Part shown: positions 1 through 64,000 of the stretch, piece by piece | Numbering within the stretch: position 1 is the first letter of the stretch | Layout: each line of letters begins with the position of its first letter | Source of the DNA: Kudoa neothunni | Taxonomy: Eukaryota; Animalia; Cnidaria | Assembly (NCBI GenBank): GCA_964304625.1 | Contig: OZ199838.1 | Coordinates: 11,619,608-11,683,607 of the forward strand | Length of the DNA: 64,000 nt | Reading direction: 5' to 3' | Made by a program: the position numbers and the translations under genes | The notes under the pieces: model-generated | Databases searched by the model: none | What the model was told of the DNA's origin: nothing | The model's input: only the letters and a program-made list of their open reading frames with translations

Positions 1-2804
1 ATTCTTGAACATATCATATACGATTTTGATGATTATGAAATGATGGAAGCTATCAAACCTTCATTGGATGAAGCTTTTGTGATTCAAGATCAAAATGTGG
101 CGCTAAATTTCATTGGTTCGCGTGGTGCAGTTCCAGGAGTAACCAAGGAAAAACGTATTGCGTTCGCTAGAGAAATTCTCCAAAAAGAGCTGTTGCCCCA
201 TGTAGGTGTTGGGGAGTTTTGTGAAACAAAGAAAGCCTATTTTCTTGGATATATGGTTCATCGACTCCTTCAAGTTCATCTTGGTAGACGTTCTATCGAT
301 GATCGTGACCATTACAGCAATAAAAGATTGGATTTGGCTGGCCCACTCATGGCCTTTCTGTTTAGAGGTCTGTTTAGAAATATGGTCAAGGAGGTTAGAT
401 ACTATGCTATGAAATTTATCAACCGGGGTCGAGATTTCAATGTGTATGCTGCAGTGAAACCTAAAATTATTACTGATGGCCTTCGGTATTCGTTGGCTAC
501 TGGAAATTGGGGAGACCAGCGCAAAGCTCATCAATCTCGTGCTGGTGTATCTCAGGTGTTAAACCGTCTCACATACGCTTCCACATTGTCTCATCTTCGT
601 CGACTTAATTCCCCAATTGGTCGCGAAAGTAAACTTGCCAAACCTAGACAACTTCATAATTCACATTGGGGTATGATATGTCCTGCTGAGACTCCTGAAG
701 TATTAGATTTCTCAGAGTGGTACACATTTTAAACGAACTGTATTTGTTTAGGGTGCTGCTGTCGGTTTGGTGAAAAATCTTGCCCTCATGGCATATATTA
801 GTGTTGGTTCTGAGCCATCTCCTATTCTTGAGTTCCTCGAAGAGTGGACTATGGAGAATCTCGAAGAAGCCAATACCTCCACCATTGCAACTGCCACGAA
901 AATTTTTGTCAATGGAAGTTGGATTGGAATCCATAGAGATCCTGATAGGCTAATTGAAACCATGAAGAAATTACGTCGTAGCACCATGGACAATATCGGT
1001 TTGGAAGTGTCGATTGTGAGAGATGTCCGTGATAGAGAGATACGAATATTCACTGATGCGGGCAGAGTTTGTAGACCCATCCTAATTGTAGAAAATCAAC
1101 GACTGCTCCTTAAAAAAAGCCACATTGAAATGTTGAAACAGAAAGAGTTTGAAGGTAGCGGTGGATGGAATGAATTGGTGTCTGCCGGAGTGATCGAATA
1201 TTTGGACTGTGCTGAAGAGGAAGCTTCAATGATTGCTATGACACCCGAGAGTTTGGTCAACAGTCACTACTGTCAAACTTACACTCATTGTGAAATCCAC
1301 CCAGCTATGATTCTTGGTGTGTGTGCTTCGATCATTCCTTTCCCTGACCATAACCAATCCCCACGTAACACCTACCAATCTGCTATGGGCAAGCAGGCTA
1401 TGGGAACTTTCATCACCAATTTCCACAACAGAATGGATACACTCGCCCATGTTCTGTTCTACTCTCAAAAGCCGCTAGTGTCAACTAGATCTATGGAATT
1501 TTTAAGATTTCGAGAGCTTCCAGCCGGAATTAATGCTGTTGTGGCAATTGCAAGTTACACTGGATACAACCAAGAAGATTCTATTATTATCAATCAGTCA
1601 GCTATTGACCGTGGGTTGTTCAGATCGATTTTCTATCGAACCTACATGGACGAAGAAGACAACGCATCCTACAACCAAGTGGAATCATTTGAGCGGCCAG
1701 ATCGTAAGACAGTTCAAGGCATGCGAAATGCCATATACGACAAACTAGATGGAGATGGTTTAATTGAACCTGGAACTCGTGTTAGTGGTGATGATGTGAT
1801 TATTGGCAAGGTGTTAACAATACCATCTGGTGAAGATGTGGACCTTAACGAAAACTCATTCAAAACTATTGGGAGTGTTAAATCTTGTATCAAAAAGGAT
1901 GCTAGCACATTCTTGAGAGCAACCGAGACCGGAATAGTTGATCAAGTGATGGTCACGGTGAATCAAGCTGGAAACAAATTTACCAAAGTGAAAGTACGAT
2001 CGTTGAGAATTCCCCAAATTGGAGACAAATTTGCCAGTCGCCATGGACAAAAAGGTACCTGTGGTATCACCTACCGTCAGGAGGATATGCCATTCACCGC
2101 CGATGGCATTGTTCCAGATATAATCATAAACCCACATGCTATTCCAAGTCGTATGACAATTGGGCATCTGATTGAGTGCCTTCAAGGTAAGGTGTCAGCT
2201 CTTAAAGGAGAGATTGGTGATGCCACTCCATTCAACGATTCAGTCAACGTTCAAAATATAAGTGAACTACTCCGTGAGTACAATTATCACTCTCGTGGAA
2301 ATGAAGTTTTGTACAATGGATTCACTGGAAGAAAAATGAATTCACAAGTATTCATCGGCCCCACCTACTATCAACGTTTGAAACACATGGTGGAAGACAA
2401 AATTCATTCCAGATCAAGAGGTCCATTACAAGGCCTCACTAGACAACCTATGGAAGGTAGATCCCGTGATGGTGGTCTTCGATTCGGAGAAATGGAACGT
2501 GATTGTCAGATTGCTCATGGTGCTGCTAGCTTTTTAAATGAAAGATTGTTTCAAGCTTCTGATCTTTACGAAGTTTATGTTTGTGACAATTGTGGCTACA
2601 TTGCCATCGCCAACATGTCGCTTGGTTATATTGAGTGCAATATCTGTCAAACAAAAACTGATGTACGGTTATTTTGGATTTAACAACAAGTACGAATAAT
2701 TTTAAATTTAGATCTCCAAAATTAGAATTCCATATGCATGCAAACTACTGTTCCAGGAGTTAATGTCAATGAATATTTCTCCCAAGATAGTAGTGAAAGA
2801 TTAA
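1..2804 (+). CDS. POLR2B: RNA polymerase II second-largest subunit, 3' part (5' end outside window). Exons <1-699, 752-2662, 2712-2804
   Basis: Motifs [49 protein letters not shown] and C-terminal Zn ribbon (CDNC...CNIC). GT-AG introns 700-751 (52 nt) and 2663-2711 (49 nt) restore [17 protein letters not shown] and the C-terminus [30 protein letters not shown]. Confidence 0.98.
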
Positions 2805-4111
2805 GCTTTGTTGTATCTATGTGTATTAACCTTTTAAATTGCTTTGTTTTTTGATTTATGATGGTGTCTAAAATTTCTGTTTCTTTTGAATATAACGTTA
2901 TTTATTTCTTGCATTGATATTATTATCATTAAATATAGACTCTCTTGTTAGTTACAAAATTTTTCAATCTCCTGTTTAATTATTTTGATTCTAATAGTCG
3001 AGGATTTGGATTGTTCCTTAATTTGTCTGGTTGTCGTTAATTATTGAGATGTTGACGAGGATCAAAATTCAGTTAATACACTGAAGTATCAGTTAATTGA
3101 ATTTAATAGAAACCGTGATCATTGTTGGAGTAGTTGTATAAAAGAGTTTCTGATTTATAAAAATTTACTGGTCTATTGCGTGTGGTTCCGACGATGGTTA
3201 ATTATTTTTAGCCCCTCTCTTATAGGTGTAATAATGAGTCAAATATTGTTTTTAATATATTTATTTCAGGGTCTTTAGAAGCAATGATGTGTAGAGGAGT
3301 ATAAAAATTGTATGGGTATTCATTCTACATACCAGCTTCGCTGGGATTAAAATAATGCAGGCGCTTGAGCATAGTCTATTTGGGATTGCATTTTCACGTT
3401 ACAATGACCACAGCCATAATTTTTGAGGAGCGAATGGGAAAAATTTTAGTTAAATTATTGAAGAATCAGATATGCATTAAATTAATTAAAACTTATGATC
3501 ATTGCTCTAATAATTCTTTAAAAGAACGTGTCTATTTTAAACAAAATTTAATCCCTTGGATATAATTTTAAAGTGTAGTTATTATTGGGTCCTAATTGCG
3601 TAACAATAGGTCACAAACATATAACTTTTTTCCTTCTAGAAATATAAACTTATTCTTTAGAAATATTTCTAACTTTTACAGAAACAAAAAATTATTATTG
3701 CTTAAATAAAAAATTTGATTTAGTGCTCCACTAAAACCAGTCCTTGAAATTTACTATCTATAAATCAAGTTTTTCCTAATTCTAAAACCATCTTATTTGT
3801 ATTTGTAGTCTATAATATATATCAATTATGCAAATTTTTCTGATTAATTAAAATGTGATTATCATGTCTTAAACCGTCGGGTTAGTTTTAATAGATATAG
3901 CTTTATATTATTATACAGAAAACTTGATGAGAAAAATAATGAAAATATAAATATCAAAGTGAATATTTTAAATTTTCATTTAATTAACAACTGTTGTTTT
4001 TATTATATAAGATCTTGGATATTATAGCATTATTTATTGATTCTTACTAACAATCTAATTAAATGTCGACGAAGTGAGAATTCATAAAACAAATATAGAA
4101 AAATACAAAAA

Positions 4112-5338
4112 TTAAACAATAAACTTTTTAGCAACAAAAAAAATGCTATTATACACAGAGTTGTTCATTGAGAGCGGATCAAGAAAATAGGGGGTATAAA
4201 CATTGGTTTCTTCTTCAACTATATTCAACCCAATAGTCTTCATTACTTGCTTTATTTCTTCGTAAGACAATTCTACGGAGAGACCATCATCATCAAGACT
4301 GTATGTATAGTGCAGAGGTCCTACATTGATCCAAGTTCCGCCTGGAGTCAGAAGAAGTGTGATTTTTTCAATATAATTAATAATATTGCGAGACGTGTCA
4401 ATAAAAAACGAAGTTACAACACAATCGAAACTGTATGGCACACTATAGTGCTTAGTATTATCAGATGGGTGAACCAAGATATATACTTGATCATATCCAA
4501 AAAACTTGCTGTAATAAGATCAACATGTTCAGCATTATTTCTGACCAAATTTATGCCTGCTCTATCGGGAAATTTATATGATTTTGCGATATCTTTGATG
4601 TGCTTTCTATTGGATAACACATCCATCCATGGGCAGATCATGTAGCTTTCCCCTTGGTTGATCGCATTAATTATTTTTTGTGTCGCAATTGACATGAGAA
4701 AGTTTTTTTCGACGCCAGTCACTGTGAATCCGGCGGCAGCTATTTCAAATAACAACCTGCCAACTCCACTCCCTGGGACAAGCACTTTGACGCGACGTCG
4801 GTATTTCGTTGAATCGCCAACTAAATTGTTGCCTATTAATTAACATGGTTAGAAATGTAATATGACTTAAAGGTTTTAAACTTTCTATATCATTATTTAT
4901 GTCTTCATGTATATCTTCATTTTTTGGAGGATACATATTTTCAAATGCTCTTAGAATGCGTCCTAAAACAGTGGACATCTCATTGACACCCTCCTCAGAC
5001 CATTCCCTGGTGATTTGTCGAAGCATAACCTTAACACTTCGAAATTTCGACTGATCCGTTGGTAATAAAAGGGAAGGTTCAAACGGAAGGTCAATGTTGA
5101 AATACTCATGTGATTTGTATCCAAATTGTCTTGTTACAAATGAATTTATTCGGAGAGCCTCCTGCATGTGCTCGTATTTTTCGTGAAGGCAATTTTTAAT
5201 ATAATTTTTTTGGCGTTCCGGTATAAGATAAGTAGCTTGGTGGTATCTCAACAGTCTTTCTTCCATCATTGGCTCATAATCATGCAACGCTTTCATACAT
5301 TTTAGCAACTCCATAGTTCTATCTAAATCTAATTTCAT
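4112..5338 (-). CDS. CARNMT1: Carnosine/protein-histidine N-methyltransferase-like (N2227 family), paralog A. Exons 5338-4882, 4832-4487, 4442-4112
   Basis: Family motifs REWSEEG, VLVPGSGVGRL (SAM motif I), FDCVVTSFFIDT, GGTWINVGPLHY and ELSYEEI. Introns 4833-4881 (49 nt, phase 1) and 4443-4486 (44 nt, phase 2) join three ORF-track fragments in frame. Confidence 0.88.
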
Positions 5339-5802
5339 CTTTAATTTTATATACTTCTTTATCAGATAATTATTGGTTATAATGTGCTAAATTTAGCCTA
5401 TTTACAATTAAAATGTAAATTATAAGATTCGGATGCGCGTGCGTGGTATTGATATATTTAGGGGGTTTCGATGTTTTTTCCTGGGTGAATATGGAAAATT
5501 CCGGCGTTTTATATTGTTACAATTAAATAAACAAAAAATTTTATTTTTTAATTTAATTGTAATGATCTCCAAATATGAATAGATAATAATTTTTTATTAT
5601 AAATATTATTGTTTTTAATTCGAAGTATTACAGTTCATATATAGTACCTATATTAAGTAATTCAAATGAGATTTCTATAGTATATTAATTCAGTTGCATT
5701 TGAATGACCGAAAAAAGTACAAACGAATAACGAATCTTTCTAAAATAAAAACCTAAAAAGAAACCTAACGAAAATTCAACTAAATATTGTGTCGATGTTG
5801 GC

Positions 5803-7063
5803 TTAGAGTTTCATTGCAACAAAGAATATAGTTTCGTATTGGTTGTTGTCATTGTCGGGGGTTTGACATAGAAAATGCGCCTTAATTTTGGGTACTAATC
5901 GTTTAAGTTGAAATCCTCTATCAGCCATCAAGAGACATAGATTTCCAATGTCGATTGGCATTGATATTTCTCGTTCTTTCGTTGGATTAAATGAATCTCT
6001 GCACATAATTGGCCCCAAATTCACCCAATATCCGTAACGATGTAGAAGAAAATATATTTTATTAATGTGCTCCACAATGTTATAATTATAATCCATAAAA
6101 AAACAAGTGGCCACAACGTCGAAACAATCATTTTTTCTATTCAATGGAAAGAGTTTATATCAGTTTCACTGAAACAATCATACTTGCATTGCGAGAAAAG
6201 GCTGCCATGATACACTTCCAAAATTTCCTTCGGAGGTCTTAACAATTTCACGGCTGATTGGTCTGGAACATCGCAGTGTTCAAGATTACCACCTAAATCC
6301 ACTTGAGCTAACATGTCCTCCGCCCAAGGGTATATCTTGGCTTTAAATCCAATTTTTAATAGTTCAGTCAATTTCAGAGTAGCTACGAACATCTGTAAGT
6401 TTTCCTCTATGCCTGTGACATTGAATTCATGATAAACCAACTCATATAAAATTCTTCCAAGACGAAAATTAGGAACCAATATATTTATTTTTGATCTATA
6501 AGAACAAGGCAACGTATTCACTACAAACCCGCGATCTTTTCTCGCTAAATTAGACAAATTACTATGCATAATATCAAATTATGTCTATTTATACCAAAAA
6601 AGTAGTCTGCTGATGGACTATACAACTCACAAATGGTGCTAACAATAATATTTATACTGGAATCTCTTTCTTGTTGCCCTTCCTCGGACCATTCACGGTA
6701 AATATGTTTTAACACCGTTTTCACACCATCAAATGAATGTTCGTTGATTGATGGCAATTGATTTGGACAATAAGGGGTTTCTTTCGAAAACAGAAATTCT
6801 GCTCCAAGTGCAATCAGCTGAGTTATAACTCCATTGGACTTGATTGCAATTTTCAGTTGCGTGTATTGGGTGTTAAGAACTCTTATTGTCCTATCCTCAA
6901 GGACACCTCGAGCAGCTATGGATTGGTTTTCTAGCTGTGCCAATTTTGAAAGAGCCATGATTTCATGATCGTAGAAAGACTTAATATCTATGTGGCCAGC
7001 AATCATCCAAGTATTATCTAGGATGGTTTCGACGTTTGAAATATGAGACGGTTCCCCCGACAT
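5803..7063 (-). CDS. Divergent CARNMT1-like paralog B with degenerate SAM-binding loop. Exons 7063-6595, 6544-6184, 6136-5803
   Basis: Motifs REWSEEGQQER, ILVPNFRLGRI, FDVVATCFFMD and WVNLGP. Introns 6545-6594 (50 nt, phase 1) and 6137-6183 (47 nt, phase 2) sit at positions and phases equivalent to paralog A. The spliced frame is intact. Confidence 0.82.
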
Positions 7064-8534
7064 AGCTAAAATTTATTTTTATTATCCCCAATAAATAACC
7101 ATGGTGTACTATTATGCGCTGAGACTTTTCTAATCTATTTCCATATATACAGTTACTTGGGAGAGTATGACAATTTTAATCGTTTTTAGTGTTTTATATC
7201 GCATAAACAATAAAAACAAAATAAACACCATATAGTTATAAAGGTACTTTTTAATTCAAACCGAAGGCTCGACTGTAATAATTAATTAGAAAGAATTATT
7301 TTCATCTTTTAGATGAAATATTTGAATTAACAGGTAAATAATATTTCATACAATTTATATTTTAAATATCGTTGCGTTTTATAATAGCGTGACAATTTTA
7401 AGAGTGTCACCTTCAATTATCTAACTTCAAAAGGGATGAATATTTTGATTTATCAAATAATGAAGCTATTTTGTATTATTTAAAATGAAAAATTATAACT
7501 AAAATAACAAAAAATAAATAGTTATTTCAAATCAAAGCAAGCTAAACTGTCATAACCTTATTATATTTCCTCCTCCTCCTCGTCGTCTTCTAATAAATAA
7601 ATCAGTCCTGGATTTCGCTGCTCATACATTTATCACTTATAGGCATTTTCTTAGTGATGTCATCAAACGATGTCTTCTTTAAATTTTTCTTTTCGCCGAA
7701 TTATTTTTTTATTGTGATTATTAATTAAATTCCATAAAAAAATTATGTTTATTACCAGATGACTAAAAATTTAGTGCCAGAAAGGGGCGAATTAAATGGC
7801 GCGTGTTTTATTTTTGATAAAAATTAGCTTTTTGTCAAATTATCAAAAGATTTCACGTTATTTTCTTATAAAATATTATAAATCCATATAGTAGAAAAAT
7901 AGGAAATAATGCAAATTAAATGTATTATTATGGCAATTTGTATAATCTGTTAATAAAAATAGGTTTCTGAAATTCTTATGTAAATTTTTATGATAAAGTC
8001 TATGCATCCCAACATTTTTTGCATCCATACCCCAACGCAAACTTCCTGAGTGATTTTATATCCTTTCATCTGTGTGAAAGTCGGGGCTCAACTTTACACT
8101 CGGAATTTATTTCTTACGTATATGCGAAAAAATAAGCTCAATGAAAAACGTTCCAAAATTATATCAATAACTATTTTAATGTGTATTCTACTTTATGAAT
8201 TTCCATATGTATTTCTAAAATGCACAGATTAAAAACAAAAATTCGTTTTTAACTCAATTGGCTACGCATAACTCATGGAGAATGAATATTATCTTTTTCT
8301 GCCTCAAGACTCAATATTCTACGATTGGGACTATTATTTATCCCTTCTTAAATTTACTATTTTATGTAAAATAATAAATAATTCAAATTAGAAAATGTTG
8401 TTATAACTATTGAAAAATATTATAAACATTAAAAGATTTATATATAGGTAGAACAAAATTATTAAAATATAAATTATATTCGCGTAATTAAACTCTTTAT
8501 TTAACAATTATATTGACCCCAGAATAAATATGAC

Positions 8535-10385
8535 GTGGCTATTTGCATGGATGGGAATATCACCTTGAATACGTGAGATATTAGAAATTCGATTTCACAA
8601 GTAAAATAGGCTATATTTATCCTAAAAAATTTTATAAATATTTTTTAATAATTTAAATGGAAAATTTGTCTATTAAAACCATATTTTAATCATCTCTCAT
8701 GTATCAAAATTATACCTTTCCTGGTTTAGTAACAGTATTAAATACTAATTCAAATTATCCACCAACTCGTACGTTACAAGCTATAATGAGGCATGCGTAT
8801 CAGCTAACTTTAACACTTAATCTCAGTGGCTATAAATAGTAGAAAAAGTTGAGGCTGCCAAAATATCTCTTATTTTTTGATTAAACTATGTTTTTAACCT
8901 TCGTTTATCGGCACCTTAGTAATTTCCACATTTATGCTATTTTGCTTAGAGCAATTTTATCGATTTGTTAAAAGACTAGTTTTATTAAATTCAGCGGTCG
9001 TAAATTTGTTGAATCAATAATAAATCAAAATTTAATTTTAAAAAAATTTAATTCATTTCTTCTTGATAATTTTTTCGGTAACCCAATAGCAGACACTACT
9101 CATTTTCCTCTTCCTTATAATTTTTATTTTGGAAACTTCCTCCATAATAATATTAGATCATTAAAGTGGCAGGCGAGTATAATATTGCTGGAAAGTTTTT
9201 TTGTCACTTATAGTATCGTATAACTTTAAGTATTTGCTAACCATTATATGGTTTCTTTCAATTCTGATGGATTTCAGGTAACAGAAGAACGATATGAAGA
9301 ATTCTTGCAGAGTTGAAAATTATTTAACAACTCTTTCGATCTATCATTTGTGCGGTTGTTAAAATAATTTTCAGCATAACTTAGCCAACGATCCATTCAT
9401 TTACGATTAGTTTCCATCATTTAACAAATTAAATATCGGGATTGTAAAATCCGTGCCCATATAATTCATCACATATGGAAGAAACTTGATCGTTGCTAAT
9501 ACTACAAACTATTTCATCGAAATTTTTCATAATAGATCTCTACATCTCTGAATTTATTCTATACTTTCCTATTTTATCTTCGCGTTGGAATATTTTACAG
9601 GGATGAAACCTACATATCAAAAGGGAGCAGATTCAAATGTCATCTTAAGGCACTTTCTGAGGCATTGGTACTTATCTGTTAATATTGTTCATATTTTTGT
9701 CTTCAGCCAAGTGACAAAATCAACTAATTATTTTAATAACCATTTGATCGAATCTTCGGATTCATCATACGATACATACACTTGTTATGAGTCAAGCTAA
9801 ACGAATCTTGTATAGTCGTTACGAAGAAAGATGCGCCAGAAATAAATACAGATACATCTAGCATATTTTAATATAAGTGAAACGTGAGTTAAATAGTACA
9901 GTTCTCAAAAAGGGTATTCGCGGAAATTCACATTTTAAATTCACCGTAACAAAATGGTATAGCGTACAAAATTATTTCGCAGAATAATAAAATCTATGAA
10001 TTTTATGATACAATTTAGATCAAACAAGAATTAACGCTCAATGTAAGACAATTATTAAAATTGTGAGATCATGCGAGGCATGAGGCCAATGCACTGTGTG
10101 GGAAACGTCTAACATGACCATAATCAATTTTATTGCAGACAATAGAACTTAATTCACTAACATATTGTGTATAAGCATTTAATCATGTTATTAAATCAAG
10201 AAAGGTACGATTTTGGTACATGAAAGATGGTTAAAGTATGGTTTTAATTGACAAATTTTCCATTTAAAATTATTAAAAAATATTTATAAAATGTTTTAGG
10301 ATAAATATAGCCTATTGTATTTGTTAAATCGAATTTTTAATATTTCACATATTCCAGGAGATATTCCACCCATGCAAATAGCCAC
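8535..10385. mobile_element. Non-autonomous or decayed DNA transposon with ~210-bp inverted repeats (superfamily unresolved)
   Basis: 8535-~8745 (gtggctatttgcatgg...) aligns as the reverse complement of ~10173-10385 at roughly 85% identity by eye. There is no intact internal ORF. A short related fragment lies at ~22590-22627. Confidence 0.75.
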
Positions 10386-10493
10386 TGCTAATAAATAATT
10401 ATATTAATGCATTAACGATTCGACATAACAAATAAATTTAACTATCATTTTTTATATAAAAAACTTTCTAAGGTTTTCTAGAAGAATCAAGAA

Positions 10494-11403
10494 CAGGAAT
10501 GAGCAACATATGGCTCGCGGGTCTGATCCTATCATGTTATTTCAATTGGTAAAAGGGAACAATAGCAAGTTTACTTTGGAAATTATCTATTTTTGATAGA
10601 TAAGGGTTCTAGTTCTTCTCCAAAATATTTTAAAAGTCAGACTAATATTAATTCACCGGTTATCGTAAAGCTGTCGTATGTTTTTACAACCAGGTTTAAT
10701 ACTTTAATACATGTTTGCGTTGAATTTACAATTAGAAACGCGAATAATTATCAAGTTTAGCTAACAATATTTCGACTCTTTGAAGGAATGAAACATGAAT
10801 TAACAGAAATATACGGCATCACATAAGCTATGTAAGATAAAAAATCAAAAAATTTGTAAAAAGCAACTTTGTTATTTATATTTTTTAAAATGGCGCTAAT
10901 AATAAACAGATTAGCCCTCTTGAAGCAAAGAAATCATTTTGTCACTCACTACCTAATTAAATAATTTCTACAAAACCCCCTTTAAATATAAATCTTTTAA
11001 TTTTTTTCAAAATGACAGTTCCGAAATATTTTTTATCGCGTTCAATTGTATTTATAAAGAATTGGTAAACCGATCAAACATTTAATTCATACATAAGGCG
11101 TTTAATTTTAAATATAAGGGGTTCTCGAAAGCAAAAAATTGACAGTAGGTGCGTTTTTTATAAAGATTTGATTGAACTATATTTATTTGCATAAACTAGC
11201 CCAATGCATTTTGCTTTATTTGCCATTATATCTGCATAGCACTCAATAAATAAAATTTATATTTTTTATTAAATTTTTTTTAAAGGCAATTCAGTTTATT
11301 TAAATGTTAAATTCCTTTAAAATAATTATTTTTCAGACCCGTGACCAAAATTATTTTCGTTATAATAATTCGGCCCGCGCAGAAATATAATTGCCTACCC
11401 CTG
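10494..11403. mobile_element. hAT (Charlie/Buster-like) MITE
   Basis: Right end ...ttgcctacccctg (reverse complement CAGGGGTAGGCAA). Degenerate left end caggaatgagcaacatatggctcgcggg. Subterminal ggcccgc motifs. 8-bp target-site duplication atcaagaa / aacaagaa (7 of 8 match). Confidence 0.75.
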
Positions 11404-11784
11404 AACAAGAAGAAAATATAATGTTTATATCGTTGAAAAATTTCAATTAAATATGGCAATGATAACACAATTAACCAGTGACAAATTTCGCGAAAACGAG
11501 ATTATAATTAAAGGAAAATACGTTCCTTTTTCCCAAGGGAGAGTGATAGCAAACGTTCAACTTGTTACTAAAATTGTATGAAACCTTTGATTAACCTCCA
11601 TATATTGACATTATATGAAAAATGCATAATAATTTATAGTTAGATTATTATATTTTAAAAATCTTAATGTGTTTTCCGTTTTGATGGAGTAATTTATTCG
11701 TAAAACTACTATTTTTATCCTGGGGTCAGAAATGACCCCAAACTCATTTAAAGGTGTAATTTGTCGACTCGGTACGAGTGTTAA

Positions 11785-14374
11785 CCTCAAGATACCTGGC
11801 AAAAAGTTACACGAATGCCTGAAGAGGACCGCTACGGTCCTATGAAGTTTAATCATAGTATAATTATATTTGAAACTATTTAACTACAAAGGTAAATAAA
11901 GCAATCAAATAACTTGGTTTTAAGTCTAAAAAAGTAAATAATTTGCAAATGTAAACTTATTCAAAATCGATATCGTAAAAATGAATCAAAATAACGTTAG
12001 TTCATATAATTTCTATATTTAAAATAAATTTATCATTTTCAAAATTGTTATTTATGATTGGAATTAGCGGTTTAATCTAGTTGTTATTTTGATTTATTGT
12101 CAAAAAACCATTATTATAAACATATAATTAATAAATTTTTTTTCTTATGACTACAAACGATAATTTAACTTAAAGAATACAAATTAATTTGATATTTTAC
12201 AACATGAAACTGAAATACATGTTTAAACTATCCATACCATCTCATTATAATGACATTAATTCTAATCGTTCTGTCTAAAATCTAAATAGGTAAACTATGC
12301 AAATAAGATATATTTTGCAGATATAATCAAATTTAATAGAAAAATTTTAAGCGCGTATAAAAATATGATGGAATAAAGTAGATAAATAATACAATATGTT
12401 TTATTTTTGGTTGCACCCATCGAAATCGGTATTTTCAATTCGGTGATTCCCGCAGACAAATTAGTTGCAACTTGAACAAATTCTCCTGCTTTTTTTCTTG
12501 TTTACTGAGCAAATATAACATGTACCTCTTCCAGATGGAGGTTCCTTCCCTTTTATTGGGATGGTTTTGAAATTGATAGCATCGTTTCCCAGAAATTCTT
12601 CCGCTAACATTTTTAAAAACTCTCTTGGGGATTATTTTTATGAGCAATTTTGAATTGTGAGTTTCGATAAACATACAAAAGATATGCATTATAGGCGGTT
12701 ATATCGATGATGATGATGATGAAGAAAATCGCCATCGGCCAACTACGAGTGGCTCTTTGTGGAATAGCAGCGGACAATTTGGTCAAACGTATCCACCCCT
12801 TTTTAGTTTGGTTGTAAAAATTTATGATCTCTGTTCTTTTCGACTCAGGATCAATATCACAACCTTGATGTGTGGAACTTAAAAGTGCCGCGGATCTATT
12901 TTTTTGGGATTGTATTTTACCACGGTAAATTTATCCTGAAATAAAAATTTCACATCGTTTGGTGTTCCTCTGGATGATTGAAATTCAAGGATGAGAAATT
13001 TATTATTTTTATGGAGAGTCTCCACAATCGTTGTTTTCTGAGACATTAAGTATCTCGCAAGTGACGATGTGGAAAAAAAATTGTCCGTGGTAACGTTACG
13101 ACTTTTTTTTAAATAAGGTGTAACTAAATCCTTTACCACATTTTCACCTTGGTTGGTTTCGACAACACCGTTCACCTTACCAATATATACCTTTGCATTG
13201 CATATATATGTGTTTGTTGCATCACAAAATGGCTATATTTTTATCCCATACTTTCCAGGCTTAGAAGGAATGAACATTTTGAAGGGGAGCGACTTCTAAA
13301 TGTGACAATCTGTTCATCCATGGTCAATTGTAATGAAAGTTGTAACTTTGTTTACACGTCTTTATAAACTCAACAAATATATATTTGATGGGGAAAAGTT
13401 TATCTTATCTATCCCTGGTTCTTCTCTTGTCGAATCTAAGACAAGTTGCAAAATCTTCAAAGCGACTTCTTCTAATTTTTGCAATTAGTGATTGAAGACC
13501 ATATTTTTCAGTCAAAAATTCTTGGATGTTTTCATTGCGCCAATTAGTAAGATAGCTCCCAAGAAAATTTTCAACTCGACCATATTTATCTCTTTGACAT
13601 TGGGTTTTCTTGTTAAATAAATTTTTGGGTACAATATTGGATCTCTTCCAACATTTTATTAGTAAAATAATTATTAAAATCCCTTAAGGGGGTTTGGCCA
13701 TTCTGGAATGCTTTTTTGTAAATTCCACTTTTACATTATAAATATTTTCCGTTGTTGGCCTCCTTTCAACTTGGATTGGTGTTTTATGCCATTTTCTCCA
13801 TCTTTGGAGACAAGAAAAGAGACATGGGTCATATCTTCAATATTCGCATCCCTATCGTAAAAGCATCATCGTCGACTGGTTCATTAATTATTTTTTCCAA
13901 GTCCTCGGAACCACTTTCAATGTATAGTACATCTCAGCAATTTCATAATCGTGTAGAAAATATGTTCTTCGTTAGAATTCTTTTTTTAAGAAAATTTCTT
14001 GTTGAGCTCGCAAGCTTATAAAATAAATTCAATTCAAATTTTTGATTAAACACATAATAAGTCATAGACTGTTTTAGAATATTTTATATTGTTTATGGAA
14101 TATAACATTAAATTTAGAATGGCGTAATTATTGTAAAAAATATTAATTTTGTTACCAATTACACGTTGACCGAAATGATTCATCTCAGGTACTTGCGTAA
14201 CTTTTTTGTTGACTTATTTTTACAAAAATTCTCGGAACTTCCAGCTCTATTATTTTAAAATTTAATAAATCACACCTAAAGCGTAAAATAGGAATACATA
14301 AGAAAGTTTTAAAAATTGCAAGCAAAACGATATTAAACTTTTATCTCCCGTGGATCATTCCAGGTATTCGAGGG
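11785..14374 (-). mobile_element. Decayed piggyBac element with a frameshifted transposase pseudogene (~12435-14020)
   Basis: TTAA|cctcaagatacctgg versus ccaggtattcgaggg|ttag. Asymmetric subterminal inverted repeat (aaaaagttac at ~11801 and ~14197). DDD-motif remnants LTMDEQ, TTDNFF and YNQTKKGVDTFDQ lie on the minus strand across stops and frameshifts. Confidence 0.9.
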
Positions 14375-14424
14375 TTAGAGAAGAAAATTAGGTAAGCCAG
14401 ATAAAAACAACCCACTTATACATT

Positions 14425-14607
14425 TCATGGATAATAATTATAATATTTATTGGATCTGGCGGTTTTCATTCGCATATTTTTGACAAGTAATTCATAGTGT
14501 GGTATTTGGTTAGTCAATGAGACACGCAAATCGTTTCCGGGAATCAGTGAATCCCGATATTTATTCTTTGCATATAATAAAGAGGTGAAGCCCCCATCAA
14601 ATGCCAC
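14425..14607 (-). pseudogene. hAT (Buster/ZBED5-like) transposase C-terminal dimerisation-domain fragment
   Basis: GFTSLLYAKNKYRDSLIPGNDLRVSLTNQIP matches the GFS..K.KYR..L...DLR..LS...P signature of Buster-type transposases. Confidence 0.75.
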
Positions 14608-17225
14608 ATTGCGCTTAATAGACCTAACAATTGCCTTATTATGTATTGAATCTGTATTTAGTTTAAACTTTAAGGTAGTGGGTTAATAAAAATTTAATAG
14701 ATCCAAATAGATGCCTTTTATATGTATCTGAATAAAAGCAACAAATATAAACTGTAAAATTTTGAATTTATTGATTTATGTATAAGTGAATGCTCTGACC
14801 TTCATTGTACCGATGTTTTTAAAGAAAATTTATTATCAAGACAGTTTAGCTCAAGTACATAGCAGAGATCAGGTAAAAATCCTAACATAAAACTTGAAAT
14901 GTAACGTTATATAGCTTATATAATTACATGATGAATCTCAAATTTCGACGAAGGAAAAATTTAAGAACGTATCGTGGTTTCATTTTTAAGGATATAAGTT
15001 ATTCCGAACTAGATAATAATCTTGACAACCTAATCACAGCTTAGGTACATAAATATGTTACTTTAAAAGATAACAACGTTATGATTTTACGTGAAAATAG
15101 ACAGTGCATGATTGTGTAGGCGGAATAGGCATTATACAAACTATTGCCTTATTGCGCTATTTCATAGAATCAAGTAAAATACTTTCTAAATTAAATTAGT
15201 TTTTATATCGGATTTTTTAATAGAAATTATTGATAGCGAGACACCCATATATATTACTACACAGATTACGTCCTTACGTGATTTATACTTGGTTTAACGA
15301 AAATTAAGCAATAAATAAATTTAAGATTTATTTTCAAATTTATTCTAGAATGACTCCGCACCACCTGCAGGGAGTCTGTTTTAGATGATAACAGCTGAAA
15401 TTTTTGATGAATAATACAGTATATATTACGGCAAGACTTTCCTGAAAAATTTCTTTTATTGTACAAACTTCATCTCACAATCCCCAAAAAAATTTTTAAC
15501 GCCTTAAAATTTTATGAATCTAGCCAGCCATACTTGAACGTACAAATCTGCGGTGTGCTCTTTCAATACAAAAACCTGTTTTCCTCAGTCTATTATGTAT
15601 ATGTGAGGGGATAAATAAGTTTTAGTCTAATCATTGGTCTATTCGAAATTAATAAAAATTTAATATTTTTAAATCATTATTATTATATAATCATTGATCA
15701 TATAATAATAAAAGGATAGAAGCTATTTCGAGTTTTACGCAATAATTTAAGGATCCTCAGTTATTTACCAGACCATTATATCACGAGACTATTTTATTAA
15801 AATAATTCAACCAAATTATAGCCTAAAATCCAATTTGTTATGCTTCCTTAACTGAATTTTAATTTTTGACTGAAGATGGTGTATAGGGATTTTTAATGAA
15901 CACTCTTGAGAGAGAGTGAACAGAACTGCGGAAGCAACCGAGTATTTTTAAACATCTTACCAAGAAGATGCCTCATAATTACAATAACATTATTTTCTAC
16001 AAATATTTATTCGATCCCACGCAACATATTAAAAAAGTAATGCCCATAAACTTTTAATTTCTGCTGATTAATACATGTCCTACCGAATTAAATGAACTAT
16101 TTTTCAAAGAATATCAACTTTATTTTGATGTTTACAAACTAACTAATATCCCTATCTATGTGGAGGTTAGAATATTGATACATGAATAGTATAAACATGG
16201 GTTTTTATCAAAACAGAAACAAGTAAATCCTGGTTTTGAACATTTATATAAGAAAAAACAAATATTTGAACCAACATAACAATGTTTTTTTATTTATACA
16301 GTAAAATTTAAACAATAAAATATAGCACAAACCCCCTTGAGGAAACAATCAAACCCAATCAAACATCCATTTATACTTCATTATTATTATTATACTAAGA
16401 AGATTAATAATTTAATAATTATTATTTTAAATCTTTAAAAATAGGATAATAAGAATTTAATAGGCCTATTATAATTAACGATTCCCAATTCTAATACTCA
16501 AGAATAATTTAAGTTATGATGATCAATATATTGAAAAATAGAACGATAGATTTCATATGTGAAATACATAACACAAACAAATGGAGTATTTAAAATGTTA
16601 AACATTAGTTTATTTGTTGATAGCGAATTGAGAAAACATCGTATTTCCGCTGAGCGTCCCTTATCAGAATATTACTATCTATTTTATCTAACAATAAATA
16701 ATCAACGGACAAACTGCTGATCATTGGCTGGGTTGTATTATGTTTTTAATGACACCATTATCCATATTAAGAATTAATTTCTTACATCATTTATTATAGA
16801 ATATTTTCTTGGTGTCGTAGATGAGGATAACAGAATATTTAAAAGTGAACAGAAAATAATTTGATTTTAAATAAACAAAACAGCATATCTAACACTATAT
16901 TATTCTTTTGGTAAACCTAGTCAATAATATTTTACAAGTTAATAACTATTAGTATTAAACGAATTTGGTGTACATCGTGATCTATTCAAACCTCCCACCA
17001 CATTAATCATCTTAATATTAATTTATTGTATTATACATCACTGTATTTTCAGCCAAACATTAATTAGAAATACGATAAATCGCGAAATAATTTTCAAAAA
17101 TTACAAATGTTATATTATTCATTCCCTCCACTATTTAACCCTTTGATAATATTAAATGGTATTAGGATTAATGCATTTTAACGACCATCATTTGGTAGAT
17201 AGGGTTTTCAACAGGATAACATAAG

Positions 17226-19306
17226 ATGAGTGGTGGGACTTCAAGCAACAAATCGCTATACAAGGTATATCATTATTGTAGCTATAATAGGTGTCATTGT
17301 TGGGGTGAATTTTCTCAGGGTAGGCATTAATTTCGAGGTCAAATCTCACTTTTGTTGATAGACTAGTTTACAATTATTCAATCATGACTGTTTGTTAGAT
17401 ACCTTTATCAGTCTTTAATTGATAATTGGTTATTATTATTTCTGCACCTCCATTTTACATAATTCTAAAAAGGTTCAATCGGTATAGTTCCAATTTTAAT
17501 TCTATTTTTACCATTCAATTAAATAGAAATATTATTCTATTAATCATCCTAATTTCCACATTATTAATGTTAATTAAATTTATGAGATAATTTTCCCTCC
17601 GAAATGTTGATCTGATTTAATTTTGTTTCATTTTTAGGAAAAGATGGATCAGGTTACAAGCACGCTTTCCTATCCAACTGCGAATGCAGGTTCGACTTTA
17701 GGCGGGAGAATCGGCCGCACTGAACCCAACCTTAACGTTGCTCCCGAATCCACAAATTATTCGACCGTGAATGATTTATCGATCGTTAACAATCCAACTT
17801 GTTTTTCCAACTTTAACCCCCAGTTTTTCGATCTATATAATCAACCACTCAACCCTCAGTTTTCCAGTTTGAATGATCCTAATTTTTACAACGCTGCCAC
17901 GAATAACAATGTATTTTTTGGGTATACAGCCAATCCACAACCTACCAACTATCTAGGTGGTTTAAACTTGTTTTATTTTTTATTACATATAAAAAAATAG
18001 AAAACACCCTTAATGAAAGTTTTTCCGTTGATAGTACAAGGGAAAACGATTTCAATAACGTAAACTATGAGAATCGTGCTTATGGCAGTATCTATGGTCA
18101 ACCGAGCGCAAATCTAAGTAGTTTATATCCACAATATGCTCCCAGTCCATCAGCCAATCAAAAAATGGCTTCTACACCAAACAAATATAATCCTCAAGAT
18201 TTCAACAAAGTTGAAAAAATGGGGTCTGAGTTTTATCCAAAAAAAGCCAATATAAAAGTTGACGGATCAAGCCACATCAGCTACACCTCCCAAAAAGCAA
18301 ATTCTCTCGATCAACCACCAAATAGAAATGTTTCTAATGAATTTAAAAAACCAAGTTTTACTGGCACGTTTTTCTCACCAAACCAAGGTAAACAAAAATT
18401 TGAATAAAAACTGACCCAGCTTTATTAACTTTTATAGCCATAGGTTTCAATCCTGATGGATACAGTGCTAGTCTCAAATCTGGTCCTTACAATGAATACA
18501 ATCAATTTCCCTTAGCCCAAGGGCAAAGCAACCAAACAACATCTTACTCACAATTCAACCCTTTCTACACTAGAGCAAACGATTCACCTATGCATATGGC
18601 GCCGTTCATCGCACCAGGCCAAGATATCTACACAAAGTCTCAACAGAGTTTCTCCCCAATACGAGGCAACTTAGATGGCTGCACGTATCCTAGCCAAAAC
18701 ACGTCAGTATGCAGTTATGCTAACTGCGGAGATTGTTTAGGCTTCAATCCTCAGTATTATTCGAACTTGAATCAACCTTTTCATCCTCCCCAGCTTGATC
18801 TCAACAACGCAACCACCATCAAACCATTTCCAAACAATCCCAACAATCCTTTTATTGCTGAATCGCCAAAACTCAGATATTCCGCTGTCGGTCGTCAGTT
18901 ACTGTCAAAAGGTCTTTTTATTTTTTAGTCAAAGTAGCGCTGAACATTGCAATAGGTGGTGATATTGGATCAAAAATTATTTCGCCTAAGAAAAAACGAC
19001 TGAGAATGTCCTACAGTAGAAAACAATTGAGCTATCTGGAGGGCGAATACCAAAAAAAATCATTTCCTTCAACGAGAAAGAAGACTGGAAATATCCAAAC
19101 AGCTAAATCTTAGTGATCGTCAAATCAAAATATGGTTTCAAAATAGACGAATGAAGCAAAAACGAAATGATATGACGACCAAAAGTGGAAATGAATCTCC
19201 AAAAACTGAATCAAATTGTTCACCGCATTTCGAGCAAGATAGCCAAGAAAATGTTTTCCATAATAGCTCGCCCCCAAAACGACACGAATCCATTATTGAC
19301 AAATAA
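17226..19306 (+). CDS. ANTP/HOXL-class homeobox gene (posterior-Hox-like) with a 1-nt frameshift inside the homeobox. Proposed exons 17226-17264, 17638-~17956, 18001-18387, 18438-18890, ~18929-19306
   Basis: GT-AG introns join the ORF-track pieces in frame. Removing one A from the A8 run at 19052-19059 gives a 60-aa homeodomain [60 protein letters not shown] (18991-19171). The first exon and the true C-terminus are less certain. Confidence 0.85.
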
Positions 19307-19970
19307 TAACGATAACACTCTACAAAATAATTCGACCGGCTATTCACACAAGGAAGATTCCGGCAACAATTCAGATACTATTGATGTCACCTGCAGTAAT
19401 AGCAGCAGTAGTGTTAATTCCATTAGTCATCCTGTTGATCCACTCATTGGCGAGAAAAAATCATTCTAAAATACCACCAACTCTCAGCTAATCTAATGTG
19501 GTGGGATCAAACTATTTGTCTGACTCCATCATCTATGCCTCTATACGTGGTTCTCACATCCACTATAATACTTTACATAACTAATTCTAAGTATTATTTA
19601 TTATTATATATTAAAATTAGTGGTGTAGATTTCTTACTCCATTGTCGTTATCCATAAACTTTATTTATTACGATTTTGCAATAAATTAAACCTCTTTATT
19701 CTATTTATTAATAATAATCGTGTATATTATCCGTGATTTGATCTGCATATACATTGATATTATTAAAAAAGTCATTTGTAAATATATTACTCGAATCTCA
19801 TAGAATATCCATCTAAACAATTATTAACATTATGTGAACAATCTAATAAATATTCATCATGTTGTGTATTGAAGTGTTAAAAAATTATAAAACATCATCT
19901 TAATTAATATCTTGGGTTTTGAAAGTATGCATTTTTCCTTTTTATGTATACATATATATATATATATATA

Positions 19971-21696
19971 CATTTGTGTCTCAATATTGCGACTCGATAC
20001 TGCGTAATTGAACTTTATTAGCATTATGTGTTTGAGTTCATTAAATAAAATACAAATATCGTATTAAGTATGCTTGAATGAATAAATAATTGCACAAAAA
20101 AAATTCTGAATAAGCGGATATCAAATAACTAATGAAGATGTAATAAAAATAATTGATTACTATAATTTTTTTAAGTCTATATCGGGTGCTAATGATATTA
20201 CTGTAAGACCTTTCGGTTTATCAATTTATATTAACATCAATATTGTTCGATAATTTAAAATAGGTTATTTAAATCTTTTTAGAAGTTTTTCTAAACAAGA
20301 CGAAACCATAGATTCAAATATTATAAAATTTTTAAAAATAATTAAACCCATTAAATATAAAGATATTAAAATAATTTTTACAACTGGGTAGTTTCAATGC
20401 GAGAAAAAAACTATTATTTAGTTTTTTAATGATCGAAAAATCTTGTATTATTGCCAAAGATATTTGATTAAATGATTTTAGTGGAACCTAGAGTGAGTTT
20501 AATAATTGCAGAAGGCGTTACGGTTTGATAATCTCAAATTACACGGAGGAGAGCGCTGATTTTGAATGTATTTTTCAATGGATGGGAAATTTTAACGAGA
20601 TTTCGTCAAGATACAATCCTGAATACATGTTAAATTTGGATGAGATGGCTCATTTTTATTATCAACTGTACAGCGTACGTCCACTATTAAAAATTAGCAC
20701 AATGTAAGGGTGTAGAACATTCGAAAGCGTCCTACGGTTTTTTTCAAAGTTTCATCGGCCGCATAAAAATTGCATTTAAAGGTAATTAGAAAATTTTAAG
20801 AAAAATCGCCGTTTTAGAGTAAATAATTAGCTTTCAGTTGAACGTCATTCGTAAATGAATGTGTGATTATCTTCATCTATATTTTATCAGATCTTCAAAG
20901 ATATGAACCAGAGGTTCGTTAAACAAAACAGAAAGGCATTAATTTTATTATGAACTGTGCTCATATCGTCCTTAATCGATGGGTTATTTCAAAAATATCC
21001 AGCTGCTATTTATCAATAACACTGCTTGTGCGGTGAGACCAATTGATTTGATAATAATTCATCGCTTAAAAGTGAAGTAGAGGAAAATATTATGCATAAA
21101 TGTGTTATTCAGAGAGGAGGACCAATAAATATTTAAATATGCTGTAATCGATTACTTAAATACGTCAAAACTGATTCGGGTAATGGTTACGGTTCAAAAA
21201 TTAGTAATTGAGTTAATAAGTCGCCTATTATCAAACAAAATTAATTTATTTTTTTCTTCATTTTTATTAAAAAATTAAGAAGATAAAACTTTAAAGTAAT
21301 ATGATGATGAAGAAATAGTATAAAATAATTAATAGCACAATTTTAATATTCATATGTGTAGATAATGTGTAATTAAATGAAGATGATCAAAGTAAATGTA
21401 CTTTTTGAAACGAAGATCCATATCTCATACACAACGATGAAATCGTTACAACGTTTCATGTAACAAATCTCATAAATCTGCGAAAAAGTCATTGAGAACC
21501 CTAATAAATCATTTAATGTATATCAATTTAGGACGTTGTACGCGAAATTATTAGTAAATAAATAAAAAAATTATAAAGAAGATGCGTTATTTTGTAAGAA
21601 ATGTTAAATTAGATATTATTGTGCGTGCGCGGATTCCGTGATATCGCTCAATCTTTCCCCGGTCACAAAATATTACGCAAAAATGAGACCTGACTG
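19971..21696 (+). mobile_element. Decayed Tigger/pogo (Tc1/mariner superfamily) element
   Basis: YNPEYMLNLDEMAHFYY matches the pogo Y.P..I.N.DETGLF motif. Degenerate terminal inverted repeats: catttgtgtctcaatattgcg versus reverse complement cagtcaggtctcatttttgcg. (TA)n runs flank both ends. Confidence 0.75.
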
Positions 21697-24267
21697 TGTA
21701 TATATATATATTCGTCCTTTAAATTTAACAAAAGTATCTATAGTTTGTTTTATTCTTCTTACATTTGTGAGTTTGTGACTTATGAAGTCGTAAAATAACA
21801 TTTAAATATAGAAAATATTATTATATGCCTAATAAATACGTCGGTAAAATTTCAAAATTAAAATAGAATTCTGTAAAAATATTTTAAGCTTCATATAATT
21901 AAAAATCAAAAGACAAACAAACAGTCTTTTCTTCTTAAAAACAGAATAATTAAATTTTATATTAAAAACTGACTAGGTGAATAAATATGACTTATATGAT
22001 GAAAGATCGATTAGTTTACTAAGTAGGCATTTTCTTAATCTTTAACTTAATTGGTGGATGATGCATGGAAATTAATTTAGGCATTCCTCACAAAACACTA
22101 AAACTTCCTTGACCTAGTAAGTTTCGGGAATTTTAAGTACATTATTTTAACGTATATAAATATAAATACTTAAGTTTGATAGTACGTAAAGTCTTTTTCC
22201 TATTAGATAGTAAAATACGGAAAAAATGAAGAATTGAACATGTATCGAAAACGATATGGAAAAATCCCCATGGACCTCATGCGCGATAAAAAATATTTAT
22301 TTTCGTGATAAATTTTCGTCCTAAACTTCAAAGGACATGCGGAGAGGGAATTTTTAATCCCAATAACTCTTATTAAAATGTTTCATACAAATTTTATTTT
22401 TGGAAATGTTATATTTAATTATTTCTGACCCACCATTTCATTTTTGGGGGTAAGAAATAATTGAATATAACAGATTCTAAAAAATTAAATCAGTAAAGAG
22501 CTTGTAAGTACGAGTTGCAGAAAGTTAAAATTCCCATTTGGCGTGCGTGAATACCGTGAGTGATTAAATTTTACCGTATCAATAACCCTTGCCTATGCAA
22601 ATAACCACTACCAACAAATAATTGTAGTAAGTTCTTACACAGGCATATATTTTTACAACCTTTTATTATCACCGTAAAATAATTATAATATCATTCATCG
22701 TGTTTTTTAAGGAGATAAATTTAAAAATCGTTTAGTTTTATCGTTTCTTCGACGAATAAAAACCCTTTTGTTAATTTTTCAAAGCAAAATATGTTGTATT
22801 CCGGAAAAATCTACTAAGTTTACATTAAACCCGTGTTTCCATGATTATATGAACTACCCTAAAACTGGACCTGATGAAACACTCAAAATCTAGGTATTCT
22901 GGATTATATAACTAAATATCTCTAACAATGCAATTTTATTTGGTAATTAATAATAATCAAAATTTTTATGGTAAAATAACTATTAAATACGTAGTTCTTT
23001 ATTTGACTGCCATTATATCTTCATTTTTTAAGAAAAGAAAAAAATGTTTATCAAATTATATGTTCCACATCGTATTTCTTTCAATAAAAACATTATTTTG
23101 TCCATTAAACAAAATTTGTAATTCTGTTGTATGAGCTAAATAATGCATAGGAAGTTTGTCTGCCATAATATAAGACCTAATGCCCTTTATTAAACTAAAA
23201 TAAACTTTAAGACCTGTCTTATATTTAGGGAAACACGCTAAAACATATAAAGGAGGGTTAAAAAAGAAAAATCCGTTGAAACCTACTTATATCAACACTT
23301 CTGATCCATTCTTAGGACGCATGTTAAAAAATATCGTCTAATCTCTTCTCAAAAATAGGAACGATAATATTCATGCCAATTAAAATAAATCAAATAGCCA
23401 ATTTCCAAAAACTATTTTATCCAATAATTTAAAGACTTATTAGCCTTGCAATTAAATTCGTTGGATCATCCTACGTTTTGAAATGTTGATATCCTAAGAA
23501 AAAATTTTTTATTATAAAATATTTTAAGAATAGATGATAATTCATTAAATTATAATTTAAACTTACACATTGAAATTAAAGTGAAATCACGCTCACATAA
23601 TTGATAATGAGTATTCATGTGTGTACAAAGAAGCCACGCAATGAGCGAACCCTTCACAATATAGGGAAAATATGTTCTGCAAAAGATTAACTTTTTCTTT
23701 ATTCAAGGGAAAAAATTTTAAGAAAAAGTGAAACTAGAAATTAATAATACATTCATAGACTAAACTAATATAGATAATTGTGAAGTACTCAATCTCGATT
23801 TACATATGTATGTCTGTATCAAAGTAAAAACAAATATTTCCTAATAATAATCCAACAATTTAATTAATTAAAAATCCGATAGTTGTCACGCAAAATAAAA
23901 ACCCTCAGAGTAGAAAAAATTAAAGATGGACAAAATTCAGTGATGACGACACAATACATTAGTATTGTAGAATGTAGATGGAAAGTAGGTTATGAAAACA
24001 CCTACCTTCATTGATAAAACGCGTTAGCAGTTCAGCTGACGTTATAAACTGTGACTAATTAATAGTCAACGAAACATCAGAGGGATCTATAACATCATAC
24101 TCTAATAGAAAAGAAATTAGTTGAATAAAGGGCACATCTCAGAAGTGTGGTAGATTTATTGATAACAAGAATAACAAATGAGATAAAAAAATTGAATTAA
24201 CCAGTAAAAAACAGTTAATAGTCGGAATCCAGTTTACAATTTACTTGTAGCACGATACACCAATTAT

Positions 24268-26903
24268 TTAGTTACCTGGATTTTCGGATTGATTTGTAGA
24301 AGGTTTTTCGATTGGGGCGCCCAAATCTGCATTATTGCTCAAATGAGTGTCACATCTAAGCATAGAACGATAGCTGTTAATGTATTTGGTGGATATTGGG
24401 TTTTGAATGTGATTTCCCATAAGCATGATACAGCCTATTTGAATATGTGAGTTGATGAATGTGAAAATACAAATATTAGTTAATCACCTTTTTGTCCCTC
24501 GGAAATTTTAATCATCTCATTGGTGAGATCGTACACAATGTCAGCAGGAACGACACTATTATTTGAGTAGCTCGGATGGTTGGTTACAAAATGTCGCATC
24601 CAACAAGCCACAGTAGAATACTTTCCTGACGCGATTCCGCTTATAATATCGATGGATTGATTAACATGCCATCTGGTTTCGATGTGAAGTTGAATACTGT
24701 CAAGATAATTTTGGAGCAAAGGAACGAGTCCGACAAATTCCTCCTTAACCCAAACAAAATGGAACATCAGTAAAAGAACACATTTACGTTTCCATTGATA
24801 ATGACGTTTAAATCAAGCTCAATAGTTTCGCAGCAATCTTTTCCATTCCTCGAGGTGATATCTTTACGTATATGAAACTTTTGAGTTAGGACAGCATCTT
24901 TAAAGTGGGCTCGTTTCATATTCTCGTCGATCTAACAAGAATTATGGGTTGGTTGCTCACTGATAACTCAACTCTATAACTTACCAATGAAATAGGCATA
25001 ACAAGGTCCAAATTGTGAGAGGTCATCAATCGAGTGAGTAGCATGATAAAAACTACAAAAGCAGCATTTCCAAAATCAGTAATTTGGACCTTTAATATTA
25101 ACGTTTGTTAGAATTCTAGTTCTATTCGTGTATGCGAAATGCATAAACTAAGAATCACCTCCAAAGTACGGAACTCTACTCTCCAGCCGATAGAAGTGTT
25201 GGGTGGAGGTGGTTTAAACCGCACCGACTGCCAATTTGTTGATTGAATATTCTAAAAAATTAAGCAGTTATTAGATCAATATGTTTCCCCTAATTAATGC
25301 CTCACTTCGAAATGATCGGTCTCAGCTTCATCATTGATATCCAGTTTCTCTTTGAACACGGAAATAGGATCTCTGATGAAGAGGTGGGCAAAATGTGTCG
25401 CAAGTTGTTCATCAATACCTAAATATATAAGATAGAGCCACAAGTTAATATCTCAAAACCTACCAGCATCCATCAGTTGTTTGATGTACTTTTCATTGCA
25501 CTCAACCCGAATATCATTAAACACAGCATTTTCCGGCGAAATATACATATCAACAGAATCGTATCTGGATTTGGGAATGTGTGGTTTGCCGTCCTCCATA
25601 ATGGTGTATTCTTCTGGAGTGCGATCATCGACTGCTCCAGATATTACACTCCACCTACAATCATAATCCGACAGAAAACCCTTCCAAATGGGAGAGGCAG
25701 CTGAAAGAGCCATAAAAAGGGGCGCCAACGGCACGAGTTGATCATATAAAAATCTCGCCTCATTGATATTACAAGCTTGCAAGGTCAACTGCAAACAACT
25801 ACATCCCATTCCAAAGCCCATACAATCCATGTAGATCTGGTCCTTTTTTCTGGAGTTGATTGCCTGTCGATCAGTATCCAAATGTTCCGGTATCGGATCA
25901 TAAAATGGAGATGGAGTGTTTACATCTTTATAAACTAGATACATTGATGTTATTTCTCATCATCAAACTCGTATAAGTAAAATTACCTGGAACGTATATT
26001 TGCTGTTTTTTACCACGTCTTGAGCGTATATTTCTGGTAAGATTACTAGAAAAAGATTTAAAATATTAAATTATCAATCAATAAAATTTACCAAAATCTA
26101 GGATGAGCTTGAAAAATCGCCTTGTCCGGAAAGTACAATGAGCGGGACACTGGATTCACTTTATCCACGTCATGTATATCTACTTTTGGCTCTGTAAAAC
26201 CTTTACAGCCCAACCTATTGATAAAAACAATTAAAATTTAACACATTTAACAACTATCAACCTTGGAAATGCCGCATAATTAACCAACTTCACATTAGGA
26301 TATTTCTGAAGGCATTTCATGGCTTCCATACGTCTAATTGAAAAAGAGTGAGTAGTACTGGTAACAAAAAATAACAATTATCCATTTCCATACCTTAAGT
26401 ACATGCTTGTTTCAACATATCGAAGTCTGCAAAGAGAACAGCAAAATGGCTTGCCGGGCGTACCTTCAATCATATAGTTTGCGTATTCAACCCGCCAACA
26501 AGAATCAATATTCCTAAATAAAGATAGACATTATTAATAAAAAAAATTATGAGAACATTAATAAATTAGTTAATGTACATTTCATCGATTTTTTCTGGTA
26601 TCTGTAACTCTTCGAGCACTTTATCGGCAATCAAAGCCAATCTAACATCTTTGTTGGCATCGTCCATGTAAATTAAGGTGTACTCAATCTAGGAAAAACA
26701 TGAAAGCGACAATAGCATTTAAGAACGAGGTTCGAAAATCTAAGTCATGATACTTCATCGCCCCATTTTAATCGATCCAGGTCTCTGTCTTTAACCCGAT
26801 TATATAGAGCAATCAATTGTTTTATTCCATGATCACGTATGTGTTCGGCGTATTTTTTGCTTTCCTCCCATCCAAGAGGTGTACCTTGAGATAGTAGACC
26901 CAT
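24268..26903 (-). CDS. GCLC: Glutamate-cysteine ligase catalytic subunit, about 12 coding exons
   Basis: Motifs [70 protein letters not shown] and GWRVEFR. All junctions read were GT-AG and in frame. Stop at 24270-24268. Confidence 0.96.
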
Positions 26904-28374
26904 AATTCTAGAATAGGTATCATTCAGTAGGTAAACAATGTAAATCCCAAGTTATGCTAACAACGATTCCATTAATACACACTCGATATCAACCAAAACC
27001 CAATTAAAATATCAAACAATGACAAGTCTCCAGCATTAATTATGATCGGAAGCTACGGATTACCATCAGGTCATAAAGTTAATGCCCACTAATGAAAGAT
27101 AGATTATATGAGCAATCAAAATTCAACTCAAGCAATAACAACATAGGATCCGATTAATGAGGGTTCAGTGTGCAAGTCAATATACGATACAACTAAAAGC
27201 AACCTGGAGCATACCGAAATCGAGTTCGTAAATCGACTCAGGTACAAAATGAATTTAAATAATAATCCTTCCGTCAGTAGAGCGCTTGGTAGTAACACCA
27301 ACCAAAATTATTGTTTAACTAAAGTCAATACAACATAGTCGGACCAGAAACCTATATTTTCTTCATTTAATTAAGGAATAATGTCTAGAACCATCCCGAA
27401 ATCACCTACTTATCGGTTAATAGAATCCAACTTGATTATGCGACTACTTCTACTGATGCTTGACAACGTGTATGCTATTCAAAAAACAAGAGCATTCAGC
27501 TATATTCGTAGCTTCCAGTCTACAACATTCGTTAATTTTTCCGTAATCTTCCTTTGCATGGGTAAGCTTCCTTATAATCTCTCCTGAATTATTATTGAAC
27601 TTCATTGCTTTATGTTACTTTTGTAATATATTAAAGTTATTTTTATACATGTTTTAATCAAATTAAGAAGTTCATATAAAGCCTAATACTAAAGTGTCAA
27701 ATATACATTTCCAACTCGTTTGATTCATTTTTAATTGAAGCTTTGTTTAAAAACATTATTTAAATATAATTTGTGATTTATTAAAGTGTATCTTTCACAA
27801 TTTATTATATATTAACTTATATATTTTCAATTATAATTTTATAATTGTATAAATTAAAATCTAGTGGATTTTAAAATTTTACCGTGTAAAAATGTTCATT
27901 TTATTCTAAATTATGGTTTATCGCTATACAACTAATATTTCTAATTTGTTAAAATTAAAAATATTTTTTCGGAAAAACTAAAATATATTATAATTCATTT
28001 AATAAAATTTATATCTTATAAAACTTTAAATAAAAAATACATAATCTGGTTTATTTCATTCAAGAACAATTGTTTTGAGCAATAAGTTTTGATGTGATTT
28101 ATAAATAAAATATTTCAAAATTTATATATATTTTTTTTCTTAATTAGAATTCAAACCGTAGGTGTAGTTTATATTTATAATATTTTTAAATATAGTCAAA
28201 TTAAATCAATTTTCGACCTAAAATACATAGATTATTTTGATAATCCATCACAATAAATTCGACATGTTTCAGATAGTTTCAAGCATATACAAAATTAAAA
28301 TGTGTATTGTTTGGGCTCCTATTAACAATGTTAATATAGATTTTAAAAAAATGATTCTATCACAATTTCTTTAA

Positions 28375-29412
28375 CCCTGCCGGTACTGACTGGTATATAT
28401 CAGAACCCCAAATTGACTATTTTTTTCTACATTGATGTATTTTTGGTAATTTACTTTGAAAATTCTCAAGTCCCTGTATTAAGGACGTTTCTATCTGAAG
28501 ATAAAATTTATAATTTATTGGCTAAATATTTATACATAAAATAAGACATAGTTTTTCAAATTTCATTAAATAGTTATTGTATTACTTTCTAAACCTCATA
28601 TATTTATTATAAATATAATTTTCTTTCATCAAAACGAAAACGCGAACCGTGAAAAGCAATATTTATTTTTGAATATAGTCAACAATGAATTAATGATAAT
28701 GAATCTGACTAATTATTCCAGTTGTTTTCGTTTTCGCATGTTAGAGTAACAATATTTTTTATAAATTTTTTGCTTTTCCAGGGTTTTAATGATTCCTAAC
28801 AACAATTTAAACATTTAGGAACATATTAAATTGCTAATATAAGAGTTGTAACCAAAGTCAGTTAATGCGCGATCACCTTTTAAGCTATGGCTCGTAGATT
28901 TGAACTCCATCCACGACCATTCATTAAATCTATCTGAAAATAATTATCATAATGAAATATTATATGTTTTTTGTTTCAAGAATATCGATTCACTTGATAA
29001 TAATACTAATCCTAAATTTTATTATATCACCGATTATTATTGAAGAAATGTCTACACACTACATTAATGGATGTATCTGGAGTTTATTGCTACGTAAGTG
29101 TTCATTCATCCTAGGTTATAAGCCATTTTGGTGATGGAATCAATATTATTGATTGTTTAAGGAGTGTGAAATATACCTTTAGGCTTTTAGTTTTACATTA
29201 TGCCAATAATGTTGCTGATAAATAAATTCACTTAAATAACTCCAGAAACAGCAATCCACTGTATATCTGCTATGGAAATGTTAAGCAAGGTGTGTTGTTT
29301 ACGATATATAAAATTGAGATAAATAGAATAATTTTAAAGCATATTTCGTCTGGAGTCACGTAATACCCCAGTCAGGAACACTCGTTTTGTTTCAGAAGTT
29401 AGTGCAGGAAGG
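28375..29412 (+). mobile_element. piggyBac-derived internal-deletion element (MITE-like)
   Basis: TTAA|ccctgccggtactgact versus agttagtgcaggaagg|TTAA. Subterminal inverted repeat tgactgg...cca at ~28386 and ~29350-29374. Only highly degraded transposase C-terminal traces remain inside. Confidence 0.7.
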
Positions 29413-31139
29413 TTAAAGCTAAAATTTAACATGGTTTGTAAAATTAAAATTCAATATTTTCTAATGGAACATAAATAAGTCCCTTATGTGATACTGTTAA
29501 TCGTTCCTTGATCTAAAACCGTGTGTAATGCGATTACTTATAAAAACATAATAAAATCATTTGTTTATTAAAATAATAGGGTTATAATTTTTTTAATATT
29601 CGCACTTATTTTACAATATCTATGGCGGAAAATTCGTGACATGAAACTTAATAAGTTTCCTCATAACACAGATTAAATAGATTAATTTTTAAGAAATCCC
29701 GAGGTAATCCTTATTATTAATTTATATCTAAAAAAGTAAAGTTTAAGCACGTTGTGATACAATTTCACATTCACCGAAAGCATGTTCAAGATGATAATCT
29801 GCTGGCGGCATTTTTTAAAGCAAAATTATTCATCTAATGACTTTAAAATATTTATTAAATAACATGAAATATTGTCTCATGATTTAGGAGTGTTTATTGA
29901 ATAATACAAATGTAACTTAGCCATTAAACAAAAATTTAGTCACTGTAAACAAGCTTAAAAATTGAATGCATGAATTTTTATTATATGCAAAATAACCAAC
30001 GGCAGCATATATCGTAGATACTAAAATTCAAAATCTATCTAGTTTGATCATGGGAAATCTTTATATTTTATTAGGAAAATATGGTTCATAAGCCCTTAAG
30101 TGTCATGGTATTTCAGGAAGTATTCCCGAACTATGGTGGATTATTACTCGAAGATTAACTTGTATGTTTGTTAAAGTTTACTTTAAAATTTTTTTATACA
30201 CAATAAGCGATTATTTATCAGTAAAAATCCACTAATAAATTTAATAGAAAAAAATTCTGATTTATTGGCAATTTAATCCGCGGGAAGTAGTTGATTTTTT
30301 TTTAATTTTACGAAACATTACATAAGTGGAATAGATAGTTAAAAATTAAACCGCCCCAATTATTATTAGAGAGTTAATAGGATGATCAGGTTTTTATAAA
30401 TGCGTACTAACGGGCTAATTTTAAAGATTTTATTCTTCAAACAAACAAGCCATAAGTTCCCTATTAAGCTATCGGAATAACTCTCCAATGTGGTTTTTGA
30501 AAAACATCTGAGATATAAATTATTAAAATAGAATTTAGAATGAATACTCCAAAAAGTTTGGGTTGATTAGTTGATTTGATTACGCAAACTAAGAGAGGAT
30601 AAAAAAGCTTACCTTGAAAATCTTTGAGCCAGTGAGGATAGACCGAAAACTATTTCCAACCAACAGTATTCTCAAGAGTAAAAAGACAAAAATAAATTAA
30701 TGTTGTGTGAAGGTGGTAAAATTAGTGAATAGCTAAAAAATATATTATCCATTGAGTCAATATATTGGAACTAACCAAATAAAAACAGTAAATGAACCAA
30801 TCAATCGGCGCAATTACCACAATAACAACCCTTAACCAATACAATCAATGGAAAAGGTGTGAGCTGGTGATAATGCATTCAATGCTGAACAAAAATAAAT
30901 GAATAAAGCACAACTATTAACTATTACCTTGGGAGTGGTTTCAAGTCAACAATTAGATTTTAATATCTCAATACGTTTGAGCAATCAAAAAAACACCAAC
31001 AAACAAAATCATACAAAAACAAAACTAATGCAATAGAGTAATAGAGTGTAGGTGGGAAACGGTCAAAATTATTAAAATACATAACCCTACGCACAATAAA
31101 TTCAAGGGGTTGTTTATATCCAAGTCGAGGGCGATTATG

Positions 31140-33349
31140 CTATGGTGTGTCAAGAAGATCGTTTCGAGGTATTGATCTATTGGAATGATTGTGATAGTTA
31201 CTGTTATCAATATCTGATATCGAATCCTTATAAAAGTTATTTGACAAGGTTGCAGCGGTGGTAGTAGCCGATTCAATTCGATTTTCGTCAAACATATAAC
31301 TCTGATTTGTAAGTAGGTAATTATGTGAATCCCTATAAAATGACATCCCAAAGATTAAACATAATTAATACAGAAATAAAATTAATTAAAGATGTATCCA
31401 AATACCAAAACAGTCCCATTTCAATTGCACTATTATCAATGTAATTAGTTTTGCGGGGAGTTAGAACCGACACTGGATCGTACGAAGCAGCGGCTGACAA
31501 TGAATTATCGATTTTAATTGGTGTTTTAAACTCAACCACAGTAGTAGTTTGACAGGAATTTATCGTTTTTATTGGCGACACCAAATTTGGATTATTTTCA
31601 TCAATAATTGAATCATTATTAAAGCACGGTCTAATTGAGGTGGTGGGAGACTCGTTGTGGTTGAGATTGAGAGTGTAGATAGTAGGTGGAGGGAGATTTT
31701 GGTCGGTGTCATTAACAACCAGATTGAAGCTGATATTTCTTAACTAAACAACCAATTACACTAACACACATCGCTACAATTTACATGATCAGTACGATCT
31801 ATATTAAAAGTAGTTCTAGGGTCAGACCTAAGATAGAGTGTATTTTTGGAAGGCGATTCAGTATGCTGAAGCATATCCGAGCATATGTAGGTTCTAAATA
31901 GTGAGGAGGTTACAGAAATCATCATCTATTCATTCAATGGAGCTCTAATTACAATGATTGATTCTTTTCAAAACTTTTCTCAATCAATCCATACAGTAGA
32001 TCAATATCATTACAAAGTCTATTATAAAAATGTTTGAGATTCCTCTCTCGATTAACTTTTTCAACGTCCACACATTGATGTTTGGTGGCACTCTTTGAAC
32101 TAGATATACCACCAACTAAATCACACTAATCATTCCAGCATAACTTACACCCATCTAATATGATTTTTAGCTGCTTTTTCCACTATACCAATCCCTTCCA
32201 ACACATTGGTCACATCGTAAATACGTCTTTTCGGCATAGCCAATACTTTCACTGCTTGATTCAAATCTATTCCTTGGGAGGGTGGATATTGTTGGAGAAG
32301 GCCGATAAATTTGAGCGCCAACTTACCAAGCGATGTTTCTATTTTACTGCTACCGACATTAGTTCTCGTTGATTTAAAGTTGGAGGAGCGAGTTGGTAGG
32401 GACTTTTTGGGTGGAACTGAGCCCACATCGTTGATACCAATAGGACTCAACGATTGGTTAAATAATGAATAATTCATTGCTATTTCAGTAGCATCAGCTT
32501 CGGTCAGGTTCACATTGTGTGTGTTATTCGCAAGATAAGGGTCTGATGCTGGATTTACCGCATAAGGAGGATACATGGCAGCGATGTGCATATCTATATC
32601 AATTTTAAATTTGCACCAGGGGGATTGGAGGAAATATTACTGTTCTCAGTGTCGAGGTCGGGCAATGCATTTCCAAAATACAAAGGAGTATTATTGGAAC
32701 AACTGTTGGGATCTATTTTGGTGGTAGGTCTATCCAAACAGACAGAACTAGTATGGTCGTCCTTGAAAGGGTTTGAAATCGACCCTCGAGTGGTTTCATT
32801 AGAATTCAACGAGGAAAGTGAGATGGCTGGAACTGGTCGCATTGGTAGAGGTGTTTTTATAATAGTTGTGGGGTCAAAATAAGCTGGAACCCCAGCAGGA
32901 AAATCATTACAACAACCCGCGCCCATATTTGGATCAATCATTGAGCTGCTGTTATTAAGTACTCCACCACAATGATCCATCATAGAATTTGATGATGGCG
33001 TGGTATATGGGTGATTAGTGTTATCATTAGAAGTAGGAGTTGGAAAGTTGTTGTGGTTCATCGAATAGAAAATAGTGTTACTCCCAGCAGGAGTCAACGA
33101 AATCTCGTGTGGCGCTAACGATAAACCAGTCCCATCTTGAGAATTCACCATATAATTTCCAACTAGTAGGTTATTGTTGGGCATTGTGGTTTGGTTGCCG
33201 TACATGGCGTTGCAGGATGGATTTGATGTTGGCACACAGGAGTAGACATTGTTTGTGGATGCCACATCTACATAATGGATCGGCCACACCTTACTCATAT
33301 TCAACTGATTTCCGCCATTGTTATTATGGTTATGTGGTACATAACTCAT
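31140..33349 (-). CDS. E2F: Divergent E2F-family transcription factor, 6 coding exons
   Basis: DNA-binding domain ETSLGKLALKF...IDLNQAVKVLAMPKRRIYDVTNVLEGIGIVEKAAKNHIRW, followed by coiled-coil and marked-box-like segments. Introns 32594-32640 (47 nt), 32100-32148 (49 nt) and three more downstream all keep frame. Confidence 0.9.
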
Positions 33350-36300
33350 CGTAAAAATCTAGAATACAACCATCTTACATTTGAGTCAGCAAAAACGTAT
33401 TTTAATGATTATTTGCAGTTATATTTGTCCAAAAAATTATAAAGGTTCCGTAATAATAACATAATGATGACAACAGTAATGCAATATAGTTTCGTGATTA
33501 TTATTAGAAAACAATATCGATTATTTTTTGATCAAAAAAACATAAACAACCTACCAACAATATCTAATATAGCTGCTACAGCTAATGACAAAGATTATGA
33601 CTGTAAAATAGACGGCTATCCTGTCGAGTTGACTGTCCACCTCACAAAACGAGCACACTTACGGCCAACACAACCACTATTGGTAGTATTCAATGAGTTC
33701 AACAACTGTCAACTACTAGCTGAGCAACCTCGACGACAGATTACAACTTTAAATACGACGCGAAAATTGAGCGCATTCAATAAACCTATCAGCAACTAAG
33801 TCCTTATTATCCACATAAAATCATTATTTTTTCGTAAACATAAATTTGGGGCACTATAAAAATCTATAGGGTGATTAGGAAAATTTTTAATACATTCAAA
33901 AATCATATAAATCTAGTTATCTATATTTTTTGTGTTGCAATCACAACTAATGAGCACCCTTTGATCCCCATGTTGTACCATGGGCCCCACATTATCCTTC
34001 TATCGTGTGCGTCGTTACGTTTCAAGGTATTAAGACAAATCGTGCAGTATTAGAAATGATTTGTTAGTGTGAGTGTTCCCAGTTGCGATTCTATTTTTAT
34101 CTCATATGTAATCTTTTTAATGTAAATATATTTTCATCAGGTTGATTCTAGTTGTGCTGTATTTCCCAATTATTATTCAAGCATGTTATAATTCCTGTGG
34201 GAAAATTCATTTTTGTTAATACCATTTATATGTGTGGCATCGCCTGGTGGCTTTCCCATCCTGGTTGATCGACCTAAATACGTTCGGACACATTTTATAA
34301 GGATAAGATTTATTGTTTAATTCTATGGATAAGATTATTTGAGGATAAATCTCGAGTAGACCTGCTCAGTTCTAGTTAAATCCGCCATTCTTATCGGTTT
34401 GAAAGATTTATATTCGCTATCTCATTCATTCTCCTACAGATGGACTTGTTATTATTATTATTAGGAGTCTATTTCAATCGATACACGTTCACGTTTTTAT
34501 TTATAATTTATTTAAGTTTATTTTTACAATTTTGAGGAAATTAATTATTGGCAAAGACGTTGAATTATGATTGTTAGAACTTGGTAAATTTCCGGCATAA
34601 TTATCGGATTAATTCGTTGGTAATGTAGATTTAATCATGACACAGCTTGATTTTTTTTCGAGAAGAAAGCTCTCTTCAGTCTAATTAATTATTGCTTCTG
34701 TTTTTAATTGCAAAATAATTTCTGAGTTTATACATCAAATGTTGGCGGTGAATAAGAATGCGATTCCTAATAAGCAGCTTCATAATCAACCAAAAATAAT
34801 ATTTATTTTATAAATATTATTTTTCTCCCTTTAAATAAACTGGTTGATAAAATTAATAATTGACAAAGTAGAGCTTAAACGTTTAATTTCGTTTATACTC
34901 GAATTAATTCGGAAACATTCTGTCCTCTAATATTGTTCGATTATTTATTGATTGTTCTCTTATTTTTATTCTCTCTAAATAGATTAAATTTTAATTCATA
35001 AAATAAGCTTATAAATAAGAGTTACATATCATTTACATCTTCGAGACCGATAACGTTTAATCCTTTATTTTTGTTTATTTATTATTGTATTTGTTTACTT
35101 CAGCATTTAAAAACTTTCACTCGGAATTGTTGTCATGAAGCCTTAAGATTCTAATATAAATCATTTTTCAAATGCATCAATGTATACATATAAAACTACG
35201 CTTGAATATATAAACAATTCGTTTATTAGCAGACAGCAGCAGAAATGTTAACTTTTTCAGGCATTAAAACATCGCTGATTAATCTCATTATCGACAAGGT
35301 TCTGCTACGATGTGGGGAAACAACTGTTCTGTTGATTTAAATTTTTTAACCCGAAACATTAGGTTCCACGAGAATAAAATATGGAAAATACTTTTAATTT
35401 TTGTTTTTTTAATATAATTAAATTAAGATAAAAAATTTTTAACTAATTAATACCATTCATTAAACAAATTTATTTTTATATCTCATTTTGGTAATTAACC
35501 ATTTATAAAAGAGTTTTCCTGAATATTTATTGTAAACAAATATTAACGCTAAAATTTTATTTGCGTATATGAACGTTCTATTCGAGTTATTCGGATAAAC
35601 TATCTTTTTCGGTCTGATACTTTTTGAGATATATCCATCCCTCTACTTAAAGATAATAGAAAAGGTACTACGTAAAGATAGAAGGAGTTTGTCAATCACA
35701 CATTATAAATTCTACAATAATTTATGAATTTTAAATTAAAGAAGCGTTTCCTAAACTTCAGTGATATGACCAACATGTGAGTCACAGGTAGAATTTTTGT
35801 GGTTACGAAAAATTTTTCACTTGTTATTGAAGGTGCAGAAAACGCGGGCCGATAACGTATAGTAAAATACGAGGATAAAAAATGTTTGTTGAAGTTTAGG
35901 ATTCGATGTATATTATTCAGTTAAAATATTACATTAACTAAAAATACATAATGTTGATTCTTAAGTTCGTTTTTTTTCGTATACGCACGAAAAATCCTTC
36001 CTTTTATAAATCTGAAACATATGTGACTTAATTTTTCTGGCAGTTAGATTTTAAATACCAAAAAACGAAGCCATTCATTCATTTCTGGGGGTGGTTAGTT
36101 TCATGGCGCACAGCAGCTTTTTCCCCATATTATTTTTGTTTTTATTTACTTAATACTTCAAAAAGCTACTCGCGAAATAATTATTTTTATTAATAGTATT
36201 TAAAAAGAACATTACACATTAAAACTAACTGTTAAAATCTGAAGATATTTCCAACATTTCGGTCTGCGCGCAGAATTAATAACTATAATCCAGGTAACAA

Positions 36301-36807
36301 ACGCACCATTAATCGTAAATTTTTTTGTAATGTGAATTTTATTATTTTTTAAGATTTATTAGTACGAAAAGAAAGATTTTCTGACAAAGTAACGTGCTCA
36401 GTAGCCATTCCATGAAAAAGTATTGCGCATGTTCTCGATTAAATTTGTAAATAAAATATTTAGTATAAACTATTATAGTATTTACATATGACATTTTAAA
36501 AATTGTGAAATTACCTTTTATTTATAACTTGTTGAATTGCTTATAAATTTTTTTTCAACTATGAAGAACATTTTCATGATTTGAAAACGTTTATTTAGTA
36601 AATATAATAAAATCGTCGTGACAATTTATAGGGAAATAGTTAATTAAAATTTTTGTCTTGGATTTAAAATCTATATAAAAATTTACAAACTAAAAAATAT
36701 ATTTTCTTTTAGAAATAAGATGTCTATTTTATATTATCTGAAGAATAAATATCTGTTTTACACAAAGACTCCAGTAGTAAATGGAGCATGCGCAACTGTA
36801 TGCAATA

Positions 36808-38708
36808 TAGGAAACAACTGATTATCCGGAAATGAAGCTGTTTAAAGGACATTCTGAGCTTAATTAAGGTTTTATTGCAATTAACTATTGAAAAATATTC
36901 GATAAACCGATATTTCGTTGACCTAAAAAATATAAATATAAATGTATTTAAAAATTTTATACTACATAGAAATAAAACATTAATTAAATAAAATCTAAAT
37001 TAAAATATTAAATTTTTTTTCGTCTTTCTTCATTATAGATTCTAATTAAGATTTCCAGTCAGACACAACATCATCGCTCACGGTACTAGAATCTCCATGA
37101 AAGTTAAATCTATCCAAACTCACTTAACCAACAGATTCACAGAAAGAGTCAAACAACTTGACAACCAAGGAAAATTATTTGATAAAAAACATCCACTCAT
37201 TAAAAACTATTCTCAAGATCATATGGAATTATATCACACTTTTTGGAAATAATAATGAACGGCCAGTTAACTACGATGAATAACTGACGACACCTGAATG
37301 CTAATAAATTCATGCTCAACGTCTGAATACGTTGTCATTAATAGCCTAAATAGTTTAGTTGGAAGGAGTTTTAAGCCTGTGATTTAAAACAGAAAAGTCA
37401 TTAGCGAGACACTTTCTTTTCTAACGATTTCTGCGTGTGCGAAAACTAAACATAATCGATAGCAAATGATTTATAAATTTAAGCTACTCTCTACTTCTAC
37501 TCTAGATGGCATCTTGAGAAAGAAAAAGGATATGCTTGTAACTAATGAAACAGGCTTGGTTCCTTCCAAGAGAAAAATATCTTAAATAGAGTTCAAATAA
37601 TGAATCTATATTTTAGTATATGACTGGATGAACTTATTGAGATCCAAAAAATTGAATTATCTACCTATGCCATCATCTAAAAAAGACCAATTGGCAAAAG
37701 AATTAAACCTAAGCGTAGTGGTGATGCTTATATTAACTCAAGTGTTGTAGAAAATTGGCATTCTAAATTGGATGATTAAGTTAAAGGTTACAACGATGGC
37801 TGTATCTATAATCTTGACGAAACTGCACCATTTCACCAATAACAAAAAGGGACATTATTTTTAATGGTGTGTTTGGATGTTTTTAAAGAATAGCTATGTT
37901 TTGTGGATAGAAAAAAAATTTAAAACGGAGTTATTGTTTTATTGTGTGCATCTATGCCCGGATAACGCATTAAACCTCTTGTGACTGGAAATCACAAAAG
38001 ACCTCGCTGTTTTAAAAAGGCTAAAACATTTCTAGTAAAATCCGAATCAAGCAGGAAGGAATGGATGGCTAGGGTAATATTTTAGTAATATCTTTCTAAT
38101 TTTAACAGTATATTAAAAATTAAGAACAAGGAAGTTTTTCTATTTCTTAATAATACCATTTGCAAACCCTAAATTCAATTGTCCAATACCTCTCCTGTAT
38201 TTCTTCAAAAAAAATTTGACTAACGTTTTTCAAAGAATACTGTATTTAACTGCTTCAGAAAATGTGGATTTCCTGCAGCCGGTGAATGCGAACGTTCATC
38301 CAATATCAATATAAGCAGTACATAATTCTCAAGTGAAATTTTCGAGAAGACTCAAGAAGAAACCATTCCGCCTACATCAAAACACTTTGACGAACTTACA
38401 CCTTTAATTGTTGAATTTAATAATTCCGAGACTGAAGATAAAGAGGTTGTGGAATGTACAATATCAAAACATTTATTTAAATATTCAAACATGCAGAAGA
38501 AAAAATATATGACGGAGAGGAATCGATTGTCAAGACGAAATAATGAATTTAGATCATAAAATTACAACATACATATTCAAAGATGTAACATATTAATTTA
38601 ATAAAAATATGTGATTGTATGAATGATATTAGTTTCTTTAAATAGCTATGTATTATCTGTAACCTTTCCGTAGTCCAAAAGGAATTACGGATATTTGGTT
38701 ACTTACTT
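36808..38708 (+). mobile_element. Decayed Tigger/pogo element
   Basis: Fragments IYNLDET, VIVLLCASMPG*RIKPLVTGNHKRPRCFK, EWM and VFLFLNN follow the TIGD/pogo motif order. Degenerate terminal repeats: ...attatccggaa and ttacggatat... Confidence 0.78.
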
Positions 38709-39582
38709 TATAATTATTTAATTATATGGGAATTTATTTCAAAGAAATCGAATAATAATTTCGATTTCAGACAAATGAAGTTATCAGACTAAATCGATAA
38801 AGTACTAGTTCTAATTTTTAAACCAGATATAATATTCTGGATTAAATAAAATTAGTATATAATTGTTATATAACGTACGCAAAACTTTATGTTCATATTT
38901 AATCATAAAACAGAACGTATTTTTTTGAATTATTATATCTAATTATAATATTTTAATCGTGTATCAATTTTATTTATAAAATAAAATAAAGCTATTGATA
39001 TTGAATATATATATATATATATATACAGTTTAATTTTATTTTTTTATATGTTATAAACACTGCATATAGGTGAGCATATTCCTTTATCCGACATTTATAG
39101 ATAACTTGGCGATTGAAAAATGCACTGTTTTATTTTATCAATTCATCTCTAAATATAGACGAAATTTTAACGTCTTTAAGTTGAATTTTTTTCGTTTTCA
39201 ATTATATCCCCTTTTAAAAATTAATATTATTTCGTAAATGCATCTGAATTTTCATTAGTTTCTAAATAAAACTTTAGTGCTCATGACTATTTTTAACGAC
39301 CACATATAAATGCGTATTTTATATCCATTCTCTTTTAAATAATTTTCATATTTTATCAACTTTTCGCAATTTTAAATAAATAATATTAAAAGAGTTTATT
39401 TAAGTCAATACTATTGATATGTATTATTCGCAGTTCTTTTTTGTAGAAAATTTAAATATGGTAATAATTAATTTTTTTAATACATATATGTTTCAATGAC
39501 CAATCACATGCTATCATGATAAGAAAAAATTGTGTTATAGCTTTTTATAAATTTGTTTTGAATTTTTTCTAAGCTCTCGACT

Positions 39583-42500
39583 CTAGTTTTTCTTTTTGAA
39601 AATCACGAATCCGATTGCACCTGCAATCATAACTCCAATGACAGCAACCACTATAATTCTAAAATAATTTTATTTCAAAAGTAAATAATTTTTCTATCCA
39701 TACATGACAAGAGTTTTAGAACTAAATAATAGATTAAATAATTAATTTTTTAACAATTAAACAAACCTTGAGCTGCTCTTTGCACCTAATAATAACGATT
39801 TAAAATATCATAAAGTAAATCGTGTTTTACCTTGTTCAATTACAGCCTCGCCATAAATCGAAGAATCCCTAGAACTGTAAACAATCAAATGATAACTGTT
39901 ACCATCTGCTATCCCGCTGATTGTAAATGATTTGCAAGTCGGGAGTGTTCTACATCCAGTATCATTTGACCTCATGCATCGTTTCACTATTGGCATCGAT
40001 TTGACACTGGAATTGAGTAATTTCCATTTGCATTTTGACTTGTCATCAAGACTAGAGGGAAGTGTATTTTCAATATTGAATACCTCACCATCTCTTGTTA
40101 TAGTTACAAATATTATTTTCTCCTTTTCTGTTGGGTTCCCTTTTGGAGCCGCTATATGATTATTTTAATATTTGTCTAGATATATTTTAGTTACTGGGTA
40201 ATATTGTGATTTCTTTGGTAGAAGATTTTTTCACAGCTGTGACCAACACTTTATATTCGTCCTTTGCATCATAATCATTGAATATAATCGAACTGCATAA
40301 TGGAGGAGATGCACATGCGTTTGGATTTTGAGGAGCTGCTGTTGTTGTCGTTGTAGTAGTAGTAGTAGATGCAGTTGTTACAGCTATATTTGTTTGAATT
40401 TCGCCAGTTCTTGCAATATTTGACCAAATAACTGTTGATTTAGGAGTAGAAATTTGGAAAGTGCTAGTTTCCTGTTGATTAGAGCTAGGTTCAGACACAA
40501 CTGGTGTGTTTGGTGGAGTCTTAGGAGTTTCTGGAGCTGTTGATGATATCTCAGGTGCCTCACACGTATATACGCTATCGAACTTGTCATTATTCTTGAT
40601 TTTAATTGTATAATGACAAATGGCTTCTGGAACTTTTTTTGACAACTGTGCATTCAACTCTAAACCTCTCCCAGTATATTTTTGTGAAATCGTCAATGTT
40701 GCCAAATCTATTTTTTAATTATGTATAATCATTTGAAAAATATACTTGTGATGACATTTCCATAAACGTGCTCTTTATATTCTTTGTCAGCAACGACTTT
40801 AATATCATAGGAAGTGTTTGGTTCGAGATCAATGATGGTTATTGACTCTCTACATCTTCCCCTACAAGGGTTCGTCTCAGTGCATGTAGCAGCGTAAAAT
40901 GTATTTTTTCCTGCAGGACTTATGAAATATTCACAGTTTGGCTCATCTTTCTTAACAGTGCCACCTGCGCCTCCGATGGCTGTCACCGTAGTTGTTGACT
41001 CTGTTTTAGTTGGGGCTGTTGTTTGGAAAGTTGTATCTTCATCTTTTTTGTCTGTATAAAATTTATGGCGCTAACAATTTGTCGTTTTTAATTATTTACC
41101 TGTCCTTATAAGAATTTGTTCTTTAAAAGAAGCCGGAATACTGTCACCAGTAGATTCAATTTCAATAATATAAGGTTTTCCTGCAGATAAGTTCTCAATC
41201 ACTAACTTATTGCAATCTGTTTTGCAGGTGGTCCCATCATTACTAGTATCGCGGCTACATGCAGGAGAAGTTGGTGCATTTGGTTTAATTTTGTCAGCAG
41301 CATAATGTTTCAGTGTGCAAGTATCAAACTTGGCAACTCCTTCTGTTTCAGGCTTAAAAAGTGCTACGTTCAATGATACACCCTGCTTCGTATATGCAGA
41401 CAGCAATCCTACTTCAGTCTCTGCTATTGCTATATAAATGAATTATAGTGTTTTAATGTTTACTATATAGATACCAAATTTCTTCTGATTGAATCCTTCT
41501 AAACCATTAGTAGTAATTTTTGTAAGGTCATGATTTCTGGTTTGAATTAATACTTGATATATTTCTTTTGGTTCAGTTACCGTAAGTTCAATGTCCTTAC
41601 ACGGTGCGTAACACATTCCATCCGTATTTCCACATTTAGATTCAAATGGCTTATTATTTCCTGCATCTTTGCCATCTTTTATACTGAAAACGCATATTTC
41701 AGAGGATATTATTGAACCTGTGAATTTAATTAACAACTTTTTAGTATCCGTCTTTTTTGTAACATAATATTGAGGTTCGTAAATAGCCATGTTTTTCTTC
41801 ATGTATGTATTTGGCATATGGTAGAAGAAACTGGGATAATTCACACACCTCATCTCATAATGAGGAATTAATAGATCGAATTCCAAAGCTTCAGCTGTGT
41901 TATCCACATCGCATGACGCTCCTTTTGTGCCAACACTGAAATTGGCATCCTTGTAATAGATGGGACAATCAACGTTAGTACATGTTTTTGCTGCAAGTTT
42001 TAATTTCTTATTATCATCAGATATAGTTACTTGAGGATTTACTATTAATGCTAAAATTTTAGGTCATTAATTAATTAGAATAATTACTTAATTACGTGTT
42101 GACAACCCAAACACTTTTCCACCTTTTTTGTGTTCCTCTCCTATAAGCCCATCTTTGTTTTCACCAACTTTTATGTGTATATATTTTGTTCTTGGTGAAA
42201 GACTGTTAAAAAGGTCTTGGTAATCTTGTTTGTTACATTCGATTATACATTTGGTATCATCTCCAGCTTCATTTCCATTGCAACTTGTTATATCTTCAAA
42301 GGCGGCTGCAGCTGAATTTACGATGGTTTTTGCTTCATTTGATATGATTATGCGGCACTTTTTGCCAACCGGATATTGTGTGCCACCAAGCTTATATTTA
42401 AATTGATTTTTTTTACTGGTTTCGTCGAAGACAATCTGGTATGTTAGCGTAGCCTCTGGCGTAGGTGCTGCCTGGGATGCTTTATTTGCTCTTACACATA

Positions 42501-42590
42501 GTAATTTGAGAAAAACTAATATAAATTAAATTAATTATAATGAAGTATGTATATACTAAAAAAGTAACACAACGATCGAGTCTTTAACAT
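39583..42590 (-). CDS. Uncharacterised type I membrane protein (~870 aa) with 6-7 Cys-rich FN3-like repeats. Exons 42590-42557, 42515-42096, 42050-41475, 41429-41100, 41051-40746, 40707-40195, 40151-39831, 39785-39767, 39721-39704, 39658-39583
   Basis: Signal-peptide-like N-terminus MLKTRSLCYFFIFLKLLCVRA. Repeats contain C..C-x5-10-C-x3-5-C followed by an FN3-like motif (e.g. IIDLEPNTSYDIKV, IENLSAGKPYIIEI). TM segment IIIVVAVIGVMIAGAIGFVIF, then KKKN*. Exon lengths sum to 2613 nt, in frame. Confidence 0.85.
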
Positions 42591-42702
42591 AGTTAGTAGT
42601 ATTACAGTAATAAATGATTTGAGTCGGATACATGAATACCATAATATGATCAAAACATTTCGGATGGAAATGAAATTCAATCGATTAAATTTTAATAATT
42701 AA

Positions 42703-43826
42703 TCCTAATATATAAAGCAGTAGCGTCTGTGTGTGTTCGCGAATTCATATTCTTATACATAGATTTTTTTTATTATTTGAGTGTTTTAATATACGTTAGA
42801 AAATATAACAGGGTTGTCTTTTTGCTTATTAGGTGGTGAATTGGTAGTGCAAACTTTTTGCAGGCAGATCAGAGATGACGATAATGAGGTTACCACTGCA
42901 CGTGATTTACTAATGGGTTCAGTGGTAAGTGTAAATAACAGTGATTTTCAATATGTCAATACAGTTGTACTATCTAATTTTACTCTTTGAAAGTAGTTCA
43001 CACGATCTACAACATTTGTTCGTACGTAGGCGGGGAACACGGCTTAAATGATGATTTGTTATTTAAGGTAAGGTTAATTCGGGTGGAAAATTGTTTAATT
43101 TGCAAGTTTAAATAGCGTTAAATGTCTTCATTATTTTTATATGAATTTAAAATAAAGTTACCATATTTACGCTACGTCCAAAGTGCAAAAAAATCTTTTA
43201 AATCAATAAATTAGTCGTCTGGTTAGTTAAAGCGATTAATACGCCATAATATGATTAAGAAAATTCAATTTTTAGTTGAAGACAAGGTCCCTTAAGTGGA
43301 AAACGACAATCGAAACGAAGATATAAACAAATAATGAGTTTATTTTGCTCAAACAGGGGTTATATAAAGGGATTAATATTTTATTAATTTTCCTCGTATT
43401 TTTTTAATTTAAATTAGCCCACTCCGAGGCCAAGCCGGGGTTTTCGCTCTATATAGATAGATAAAGTAGTAGAATCTGTGAATGTGTATACATTTAATAT
43501 TGTTATCAATACGATTTCATCATCATCGTAGTTTTAATAAAATAGAATTATTATTTTTTAAAATCGGGATTATTTTGCGCGCCGTTTAGATAATGGTAAT
43601 TTTATGGTGTAAAGTCTACAAAACTCTAAAAGAAAATTAAAATGCTACGAAATAGGATTATGTCCACTTATTAGTTAACTAAATATAACTTTATTCGTGT
43701 AATCTTCGTGCCATTTATTTAAATAAACTTATTTTACTTTATAATCAAAAAGGCTTTAGTCTACGCCTGGGTTTAGCCTATTTGGCTGGGCAAGGAAGCC
43801 TTCGCGAAGCGGGGCTTTTGCGCTAG
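42703..43826 (+). mobile_element. Non-autonomous Helitron-like element(s), tandem or read-through
   Basis: 5' end A|TCctaatatataaag...gtctgtgtgtgt. GC hairpin at 43421-43441 without a following CTAG. Second TC start tctatatag at ~43448. GC hairpin at 43796-43817 followed by CTAG|T at 43823-43827. Confidence 0.6.
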
Positions 43827-43966
43827 TTACATTATACTTGTTTAACGATGAATTAATTAATATGAGTTTTATTATTAACTAAAAATTATATTATTTATAT
43901 TTTCGTTGAGAAAATATTTTTCATATTACCATATAATTAACTTACTAAGTCACATGAAAATTTACG

Positions 43967-45063
43967 CCCTCCAAGTATGATTTGAGTCCAAAAGACACTA
44001 CGTTCTTATTTGATAAAATATTTGATCGATTATATATTCAGTAATTTCATAAATGACATCATGTAATATTGTGAGCACATGTGCGAATGATGAAGAAATA
44101 TTTTAACCACGGCGTATGTATTATTCTTAGGACCACATATTTTCTATAAACAACTCAAAATTTAGCTTATTTAGTAAAATTAATTCTTAATTAAGTTTTC
44201 TCTTAAAGTGATAAAAAACATCATAATCTTAGCATAGACTATTGCATAAAACAGGTTACATAGATATGCTTGAAATGTTTATTAGGGCGGAAACAATGCG
44301 TGAGAAACCCACCTAAATATGCCGTAGTTCACCAAAGTGGCAAAAATTTCCGGATTTTTTTGTTACCTCAATATTTCCCATACAATCAAAATGTGAAACT
44401 CGCATTATTTGGAGAAATTTATGTAATGAGAATAAATCAAGATATATCTATCCTTCTTCTAACCCAAATATCTCTTTAACCGATTCTCGATTATCCCTGT
44501 GATATCTCATTAGAAATAAACAGCTAATGAACCCATCCAATTCGATCCATCTATCACCAAAAATTTTTCCACCCATGTACTGGTATGTTTTAAAATAATG
44601 GCGTATATAACATAACTAAATAATATTCTAAAAGTATCAATTGTATTTTTCAATAAAAACGGAGAAATACCAGGACAACTATTCATAATATTTGCAACAC
44701 ATGTTCTAGATGTCAACGGCGAGTTCATTGACCGTACCATTCCGTTCTTGTGTATTAATGAGTTAAATTGTATATCTGTATCAATATCAAATTTTTCTAA
44801 CGATAAATAATTATGAAACGATGAAAATGAATCTGAAGACTCCATATCGGAGTAATTATTATTAAGATCACTTGAACACATTATAGCGATTAATTATGGT
44901 GCCTGCGCAATGTAGATTAAGATATGATATTCATGCAATAAAAATATATTTACTCGATAGAAGTTTTTTAAAGTTTCCCCCAACATTTAAATCAATATTT
45001 TGGATAATTAGTTGAAAACTAATGTCGCCTGGAATCCAAAAGACCCCAATTATACTTAGAGGG
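43967..45063 (-). mobile_element. piggyBac internal-deletion derivative retaining the transposase N-terminus (ORF 44510-44881)
   Basis: Terminal repeats ccctccaagtatgatttgagtc and gaccccaattatacttagaggg|TTAA. The ORF aligns with the N-terminal ORF 51188-51673 (DIQFNSLIHKNG vs NIQINSILDKNG; ILKHT vs VFKYT). Confidence 0.8.
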
Positions 45064-48000
45064 TTAACTGGAAAATTAATAAAATTTTATTAAAAAATTT
45101 ATCATATAAAATAGGATGGATTCTCTACGATGTATATTCAGCAATGGTGAAAAATCATATTTTAACTTAAACATAATAATGGTAGGATTATAATTATCAA
45201 TGAAATATTCAGAAATAAACTCTGAGTTTTATAATAAATTAATAAGTTAGCATAATTGTTTATATTAATTGAGTAAATTAATTGGAACTGTATTTGATTT
45301 GATTATTAAATGTTTATTAGAGGGGCTATATGATGAGTTCATATTTTAACCAAATTACCCCTTGAAATCGACTATTATTTATAATTTTATAGCTTATTGT
45401 TAATAATTAAAATAGATTGTTGAAAATTGTATTACTAACCTATAGTCTCTTTGTATATAATCATCTATTATTAAAAAGTCGAAAGTATTATTATTTATTT
45501 ATGAGATTTCTTAACAATAGTGTGAAACTAATACGCCAATGAAATTTGAATAGCATAATGGCTCAAAATCCAGATTTCCACAGAAGCATTTAATTAGTTA
45601 TTTTAAATTTTTATTATGTAAAAAATTATTGGCCAAAAAACATAAAAACCGAGATCCAAACTGTGAAATGTACAACCTTTTCCTACTAAAGTCTTATACT
45701 TTATTTTTAAATTTTATCTCTTGAATTATGCTTATCGAACACAAATTAAAAATAAATTATAGTTGATGAATATAATCTTGAGCTATAAAATTGTTTGAAA
45801 ATTAATTAGTAAGTAAATAATTTTTCTAAACAAATAAAATGAAAAAACTTATTTAATTTTTGAACAAACATTTTTCAATAAGTCTTGGAAGAATTTAAAA
45901 TGAATCCTATAGGGGGAAACATTATTAACGATAACAATAAACATTGCGCTACATTTTGAGAGTTCATTGGGAAAGACAAATTCCAGCTTACAAATAAAAA
46001 ACACATATTCCCTATAATTGTAATGAAATAAACGCCGATATAATGGATCAACGATAAAAACCTGCTAGAGTCATTTTTAAATAGGGCTATATGAGTCAGA
46101 AAAACTTTTTACATAAAATCGAAAAGATTACAATTGGGATTTCATTTCGAACATCATTATTAAATATATTTAAAGAATAACTTAGGAAGAAAAAATTAGT
46201 TAATACGTACTCTCTTTCTAACATCAATATAATCGAACATTGATGAAGATTATTCCTCGAATGGTGGGAATGGATTCTGACTGAAGCACAGGTTTTAATA
46301 CCTGAAAGATGTAATAAATAATAATTATCTATTTATCTGAACAATGTCTCCATGTATTTTTAGTATTATTCCAAGTCAGCGTTTTATAAGTCTCATAATC
46401 TATTATACATGCAAAAAGTAGTGTGTGATATGTTGTTTGTAATGACAAATATGCACGATCAATTCAAAAATTTTTCCTTATGTAATTTCCTATTTAGAAA
46501 TATTAATTTTGGCTATAATTTAACTATTTTTTTAAGTCACTTACTTAAACCACAAAAGCATTTCTATTAAGTGAGAAATATAATAAACCCTCAGGTATCC
46601 GACTAAAATTTTTCAACAACCATATACAGGCAACGTATTAACTTTATTCATTTTGATAACCGACAATGGAATACGAGTAGAAAAGCTTTATATACTCATT
46701 TGTTTCTTCCATTCTAGACATATTTCCTTTGGGCTAAAGTTATTAATATCTTTATTTTACTTGGAGTATTGTAATTGACAGCCTAATAATTGTTTAGAAT
46801 TCACGATGCATCCATCATTCGACATGGTTTGTAATTAGAAATTTATGTGCGCCGTATCGAATGATAATCTATGTACAATAGACTTTATATATTTAATGTA
46901 AGAATGTTTCCATTAATGACTCACGAAAAATATTTTTTTTCCAATTAATATTACACAATAAAATAAATTATAACTAAAATTTATAAAATATAGAAAATTA
47001 TTCAACACACATTACCCACTAATTTAATTAATATATATACATATATATTAGAAAAATTAAATCACCCCAATTACATAATCATGAATTTTTAAAGCGTATA
47101 TTTAAGACGTAAAAATAAAAAAGTTAATTATAATTTATGAGTAATTCAATTTCAATTTCTAGTAGAAATTACGTAATATTTCCTTAATTTCTAAAAATGA
47201 TTTTCTAACAAAAATTTCTAAACTAAATAAATATGATTTGAGACATATTATTTCCCAAGTTATGCGTTAACTAAATCGAAAAATGCTAATAAATGACTTA
47301 AAGAACGCAATTTACTCGTTTACTATTAAATCTCAATAATAAAAATTTTAATGTGACGAACAATTGGAATAATGAACTTCACCCAATAACTGAATATAAA
47401 TAGGAATTCTAGTTGTTTATTGCAAAATAGCAGACTTAATGTGGTTCCTTTGGACTTGGATCGAAATAGGGTTTGGACAAAATTTAGAAGTTATTTGTTC
47501 TTATCGAGTTTAAATCATACAATATTCTTTTTCATAAATAACAATAATTTGAAAAATAGAAAATAAATAAGTGTAAGACGGCTATTTTCAGATGTCACAT
47601 ACATTATCATTACCTATTTAATACGAGAATAATATAAAATTAAAAAATAATATGTATTCAATTTTATGTAGATTGCATATTCTTTCGACCAAATTTACAC
47701 AAAATTCGATATTCTCACATATAAAAACACATATTCCTATCAATAGTATTATAATTTGTTGTGAAGGTATTTGATGATGCTAACAATAAGGGGATAATGA
47801 ATATTTATTTTGGAAGTTTTTACTTTAAAAAATGGTTTCTACAAAAACTTTTTATATTACATGATATAACATGCTGTTGATCACTTGTCTCTGACCACGA
47901 TTTAATGGGCCTATAAAATAATCTTATAAAATGCGATCTAAGACCTTCTAAAATAATTTTCATTATTATTTCATAATAAGAATAAAAAAGGTAATTGAAT

Positions 48001-48651
48001 GTCTGAAATCGATTTTTAATGCAGTTTGTTAATCCAAAATTAGTCATGAAATGTATTCCGCGCGGATAGGTGCTGTTTACTCTTCTTCTCATTATGACAA
48101 AAAGTTATCAATAAATAGCATATATTAAGACTACGTTTGAATTTTTTTATAATAATTGGTCAGGTATCAATAAATAACTTTACAAGTTGCCACAGTTATT
48201 GAATTTAAAATTTTTTTTTCTGTAGAGTTAAATTTTTAATTTCAAACATCAAGCTAATAGCATCTCATTTATTTTATGATATCCTGAAATTCATTAAATT
48301 TAACGAGATATAGATATTTGGAACGCAAATATGTTCCTCCAAAATTTCACTTTTTAATATCTAACTTCAGCCTTGAATGTAAATTCTAGGGTTAACCATA
48401 GTGTTACAAATAGATGAGATCAGTAATATCAACAATTAATATTATAAAGTTTAAATTATTTAAAACTGAAATAGATATCTCTAAATCTATTCATTGCTCA
48501 ATTTTGATCAATGGACTTGTCGATCAGCGTATTTTTGATATTCACTCAAGAAATGGAAAATGAGAGTAATATCATTTAAAATTTATGGCTGAAATGCAAG
48601 ATAGTTCAACATTAGTAAAAATTAGCGTATAATTTTTGCGTTTTCAACATG

Positions 48652-48662
48652 GCGCAGGCGCA
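48652..48662. promoter_or_regulatory. NRF1-like GCGCNNGCGCA motif upstream of PCNP
   Basis: gcgcaggcgca lies in otherwise very AT-rich sequence. Similar motifs precede other housekeeping genes in the window. Confidence 0.4.
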
Positions 48663-48900
48663 ACAATGAAAGAAAGCTAGCGACTGAATTAGATTTCAAT
48701 TTATATTAAAAATGAAATAATTTTTAATTTTAATATAAATAACGAAAAATATTCATTAATTCTGAATAAATTTAATACTTATTTACCTTTGGTAAGACAT
48801 AAAATAATTTTTGATATATGCGCGAGTTTCTTCTGAGATTTTTAGAACGTTTATTCCCACCAGTAGAATCCGATAAAACCGACAAGTGTATAATTGAAAT

Positions 48901-49520
48901 ATGAATAAAAATAATTATGATGGCATGTTTTGTCTCCATGAGCTCTTAAATAACATAAAATTAGAATATTTGAACAATCATCCAAATGACCCATACGACC
49001 CTTTTAAAGTGTGTTTAGATGATGAAAGTATATTAGAGCCAGTAGGGTTTTCTTTATTTGGCACTGGCAGCTCTATTTTGGAACCAAAACTTCCTCCAAA
49101 ATCCAAAGTGATTCTTGTATTTTAAACAAACTGAAGAATCTGTAGATTTCTAAATCACTGCCTCAAACTATACTTCCTAAATCGGGCTCTGTTTTTGGCG
49201 ATGAGGACGATGAAGGGGATGCGTTAGGAGATTCGGCCGCTACTCCAGAAAAAACCACATCATCCAATGTGGTTAGAAATTATGGAATTTTTTATATAAT
49301 ATTGATTGTAGGGTGATTCGGTTCCAAAGCATGCGAAGCTCCGTATGAGGAATATGGGAAAGTTGGTTTATTATGTTGTTACTCGTTATTAAATTCTTTT
49401 AGAGAAACCACGAAATCTACTGGGCCAAACTCATTCTACAATATTAGAGACAGTGGATTTGTTGGGAAAAAACTCTGGCAGAAAAACATGGAAGAGATAT
49501 CTAAACACATGGATGATTAA
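48901..49520 (+). CDS. PCNP: PEST proteolytic signal-containing nuclear protein homolog, 4 coding exons (5' end tentative)
   Basis: The spliced C-terminus SVFGDEDDE...VPKHAKLRMRNMGKETTKSTGPNSF...GFVGKKLWQKNM matches the PCNP signature [25 protein letters not shown]...KLWE. Introns at 49108-49145, ~49272-49311 and ~49362-49402. Confidence 0.82.
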
Positions 49521-49708
49521 TTTTTTGTTTGTAGTTTTGTAGTGTATTTTCTGTGTTGCTGCATGCGTAGCTTTTGTTTAGATTTGGCCATGGGTTTACA
49601 GATTATTATTAACTTGAAAATCGAACCAGTCTAAATATTCTCTGAGAAATGGTCTTTATTTCTCGATTAGTTTTGCGCGTTTTTCAACGTCATACTTATT
49701 TAATTTAA

Positions 49709-51919
49709 CTCATTTTATGTACATACACCAAGTTATTTTGGGATATAAATACACTCCATATTTTTTTTTGATAAAACAAATAATAAAAATATTGTTAATT
49801 TGAGAAAATTTTAGATAATCCTATCGAATAAATTTGGGTAATTAGCCACAAACTGTTTTAATTGTCATTCGCGTACGCGCAATAAGTTTAAGATGTCTCT
49901 ATTTTGGCATATATTTTGAATATTTATTAAATTTACTCCCTTATTTTTTCGTCAAACTATGCTTAAGTTACGGATAAGTAATCATAACGCCTATATATCA
50001 AAAAACACATGCAAAATACTCCTAAATGACAAGAAAATAGAATGAATGTTAGTGTTAATGATTCAAACATATCGTACAAATATATTTTGAGTGGTGCTTA
50101 CAACAAGGAGAAGAACAGATATCACATCTTACTGTTGTTTTTCTGTCTTTTTTCTTATACAAAATCGACATCTGGAATAATTGATGTTGATTGATGAATC
50201 TCTGGATGTATTTAACGGGTTAACTGGTATCAAGTTTTGGTTTTTCCTTGAAACTAATGGACCAGCTAACTGTTCAACTATCATTTTTAGGAAATCCCTC
50301 CTCATAAGATTTGACGAATTAGATACGCTTTTGTAAATACAAAAAGTGATGATAAATGAAATGTCCAACATTAAAAAAACGACGAGTGACCAACGACGTG
50401 TGATTCTTTTCATACTCACTGATGCTAACAATCTAGCAATCGTATGAACCCCACCTTTTATAGCGTTAAAGTAAACTACAACATCAGGTTTATGTGGCGG
50501 TTCTGTCGCTGTGTGAACGTTGGCCGTCGAAGACCAAAGCATATAGACTGGTTTATTTTTGCGCGTTAGGTATCTTAATATCATTTTTTGCCGTGAAAAA
50601 TAAATTTGGAATAATTAATGGGGCTGTTTTTTTAGGTTGCAAGTAGGAAAAGATTTCCCTTTTATTTGAGGTTATCGTCCCAACTACCGTAATTCTTCCC
50701 TCGAGCAAATCTTCGGCCAGCTCAACCAAGGTAAATAAATTGTCACACACTAAATTCCTCCCCGAACCATAAAACGGTTCTAATAGCTGTAAAACAATAT
50801 TTTTACCACCGTTAACTGCTCTAACAACTTCATTATTTCTTTTCCCCCAATACACACTTACGTTAGATACATAGGTTGATTCAGGATCGACCAACAAAAA
50901 AATTTGATTCCGTATTTGGCTGGCTTCGACAGCATATACTGTTTAAATTTGCAGCGACCTCTGAAAACAACTTATTGCTCGTCGATGCAGGGATCTTCTC
51001 AAGTATGAAAGCTTCGAATGAGTAAATTATGCCAAATATTCCATAATTCGCGGATATGACAAAATTTATCGGTTCCCAAGTCGTCAAAATGGAGAGATCG
51101 CATTATTTGTCTAAATCGATTAAAAGTAAATAAATCGCGGTAAATCTTTCTCCCTTCATCTGGGCCAGATAGTTCCAAAATAGGTTCTTAATTATCCCTA
51201 TGTACACCTATCAACAAAAGACATCCGATAAAGCCATCCAATTCCATTTGGTCTAACTCTGTCCAGGCATTGCCGAAAATGTGTTCTCCGCATTGATTTG
51301 TGTATTTAAAAACAATTTCATACATTTTTTCGTTAAAAAATACTCGGAACAAATCAGTTGCATTATTTGCATGTTGAGATATCCAAGGAGCAATACTGAA
51401 GCGATTATACATCGTGTTTTCGGCTGCTGTTCTAATGGGTAAGGGAGGTTCAATCTCCCACAAAGTTCCATTTTTATCCAAAATTGAATTTATCTGGATA
51501 TTTGAATCAACATCGTAACCATTCGATGAAATATCATCCGTAAGAAAATAATCGTTGTCTGATGAATCAGTATCAGAGCAGCTCCCACTATAATCACTAA
51601 AACTCATTCGAAAGTAAATAATTCTGTGCAAGCTCGTAAATAAATTAAAAGTAATGTTTGTTGATTTGCTCAAAATTTATTCAATAAGATTCTCTCAAAA
51701 CTTGCACAAAGATATATTTTAACATTTTATATAGTTTTGTTGGAAGGAATAATAAAGATAATTTTTTCCCTAATTATAAAAAATAAAATTTAAATTTTAG
51801 TAGAAAAAAATATTTTTGGATTAGAAAGGTCCGTTAAAGAGATTTTGATATTTTATGTGGTACAAAATTGAAGTCTAGAATCGTTTGGGGTATAAATATA
51901 CACTATATTTTATAGAGTG
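49709..51919 (-). mobile_element. Decayed piggyBac element (transposase pseudogene ~50080-51610)
   Basis: Motifs FIGCLLLIGV, CIDEQ*, VCDNLFT and FNAIKGGVH (third catalytic D replaced by H), then RRWSLVVF and a Cys-rich tail (CRFC). Ends gagtg|TTAA, with the ggg.tataaata.ac motif near both ends. The left boundary is approximate. Confidence 0.88.
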
Positions 51920-53276
51920 TTAAATCTATTGCTTACATACTCATTATTGTAAAATAGAAACTTAAAGGAGTTAAATTGTTGATAACTGTTTAAAAAAATA
52001 AGATATAAACTTCAAAATAAAGTTACGTCGATATTAAATAAGAAATCAAATTAAGATAGAATTACTGCGGGAGTTCGTTCCTTAGATCATAAATACATGA
52101 GCGGTATTTAATGTGGGTCTTTTTTATCCTAATAAATTGTTAGATTGTAGAGATGGAACATGTTAAAATTTTGAATAATTTGAAAAAATACTGGGATTAA
52201 TAGATTATTAGAAAAAATGAATATAATATGTCAAAATGTGAAGATGATTTCAACAAAAGCAAAAATGAGATGTTCATCAAAAGATAATTTCAAAATGGCT
52301 TCAATATTATCATAAGAGAGGGTGTATGAAAATCTAATTGCTACATTGCATTTACACATTTGGATGGAATGCATATTAAATAAATTATTTCCCATAATAA
52401 ATAATGATAGGCGATTATATTAGCTAAAAATTATTTTAGTAGAGGGTTACGAAGAGTTTAATTTGAAAAATTTATACCAATGCATTAAATTTAGACTCCA
52501 AAATTATCCAGTGTATAAAGTTTATCGGTTCCACATTTAAATCTAAAAAATCCCAAGTGTACTCGATAAGACGTGAAGCGATAGATCAGCTCGTTACACA
52601 TTCATTTCGCGAAAATTGTTTAACCATTTATCAATGTTTAAATATTAAAACTTAAGAAATAAAGCAAGAAGACTTTTACAGTAATGAGAGTTAAATTCAT
52701 TTTAAAAAACAATTTCTGGTTTCTCATTATCATTATCATACCGCAATTTGTATTACAATGAATCTGTGGCCAATTGATGAGAATCAACGGTTAACACAAT
52801 TTGCATAGTTCCTAGGGAAAACTCAATTAAGTTTACTTCCATAATAACGTGAAAAAGTGTCTAATAAAGATTATAGGCTAAAATATCAGTAAAAATAAAA
52901 ATATACTTCTCACTCTATACTCAATACTAATACTGTAATAATTGTTTTAAATAAAATGATTAAAAATATTGTATCTATTAAAATAATGAAGATATTATAG
53001 AAAATATTTGCGTTGGTTTTAATAAATGTTGGGAAAATTTTTTATTACTGAAGCAGCCGATAACAGATATACTAAAGGAATAGATACGTGTATTCTAAAA
53101 ATATCAGAAGGATATTGATAGCATAATAGTTTGGATTCTCTATTGAAACAAGGAATAAGAGATTTATAAAATTAACACCTTAAACAGACAAAATTTAAAA
53201 AAATAGTTGAATTAGAATGAGTTAAACTTTCAAAAACCAGTTCTACGTTATAAAGCTCTAACGATTAGAACAATGT

Positions 53277-54264
53277 TCAAAAAAGTCCATTTTTATGAGC
53301 CAAAAACCACATGAGAGCTGAGTTACAACCGGAAACCCTTGGCTGGTCGGATTCGGTGAGAAATCGTTTTATGTCATTGACTGGAAGATAAAATAACTCA
53401 ATATCCTCTCCTTCGGTTTCCAATCCACCTCCAACTCCTGTATGATCGTCGTCGGTCACTTCTGCATAAAATAGATGAGCTAGAATCGGAAAAATTAGGT
53501 CATAATGAAAAATTTTTGGTAAAGATGGCTACAAAATCTTGCACTAATATCGACCGAAGTGTGCACTTTCCACACTAATTTCAGAGTGGAGTTGTTTTGA
53601 ATTTTATAGCCGGATTCTTCGTACACCTCACGAACGGCAGTTTGAGCGGGTTCTTCGTTGCCATCGATAAGGCCGGCAATACACTCATAGGTAAAACCAC
53701 AACCACCGGAAGGGTATTGGTTAGGAATGTGGTTTTTAAGTTCATTTTTTGGATAGTTCTGATCGCAAATCAAAGATTTTAGTAGAGATCGGTTTCTTTG
53801 TAAATACACGCCTAAATAAAAAAAGATTAAAGTTAATTTGTAATAATCAGACCAAATTTACATGGTCTAAATTGCTTCACAAGCACCAAACTATCCCGAG
53901 TTGTGTTATACAGAAGAATGGAAACTCTAAATACAAATATCAAGTGAATAATACATTATTATTTGAATGAAGTTATAAATTACGAATCTCTCGAAAGAAT
54001 AAGATCCCATGAAAACGGCAAATTGTCCTATGTATAAAAAGCAGTCATACCAACATGGATTTCATATACCATATCCAAAATAAAAAATACCCGTTTAAAT
54101 TGAAATCGTTTCGAACGAATATACAAACTATTTTGACAATCTACAAAACTGCATTCGCTAATTTTATAATTTGATAGTTTTTTTTGATCTGAGAAGTTCG
54201 CCATAAGTGATATTCGGGTGATACTACTAAGATTAGATTGGATTAAAGGTAAAATGCGTAACAT
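53277..54264 (-). CDS. NUDT14: UDP-glucose pyrophosphatase (Nudix hydrolase 14), 5 exons
   Basis: Spliced product contains SWDLI...DSVSILLYNTTRDSLVLVKQFRP, the Nudix box ECIAGLIDGNEEPAQTAVREVYEESGY, and LFYAEVTD...GGGLETEGEDIE...WFL, all characteristic of NUDT14. Confidence 0.9.
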
Positions 54265-54333
54265 TTTAATAAAGTTGTTTAAATTGAGTTATAAGCACCA
54301 ACCTCTTATGTTCACTACCTAAAATCCATTTAC

Positions 54334-54430
54334 TGCTCATGCGCAAACTTAAATTATTATTTTCTCCAACAGACACAATTTTAATTGGGCATGGATATTT
54401 TTAATCTTAAATATTATTTACGCTTGCGCA
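54334..54430. promoter_or_regulatory. Two NRF1-like motifs upstream of NUDT14
   Basis: tgctcatgcgca (54334-54345) and acgcttgcgca (54420-54430), about 70 and 160 bp upstream of the ATG. Confidence 0.4.
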
Positions 54431-54677
54431 TTGTTCATTTTTAGTCACAGTAACTCTTATTTACAGTTGTTATATAAAGTTTATTTTTTAGACTCTGCTG
54501 TATTTAATTATTTTCGGCCCATCGTTACTGCTGTTGGGGCCAAAAAGGCTAATACCTACGATAGATCTAATTAATCCGGATTATTTATCGTTCTAGCGCG
54601 ACTTAATTTTAGGATTGAAATTAAGCACGGAAATAGTTGTTTCTGTATCAAAAGTTTAATGCGTTGAACTAAGCAAA

Positions 54678-57462
54678 ATGGATGCTTCATTTATCGATAT
54701 TCTAAAGTATGATAATGAATATTGTATTAAGTTATTCCGTCATTTTGGTCTGTTGAATTATGGACCTACATGCTCCGGTATTCATATGAAATTAACCCGT
54801 ATAGACTCGGTATCCTTTGTCTTTAAGTTACAAAGCTATAATTTTACAAGTACTCTCAAAATACGTTTATGAATTATATATTTTAGAATAAAAAAATATC
54901 TTTGTTTTAACATACCCTTTAACATGTTGCGTTAACGCAATATATAATCTACAGTGACCATAGGGATTAACGGATTAAATTTATTTATAATCGTATACAT
55001 ATTTTTTTCTGAAAAAAACACATATGAAAATAATAAAGTAATTGAGTATAAGGTATTAGTTATTGAAGTTTGTTAAAACAAATAGGGTGATACGACAAAC
55101 AAACACAATATTAGACTTGCAAATTTTGCATCTTGCTCTTTTTTCATCCGCACGTCGCTTAATAGTTTTATCGCCACATAAATTGTGTGTAAATTGGAAA
55201 GATACCGAGAACATGCGTTTTCTTGTTGTATCGAATTTGACAGTCAAAAGTTTTGACACGAGCGTTTTTCGAAACATAAGGGAATCCCCAGTATCAGGAT
55301 GGAGCAGTTTAAATATTTTTTGTAAATTGGAAACTGCCATGTTGATATAATTGCAAAATATATTCGAATACCACTTTTTTCCAGTTATTGAAATTCTGTA
55401 GATGACAATAGCTGAATCGAGTGAACCAACGCCACCCATATAACAATTATAACTGGCAACAACGTTTGGCATTGGAATCTATACGTCTCTTTTATTACCC
55501 TTAGAATACCTTCTGGCATTCATTATTGGTTCAGTTTGATCAGAATTTGCCCCTATAATAACTGGCCTGGTATCGTTCCATTTAACCAGCATCACTTTGT
55601 TGGCATTGTATGATTCAAAGAAACCACGATTTTCTTTGTTGAAAACGGTGTCGCATGTAAATGGACATTTCAGGGTCCTATTTTGTCGAACCGTTCCGGT
55701 GGCTTTTATGTTTAAAGAAGACAGGTAGTTTAAAAGTCCCACTGAGGCGAAGAAATTGTCGAAATAAAACTCGTAGAGTCTAGGATATTCGACCAATTTC
55801 ACAAAGTTTTTTACGACACTGCCACCTAGCCCTAATTTTTTATCTAAGTTTGTTCTTTTCCACAATAAATATCTGTGGAGAAGACATAGCCATTGTACGA
55901 ACAAAGACACCAACATTTAAAACCAAAATTGACTGGTTTACCTTCTATATACATTTTCGCGGAATGATGTCCAAAATAAGGTATCATTTGTTCGTCGATG
56001 GAAAGACATCTCCAAAAGTAACCGAATCGTTGAAAGGCTTGGTTCAAGATGTTTATATAATTCCTAACTTTTAACAAGCTATCATTTTTATATGCATCAT
56101 CAAAAAGTAAATTATTGTTGCATAAGTGAATATATTTTTTTATTTGTATGAATCTTTTGTTGGACGTACATTTCTTTACTGGTTTAACACCACAATCCAT
56201 ACCTTCTTCCCAATACATTCGTTGTCTTGGACGAGTGTTATAACCACTCAATACCAAAATTCCGATAAAATTCATCAATTCATCTTTTTCAATATCAAAA
56301 TCGTTATTTTGGCCGGCGTATGTGCCACTTTCTTTAATAATCAAATTTAAAACATTGGAGTCAAAGAACAATTAAAAAATCTCGCGTTCATCCATTGCAA
56401 CAATCGTGGGTTCAAATTCAACCAAGTAAAAGTCACAACCATCTAATAAAATACTTAAGATTATGTATAAAAACCTTTTCGTTTGTACCTTCCAGAGAAA
56501 TATCTGGATCCCTATTGGATACAGATCTGTTTGAGTAATCATTTAGCTCCCAACAGATTAATTCGTCTTTAAATATCGTCAAAATCTTTATCAATTACTT
56601 CCACTTGACATGATATTTCTTTGTTGAGTTGATTATCGATGAAAGTATTCGTGCCCTCGTCATTTGTACTTTCGTTATCAGTTACAACATCAACCCTTTC
56701 TGGAGGAATAATAACTATATCGATCAGATTTTCATCCAAATTTTCTTCGATCTCATTTATTACGTCGAGGTATAGATTATACCGCTTGTTCTCCATTTTA
56801 TGACAGAATTGCCGCCATTGATTATATGTTACGTGTGCGCAACAAAAATTGATCCTTATATTAAACTTTAAAGGAAACTTTTTAGATCACTTCTTTCATT
56901 TTTAGTACAATTATCATATCATGATCTAATTATTTTTAGATTATTGGCATCATTGAGTTTAACGCTGTGCAATAAATGTAAGAATATGAAAACCCTTAAG
57001 AGATGATCTTTTGTGCGTTTAATTATAGTCACATTTTAAATTGCATAAATTATTATTCTTCTATAAAATAAAAATTTATGAATTCTTCCAAGAATTAAAT
57101 CAGTTTTGTGTCATCGTACCCACTAACGTATGAGACAAATAACAACAAAGTTTCGTTGCGTTAACGCAACATATAGTCTATATGGGTTAATGAGAAGACA
57201 TCAGGTAATCGATGGATTCGTTAATTTTTGTCCAGAATGCAAAAGGCAAGAAACTGTCGGGAAAAACTCATTTTTTCAAAATAGTCATCTGAGACTTCAT
57301 ATAATATTAAAATTGATATTTTATTATTCCTATGATATTTCTTCACACAAGTTTATTGATAAAAATTTGGTTTCTGTTATTGTTCTCGACGTTATTACGC
57401 CATCGCTCTTTGATAAGAAAAGTTGTTCGTGGCGATCATGTTCCAATTTTGTTTCAATTTAA
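54678..57462 (+). pseudogene. Merlin/IS1016(ISXO2)-like transposase N-terminal fragment split by a piggyBac insertion (pieces 54678-54795 and 57191-57462)
   Basis: Removing the piggyBac and one TTAA gives the continuous frame ...FGLLNYGPTCSGIHMKL/MRRHQVIDGFVNFCPECKRQETVGKNSFFQNSHLRLHIILKLIFYY. This matches the Merlin Zn-ribbon pattern GLL...C...M.L...DG...C..C......SFF..S.L.L..IL.LI. No DDE core is seen. Confidence 0.7.
54796..57186 (-). mobile_element. Near-full-length piggyBac element (PGBD2/PGBD3-like transposase, frameshifted)
   Basis: TTAA|cccgtatagact and agtctatatggg|TTAA (11 of 12 match). Subterminal palindrome gttgcgttaacgcaa(c) at 54926 and 57155. Motifs SIDEQMIPYFG, YFDNFF, YNCYMGGVGSLD (D replaced by G), KKWY and C-terminal RCKIC. 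Confidence 0.95.
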
Positions 57463-58081
57463 GGCTTTCGAACATCCACGTAGGCGTGTTGGCAGCAAAT
57501 CAAAATAAACGTTGATTTAATCGTCGAATTTTTCAAAAATAAAATCAAAAGCAGCGATCCCTAATTATAACTCATATTCTTTATTCAAGTAATTTAAGAT
57601 GCCAACTCAATTTATTATCGATGTTTGTTGCTTGAAAATAAATTGAAAATTTATATATTCCAGAACGCCAGAAATACTAAATTTAGATAACGAAAATAAT
57701 TCAAAAAATTTTACATGGTTGTATTAATGCGCTCAATCTATTTATCCCAACAATCTTTCATCCATATTTCCAAAAAATTTACTCTTTACGTAATATTAAA
57801 TAAAATACATGATTATTGTATATATATATAATTAAAATTTTTTATTATAAAATCACATCCCAATTTAATTTCATATTATGTATTCACATGCATTCTTAAA
57901 TAATAATGATAAAATTAACACAACCTCTCAAAATAAAATGTTGAACAAATCGTTGCGTTTAGAATAATTTGGAATAACAAATAATATTAGTTGGAACTAT
58001 TAACTAGTTTTATAAATAAAATTTAGTGTCCATACTTCGCCTATAATTTTCCGACGCGCGCGCAGGCAAAGAATATTGGAC

Positions 58082-61000
58082 ATGGCTGACGGTGAGGTAA
58101 ACGAAAACGATGCTTCTCAAAAGAAACCATTAGCTCCACAAGGTGACTTTTATAAAATGAAACTATAAAATGATAACCTATATACGGAAATACATTGATT
58201 TCTGTTTAAATTACTATATCTTCGTTTAGGTATGTACATACCTCCAGCAAGGATGCAGATGTATCTTGAGCAAATGGAGACTGACAAAAAAACGTGATTT
58301 TAATTTGATTTACAGTTTTTTAATTGTACCACAATTAAGTGAAGAATACCAGAGAATGGCTTGGGAAACAATGAAGAAAAGTATATTTGGACTCATCAAT
58401 AAAGTAATTTATGCATCCTCTATATATTTTTGGCAGTTTATTTGTGTATAACGCCTTGATTAGCTATTTTATTACTTCAAAATTATTGTACTGTATCCCA
58501 AATAAAATCCGTGCATATTTTACTATTTATTTGATATTTTATGAATTACGTCAGTTAATTTTACTTTTTAATCCAAAATAAACATAATATTAATCTAATT
58601 TTCTAACTATTTTTTGATGTGTTACATCGTCAAATGAAATAAGACTAAATAATGAACCTTAACTCTTAATTTGAGTTAAATATTGATAGAGTTATTCCTG
58701 CTTTGAAATATCAGATAAAATACTTATAAACAGCCTCCAAGAGATTTTTGTACTTTTTTGTAAAATTTTATCCTTGGTGTTGAACTCTAAAAGTATGTTA
58801 TCATTATTCAAATTTTTATATCATATCTATGTTAGAAATAGTTATCTATAGATTTATCTAAAAGTTAAGTTTTATCTGTACCCTATAAATAAGAATTGGG
58901 GACGTAAATAATGCCGGAAGCGCAAGCGCCCATTGAATATAACATTTAATTTGATGGGCCAATAACAACCGTATTGTAATGACCAAGATAAATGAATTCG
59001 AGTTATCATAATAGTGATTGTATTTTCAACATAACTTGGGAAGTTGGAATTACAATTGTCACCATTATAAAAGAATGTTAAAATCGATCACCTCAATAAC
59101 AATAATGATAATGAATTATTTGTTGGATCTAATTTTACTCTGTGAATAGGTTAACATTGCCAATATTTCATTTGTCGCTCAAGAAATTTTCCAAGAAAAC
59201 CTGGTTAGAGGAAGGTATATTTTGCGTTGTTTCTGCATTTTCCAAATAAATCGATAAATCTGAAGGGGAATTCTTTGTTACTGTGTGATGCGAGCACAAG
59301 TGATGTCTCCTATGTACACCCATATATTTGCCGCGCTTATGGCTATTATAAATACAAAAGTAATTGAAATTTTTGTTGTATGAAGAAGTTAACATGTATA
59401 ATTTGTTTTAATGCAGTTTCCTCGAAATGGTGAACTTTTGCTACGAAGATTAGTCATTCAATTTAGAAGAGCTTTTAAACGAAACGAAAAGGCAATTTAT
59501 CTTTGAGCTAACACGTTTACATTTTTCCTTAGAATGTGTGCATTAATAGTTCAAAATTCATTGCTCATCTGGTCAATCAAAATGTGGTATGTTTATTCAC
59601 ACTTACTATGTGCTTATTGAAGCTTCGTCATTCAAATTTCAATATGCGATAAAATATTATAGGCACATGAAATTTTGGCGCTTGAAATTCTCACTCTCCT
59701 ACTTCAAAATCCTTCGAACGATAGTATTGAAGTTGCTGTAATTAGAGAATTAGAATGAAAATATGTTGTTTGAGTGATTTATAAAATAAAATGTAGGTGA
59801 GTTTTTTGAAGGAGGTGGGTGCAAAATTACAAATCGTATCTCCTAAAGGATCCAATGGTATTTTGAAACGTGTGAAAACCTGTCTAGTTAAATTTTTATC
59901 GTAGCTGTGTTTGAAAGGTTGAGAAACATATTACATGATGCGGATGTGGAATTTCGTGTTCAATACATGATTGAAGTTATTTTTGCGATAAGGAAGAATG
60001 GTTTTAAAGTAGAAACCCATTTATTATTGAATGTTATCATATTAAATATTATACTAATTAGGATTTTCCCGTTATTGTTCCCGAGCTTGACCTTATTCTT
60101 GAAGAAGATCAGATCACCCATCTCATTCGTTTGGACGATAATGGCAGCACTGATGATATTCTTAGTATTATTGCTATTTTAGGAATTATTTATGTTCCAA
60201 ATTGTTAGATATATTCAAGTATGATCCCAATTATGAACAAAATGAGGAGAAATATAGCGCGATTAAACGAGGTTTATTTTTTAAAAAGATTTGTGGAGTG
60301 AATCGGTTATTGTTGACCAAATTAAATCTAGAAATTCTCGAAGATTCTGGTGACGAAGAAGACCAAGATTTGGATACAATTTTCGATGAAGATAATAAAG
60401 ATAACGAATCAGAAGATGATGGTGAAATTTCGGATGATAATGAAGAACAAACTCAGACCAATTCCAACAATGGAATCATCGATAAGACCGAAACCGATAA
60501 CGTTGCGTTACGTCGTCTTGTTTACTTGGTTATCCAATCAAGTTTGGATTTTGAGGAGTGTGCTCACAAATTGGTCAAAGTTCAGTTGAAACCCAATCAA
60601 GAAGTGAGTTTAATTTGATAATATTTTACAGTGTGAATCGTCATTCCAGTTAATATTACCAAATTTTAAGCATTTTACGTAATTTTTAAAAGATAAAATT
60701 TTACTTTAACATATAAAATGCGTCAGCTTACAATTGATTCACTTACGCGCGCTCAACAGGAGATGAATTAGTATGTGGAAATTTATTTTTTTAAATAATG
60801 AATAATTTTTGTTGGACTCAACTTTAATGCGCAGTTCAAATACTATTAAATCTGTAACGTAATATCGAAAAGTTGTGGAAAATTTGCATGCATTTAATTT
60901 GCCGCCAAGGTCCAAATTAATTTTTAAAATTATTTTATAATCGAATTAATGCAGTAGAAACAGTCGATCCTGTATTTTAATAGCCCCTATTATGTTGTAT

Positions 61001-62570
61001 GACTGTTTATAATATAACGGCATCTACTTGTACAAAAGCTATTAAGATATTCAGAAATGTTTGTTTCGCTGATATGTATTGTGCTATTTAAATTCTATAT
61101 GAAATTATTGTACTGTGGTGCGTAATTTACCTAATTATGTATCTTATTATCATTTTTTAATGGTGACTATTTTCATGGTAAATTTTAATCCCAAATGACA
61201 TATATGCTTTCCCAATGGAAATTTTAAGCTTAGCGACCCCTACTGAGAAGCTCTATACAGATTCAATTTTTGTAATCTACCACATCTAATTATTTCTTGT
61301 CTTTCAATTTGCTCGTAAGGTACAGAGATAATAAGATAGAGTCAGAACTAATCACATGTGAATATTTTTTAACTTGCCAATAATCACTCCCCATTATATT
61401 TACAAGAAATATTTTGATTTTCGATTTAATTTGGGTAGTTATTGAAATTTAAAAGTAACAAATAAACAATGTTGATCTAGAAAAATGGGTGAAACTGGTT
61501 ATGCATGTGTTTTTATTGGGGTATTTTCTATCGTATTTTCGTTATGCCTACCTGCCTGTAAATTCATACAATATTCTAAAATTAAAATAATCTTATTGCC
61601 CGTGTAAGATTTGTGAAGCTTGTACTGCTGATATTAATAATAGGCGGATGCGTATAATTTTTTTACAAACATATATAAATGATGAACGCTATTTATTAAA
61701 TTTTTAATCTATAAATGTGTATAATTGTATTGTTTTATTTTGTTTTAGTATGAGTTTTGTGCTATGATTGTTGACTGTTGTATGCAACAAAGATCCTATG
61801 AGAAGTTTTATGGTTTACTCACTGAACGATTTTGCCTCCTAAAACCTGAATTTATGGAAAAATTCATGGATCTGTTCAAAGAACACTATCAAACTTGTCA
61901 CCGTCTTGACACCGTCAAATTGCGCAACGTTGCCAAGCTATTTTCTCACCTTCTCTACCACGATGCCATTCTTTGGACTGTGTTCGATGTGGTTAGTATT
62001 AACGAGGAAGACACCACTAGTTCGAATAGAATATTTTTGAAAATGCTGTTCCAGGAGTTGAATGAATTTATGGGCATCGACAAACTCAAACAACGTTTGC
62101 TTAGTGAGGAGACACTTGTGCCATATTTTCAAGGAATGTTTCCCAAGGACAACCCCAAAAACACCAGGTTTGCTATCAACTTTTTTACTGCTATAGGCTT
62201 AGGGCCGCTCACCGAAGAGTTGAGACAATTCCTGAAACAGACTCCAAAAAATAACGGACCCAACCTTACCACTACCTTAAGTGGACCAACTCCTTTGCAT
62301 CCTCTGTTAGTGGAAGCTGCAAAAGCCGCTCAAGCCTCAAGATTTGTTGATAAACAATCCTCTGATGATGATAGTTCTCCTTCGAATGGCGAGCGCCATC
62401 GCAAACGTGATTCTAGATCTTCTACTCGCCAAGAACCGAGCCAAAGATCGAGGCGCTCTCCGTCGGGTGGCAGCAGAAGAGAACAACGTCGTCGTCGACA
62501 GCGATCATACTCTTCCTCACCTGAAAACCACGAGAGAAGGTCGAAAAATGGTCGTAAATACGATAGATAG
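58082..62570 (+). CDS. CWC22: Pre-mRNA splicing factor CWC22 (MIF4G and MA3 domains, C-terminal RS-like tail), about 14 exons
   Basis: Motifs [86 protein letters not shown] and [19 protein letters not shown]. One GC-AG intron at 59492-59532. Confidence 0.96.
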
Positions 62571-63058
62571 ATTTAAATTTGTAATATTGAAATGCCTTAA
62601 AACTGTATGTAGCTTTTGTTGGAATGTTTACTTTTGTGGTTCGCGTGCTAGATGTTGCATTAACTTTTACAGAAAACTTTTTTTTATGGGTTCAAAATTA
62701 GTTTCATTATTCCGGATTCTTTTCTCGGGCGTCTACAGTCCTGCTAATGATGCCTCACTTAGTCAAAGTGGAGGTGAACGTATCGCATTAAAAGCAGCAG
62801 CTCCCCACTAAGAGTACACTAGATTTTGAGAACGATTAAAATAGATTAAATATTTAGTATTTCCTGCGTTTCATCTGTAATTCTATTATTGAGTGTAGCT
62901 GTCTTAATTTCTTAAATTCATGTCATTTTAAGTGAACTGAAGGAAATTCACACAATAGATTGAGGTCAATACTTGTATATAACCTAACATATTTTTATTT
63001 TAGGCTGATAGTTTGACTTTATTTTCATCAAAATTGATCCTCCATATTAACTTATTAA

Positions 63059-64000
63059 CCCTCTAATGTACTAAAAATCGACTGCATTCTGATAAATTTG
63101 GAGGTAAAAAATTACTCCTGGTTTTTATTTTTCCATTTGAAATATAAGTAATATTTGATTTCAAGAAATAAAAATAAACAAAATTCTAAAGCTAGATTCA
63201 GCCGTAAAACGACTAACGCCCCAAGAAGTAATCTCATAATCCTACGAAAACTGTATTCGTTAAAATCCACCTTGGCAGTTTTCGATTAAAGCTTTATGTT
63301 TGAGTAGATTTCTTGTTTATATCATGTAATAAATATTAAAGTTAATATTTGAGAAAAAATGGACTATATAATAATATTATTCGCAAACACCCACATAATG
63401 AATTTTGCAACAATGTTTCATACATCTGAAGTAAACAATAGTGGGTTTCTTATCAATTTTCCGTACAAAAAAATTTAGCCCTTGAAAGTATTGTTTACGA
63501 ATTTTGTTTTTTGGGCTGTAGAAGAATAAACAAGGTGAACTCTTAGGATTTTGGGCATTACGGATGTTTACTTTCATTACTGAAAAGATATAGTGACTTT
63601 GGCATAATCTTCAAAAATTTTCTCCTAACCATATTATCACCCAAGTTTTTGTTGTGTATGGAAAACGCATTTGTAATGAATAAATCCATTAAATAGAAAA
63701 ACACCACCATAGACCGCCTTTATTGATTAGAGATTTGTAGGAATTCTCAATTTTCAATCTCGTCTGATTCAGTCGAAATATCAGGTGTATAGCATTAATA
63801 ATAACTTTGAAAAGATTTTGAATCATCGTTATAACTACTATTGGCTAAATCTATTCCTATTACCGCAAAGATGAAAGTAAAATAGAAAGTCATGTTCGGT
63901 TTTTGTATAGGTATTAACCGTATAGCTTCGAATTTATTCATAAACATAAAATTCGATATATGTAATAAGTAATAATTTTTCCACCAATTAGAGAAAAAAA
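63059..64000 (-). mobile_element. piggyBac-derived remnant (3' end and Cys-rich tail; other end probably at or beyond the window edge)
   Basis: TTAA|ccctctaatgtac terminus. Minus-strand remnants SIKGGLWWCF (KKWW-like) and a degenerate Cys-rich domain (PCLFF...FRCMKHCCKIHY). Confidence 0.6.

What the first reader, a model, noticed from the sequence alone, without database searches (positions are those of the whole stretch)
18991..19171. Hidden posterior-type Hox-like homeobox with a cnidarian signature, in what looks like a reduced parasite genome
Seen: a complete homeodomain absent from the ORF track, with R5, Y8, Q12, L16-E17, N23-H24-F25-L26, E29-R30-R31, [19 protein letters not shown]50 and M54. 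It sits among the genome's own tiny-intron genes, with the same intron style and no neighbouring homeobox. Known: [10 protein letters not shown] marks HOXL genes. From memory of the family, RM(S/T/A)Y(S/T)R and NHFL..ERR typify cnidarian Hox9-14/Anthox1/1a-type genes. Myxozoan genomes have been described as lacking Hox-like genes, and early myxozoan Hox reports were traced to host contamination. Inference: if the organism is a myxozoan, this is a genuine retained, unclustered Hox gene that annotation pipelines would miss. LSYLEGEY replacing LLELEKEF shows strong divergence.
Basis: partly seen in the sequence, partly recalled or inferred. Interest (0 to 1): 0.85.

Follow-up and report, generated by a model that had tools for sequence, protein, structure and literature searches.

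The report
Single Hox-type homeobox gene, myxozoan parasite
A fish-parasitic cnidarian (a myxozoan), a group long reported to lack Hox genes, keeps one unclustered Hox-family gene of the jellyfish "Hox9-14C" type. The reference sequence breaks it with two one-base slips, but reads from the same sample hold an intact copy.

Summary
The homeodomain is real, but it is not one open frame in the reference. Residues 1-22 (18991-19056) and 23-60 (19058-19171) lie in different frames, split by one extra A in an A8 run. A second extra base in a C5 run (19271-19275) cuts off the C-terminal tail. Contigs of run X2, from the same sample, carry A7 and C4. With those two changes, four exons joined by GT..AG introns of 44, 50 and 38 nt give a 563-codon ORF with the homeodomain at residues 406-465.

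An RPB2 tree pairs the window with Myxobolus squamalis (SH-aLRT 99), so the organism is a myxozoan. The nearest named homeodomains are Eleutheria Cnox-1, Hydra and Clytia Hox9-14C (65-67% identity). In a 73-row tree the gene and an intact relative from a 20%-GC contig (L014) fall inside the Hox9-14C clade (98/90). AU tests cannot exclude other placements.

It is the only Hox-like homeobox found in the 40-Mb genome, and the nearest other homeobox is 695 kb away. It lacks the tryptophan motif that medusozoan orthologues carry just before the homeodomain. No RNA evidence was obtained.

Prior work reports "no Hox" (2021) and "1 Hox-like" gene (Myxobolus honghuensis, 2022). The scan also flagged another cryptic homeobox elsewhere in this genome.

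The parts
17644..17956 (+). Inferred exon 1 (ATG at 17644), coding for an N/S/P/Q-rich N-terminal region
   Evidence: Open frame MDQVTSTL.... A G|GT donor at 17956/17957 joins exon 2 in frame. Exon GC is 0.42 against 0.16 in the intron. Inferred; no RNA support.
17957..18000 (+). Inferred intron 1, 44 nt, GT..AG, phase 1
18001..18387 (+). Inferred exon 2
   Evidence: Lies within a 166-codon stop-free frame and joins exons 1 and 3 in frame.
18388..18437 (+). Inferred intron 2, 50 nt, GT..AG, phase 1
18438..18890 (+). Inferred exon 3
   Evidence: Open frame [11 protein letters not shown]...RYSAV. No Pfam match.
18891..18928 (+). Inferred intron 3, 38 nt, GT..AG, phase 1. An alternative donor at 18912 would give an implausible 17-nt intron.
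18929..19469 (+). Exon 4: homeodomain plus a serine/asparagine-rich tail, with the stop codon at 19467-19469. This holds only when read with one base fewer in each of the two homopolymer runs.
18991..19056 (+). Homeodomain residues 1-22 (N-terminal arm and helix 1), [22 protein letters not shown]
   Evidence: aligns to Cnox-1 residues 182-201, E 3e-6
19052..19059 (+). A8 run holding frame break 1. The reference and the X1 contig have A8; the X2 contig has A7.
19058..19171 (+). Homeodomain residues 23-60 (helices 2 and 3) in the next frame, [38 protein letters not shown]
   Evidence: PF00046 E 5.9e-13; PDB matches to Hox homeodomains; Cnox-1 E 8e-19
19271..19275 (+). C5 run holding frame break 2. 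The reference has C5; the X2 contig has C4 at depth 9.4. C4 extends the ORF from 19304 to 19469.

Best explanation
This is the one Hox-like (HOXL, ANTP-class) homeobox gene of a myxozoan genome. It is a divergent member of the cnidarian, medusozoan-type Hox9-14C family.

Shown: two collinear halves of a homeodomain lie in adjacent frames, and an in-frame DNA version exists in reads of the same sample. The host genome is myxozoan. The nearest relatives and the ML placement are Hox9-14C. The gene is single-copy and not next to any other homeobox.

Inferred: the gene has four exons separated by three phase-1 introns of 44, 50 and 38 nt, and encodes a 563-residue protein with the homeodomain at residues 406-465. 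The protein acts as a sequence-specific transcription factor. Helix 3 carries I47, Q50, N51 and M54, and the N-terminal arm carries R3 and R5, which is the set that reads TAAT-core sites in Antennapedia-type homeodomains. It probably controls stage- or cell-type-specific programmes of the parasite. It lacks the tryptophan motif that medusozoan orthologues carry just before the homeodomain, and no Pbx (PBC-domain) gene was detected, so it probably binds DNA without a Pbx partner.

The two +1 frame breaks in the reference are either a null allele that coexists with the intact allele in the sampled parasite population, or homopolymer consensus errors. I rate these two options as about equally likely.
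For: Homeodomain: PF00046 on the C-part, E 5.9e-13. Collinear BLASTP of both parts to Eleutheria Cnox-1. The best solved-structure matches are Hox-C9, Abd-A, Ubx, Antp and Hox-A9.

Intact version: X2 contigs lack one base at 19052 and one at 19271. With both changes the four-exon model is 1692 nt and 563 codons with no internal stop, whereas the reference model stops at residue 446 inside the homeodomain.

Organism: the RPB2 tree pairs the window with Myxobolus squamalis, SH-aLRT 99.

Family:
- The highest full-homeodomain identity is 67% to a Hydra protein and 39/60 to Eleutheria Cnox-1.
- Cnox-1 of Eleutheria and Clytia Hox9-14C define the Hox9-14C clade in PMC2626245 and PMC9825252.
- The ML tree puts the gene and L014 inside that clade, 98/90 and, in the repeat without the four longest-branch own-genome outgroup homeodomains, 95/88.
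- Each of the two still joins the clade when the other is removed, SH-aLRT 88 and 85.
- The R-M-(T/S)-Y-S-R signature is confined to that clade among the 436 retrieved proteins.

Conservation: L014 is an intact homeodomain from a 19.6%-GC contig and shares FLQRERR, RMKQKR and an aromatic residue at position 15.

Single copy and unclustered.
Against: - The reference assembly and the X1 contig carry both frame breaks, so at least one real or apparent version is non-functional.
- There is no RNA evidence. No RNA run held the stretch, and the one RNA run that was laid gave no reads, so it may not contain the parasite. The splice model is inferred only.
- With 60 columns, AU tests do not reject grouping with the group I took for bilaterian posterior Hox (p 0.21) or with the Anthox1a-like group (p 0.32).
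- The tree lacks named Anthox1, Hox9-14A/B, Gsx, Cdx, Xlox, Evx, Mox, Mnx and Gbx sequences, because only nearest neighbours could be retrieved.
- The VPW(L/M)CR(E/D)ID motif of medusozoan Hox9-14C proteins is absent.
- There is no significant similarity outside the homeodomain to L014. The organism behind L014 is unknown.
Confidence: 0.72

Rival explanations
1. The gene is a decaying pseudogene. Under this reading the reference haplotype with two frameshifts is the true common state, the gene no longer functions in this species, and the intact X2 form is a minority allele on its way out.
For: The reference and the X1 contig (depth 6) agree on A8 and C5. The reference reading stops inside the homeodomain. 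The tryptophan motif is lost. No expression data are available.
Against: - Both halves of the homeodomain keep all core and DNA-contact residues with no other damage.
- 66 codons downstream of the C-run stay open in the corrected frame in roughly 30%-GC DNA.
- The X2 contigs differ from the reference only at these two runs and show no substitution in 3 kb.
- An intact relative exists in another organism.
Confidence: 0.17
2. It is a non-Hox ANTP gene (for example Gsx, Mox, Evx, Mnx or a lineage-specific HOXL gene) that resembles Hox9-14C by convergence or by long-branch attraction.
For: The AU tests cannot reject alternative groupings. The C-part alone resolves only to a broad group whose named members are all cnidarian Hox sequences carrying the NHFL motif (SH-aLRT 81). 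Named non-Hox HOXL families are missing from the tree.
Against: An exhaustive HMMER search of 1.84 billion representatives, re-ranked locally against the full 60-residue homeodomain, gave Hox9-14C-type and other Hox-type sequences as the nearest single-domain relatives. Position-specific characters (M6, S9-R10-K11, H24-F25, K36-Q37) are shared with Hox9-14C only. In the solved-structure search Hox homeodomains score above Gsx2, Pdx1, Eve and Cdx.
Confidence: 0.08
3. It is host (fish) or other contaminant DNA misassembled into the parasite genome, as happened with the Hox reports for myxozoans in the 1990s.
For: Historical precedent only (my own knowledge). The runs that hold the stretch carry the label of one large-genome species that also has RAD-seq and metatranscriptome runs, which I take to be the host.
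Against: The gene sits inside a 64-kb window of a 40-Mb, four-contig assembly, beside a myxozoan-type RPB2. It has the same base composition and intron size as its neighbours. It is at most 67% identical to any retrieved homeodomain, so it is far from vertebrate Hox.
Confidence: 0.02

Closest known systems
Medusozoan Hox9-14C family (Eleutheria dichotoma Cnox-1, Clytia hemisphaerica Hox9-14C, Hydra Cnox1/Hoxc2/Hoxc3)
   Same: Homeodomain 65-67% identical. Shared position-specific characters are R5-M6-(T/S)7-Y8-S9-R10-K11-Q12-L13, (N/S)23-H24-F25-L26, E29-R30-R31 and K36-Q37-L38-N39-L40, plus [14 protein letters not shown] with D42 in place of E42. ML placement is inside the clade. Like Eleutheria Hox genes, it is dispersed in the genome (PMC2626245).
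   Different: Helix 1 is strongly diverged (LSYLEGEY against LLELEKEF). Positions 27-28 read QR instead of KK, and positions 56-58 read QKR instead of FKK. The VPW(L/M)CR(E/D)ID motif just before the homeodomain is missing. The N-terminal region is much longer and of low complexity. The host is a myxozoan.
Anthozoan Anthox1a-like genes (Nematostella protein named 'Hox-C4', Actinia 'Hox-A9-like'). Assigning these proteins to Anthox1a is my inference.
   Same: They share NHFL at positions 23-26, ERR at 29-31, YTRKQL-type helix 1 starts and a Q50/M54 helix 3. The AU test cannot exclude this grouping (p 0.32).
   Different: They have T6-A7 instead of M6-S7 and QVKIW instead of QIKIW. The ML tree places them outside the clade that holds the window gene.
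The 'Hox-like' ANTP gene reported in Myxobolus honghuensis (Guo et al. 2022, PMC8855578) and the partial 'Ceh-11-like' homeobox of Tetracapsuloides bryosalmonae (Faber et al. 2021, PMC7835236)
   Same: Both are myxozoan homeobox genes whose best matches are Antennapedia-type, so they may be orthologues. The count of one Hox-like gene per genome matches what I find here.
   Different: Their sequences could not be obtained here. Table S19 was cut in the held copy and no sequence is in the supplement. Neither paper assigns its gene to a Hox family, and Faber et al. state that they found no Hox genes.
Bilaterian posterior Hox (Hox9-13, Abd-B)
   Same: ANTP-class homeodomain with RERR at 28-31 and LNL(S/T)DRQ at 38-44. 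G18 in LEGE(Y/F) also occurs in one mammalian row of the group I took for posterior Hox (P0180, Camelus; Hox12-like by my reading).
   Different: The RKKR-x-PY(T/S)K N-terminal arm of that group is absent, and the gene has IKIW rather than VKIW. That group forms its own starred clade (98/89) away from the gene. The 'Hox9-14' name of the cnidarian family reflects a weakly supported relationship (PMC9825252).

Membership tests
Homeodomain (Pfam PF00046) | A 60-residue three-helix domain with W48, F49, N51, R53 and the hydrophobic core L16, F/Y20, L26, L/I34, L38, L40, I45 | tested here: met
   C-part: E 5.9e-13, profile positions 22-57. N-part: collinear match to Cnox-1. All core positions can be read. 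The domain is contiguous only in the A7 form seen in X2.
ANTP class, HOXL (Hox/ParaHox-like) subclass | Q50 and the helix-3 string (E/D)RQ(I/V)[10 protein letters not shown], with nearest relatives among Hox/ParaHox rather than NK-like genes | tested here: met
   The string is present. In the solved-structure search Hox ranks first and NK, Msx, BarH and En rank lower. The top single-domain hits of the exhaustive search, re-ranked against the full homeodomain, are Hox-type.
Cnidarian Hox9-14C (Cnox-1 Ed / CheHox9-14C clade) | The homeodomain falls inside the clade in a phylogeny | tested here: inconclusive
   The ML tree places it inside with 98/90 and 95/88 support, and the result is robust to removing either long branch. 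AU tests do not reject two alternative placements (p 0.21 and 0.32), and several HOXL families are missing from the data set.
Cnidarian Hox9-14C (Cnox-1 Ed / CheHox9-14C clade) | N-terminal arm and helix 1 signature K-R-x-R-M-(T/S)-Y-S-(R/K)-x-Q-L | tested here: met
   The window has [12 protein letters not shown]. Among the 436 retrieved proteins the pattern occurs only in the 16 Hox9-14C-type sequences.
Cnidarian Hox9-14C (Cnox-1 Ed / CheHox9-14C clade) | Conserved tryptophan motif VPW(L/M)(C/Y)R(E/D)(I/F/V)D directly before the homeodomain. I observed this here in 9 of 10 family members; it is not a published definition. | tested here: not met
   The window has ...[13 protein letters not shown] before the homeodomain, and L014 also lacks the motif.
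Cnidarian Hox9-14C (Cnox-1 Ed / CheHox9-14C clade) | The host organism belongs to Cnidaria (Medusozoa plus Endocnidozoa) | tested here: met
   The RPB2 exon is sister to Myxobolus squamalis, SH-aLRT 99. That Myxozoa is sister to Medusozoa is taken from the literature (PMC9825252).
Bilaterian posterior Hox (Hox9-13, Abd-B) | Groups with the posterior Hox clade and has an (R/K)KKR-x-PY(T/S)K N-terminal arm | tested here: not met
   The arm is [10 protein letters not shown]. The group I took for posterior Hox forms its own starred clade without the gene. Forced grouping costs 12.6 lnL units but is not rejected (p 0.21).
Hox cluster member | Physical linkage to other Hox/HOXL genes | tested here: not met
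   There is no other homeobox in the 64-kb window. The nearest is 695 kb away and is not HOXL, and no second HOXL gene was found in the genome.
Expressed, functional gene | A transcript with the predicted splicing and an open frame | not testable with these tools
   No RNA run held the stretch, and the RNA run that was laid (X10) gave zero reads.

The most novel reading that the evidence does not exclude
Myxozoans as a group have kept exactly one gene of the cnidarian Hox complement, a Hox9-14C orthologue. It would be conserved between distant myxozoan lineages (the window gene and L014), stripped of its Pbx-interaction motif in a genome without Pbx, and in this species segregating with a double-frameshift null allele. 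This would overturn the 'no Hox in Myxozoa' statement and give a minimal, one-gene Hox system in an animal without a body axis.
Probability: 0.4. Interest if true: 0.72.

Novelty: new member of a known kind. Interest (0 to 1): 0.58.

Why it matters
Myxozoans are the most reduced animals known, and they are repeatedly cited as having lost Hox genes. The earliest myxozoan 'Hox' reports were host contamination. A parasite-encoded Hox-family gene that can be assigned to a specific cnidarian family (Hox9-14C) changes the question. It is no longer 'were all Hox genes lost?' but 'what does a single Hox gene do in an animal made of a few cell types and with no body axis?'.

It also gives a concrete target for tBLASTn searches, expression work and orthology work across Myxozoa and Polypodium. 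Finally, the gene escapes ORF-based annotation for three reasons: it has tiny introns, its flanks are of low complexity, and the reference carries two homopolymer frame breaks. Absence calls in such genomes may therefore be unreliable.

Tried and rejected
- Dicyemid, orthonectid, Oikopleura or nematode origin. I considered these at first because of the tiny introns and low GC. The RPB2 tree rejected them.
- A 17-nt intron (18912-18928). Rejected in favour of the 38-nt alternative, which has the same phase and fits the 44-52 nt style of the other introns counted.
- N-part alone against Pfam and the PDB. There was no Pfam hit, and the PDB E-value was only 0.56, because the piece is too short.
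- Searching for the window's own protein or close orthologues in the 5.8-billion-protein collection. No identical or close entry was listed. The top hits of the representatives search were inflated by multi-homeodomain proteins and had to be re-ranked locally.
- Similarity between the N-terminal exons and the 301-residue ORF upstream of the L014 homeodomain. None was significant.
- RNA evidence. Run X10 gave zero reads on the stretch, which is no test, because the parasite may not be in that run.
- Identifying the organisms behind L013, L014 and L015 from their run accessions in the paper library. No paper was found.
- Reading Table S19 of Guo et al. and the Faber et al. supplement for sequences. 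They are cut or not held. Chang et al. 2015 is not held.
- Naming more tree rows with the listing of cluster members. Most rows carry no name.
- A window-wide scan for other homopolymer frame breaks. It found only one candidate (12899, T7), which lies in a decayed piggyBac-like transposase and is uninformative.
- AU tests for the 'Rhopilema-like' and 'bilaterian central' groupings did not finish in time.
Full report
**1. What the sequence shows**

The rest of the homeodomain, [38 protein letters not shown], is read from 19058 in the next frame. The switch lies in an A8 run at 19052-19059, where seven A's would keep the frame. This explains why it is 'absent from the ORF track' and why the quoted span is 181 bases rather than 180.

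Pfam PF00046 matches the C-part only, at profile positions 22-57 with E 5.9e-13. The N-part is too short to score alone. It does align to residues 182-201 of Eleutheria Cnox-1 (E 3e-6), and the C-part aligns to residues 204-258 (E 8e-19). The two pieces are therefore collinear halves of one homeodomain.

**2. The frame breaks**

Contigs of three runs of one sample (X1-X3) and raw reads of one RNA run (X10) were laid on 17000-20000.

- X1's 5.5-kb contig (depth 6) equals the reference.
- X2's contigs have one base fewer at 19052 (A7, depth 4.5) and at 19271 (C4 instead of C5, depth 9.4). They show no substitution anywhere.
- X1's contig ends at 19298. Its next contig starts at 19272 with six unaligned letters, as if X1 also holds the shorter C-run. 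This is my reading of table 8.

Removing both bases gives one open frame from 18929 to a stop at 19467-19469. The 66 codons after the C-run are open in the corrected frame, which is unlikely by chance in roughly 30%-GC DNA. Two random errors would not both restore a long ORF, so the X2 form is a real coding sequence.

Whether the A8/C5 form is a real null allele or a homopolymer consensus error could not be decided. If it is a real allele, it is in the same host sample, where myxozoan stages may be diploid or mixed. If it is an error, it is shared by the assembly and X1.

Another first-reader note in this genome reports three same-direction +1 breaks at short homopolymers in another gene (s1-690228, unchecked). 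My scan of this window found no further break in a conserved gene.

**3. Gene model (inferred, no RNA)**

Three further open segments lie upstream. Canonical G|GT...TAG| sites join them to the homeobox exon. The exons are 17644-17956, 18001-18387, 18438-18890 and 18929-19469. The introns are 44, 50 and 38 nt, all phase 1, with GC 0.16-0.32 against 0.36-0.43 in the exons.

With A7 and C4 the model is 1692 nt and 563 codons without an internal stop, and the homeodomain lies at residues 406-465. The reference reading stops at residue 446. Neighbouring genes have similar short introns: RPB2 52 nt, and introns that look about 45-50 nt by eye in GCLC.

The joined model and the frame-joined homeodomain were built only inside local scripts, to check continuity and for alignment and trees. 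All database searches used the pieces by reference.

**4. Organism**

The 638-residue RPB2 exon (767-2680) is 72-74% identical to many animal RPB2 sequences. In an ML tree it is sister to Myxobolus squamalis MXB_480 (SH-aLRT 99) on a shared long branch outside Bilateria. The path length of 0.49 means it is not a close relative of Myxobolus.

The genome has 40.3 Mb in four contigs. The runs that hold the stretch carry the label of one large-genome species that also has RAD-seq and metatranscriptome runs, which I take to be the host. Other agents' unchecked notes call the genome Kudoa, probably K. neothunni of tuna. I tested only 'myxozoan'.

**5. Which homeobox family**

- *Solved structures.* The C-part scores best with Hox-C9, Abd-A, Ubx, Antp, Hox-A9 and Ftz. 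Gsx2, Pdx1, Eve and Cdx follow, and NK, Msx, BarH and En score lower.
- *Exhaustive search.* An HMMER search of 1.84 billion representatives, re-ranked against the full 60 residues, puts a group reading KRKRMTYSRKQLLELEKEFH-(S/N)HFLKKERR...KQLNL(S/T)[18 protein letters not shown] on top.
- *Named members.* The named member of that group is Eleutheria dichotoma Cnox-1. A further search added Clytia Hox9-14C, Hydractinia, Hydra, Aurelia and Rhopilema proteins. PMC2626245 and PMC9825252 place Eleutheria Cnox1 and Clytia Hox9-14C in the medusozoan Hox9-14C clade.
- *Tree.* In a 73-row homeodomain tree the window gene pairs with L014 (95/96), and both sit inside the Hox9-14C clade (98/90). The repeat without the four longest-branch own-genome outgroup homeodomains gave 95/88. 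Each joins the clade alone when the other is removed, with SH-aLRT 88 and 85. The C-part columns alone place the gene in a wider group that holds Hox9-14C, the Anthox1a-like rows and the Rhopilema-like rows; every named member of it is cnidarian (SH-aLRT 81).
- *Signature.* The R-M-(T/S)-Y-S-(R/K) arm occurs only in this clade among the 436 proteins retrieved.
- *Limits.* With 60 columns, AU tests do not reject the gene pair grouped with the group I took for bilaterian posterior Hox (p 0.21) or with the Anthox1a-like genes (p 0.32). Named Anthox1, Hox9-14A/B and non-Hox HOXL families were not available.

'Posterior-type' is thus a family label and not a demonstrated relationship.

**6. Differences from the family**

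Helix 1 is diverged (S14, Y15, G18, Y20). Medusozoan Hox9-14C proteins carry VPW(L/M)CR(E/D)ID directly before the homeodomain, and the window gene and L014 do not. No PBC-domain (Pbx) match and no extra TALE homeobox were found in the genome. This is a weak negative, because the search works exon by exon.

**7. Relatives and copy number**

L014 is a 3.7-kb contig with 19.6% GC from an unidentified run. It encodes an intact homeodomain, [61 protein letters not shown] 301-residue N/Y-rich ORF and a short gap precede it. It shares about 37 of 60 positions with the window gene (counted by eye on the rows), including FLQRERR, RMKQKR and an aromatic residue at position 15. It is probably the orthologue in another AT-rich myxozoan, but this is inferred.

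In the window's own genome, 12 homeoboxes were found. None of the others is Hox-like. The best match to the Cnox-1 homeodomain is this locus (68% identity against 52% or less elsewhere). The nearest other homeobox is 695 kb away.

**8. Function (inferred)**

The DNA-contact residues R3, R5, I47, Q50, N51, R53 and M54 and the hydrophobic core are intact. The intact form should therefore fold and bind TAAT-core sites like other Antennapedia-type homeodomains. Given the lost tryptophan motif, it probably does so without Pbx. A role in stage- or cell-type-specific gene control is the default expectation. Nothing here tests it.

**9. Literature and novelty**

Faber et al. 2021 reported the first myxozoan homeobox transcripts. 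They stated that, 'as in previous myxozoan studies', no Hox genes were found, and they listed a partial Ceh-11-like homeobox (PMC7835236). Guo et al. [quoted passage not shown] A 2023 transcription-factor catalogue of M. bejeranoi counts 57 homeodomains without Hox classification (PMC10454682). That Chang et al. 2015 reported loss of Hox genes, and that the 1990s Hox reports were host contamination, rests on my own knowledge, because the paper is not held.

The presence of one Hox-like gene in a myxozoan is therefore not new. The assignment to Hox9-14C, the gene structure, the frame-break polymorphism or error, and the loss of the tryptophan motif were not found in the searched papers.

**10. 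Verdict**

The gene is a new member of a known kind. Interest is moderate to fairly high for evo-devo and parasite genomics.

Noticed in passing
L014:1651-3114 (Logan contig of run SRR31175926, 3705 nt, GC 0.196): An intact homeodomain is the closest relative of the window gene. A 301-residue N/Y-rich ORF and a short gap precede it. It is probably the orthologue in another very AT-rich (myxozoan?) organism. The organism is not identified.
   Followed up: partly
Another first-reader note reports three such +1 breaks in a different gene of this genome. The cause could be a systematic assembly artefact or a genome-wide allele pattern.
   Followed up: partly
whole genome G000: No PBC-domain (Pbx) match and no TALE-type homeobox beyond the ordinary homeodomains were detected. 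This goes with the missing tryptophan motif in the Hox-type gene. It is a weak negative from an exon-wise six-frame search.
   Followed up: partly
G000:C1:6091142-6091282 (L009) and G000:C1:5675339-5675476 (L011): Two paired-like homeoboxes match the Pfam model only up to position 46/47 and then run into unrelated sequence. They are probably split by an intron at the classic 46/47 position.
   Followed up: no
window 51188-51673, 55056-56371 and 12879-13175 (all on the minus strand): Fragments of piggyBac-type transposase (PF13843, E 8e-38 for 55844-56368). The one near 12899 is broken at a T7 run. These are decayed mobile elements in a compact parasite genome.
   Followed up: partly
window 4745-5338 and 6545-7063 (minus strand): Two nearby ORFs each give a weak match to the start of carnosine N-methyltransferase (PF07942, E 4.5e-5 and 5.1e-7). 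They may be a tandem duplicate or two exon sets.
   Followed up: no
L015:1099-1425 (Logan contig of run SRR23287130, GC 0.285): Another divergent Hox-type homeodomain, [60 protein letters not shown], from an unidentified AT-rich organism. It did not group with the window gene.
   Followed up: partly
RPB2 is only 72-74% identical to other animals but is not extremely long-branched.
   Followed up: yes
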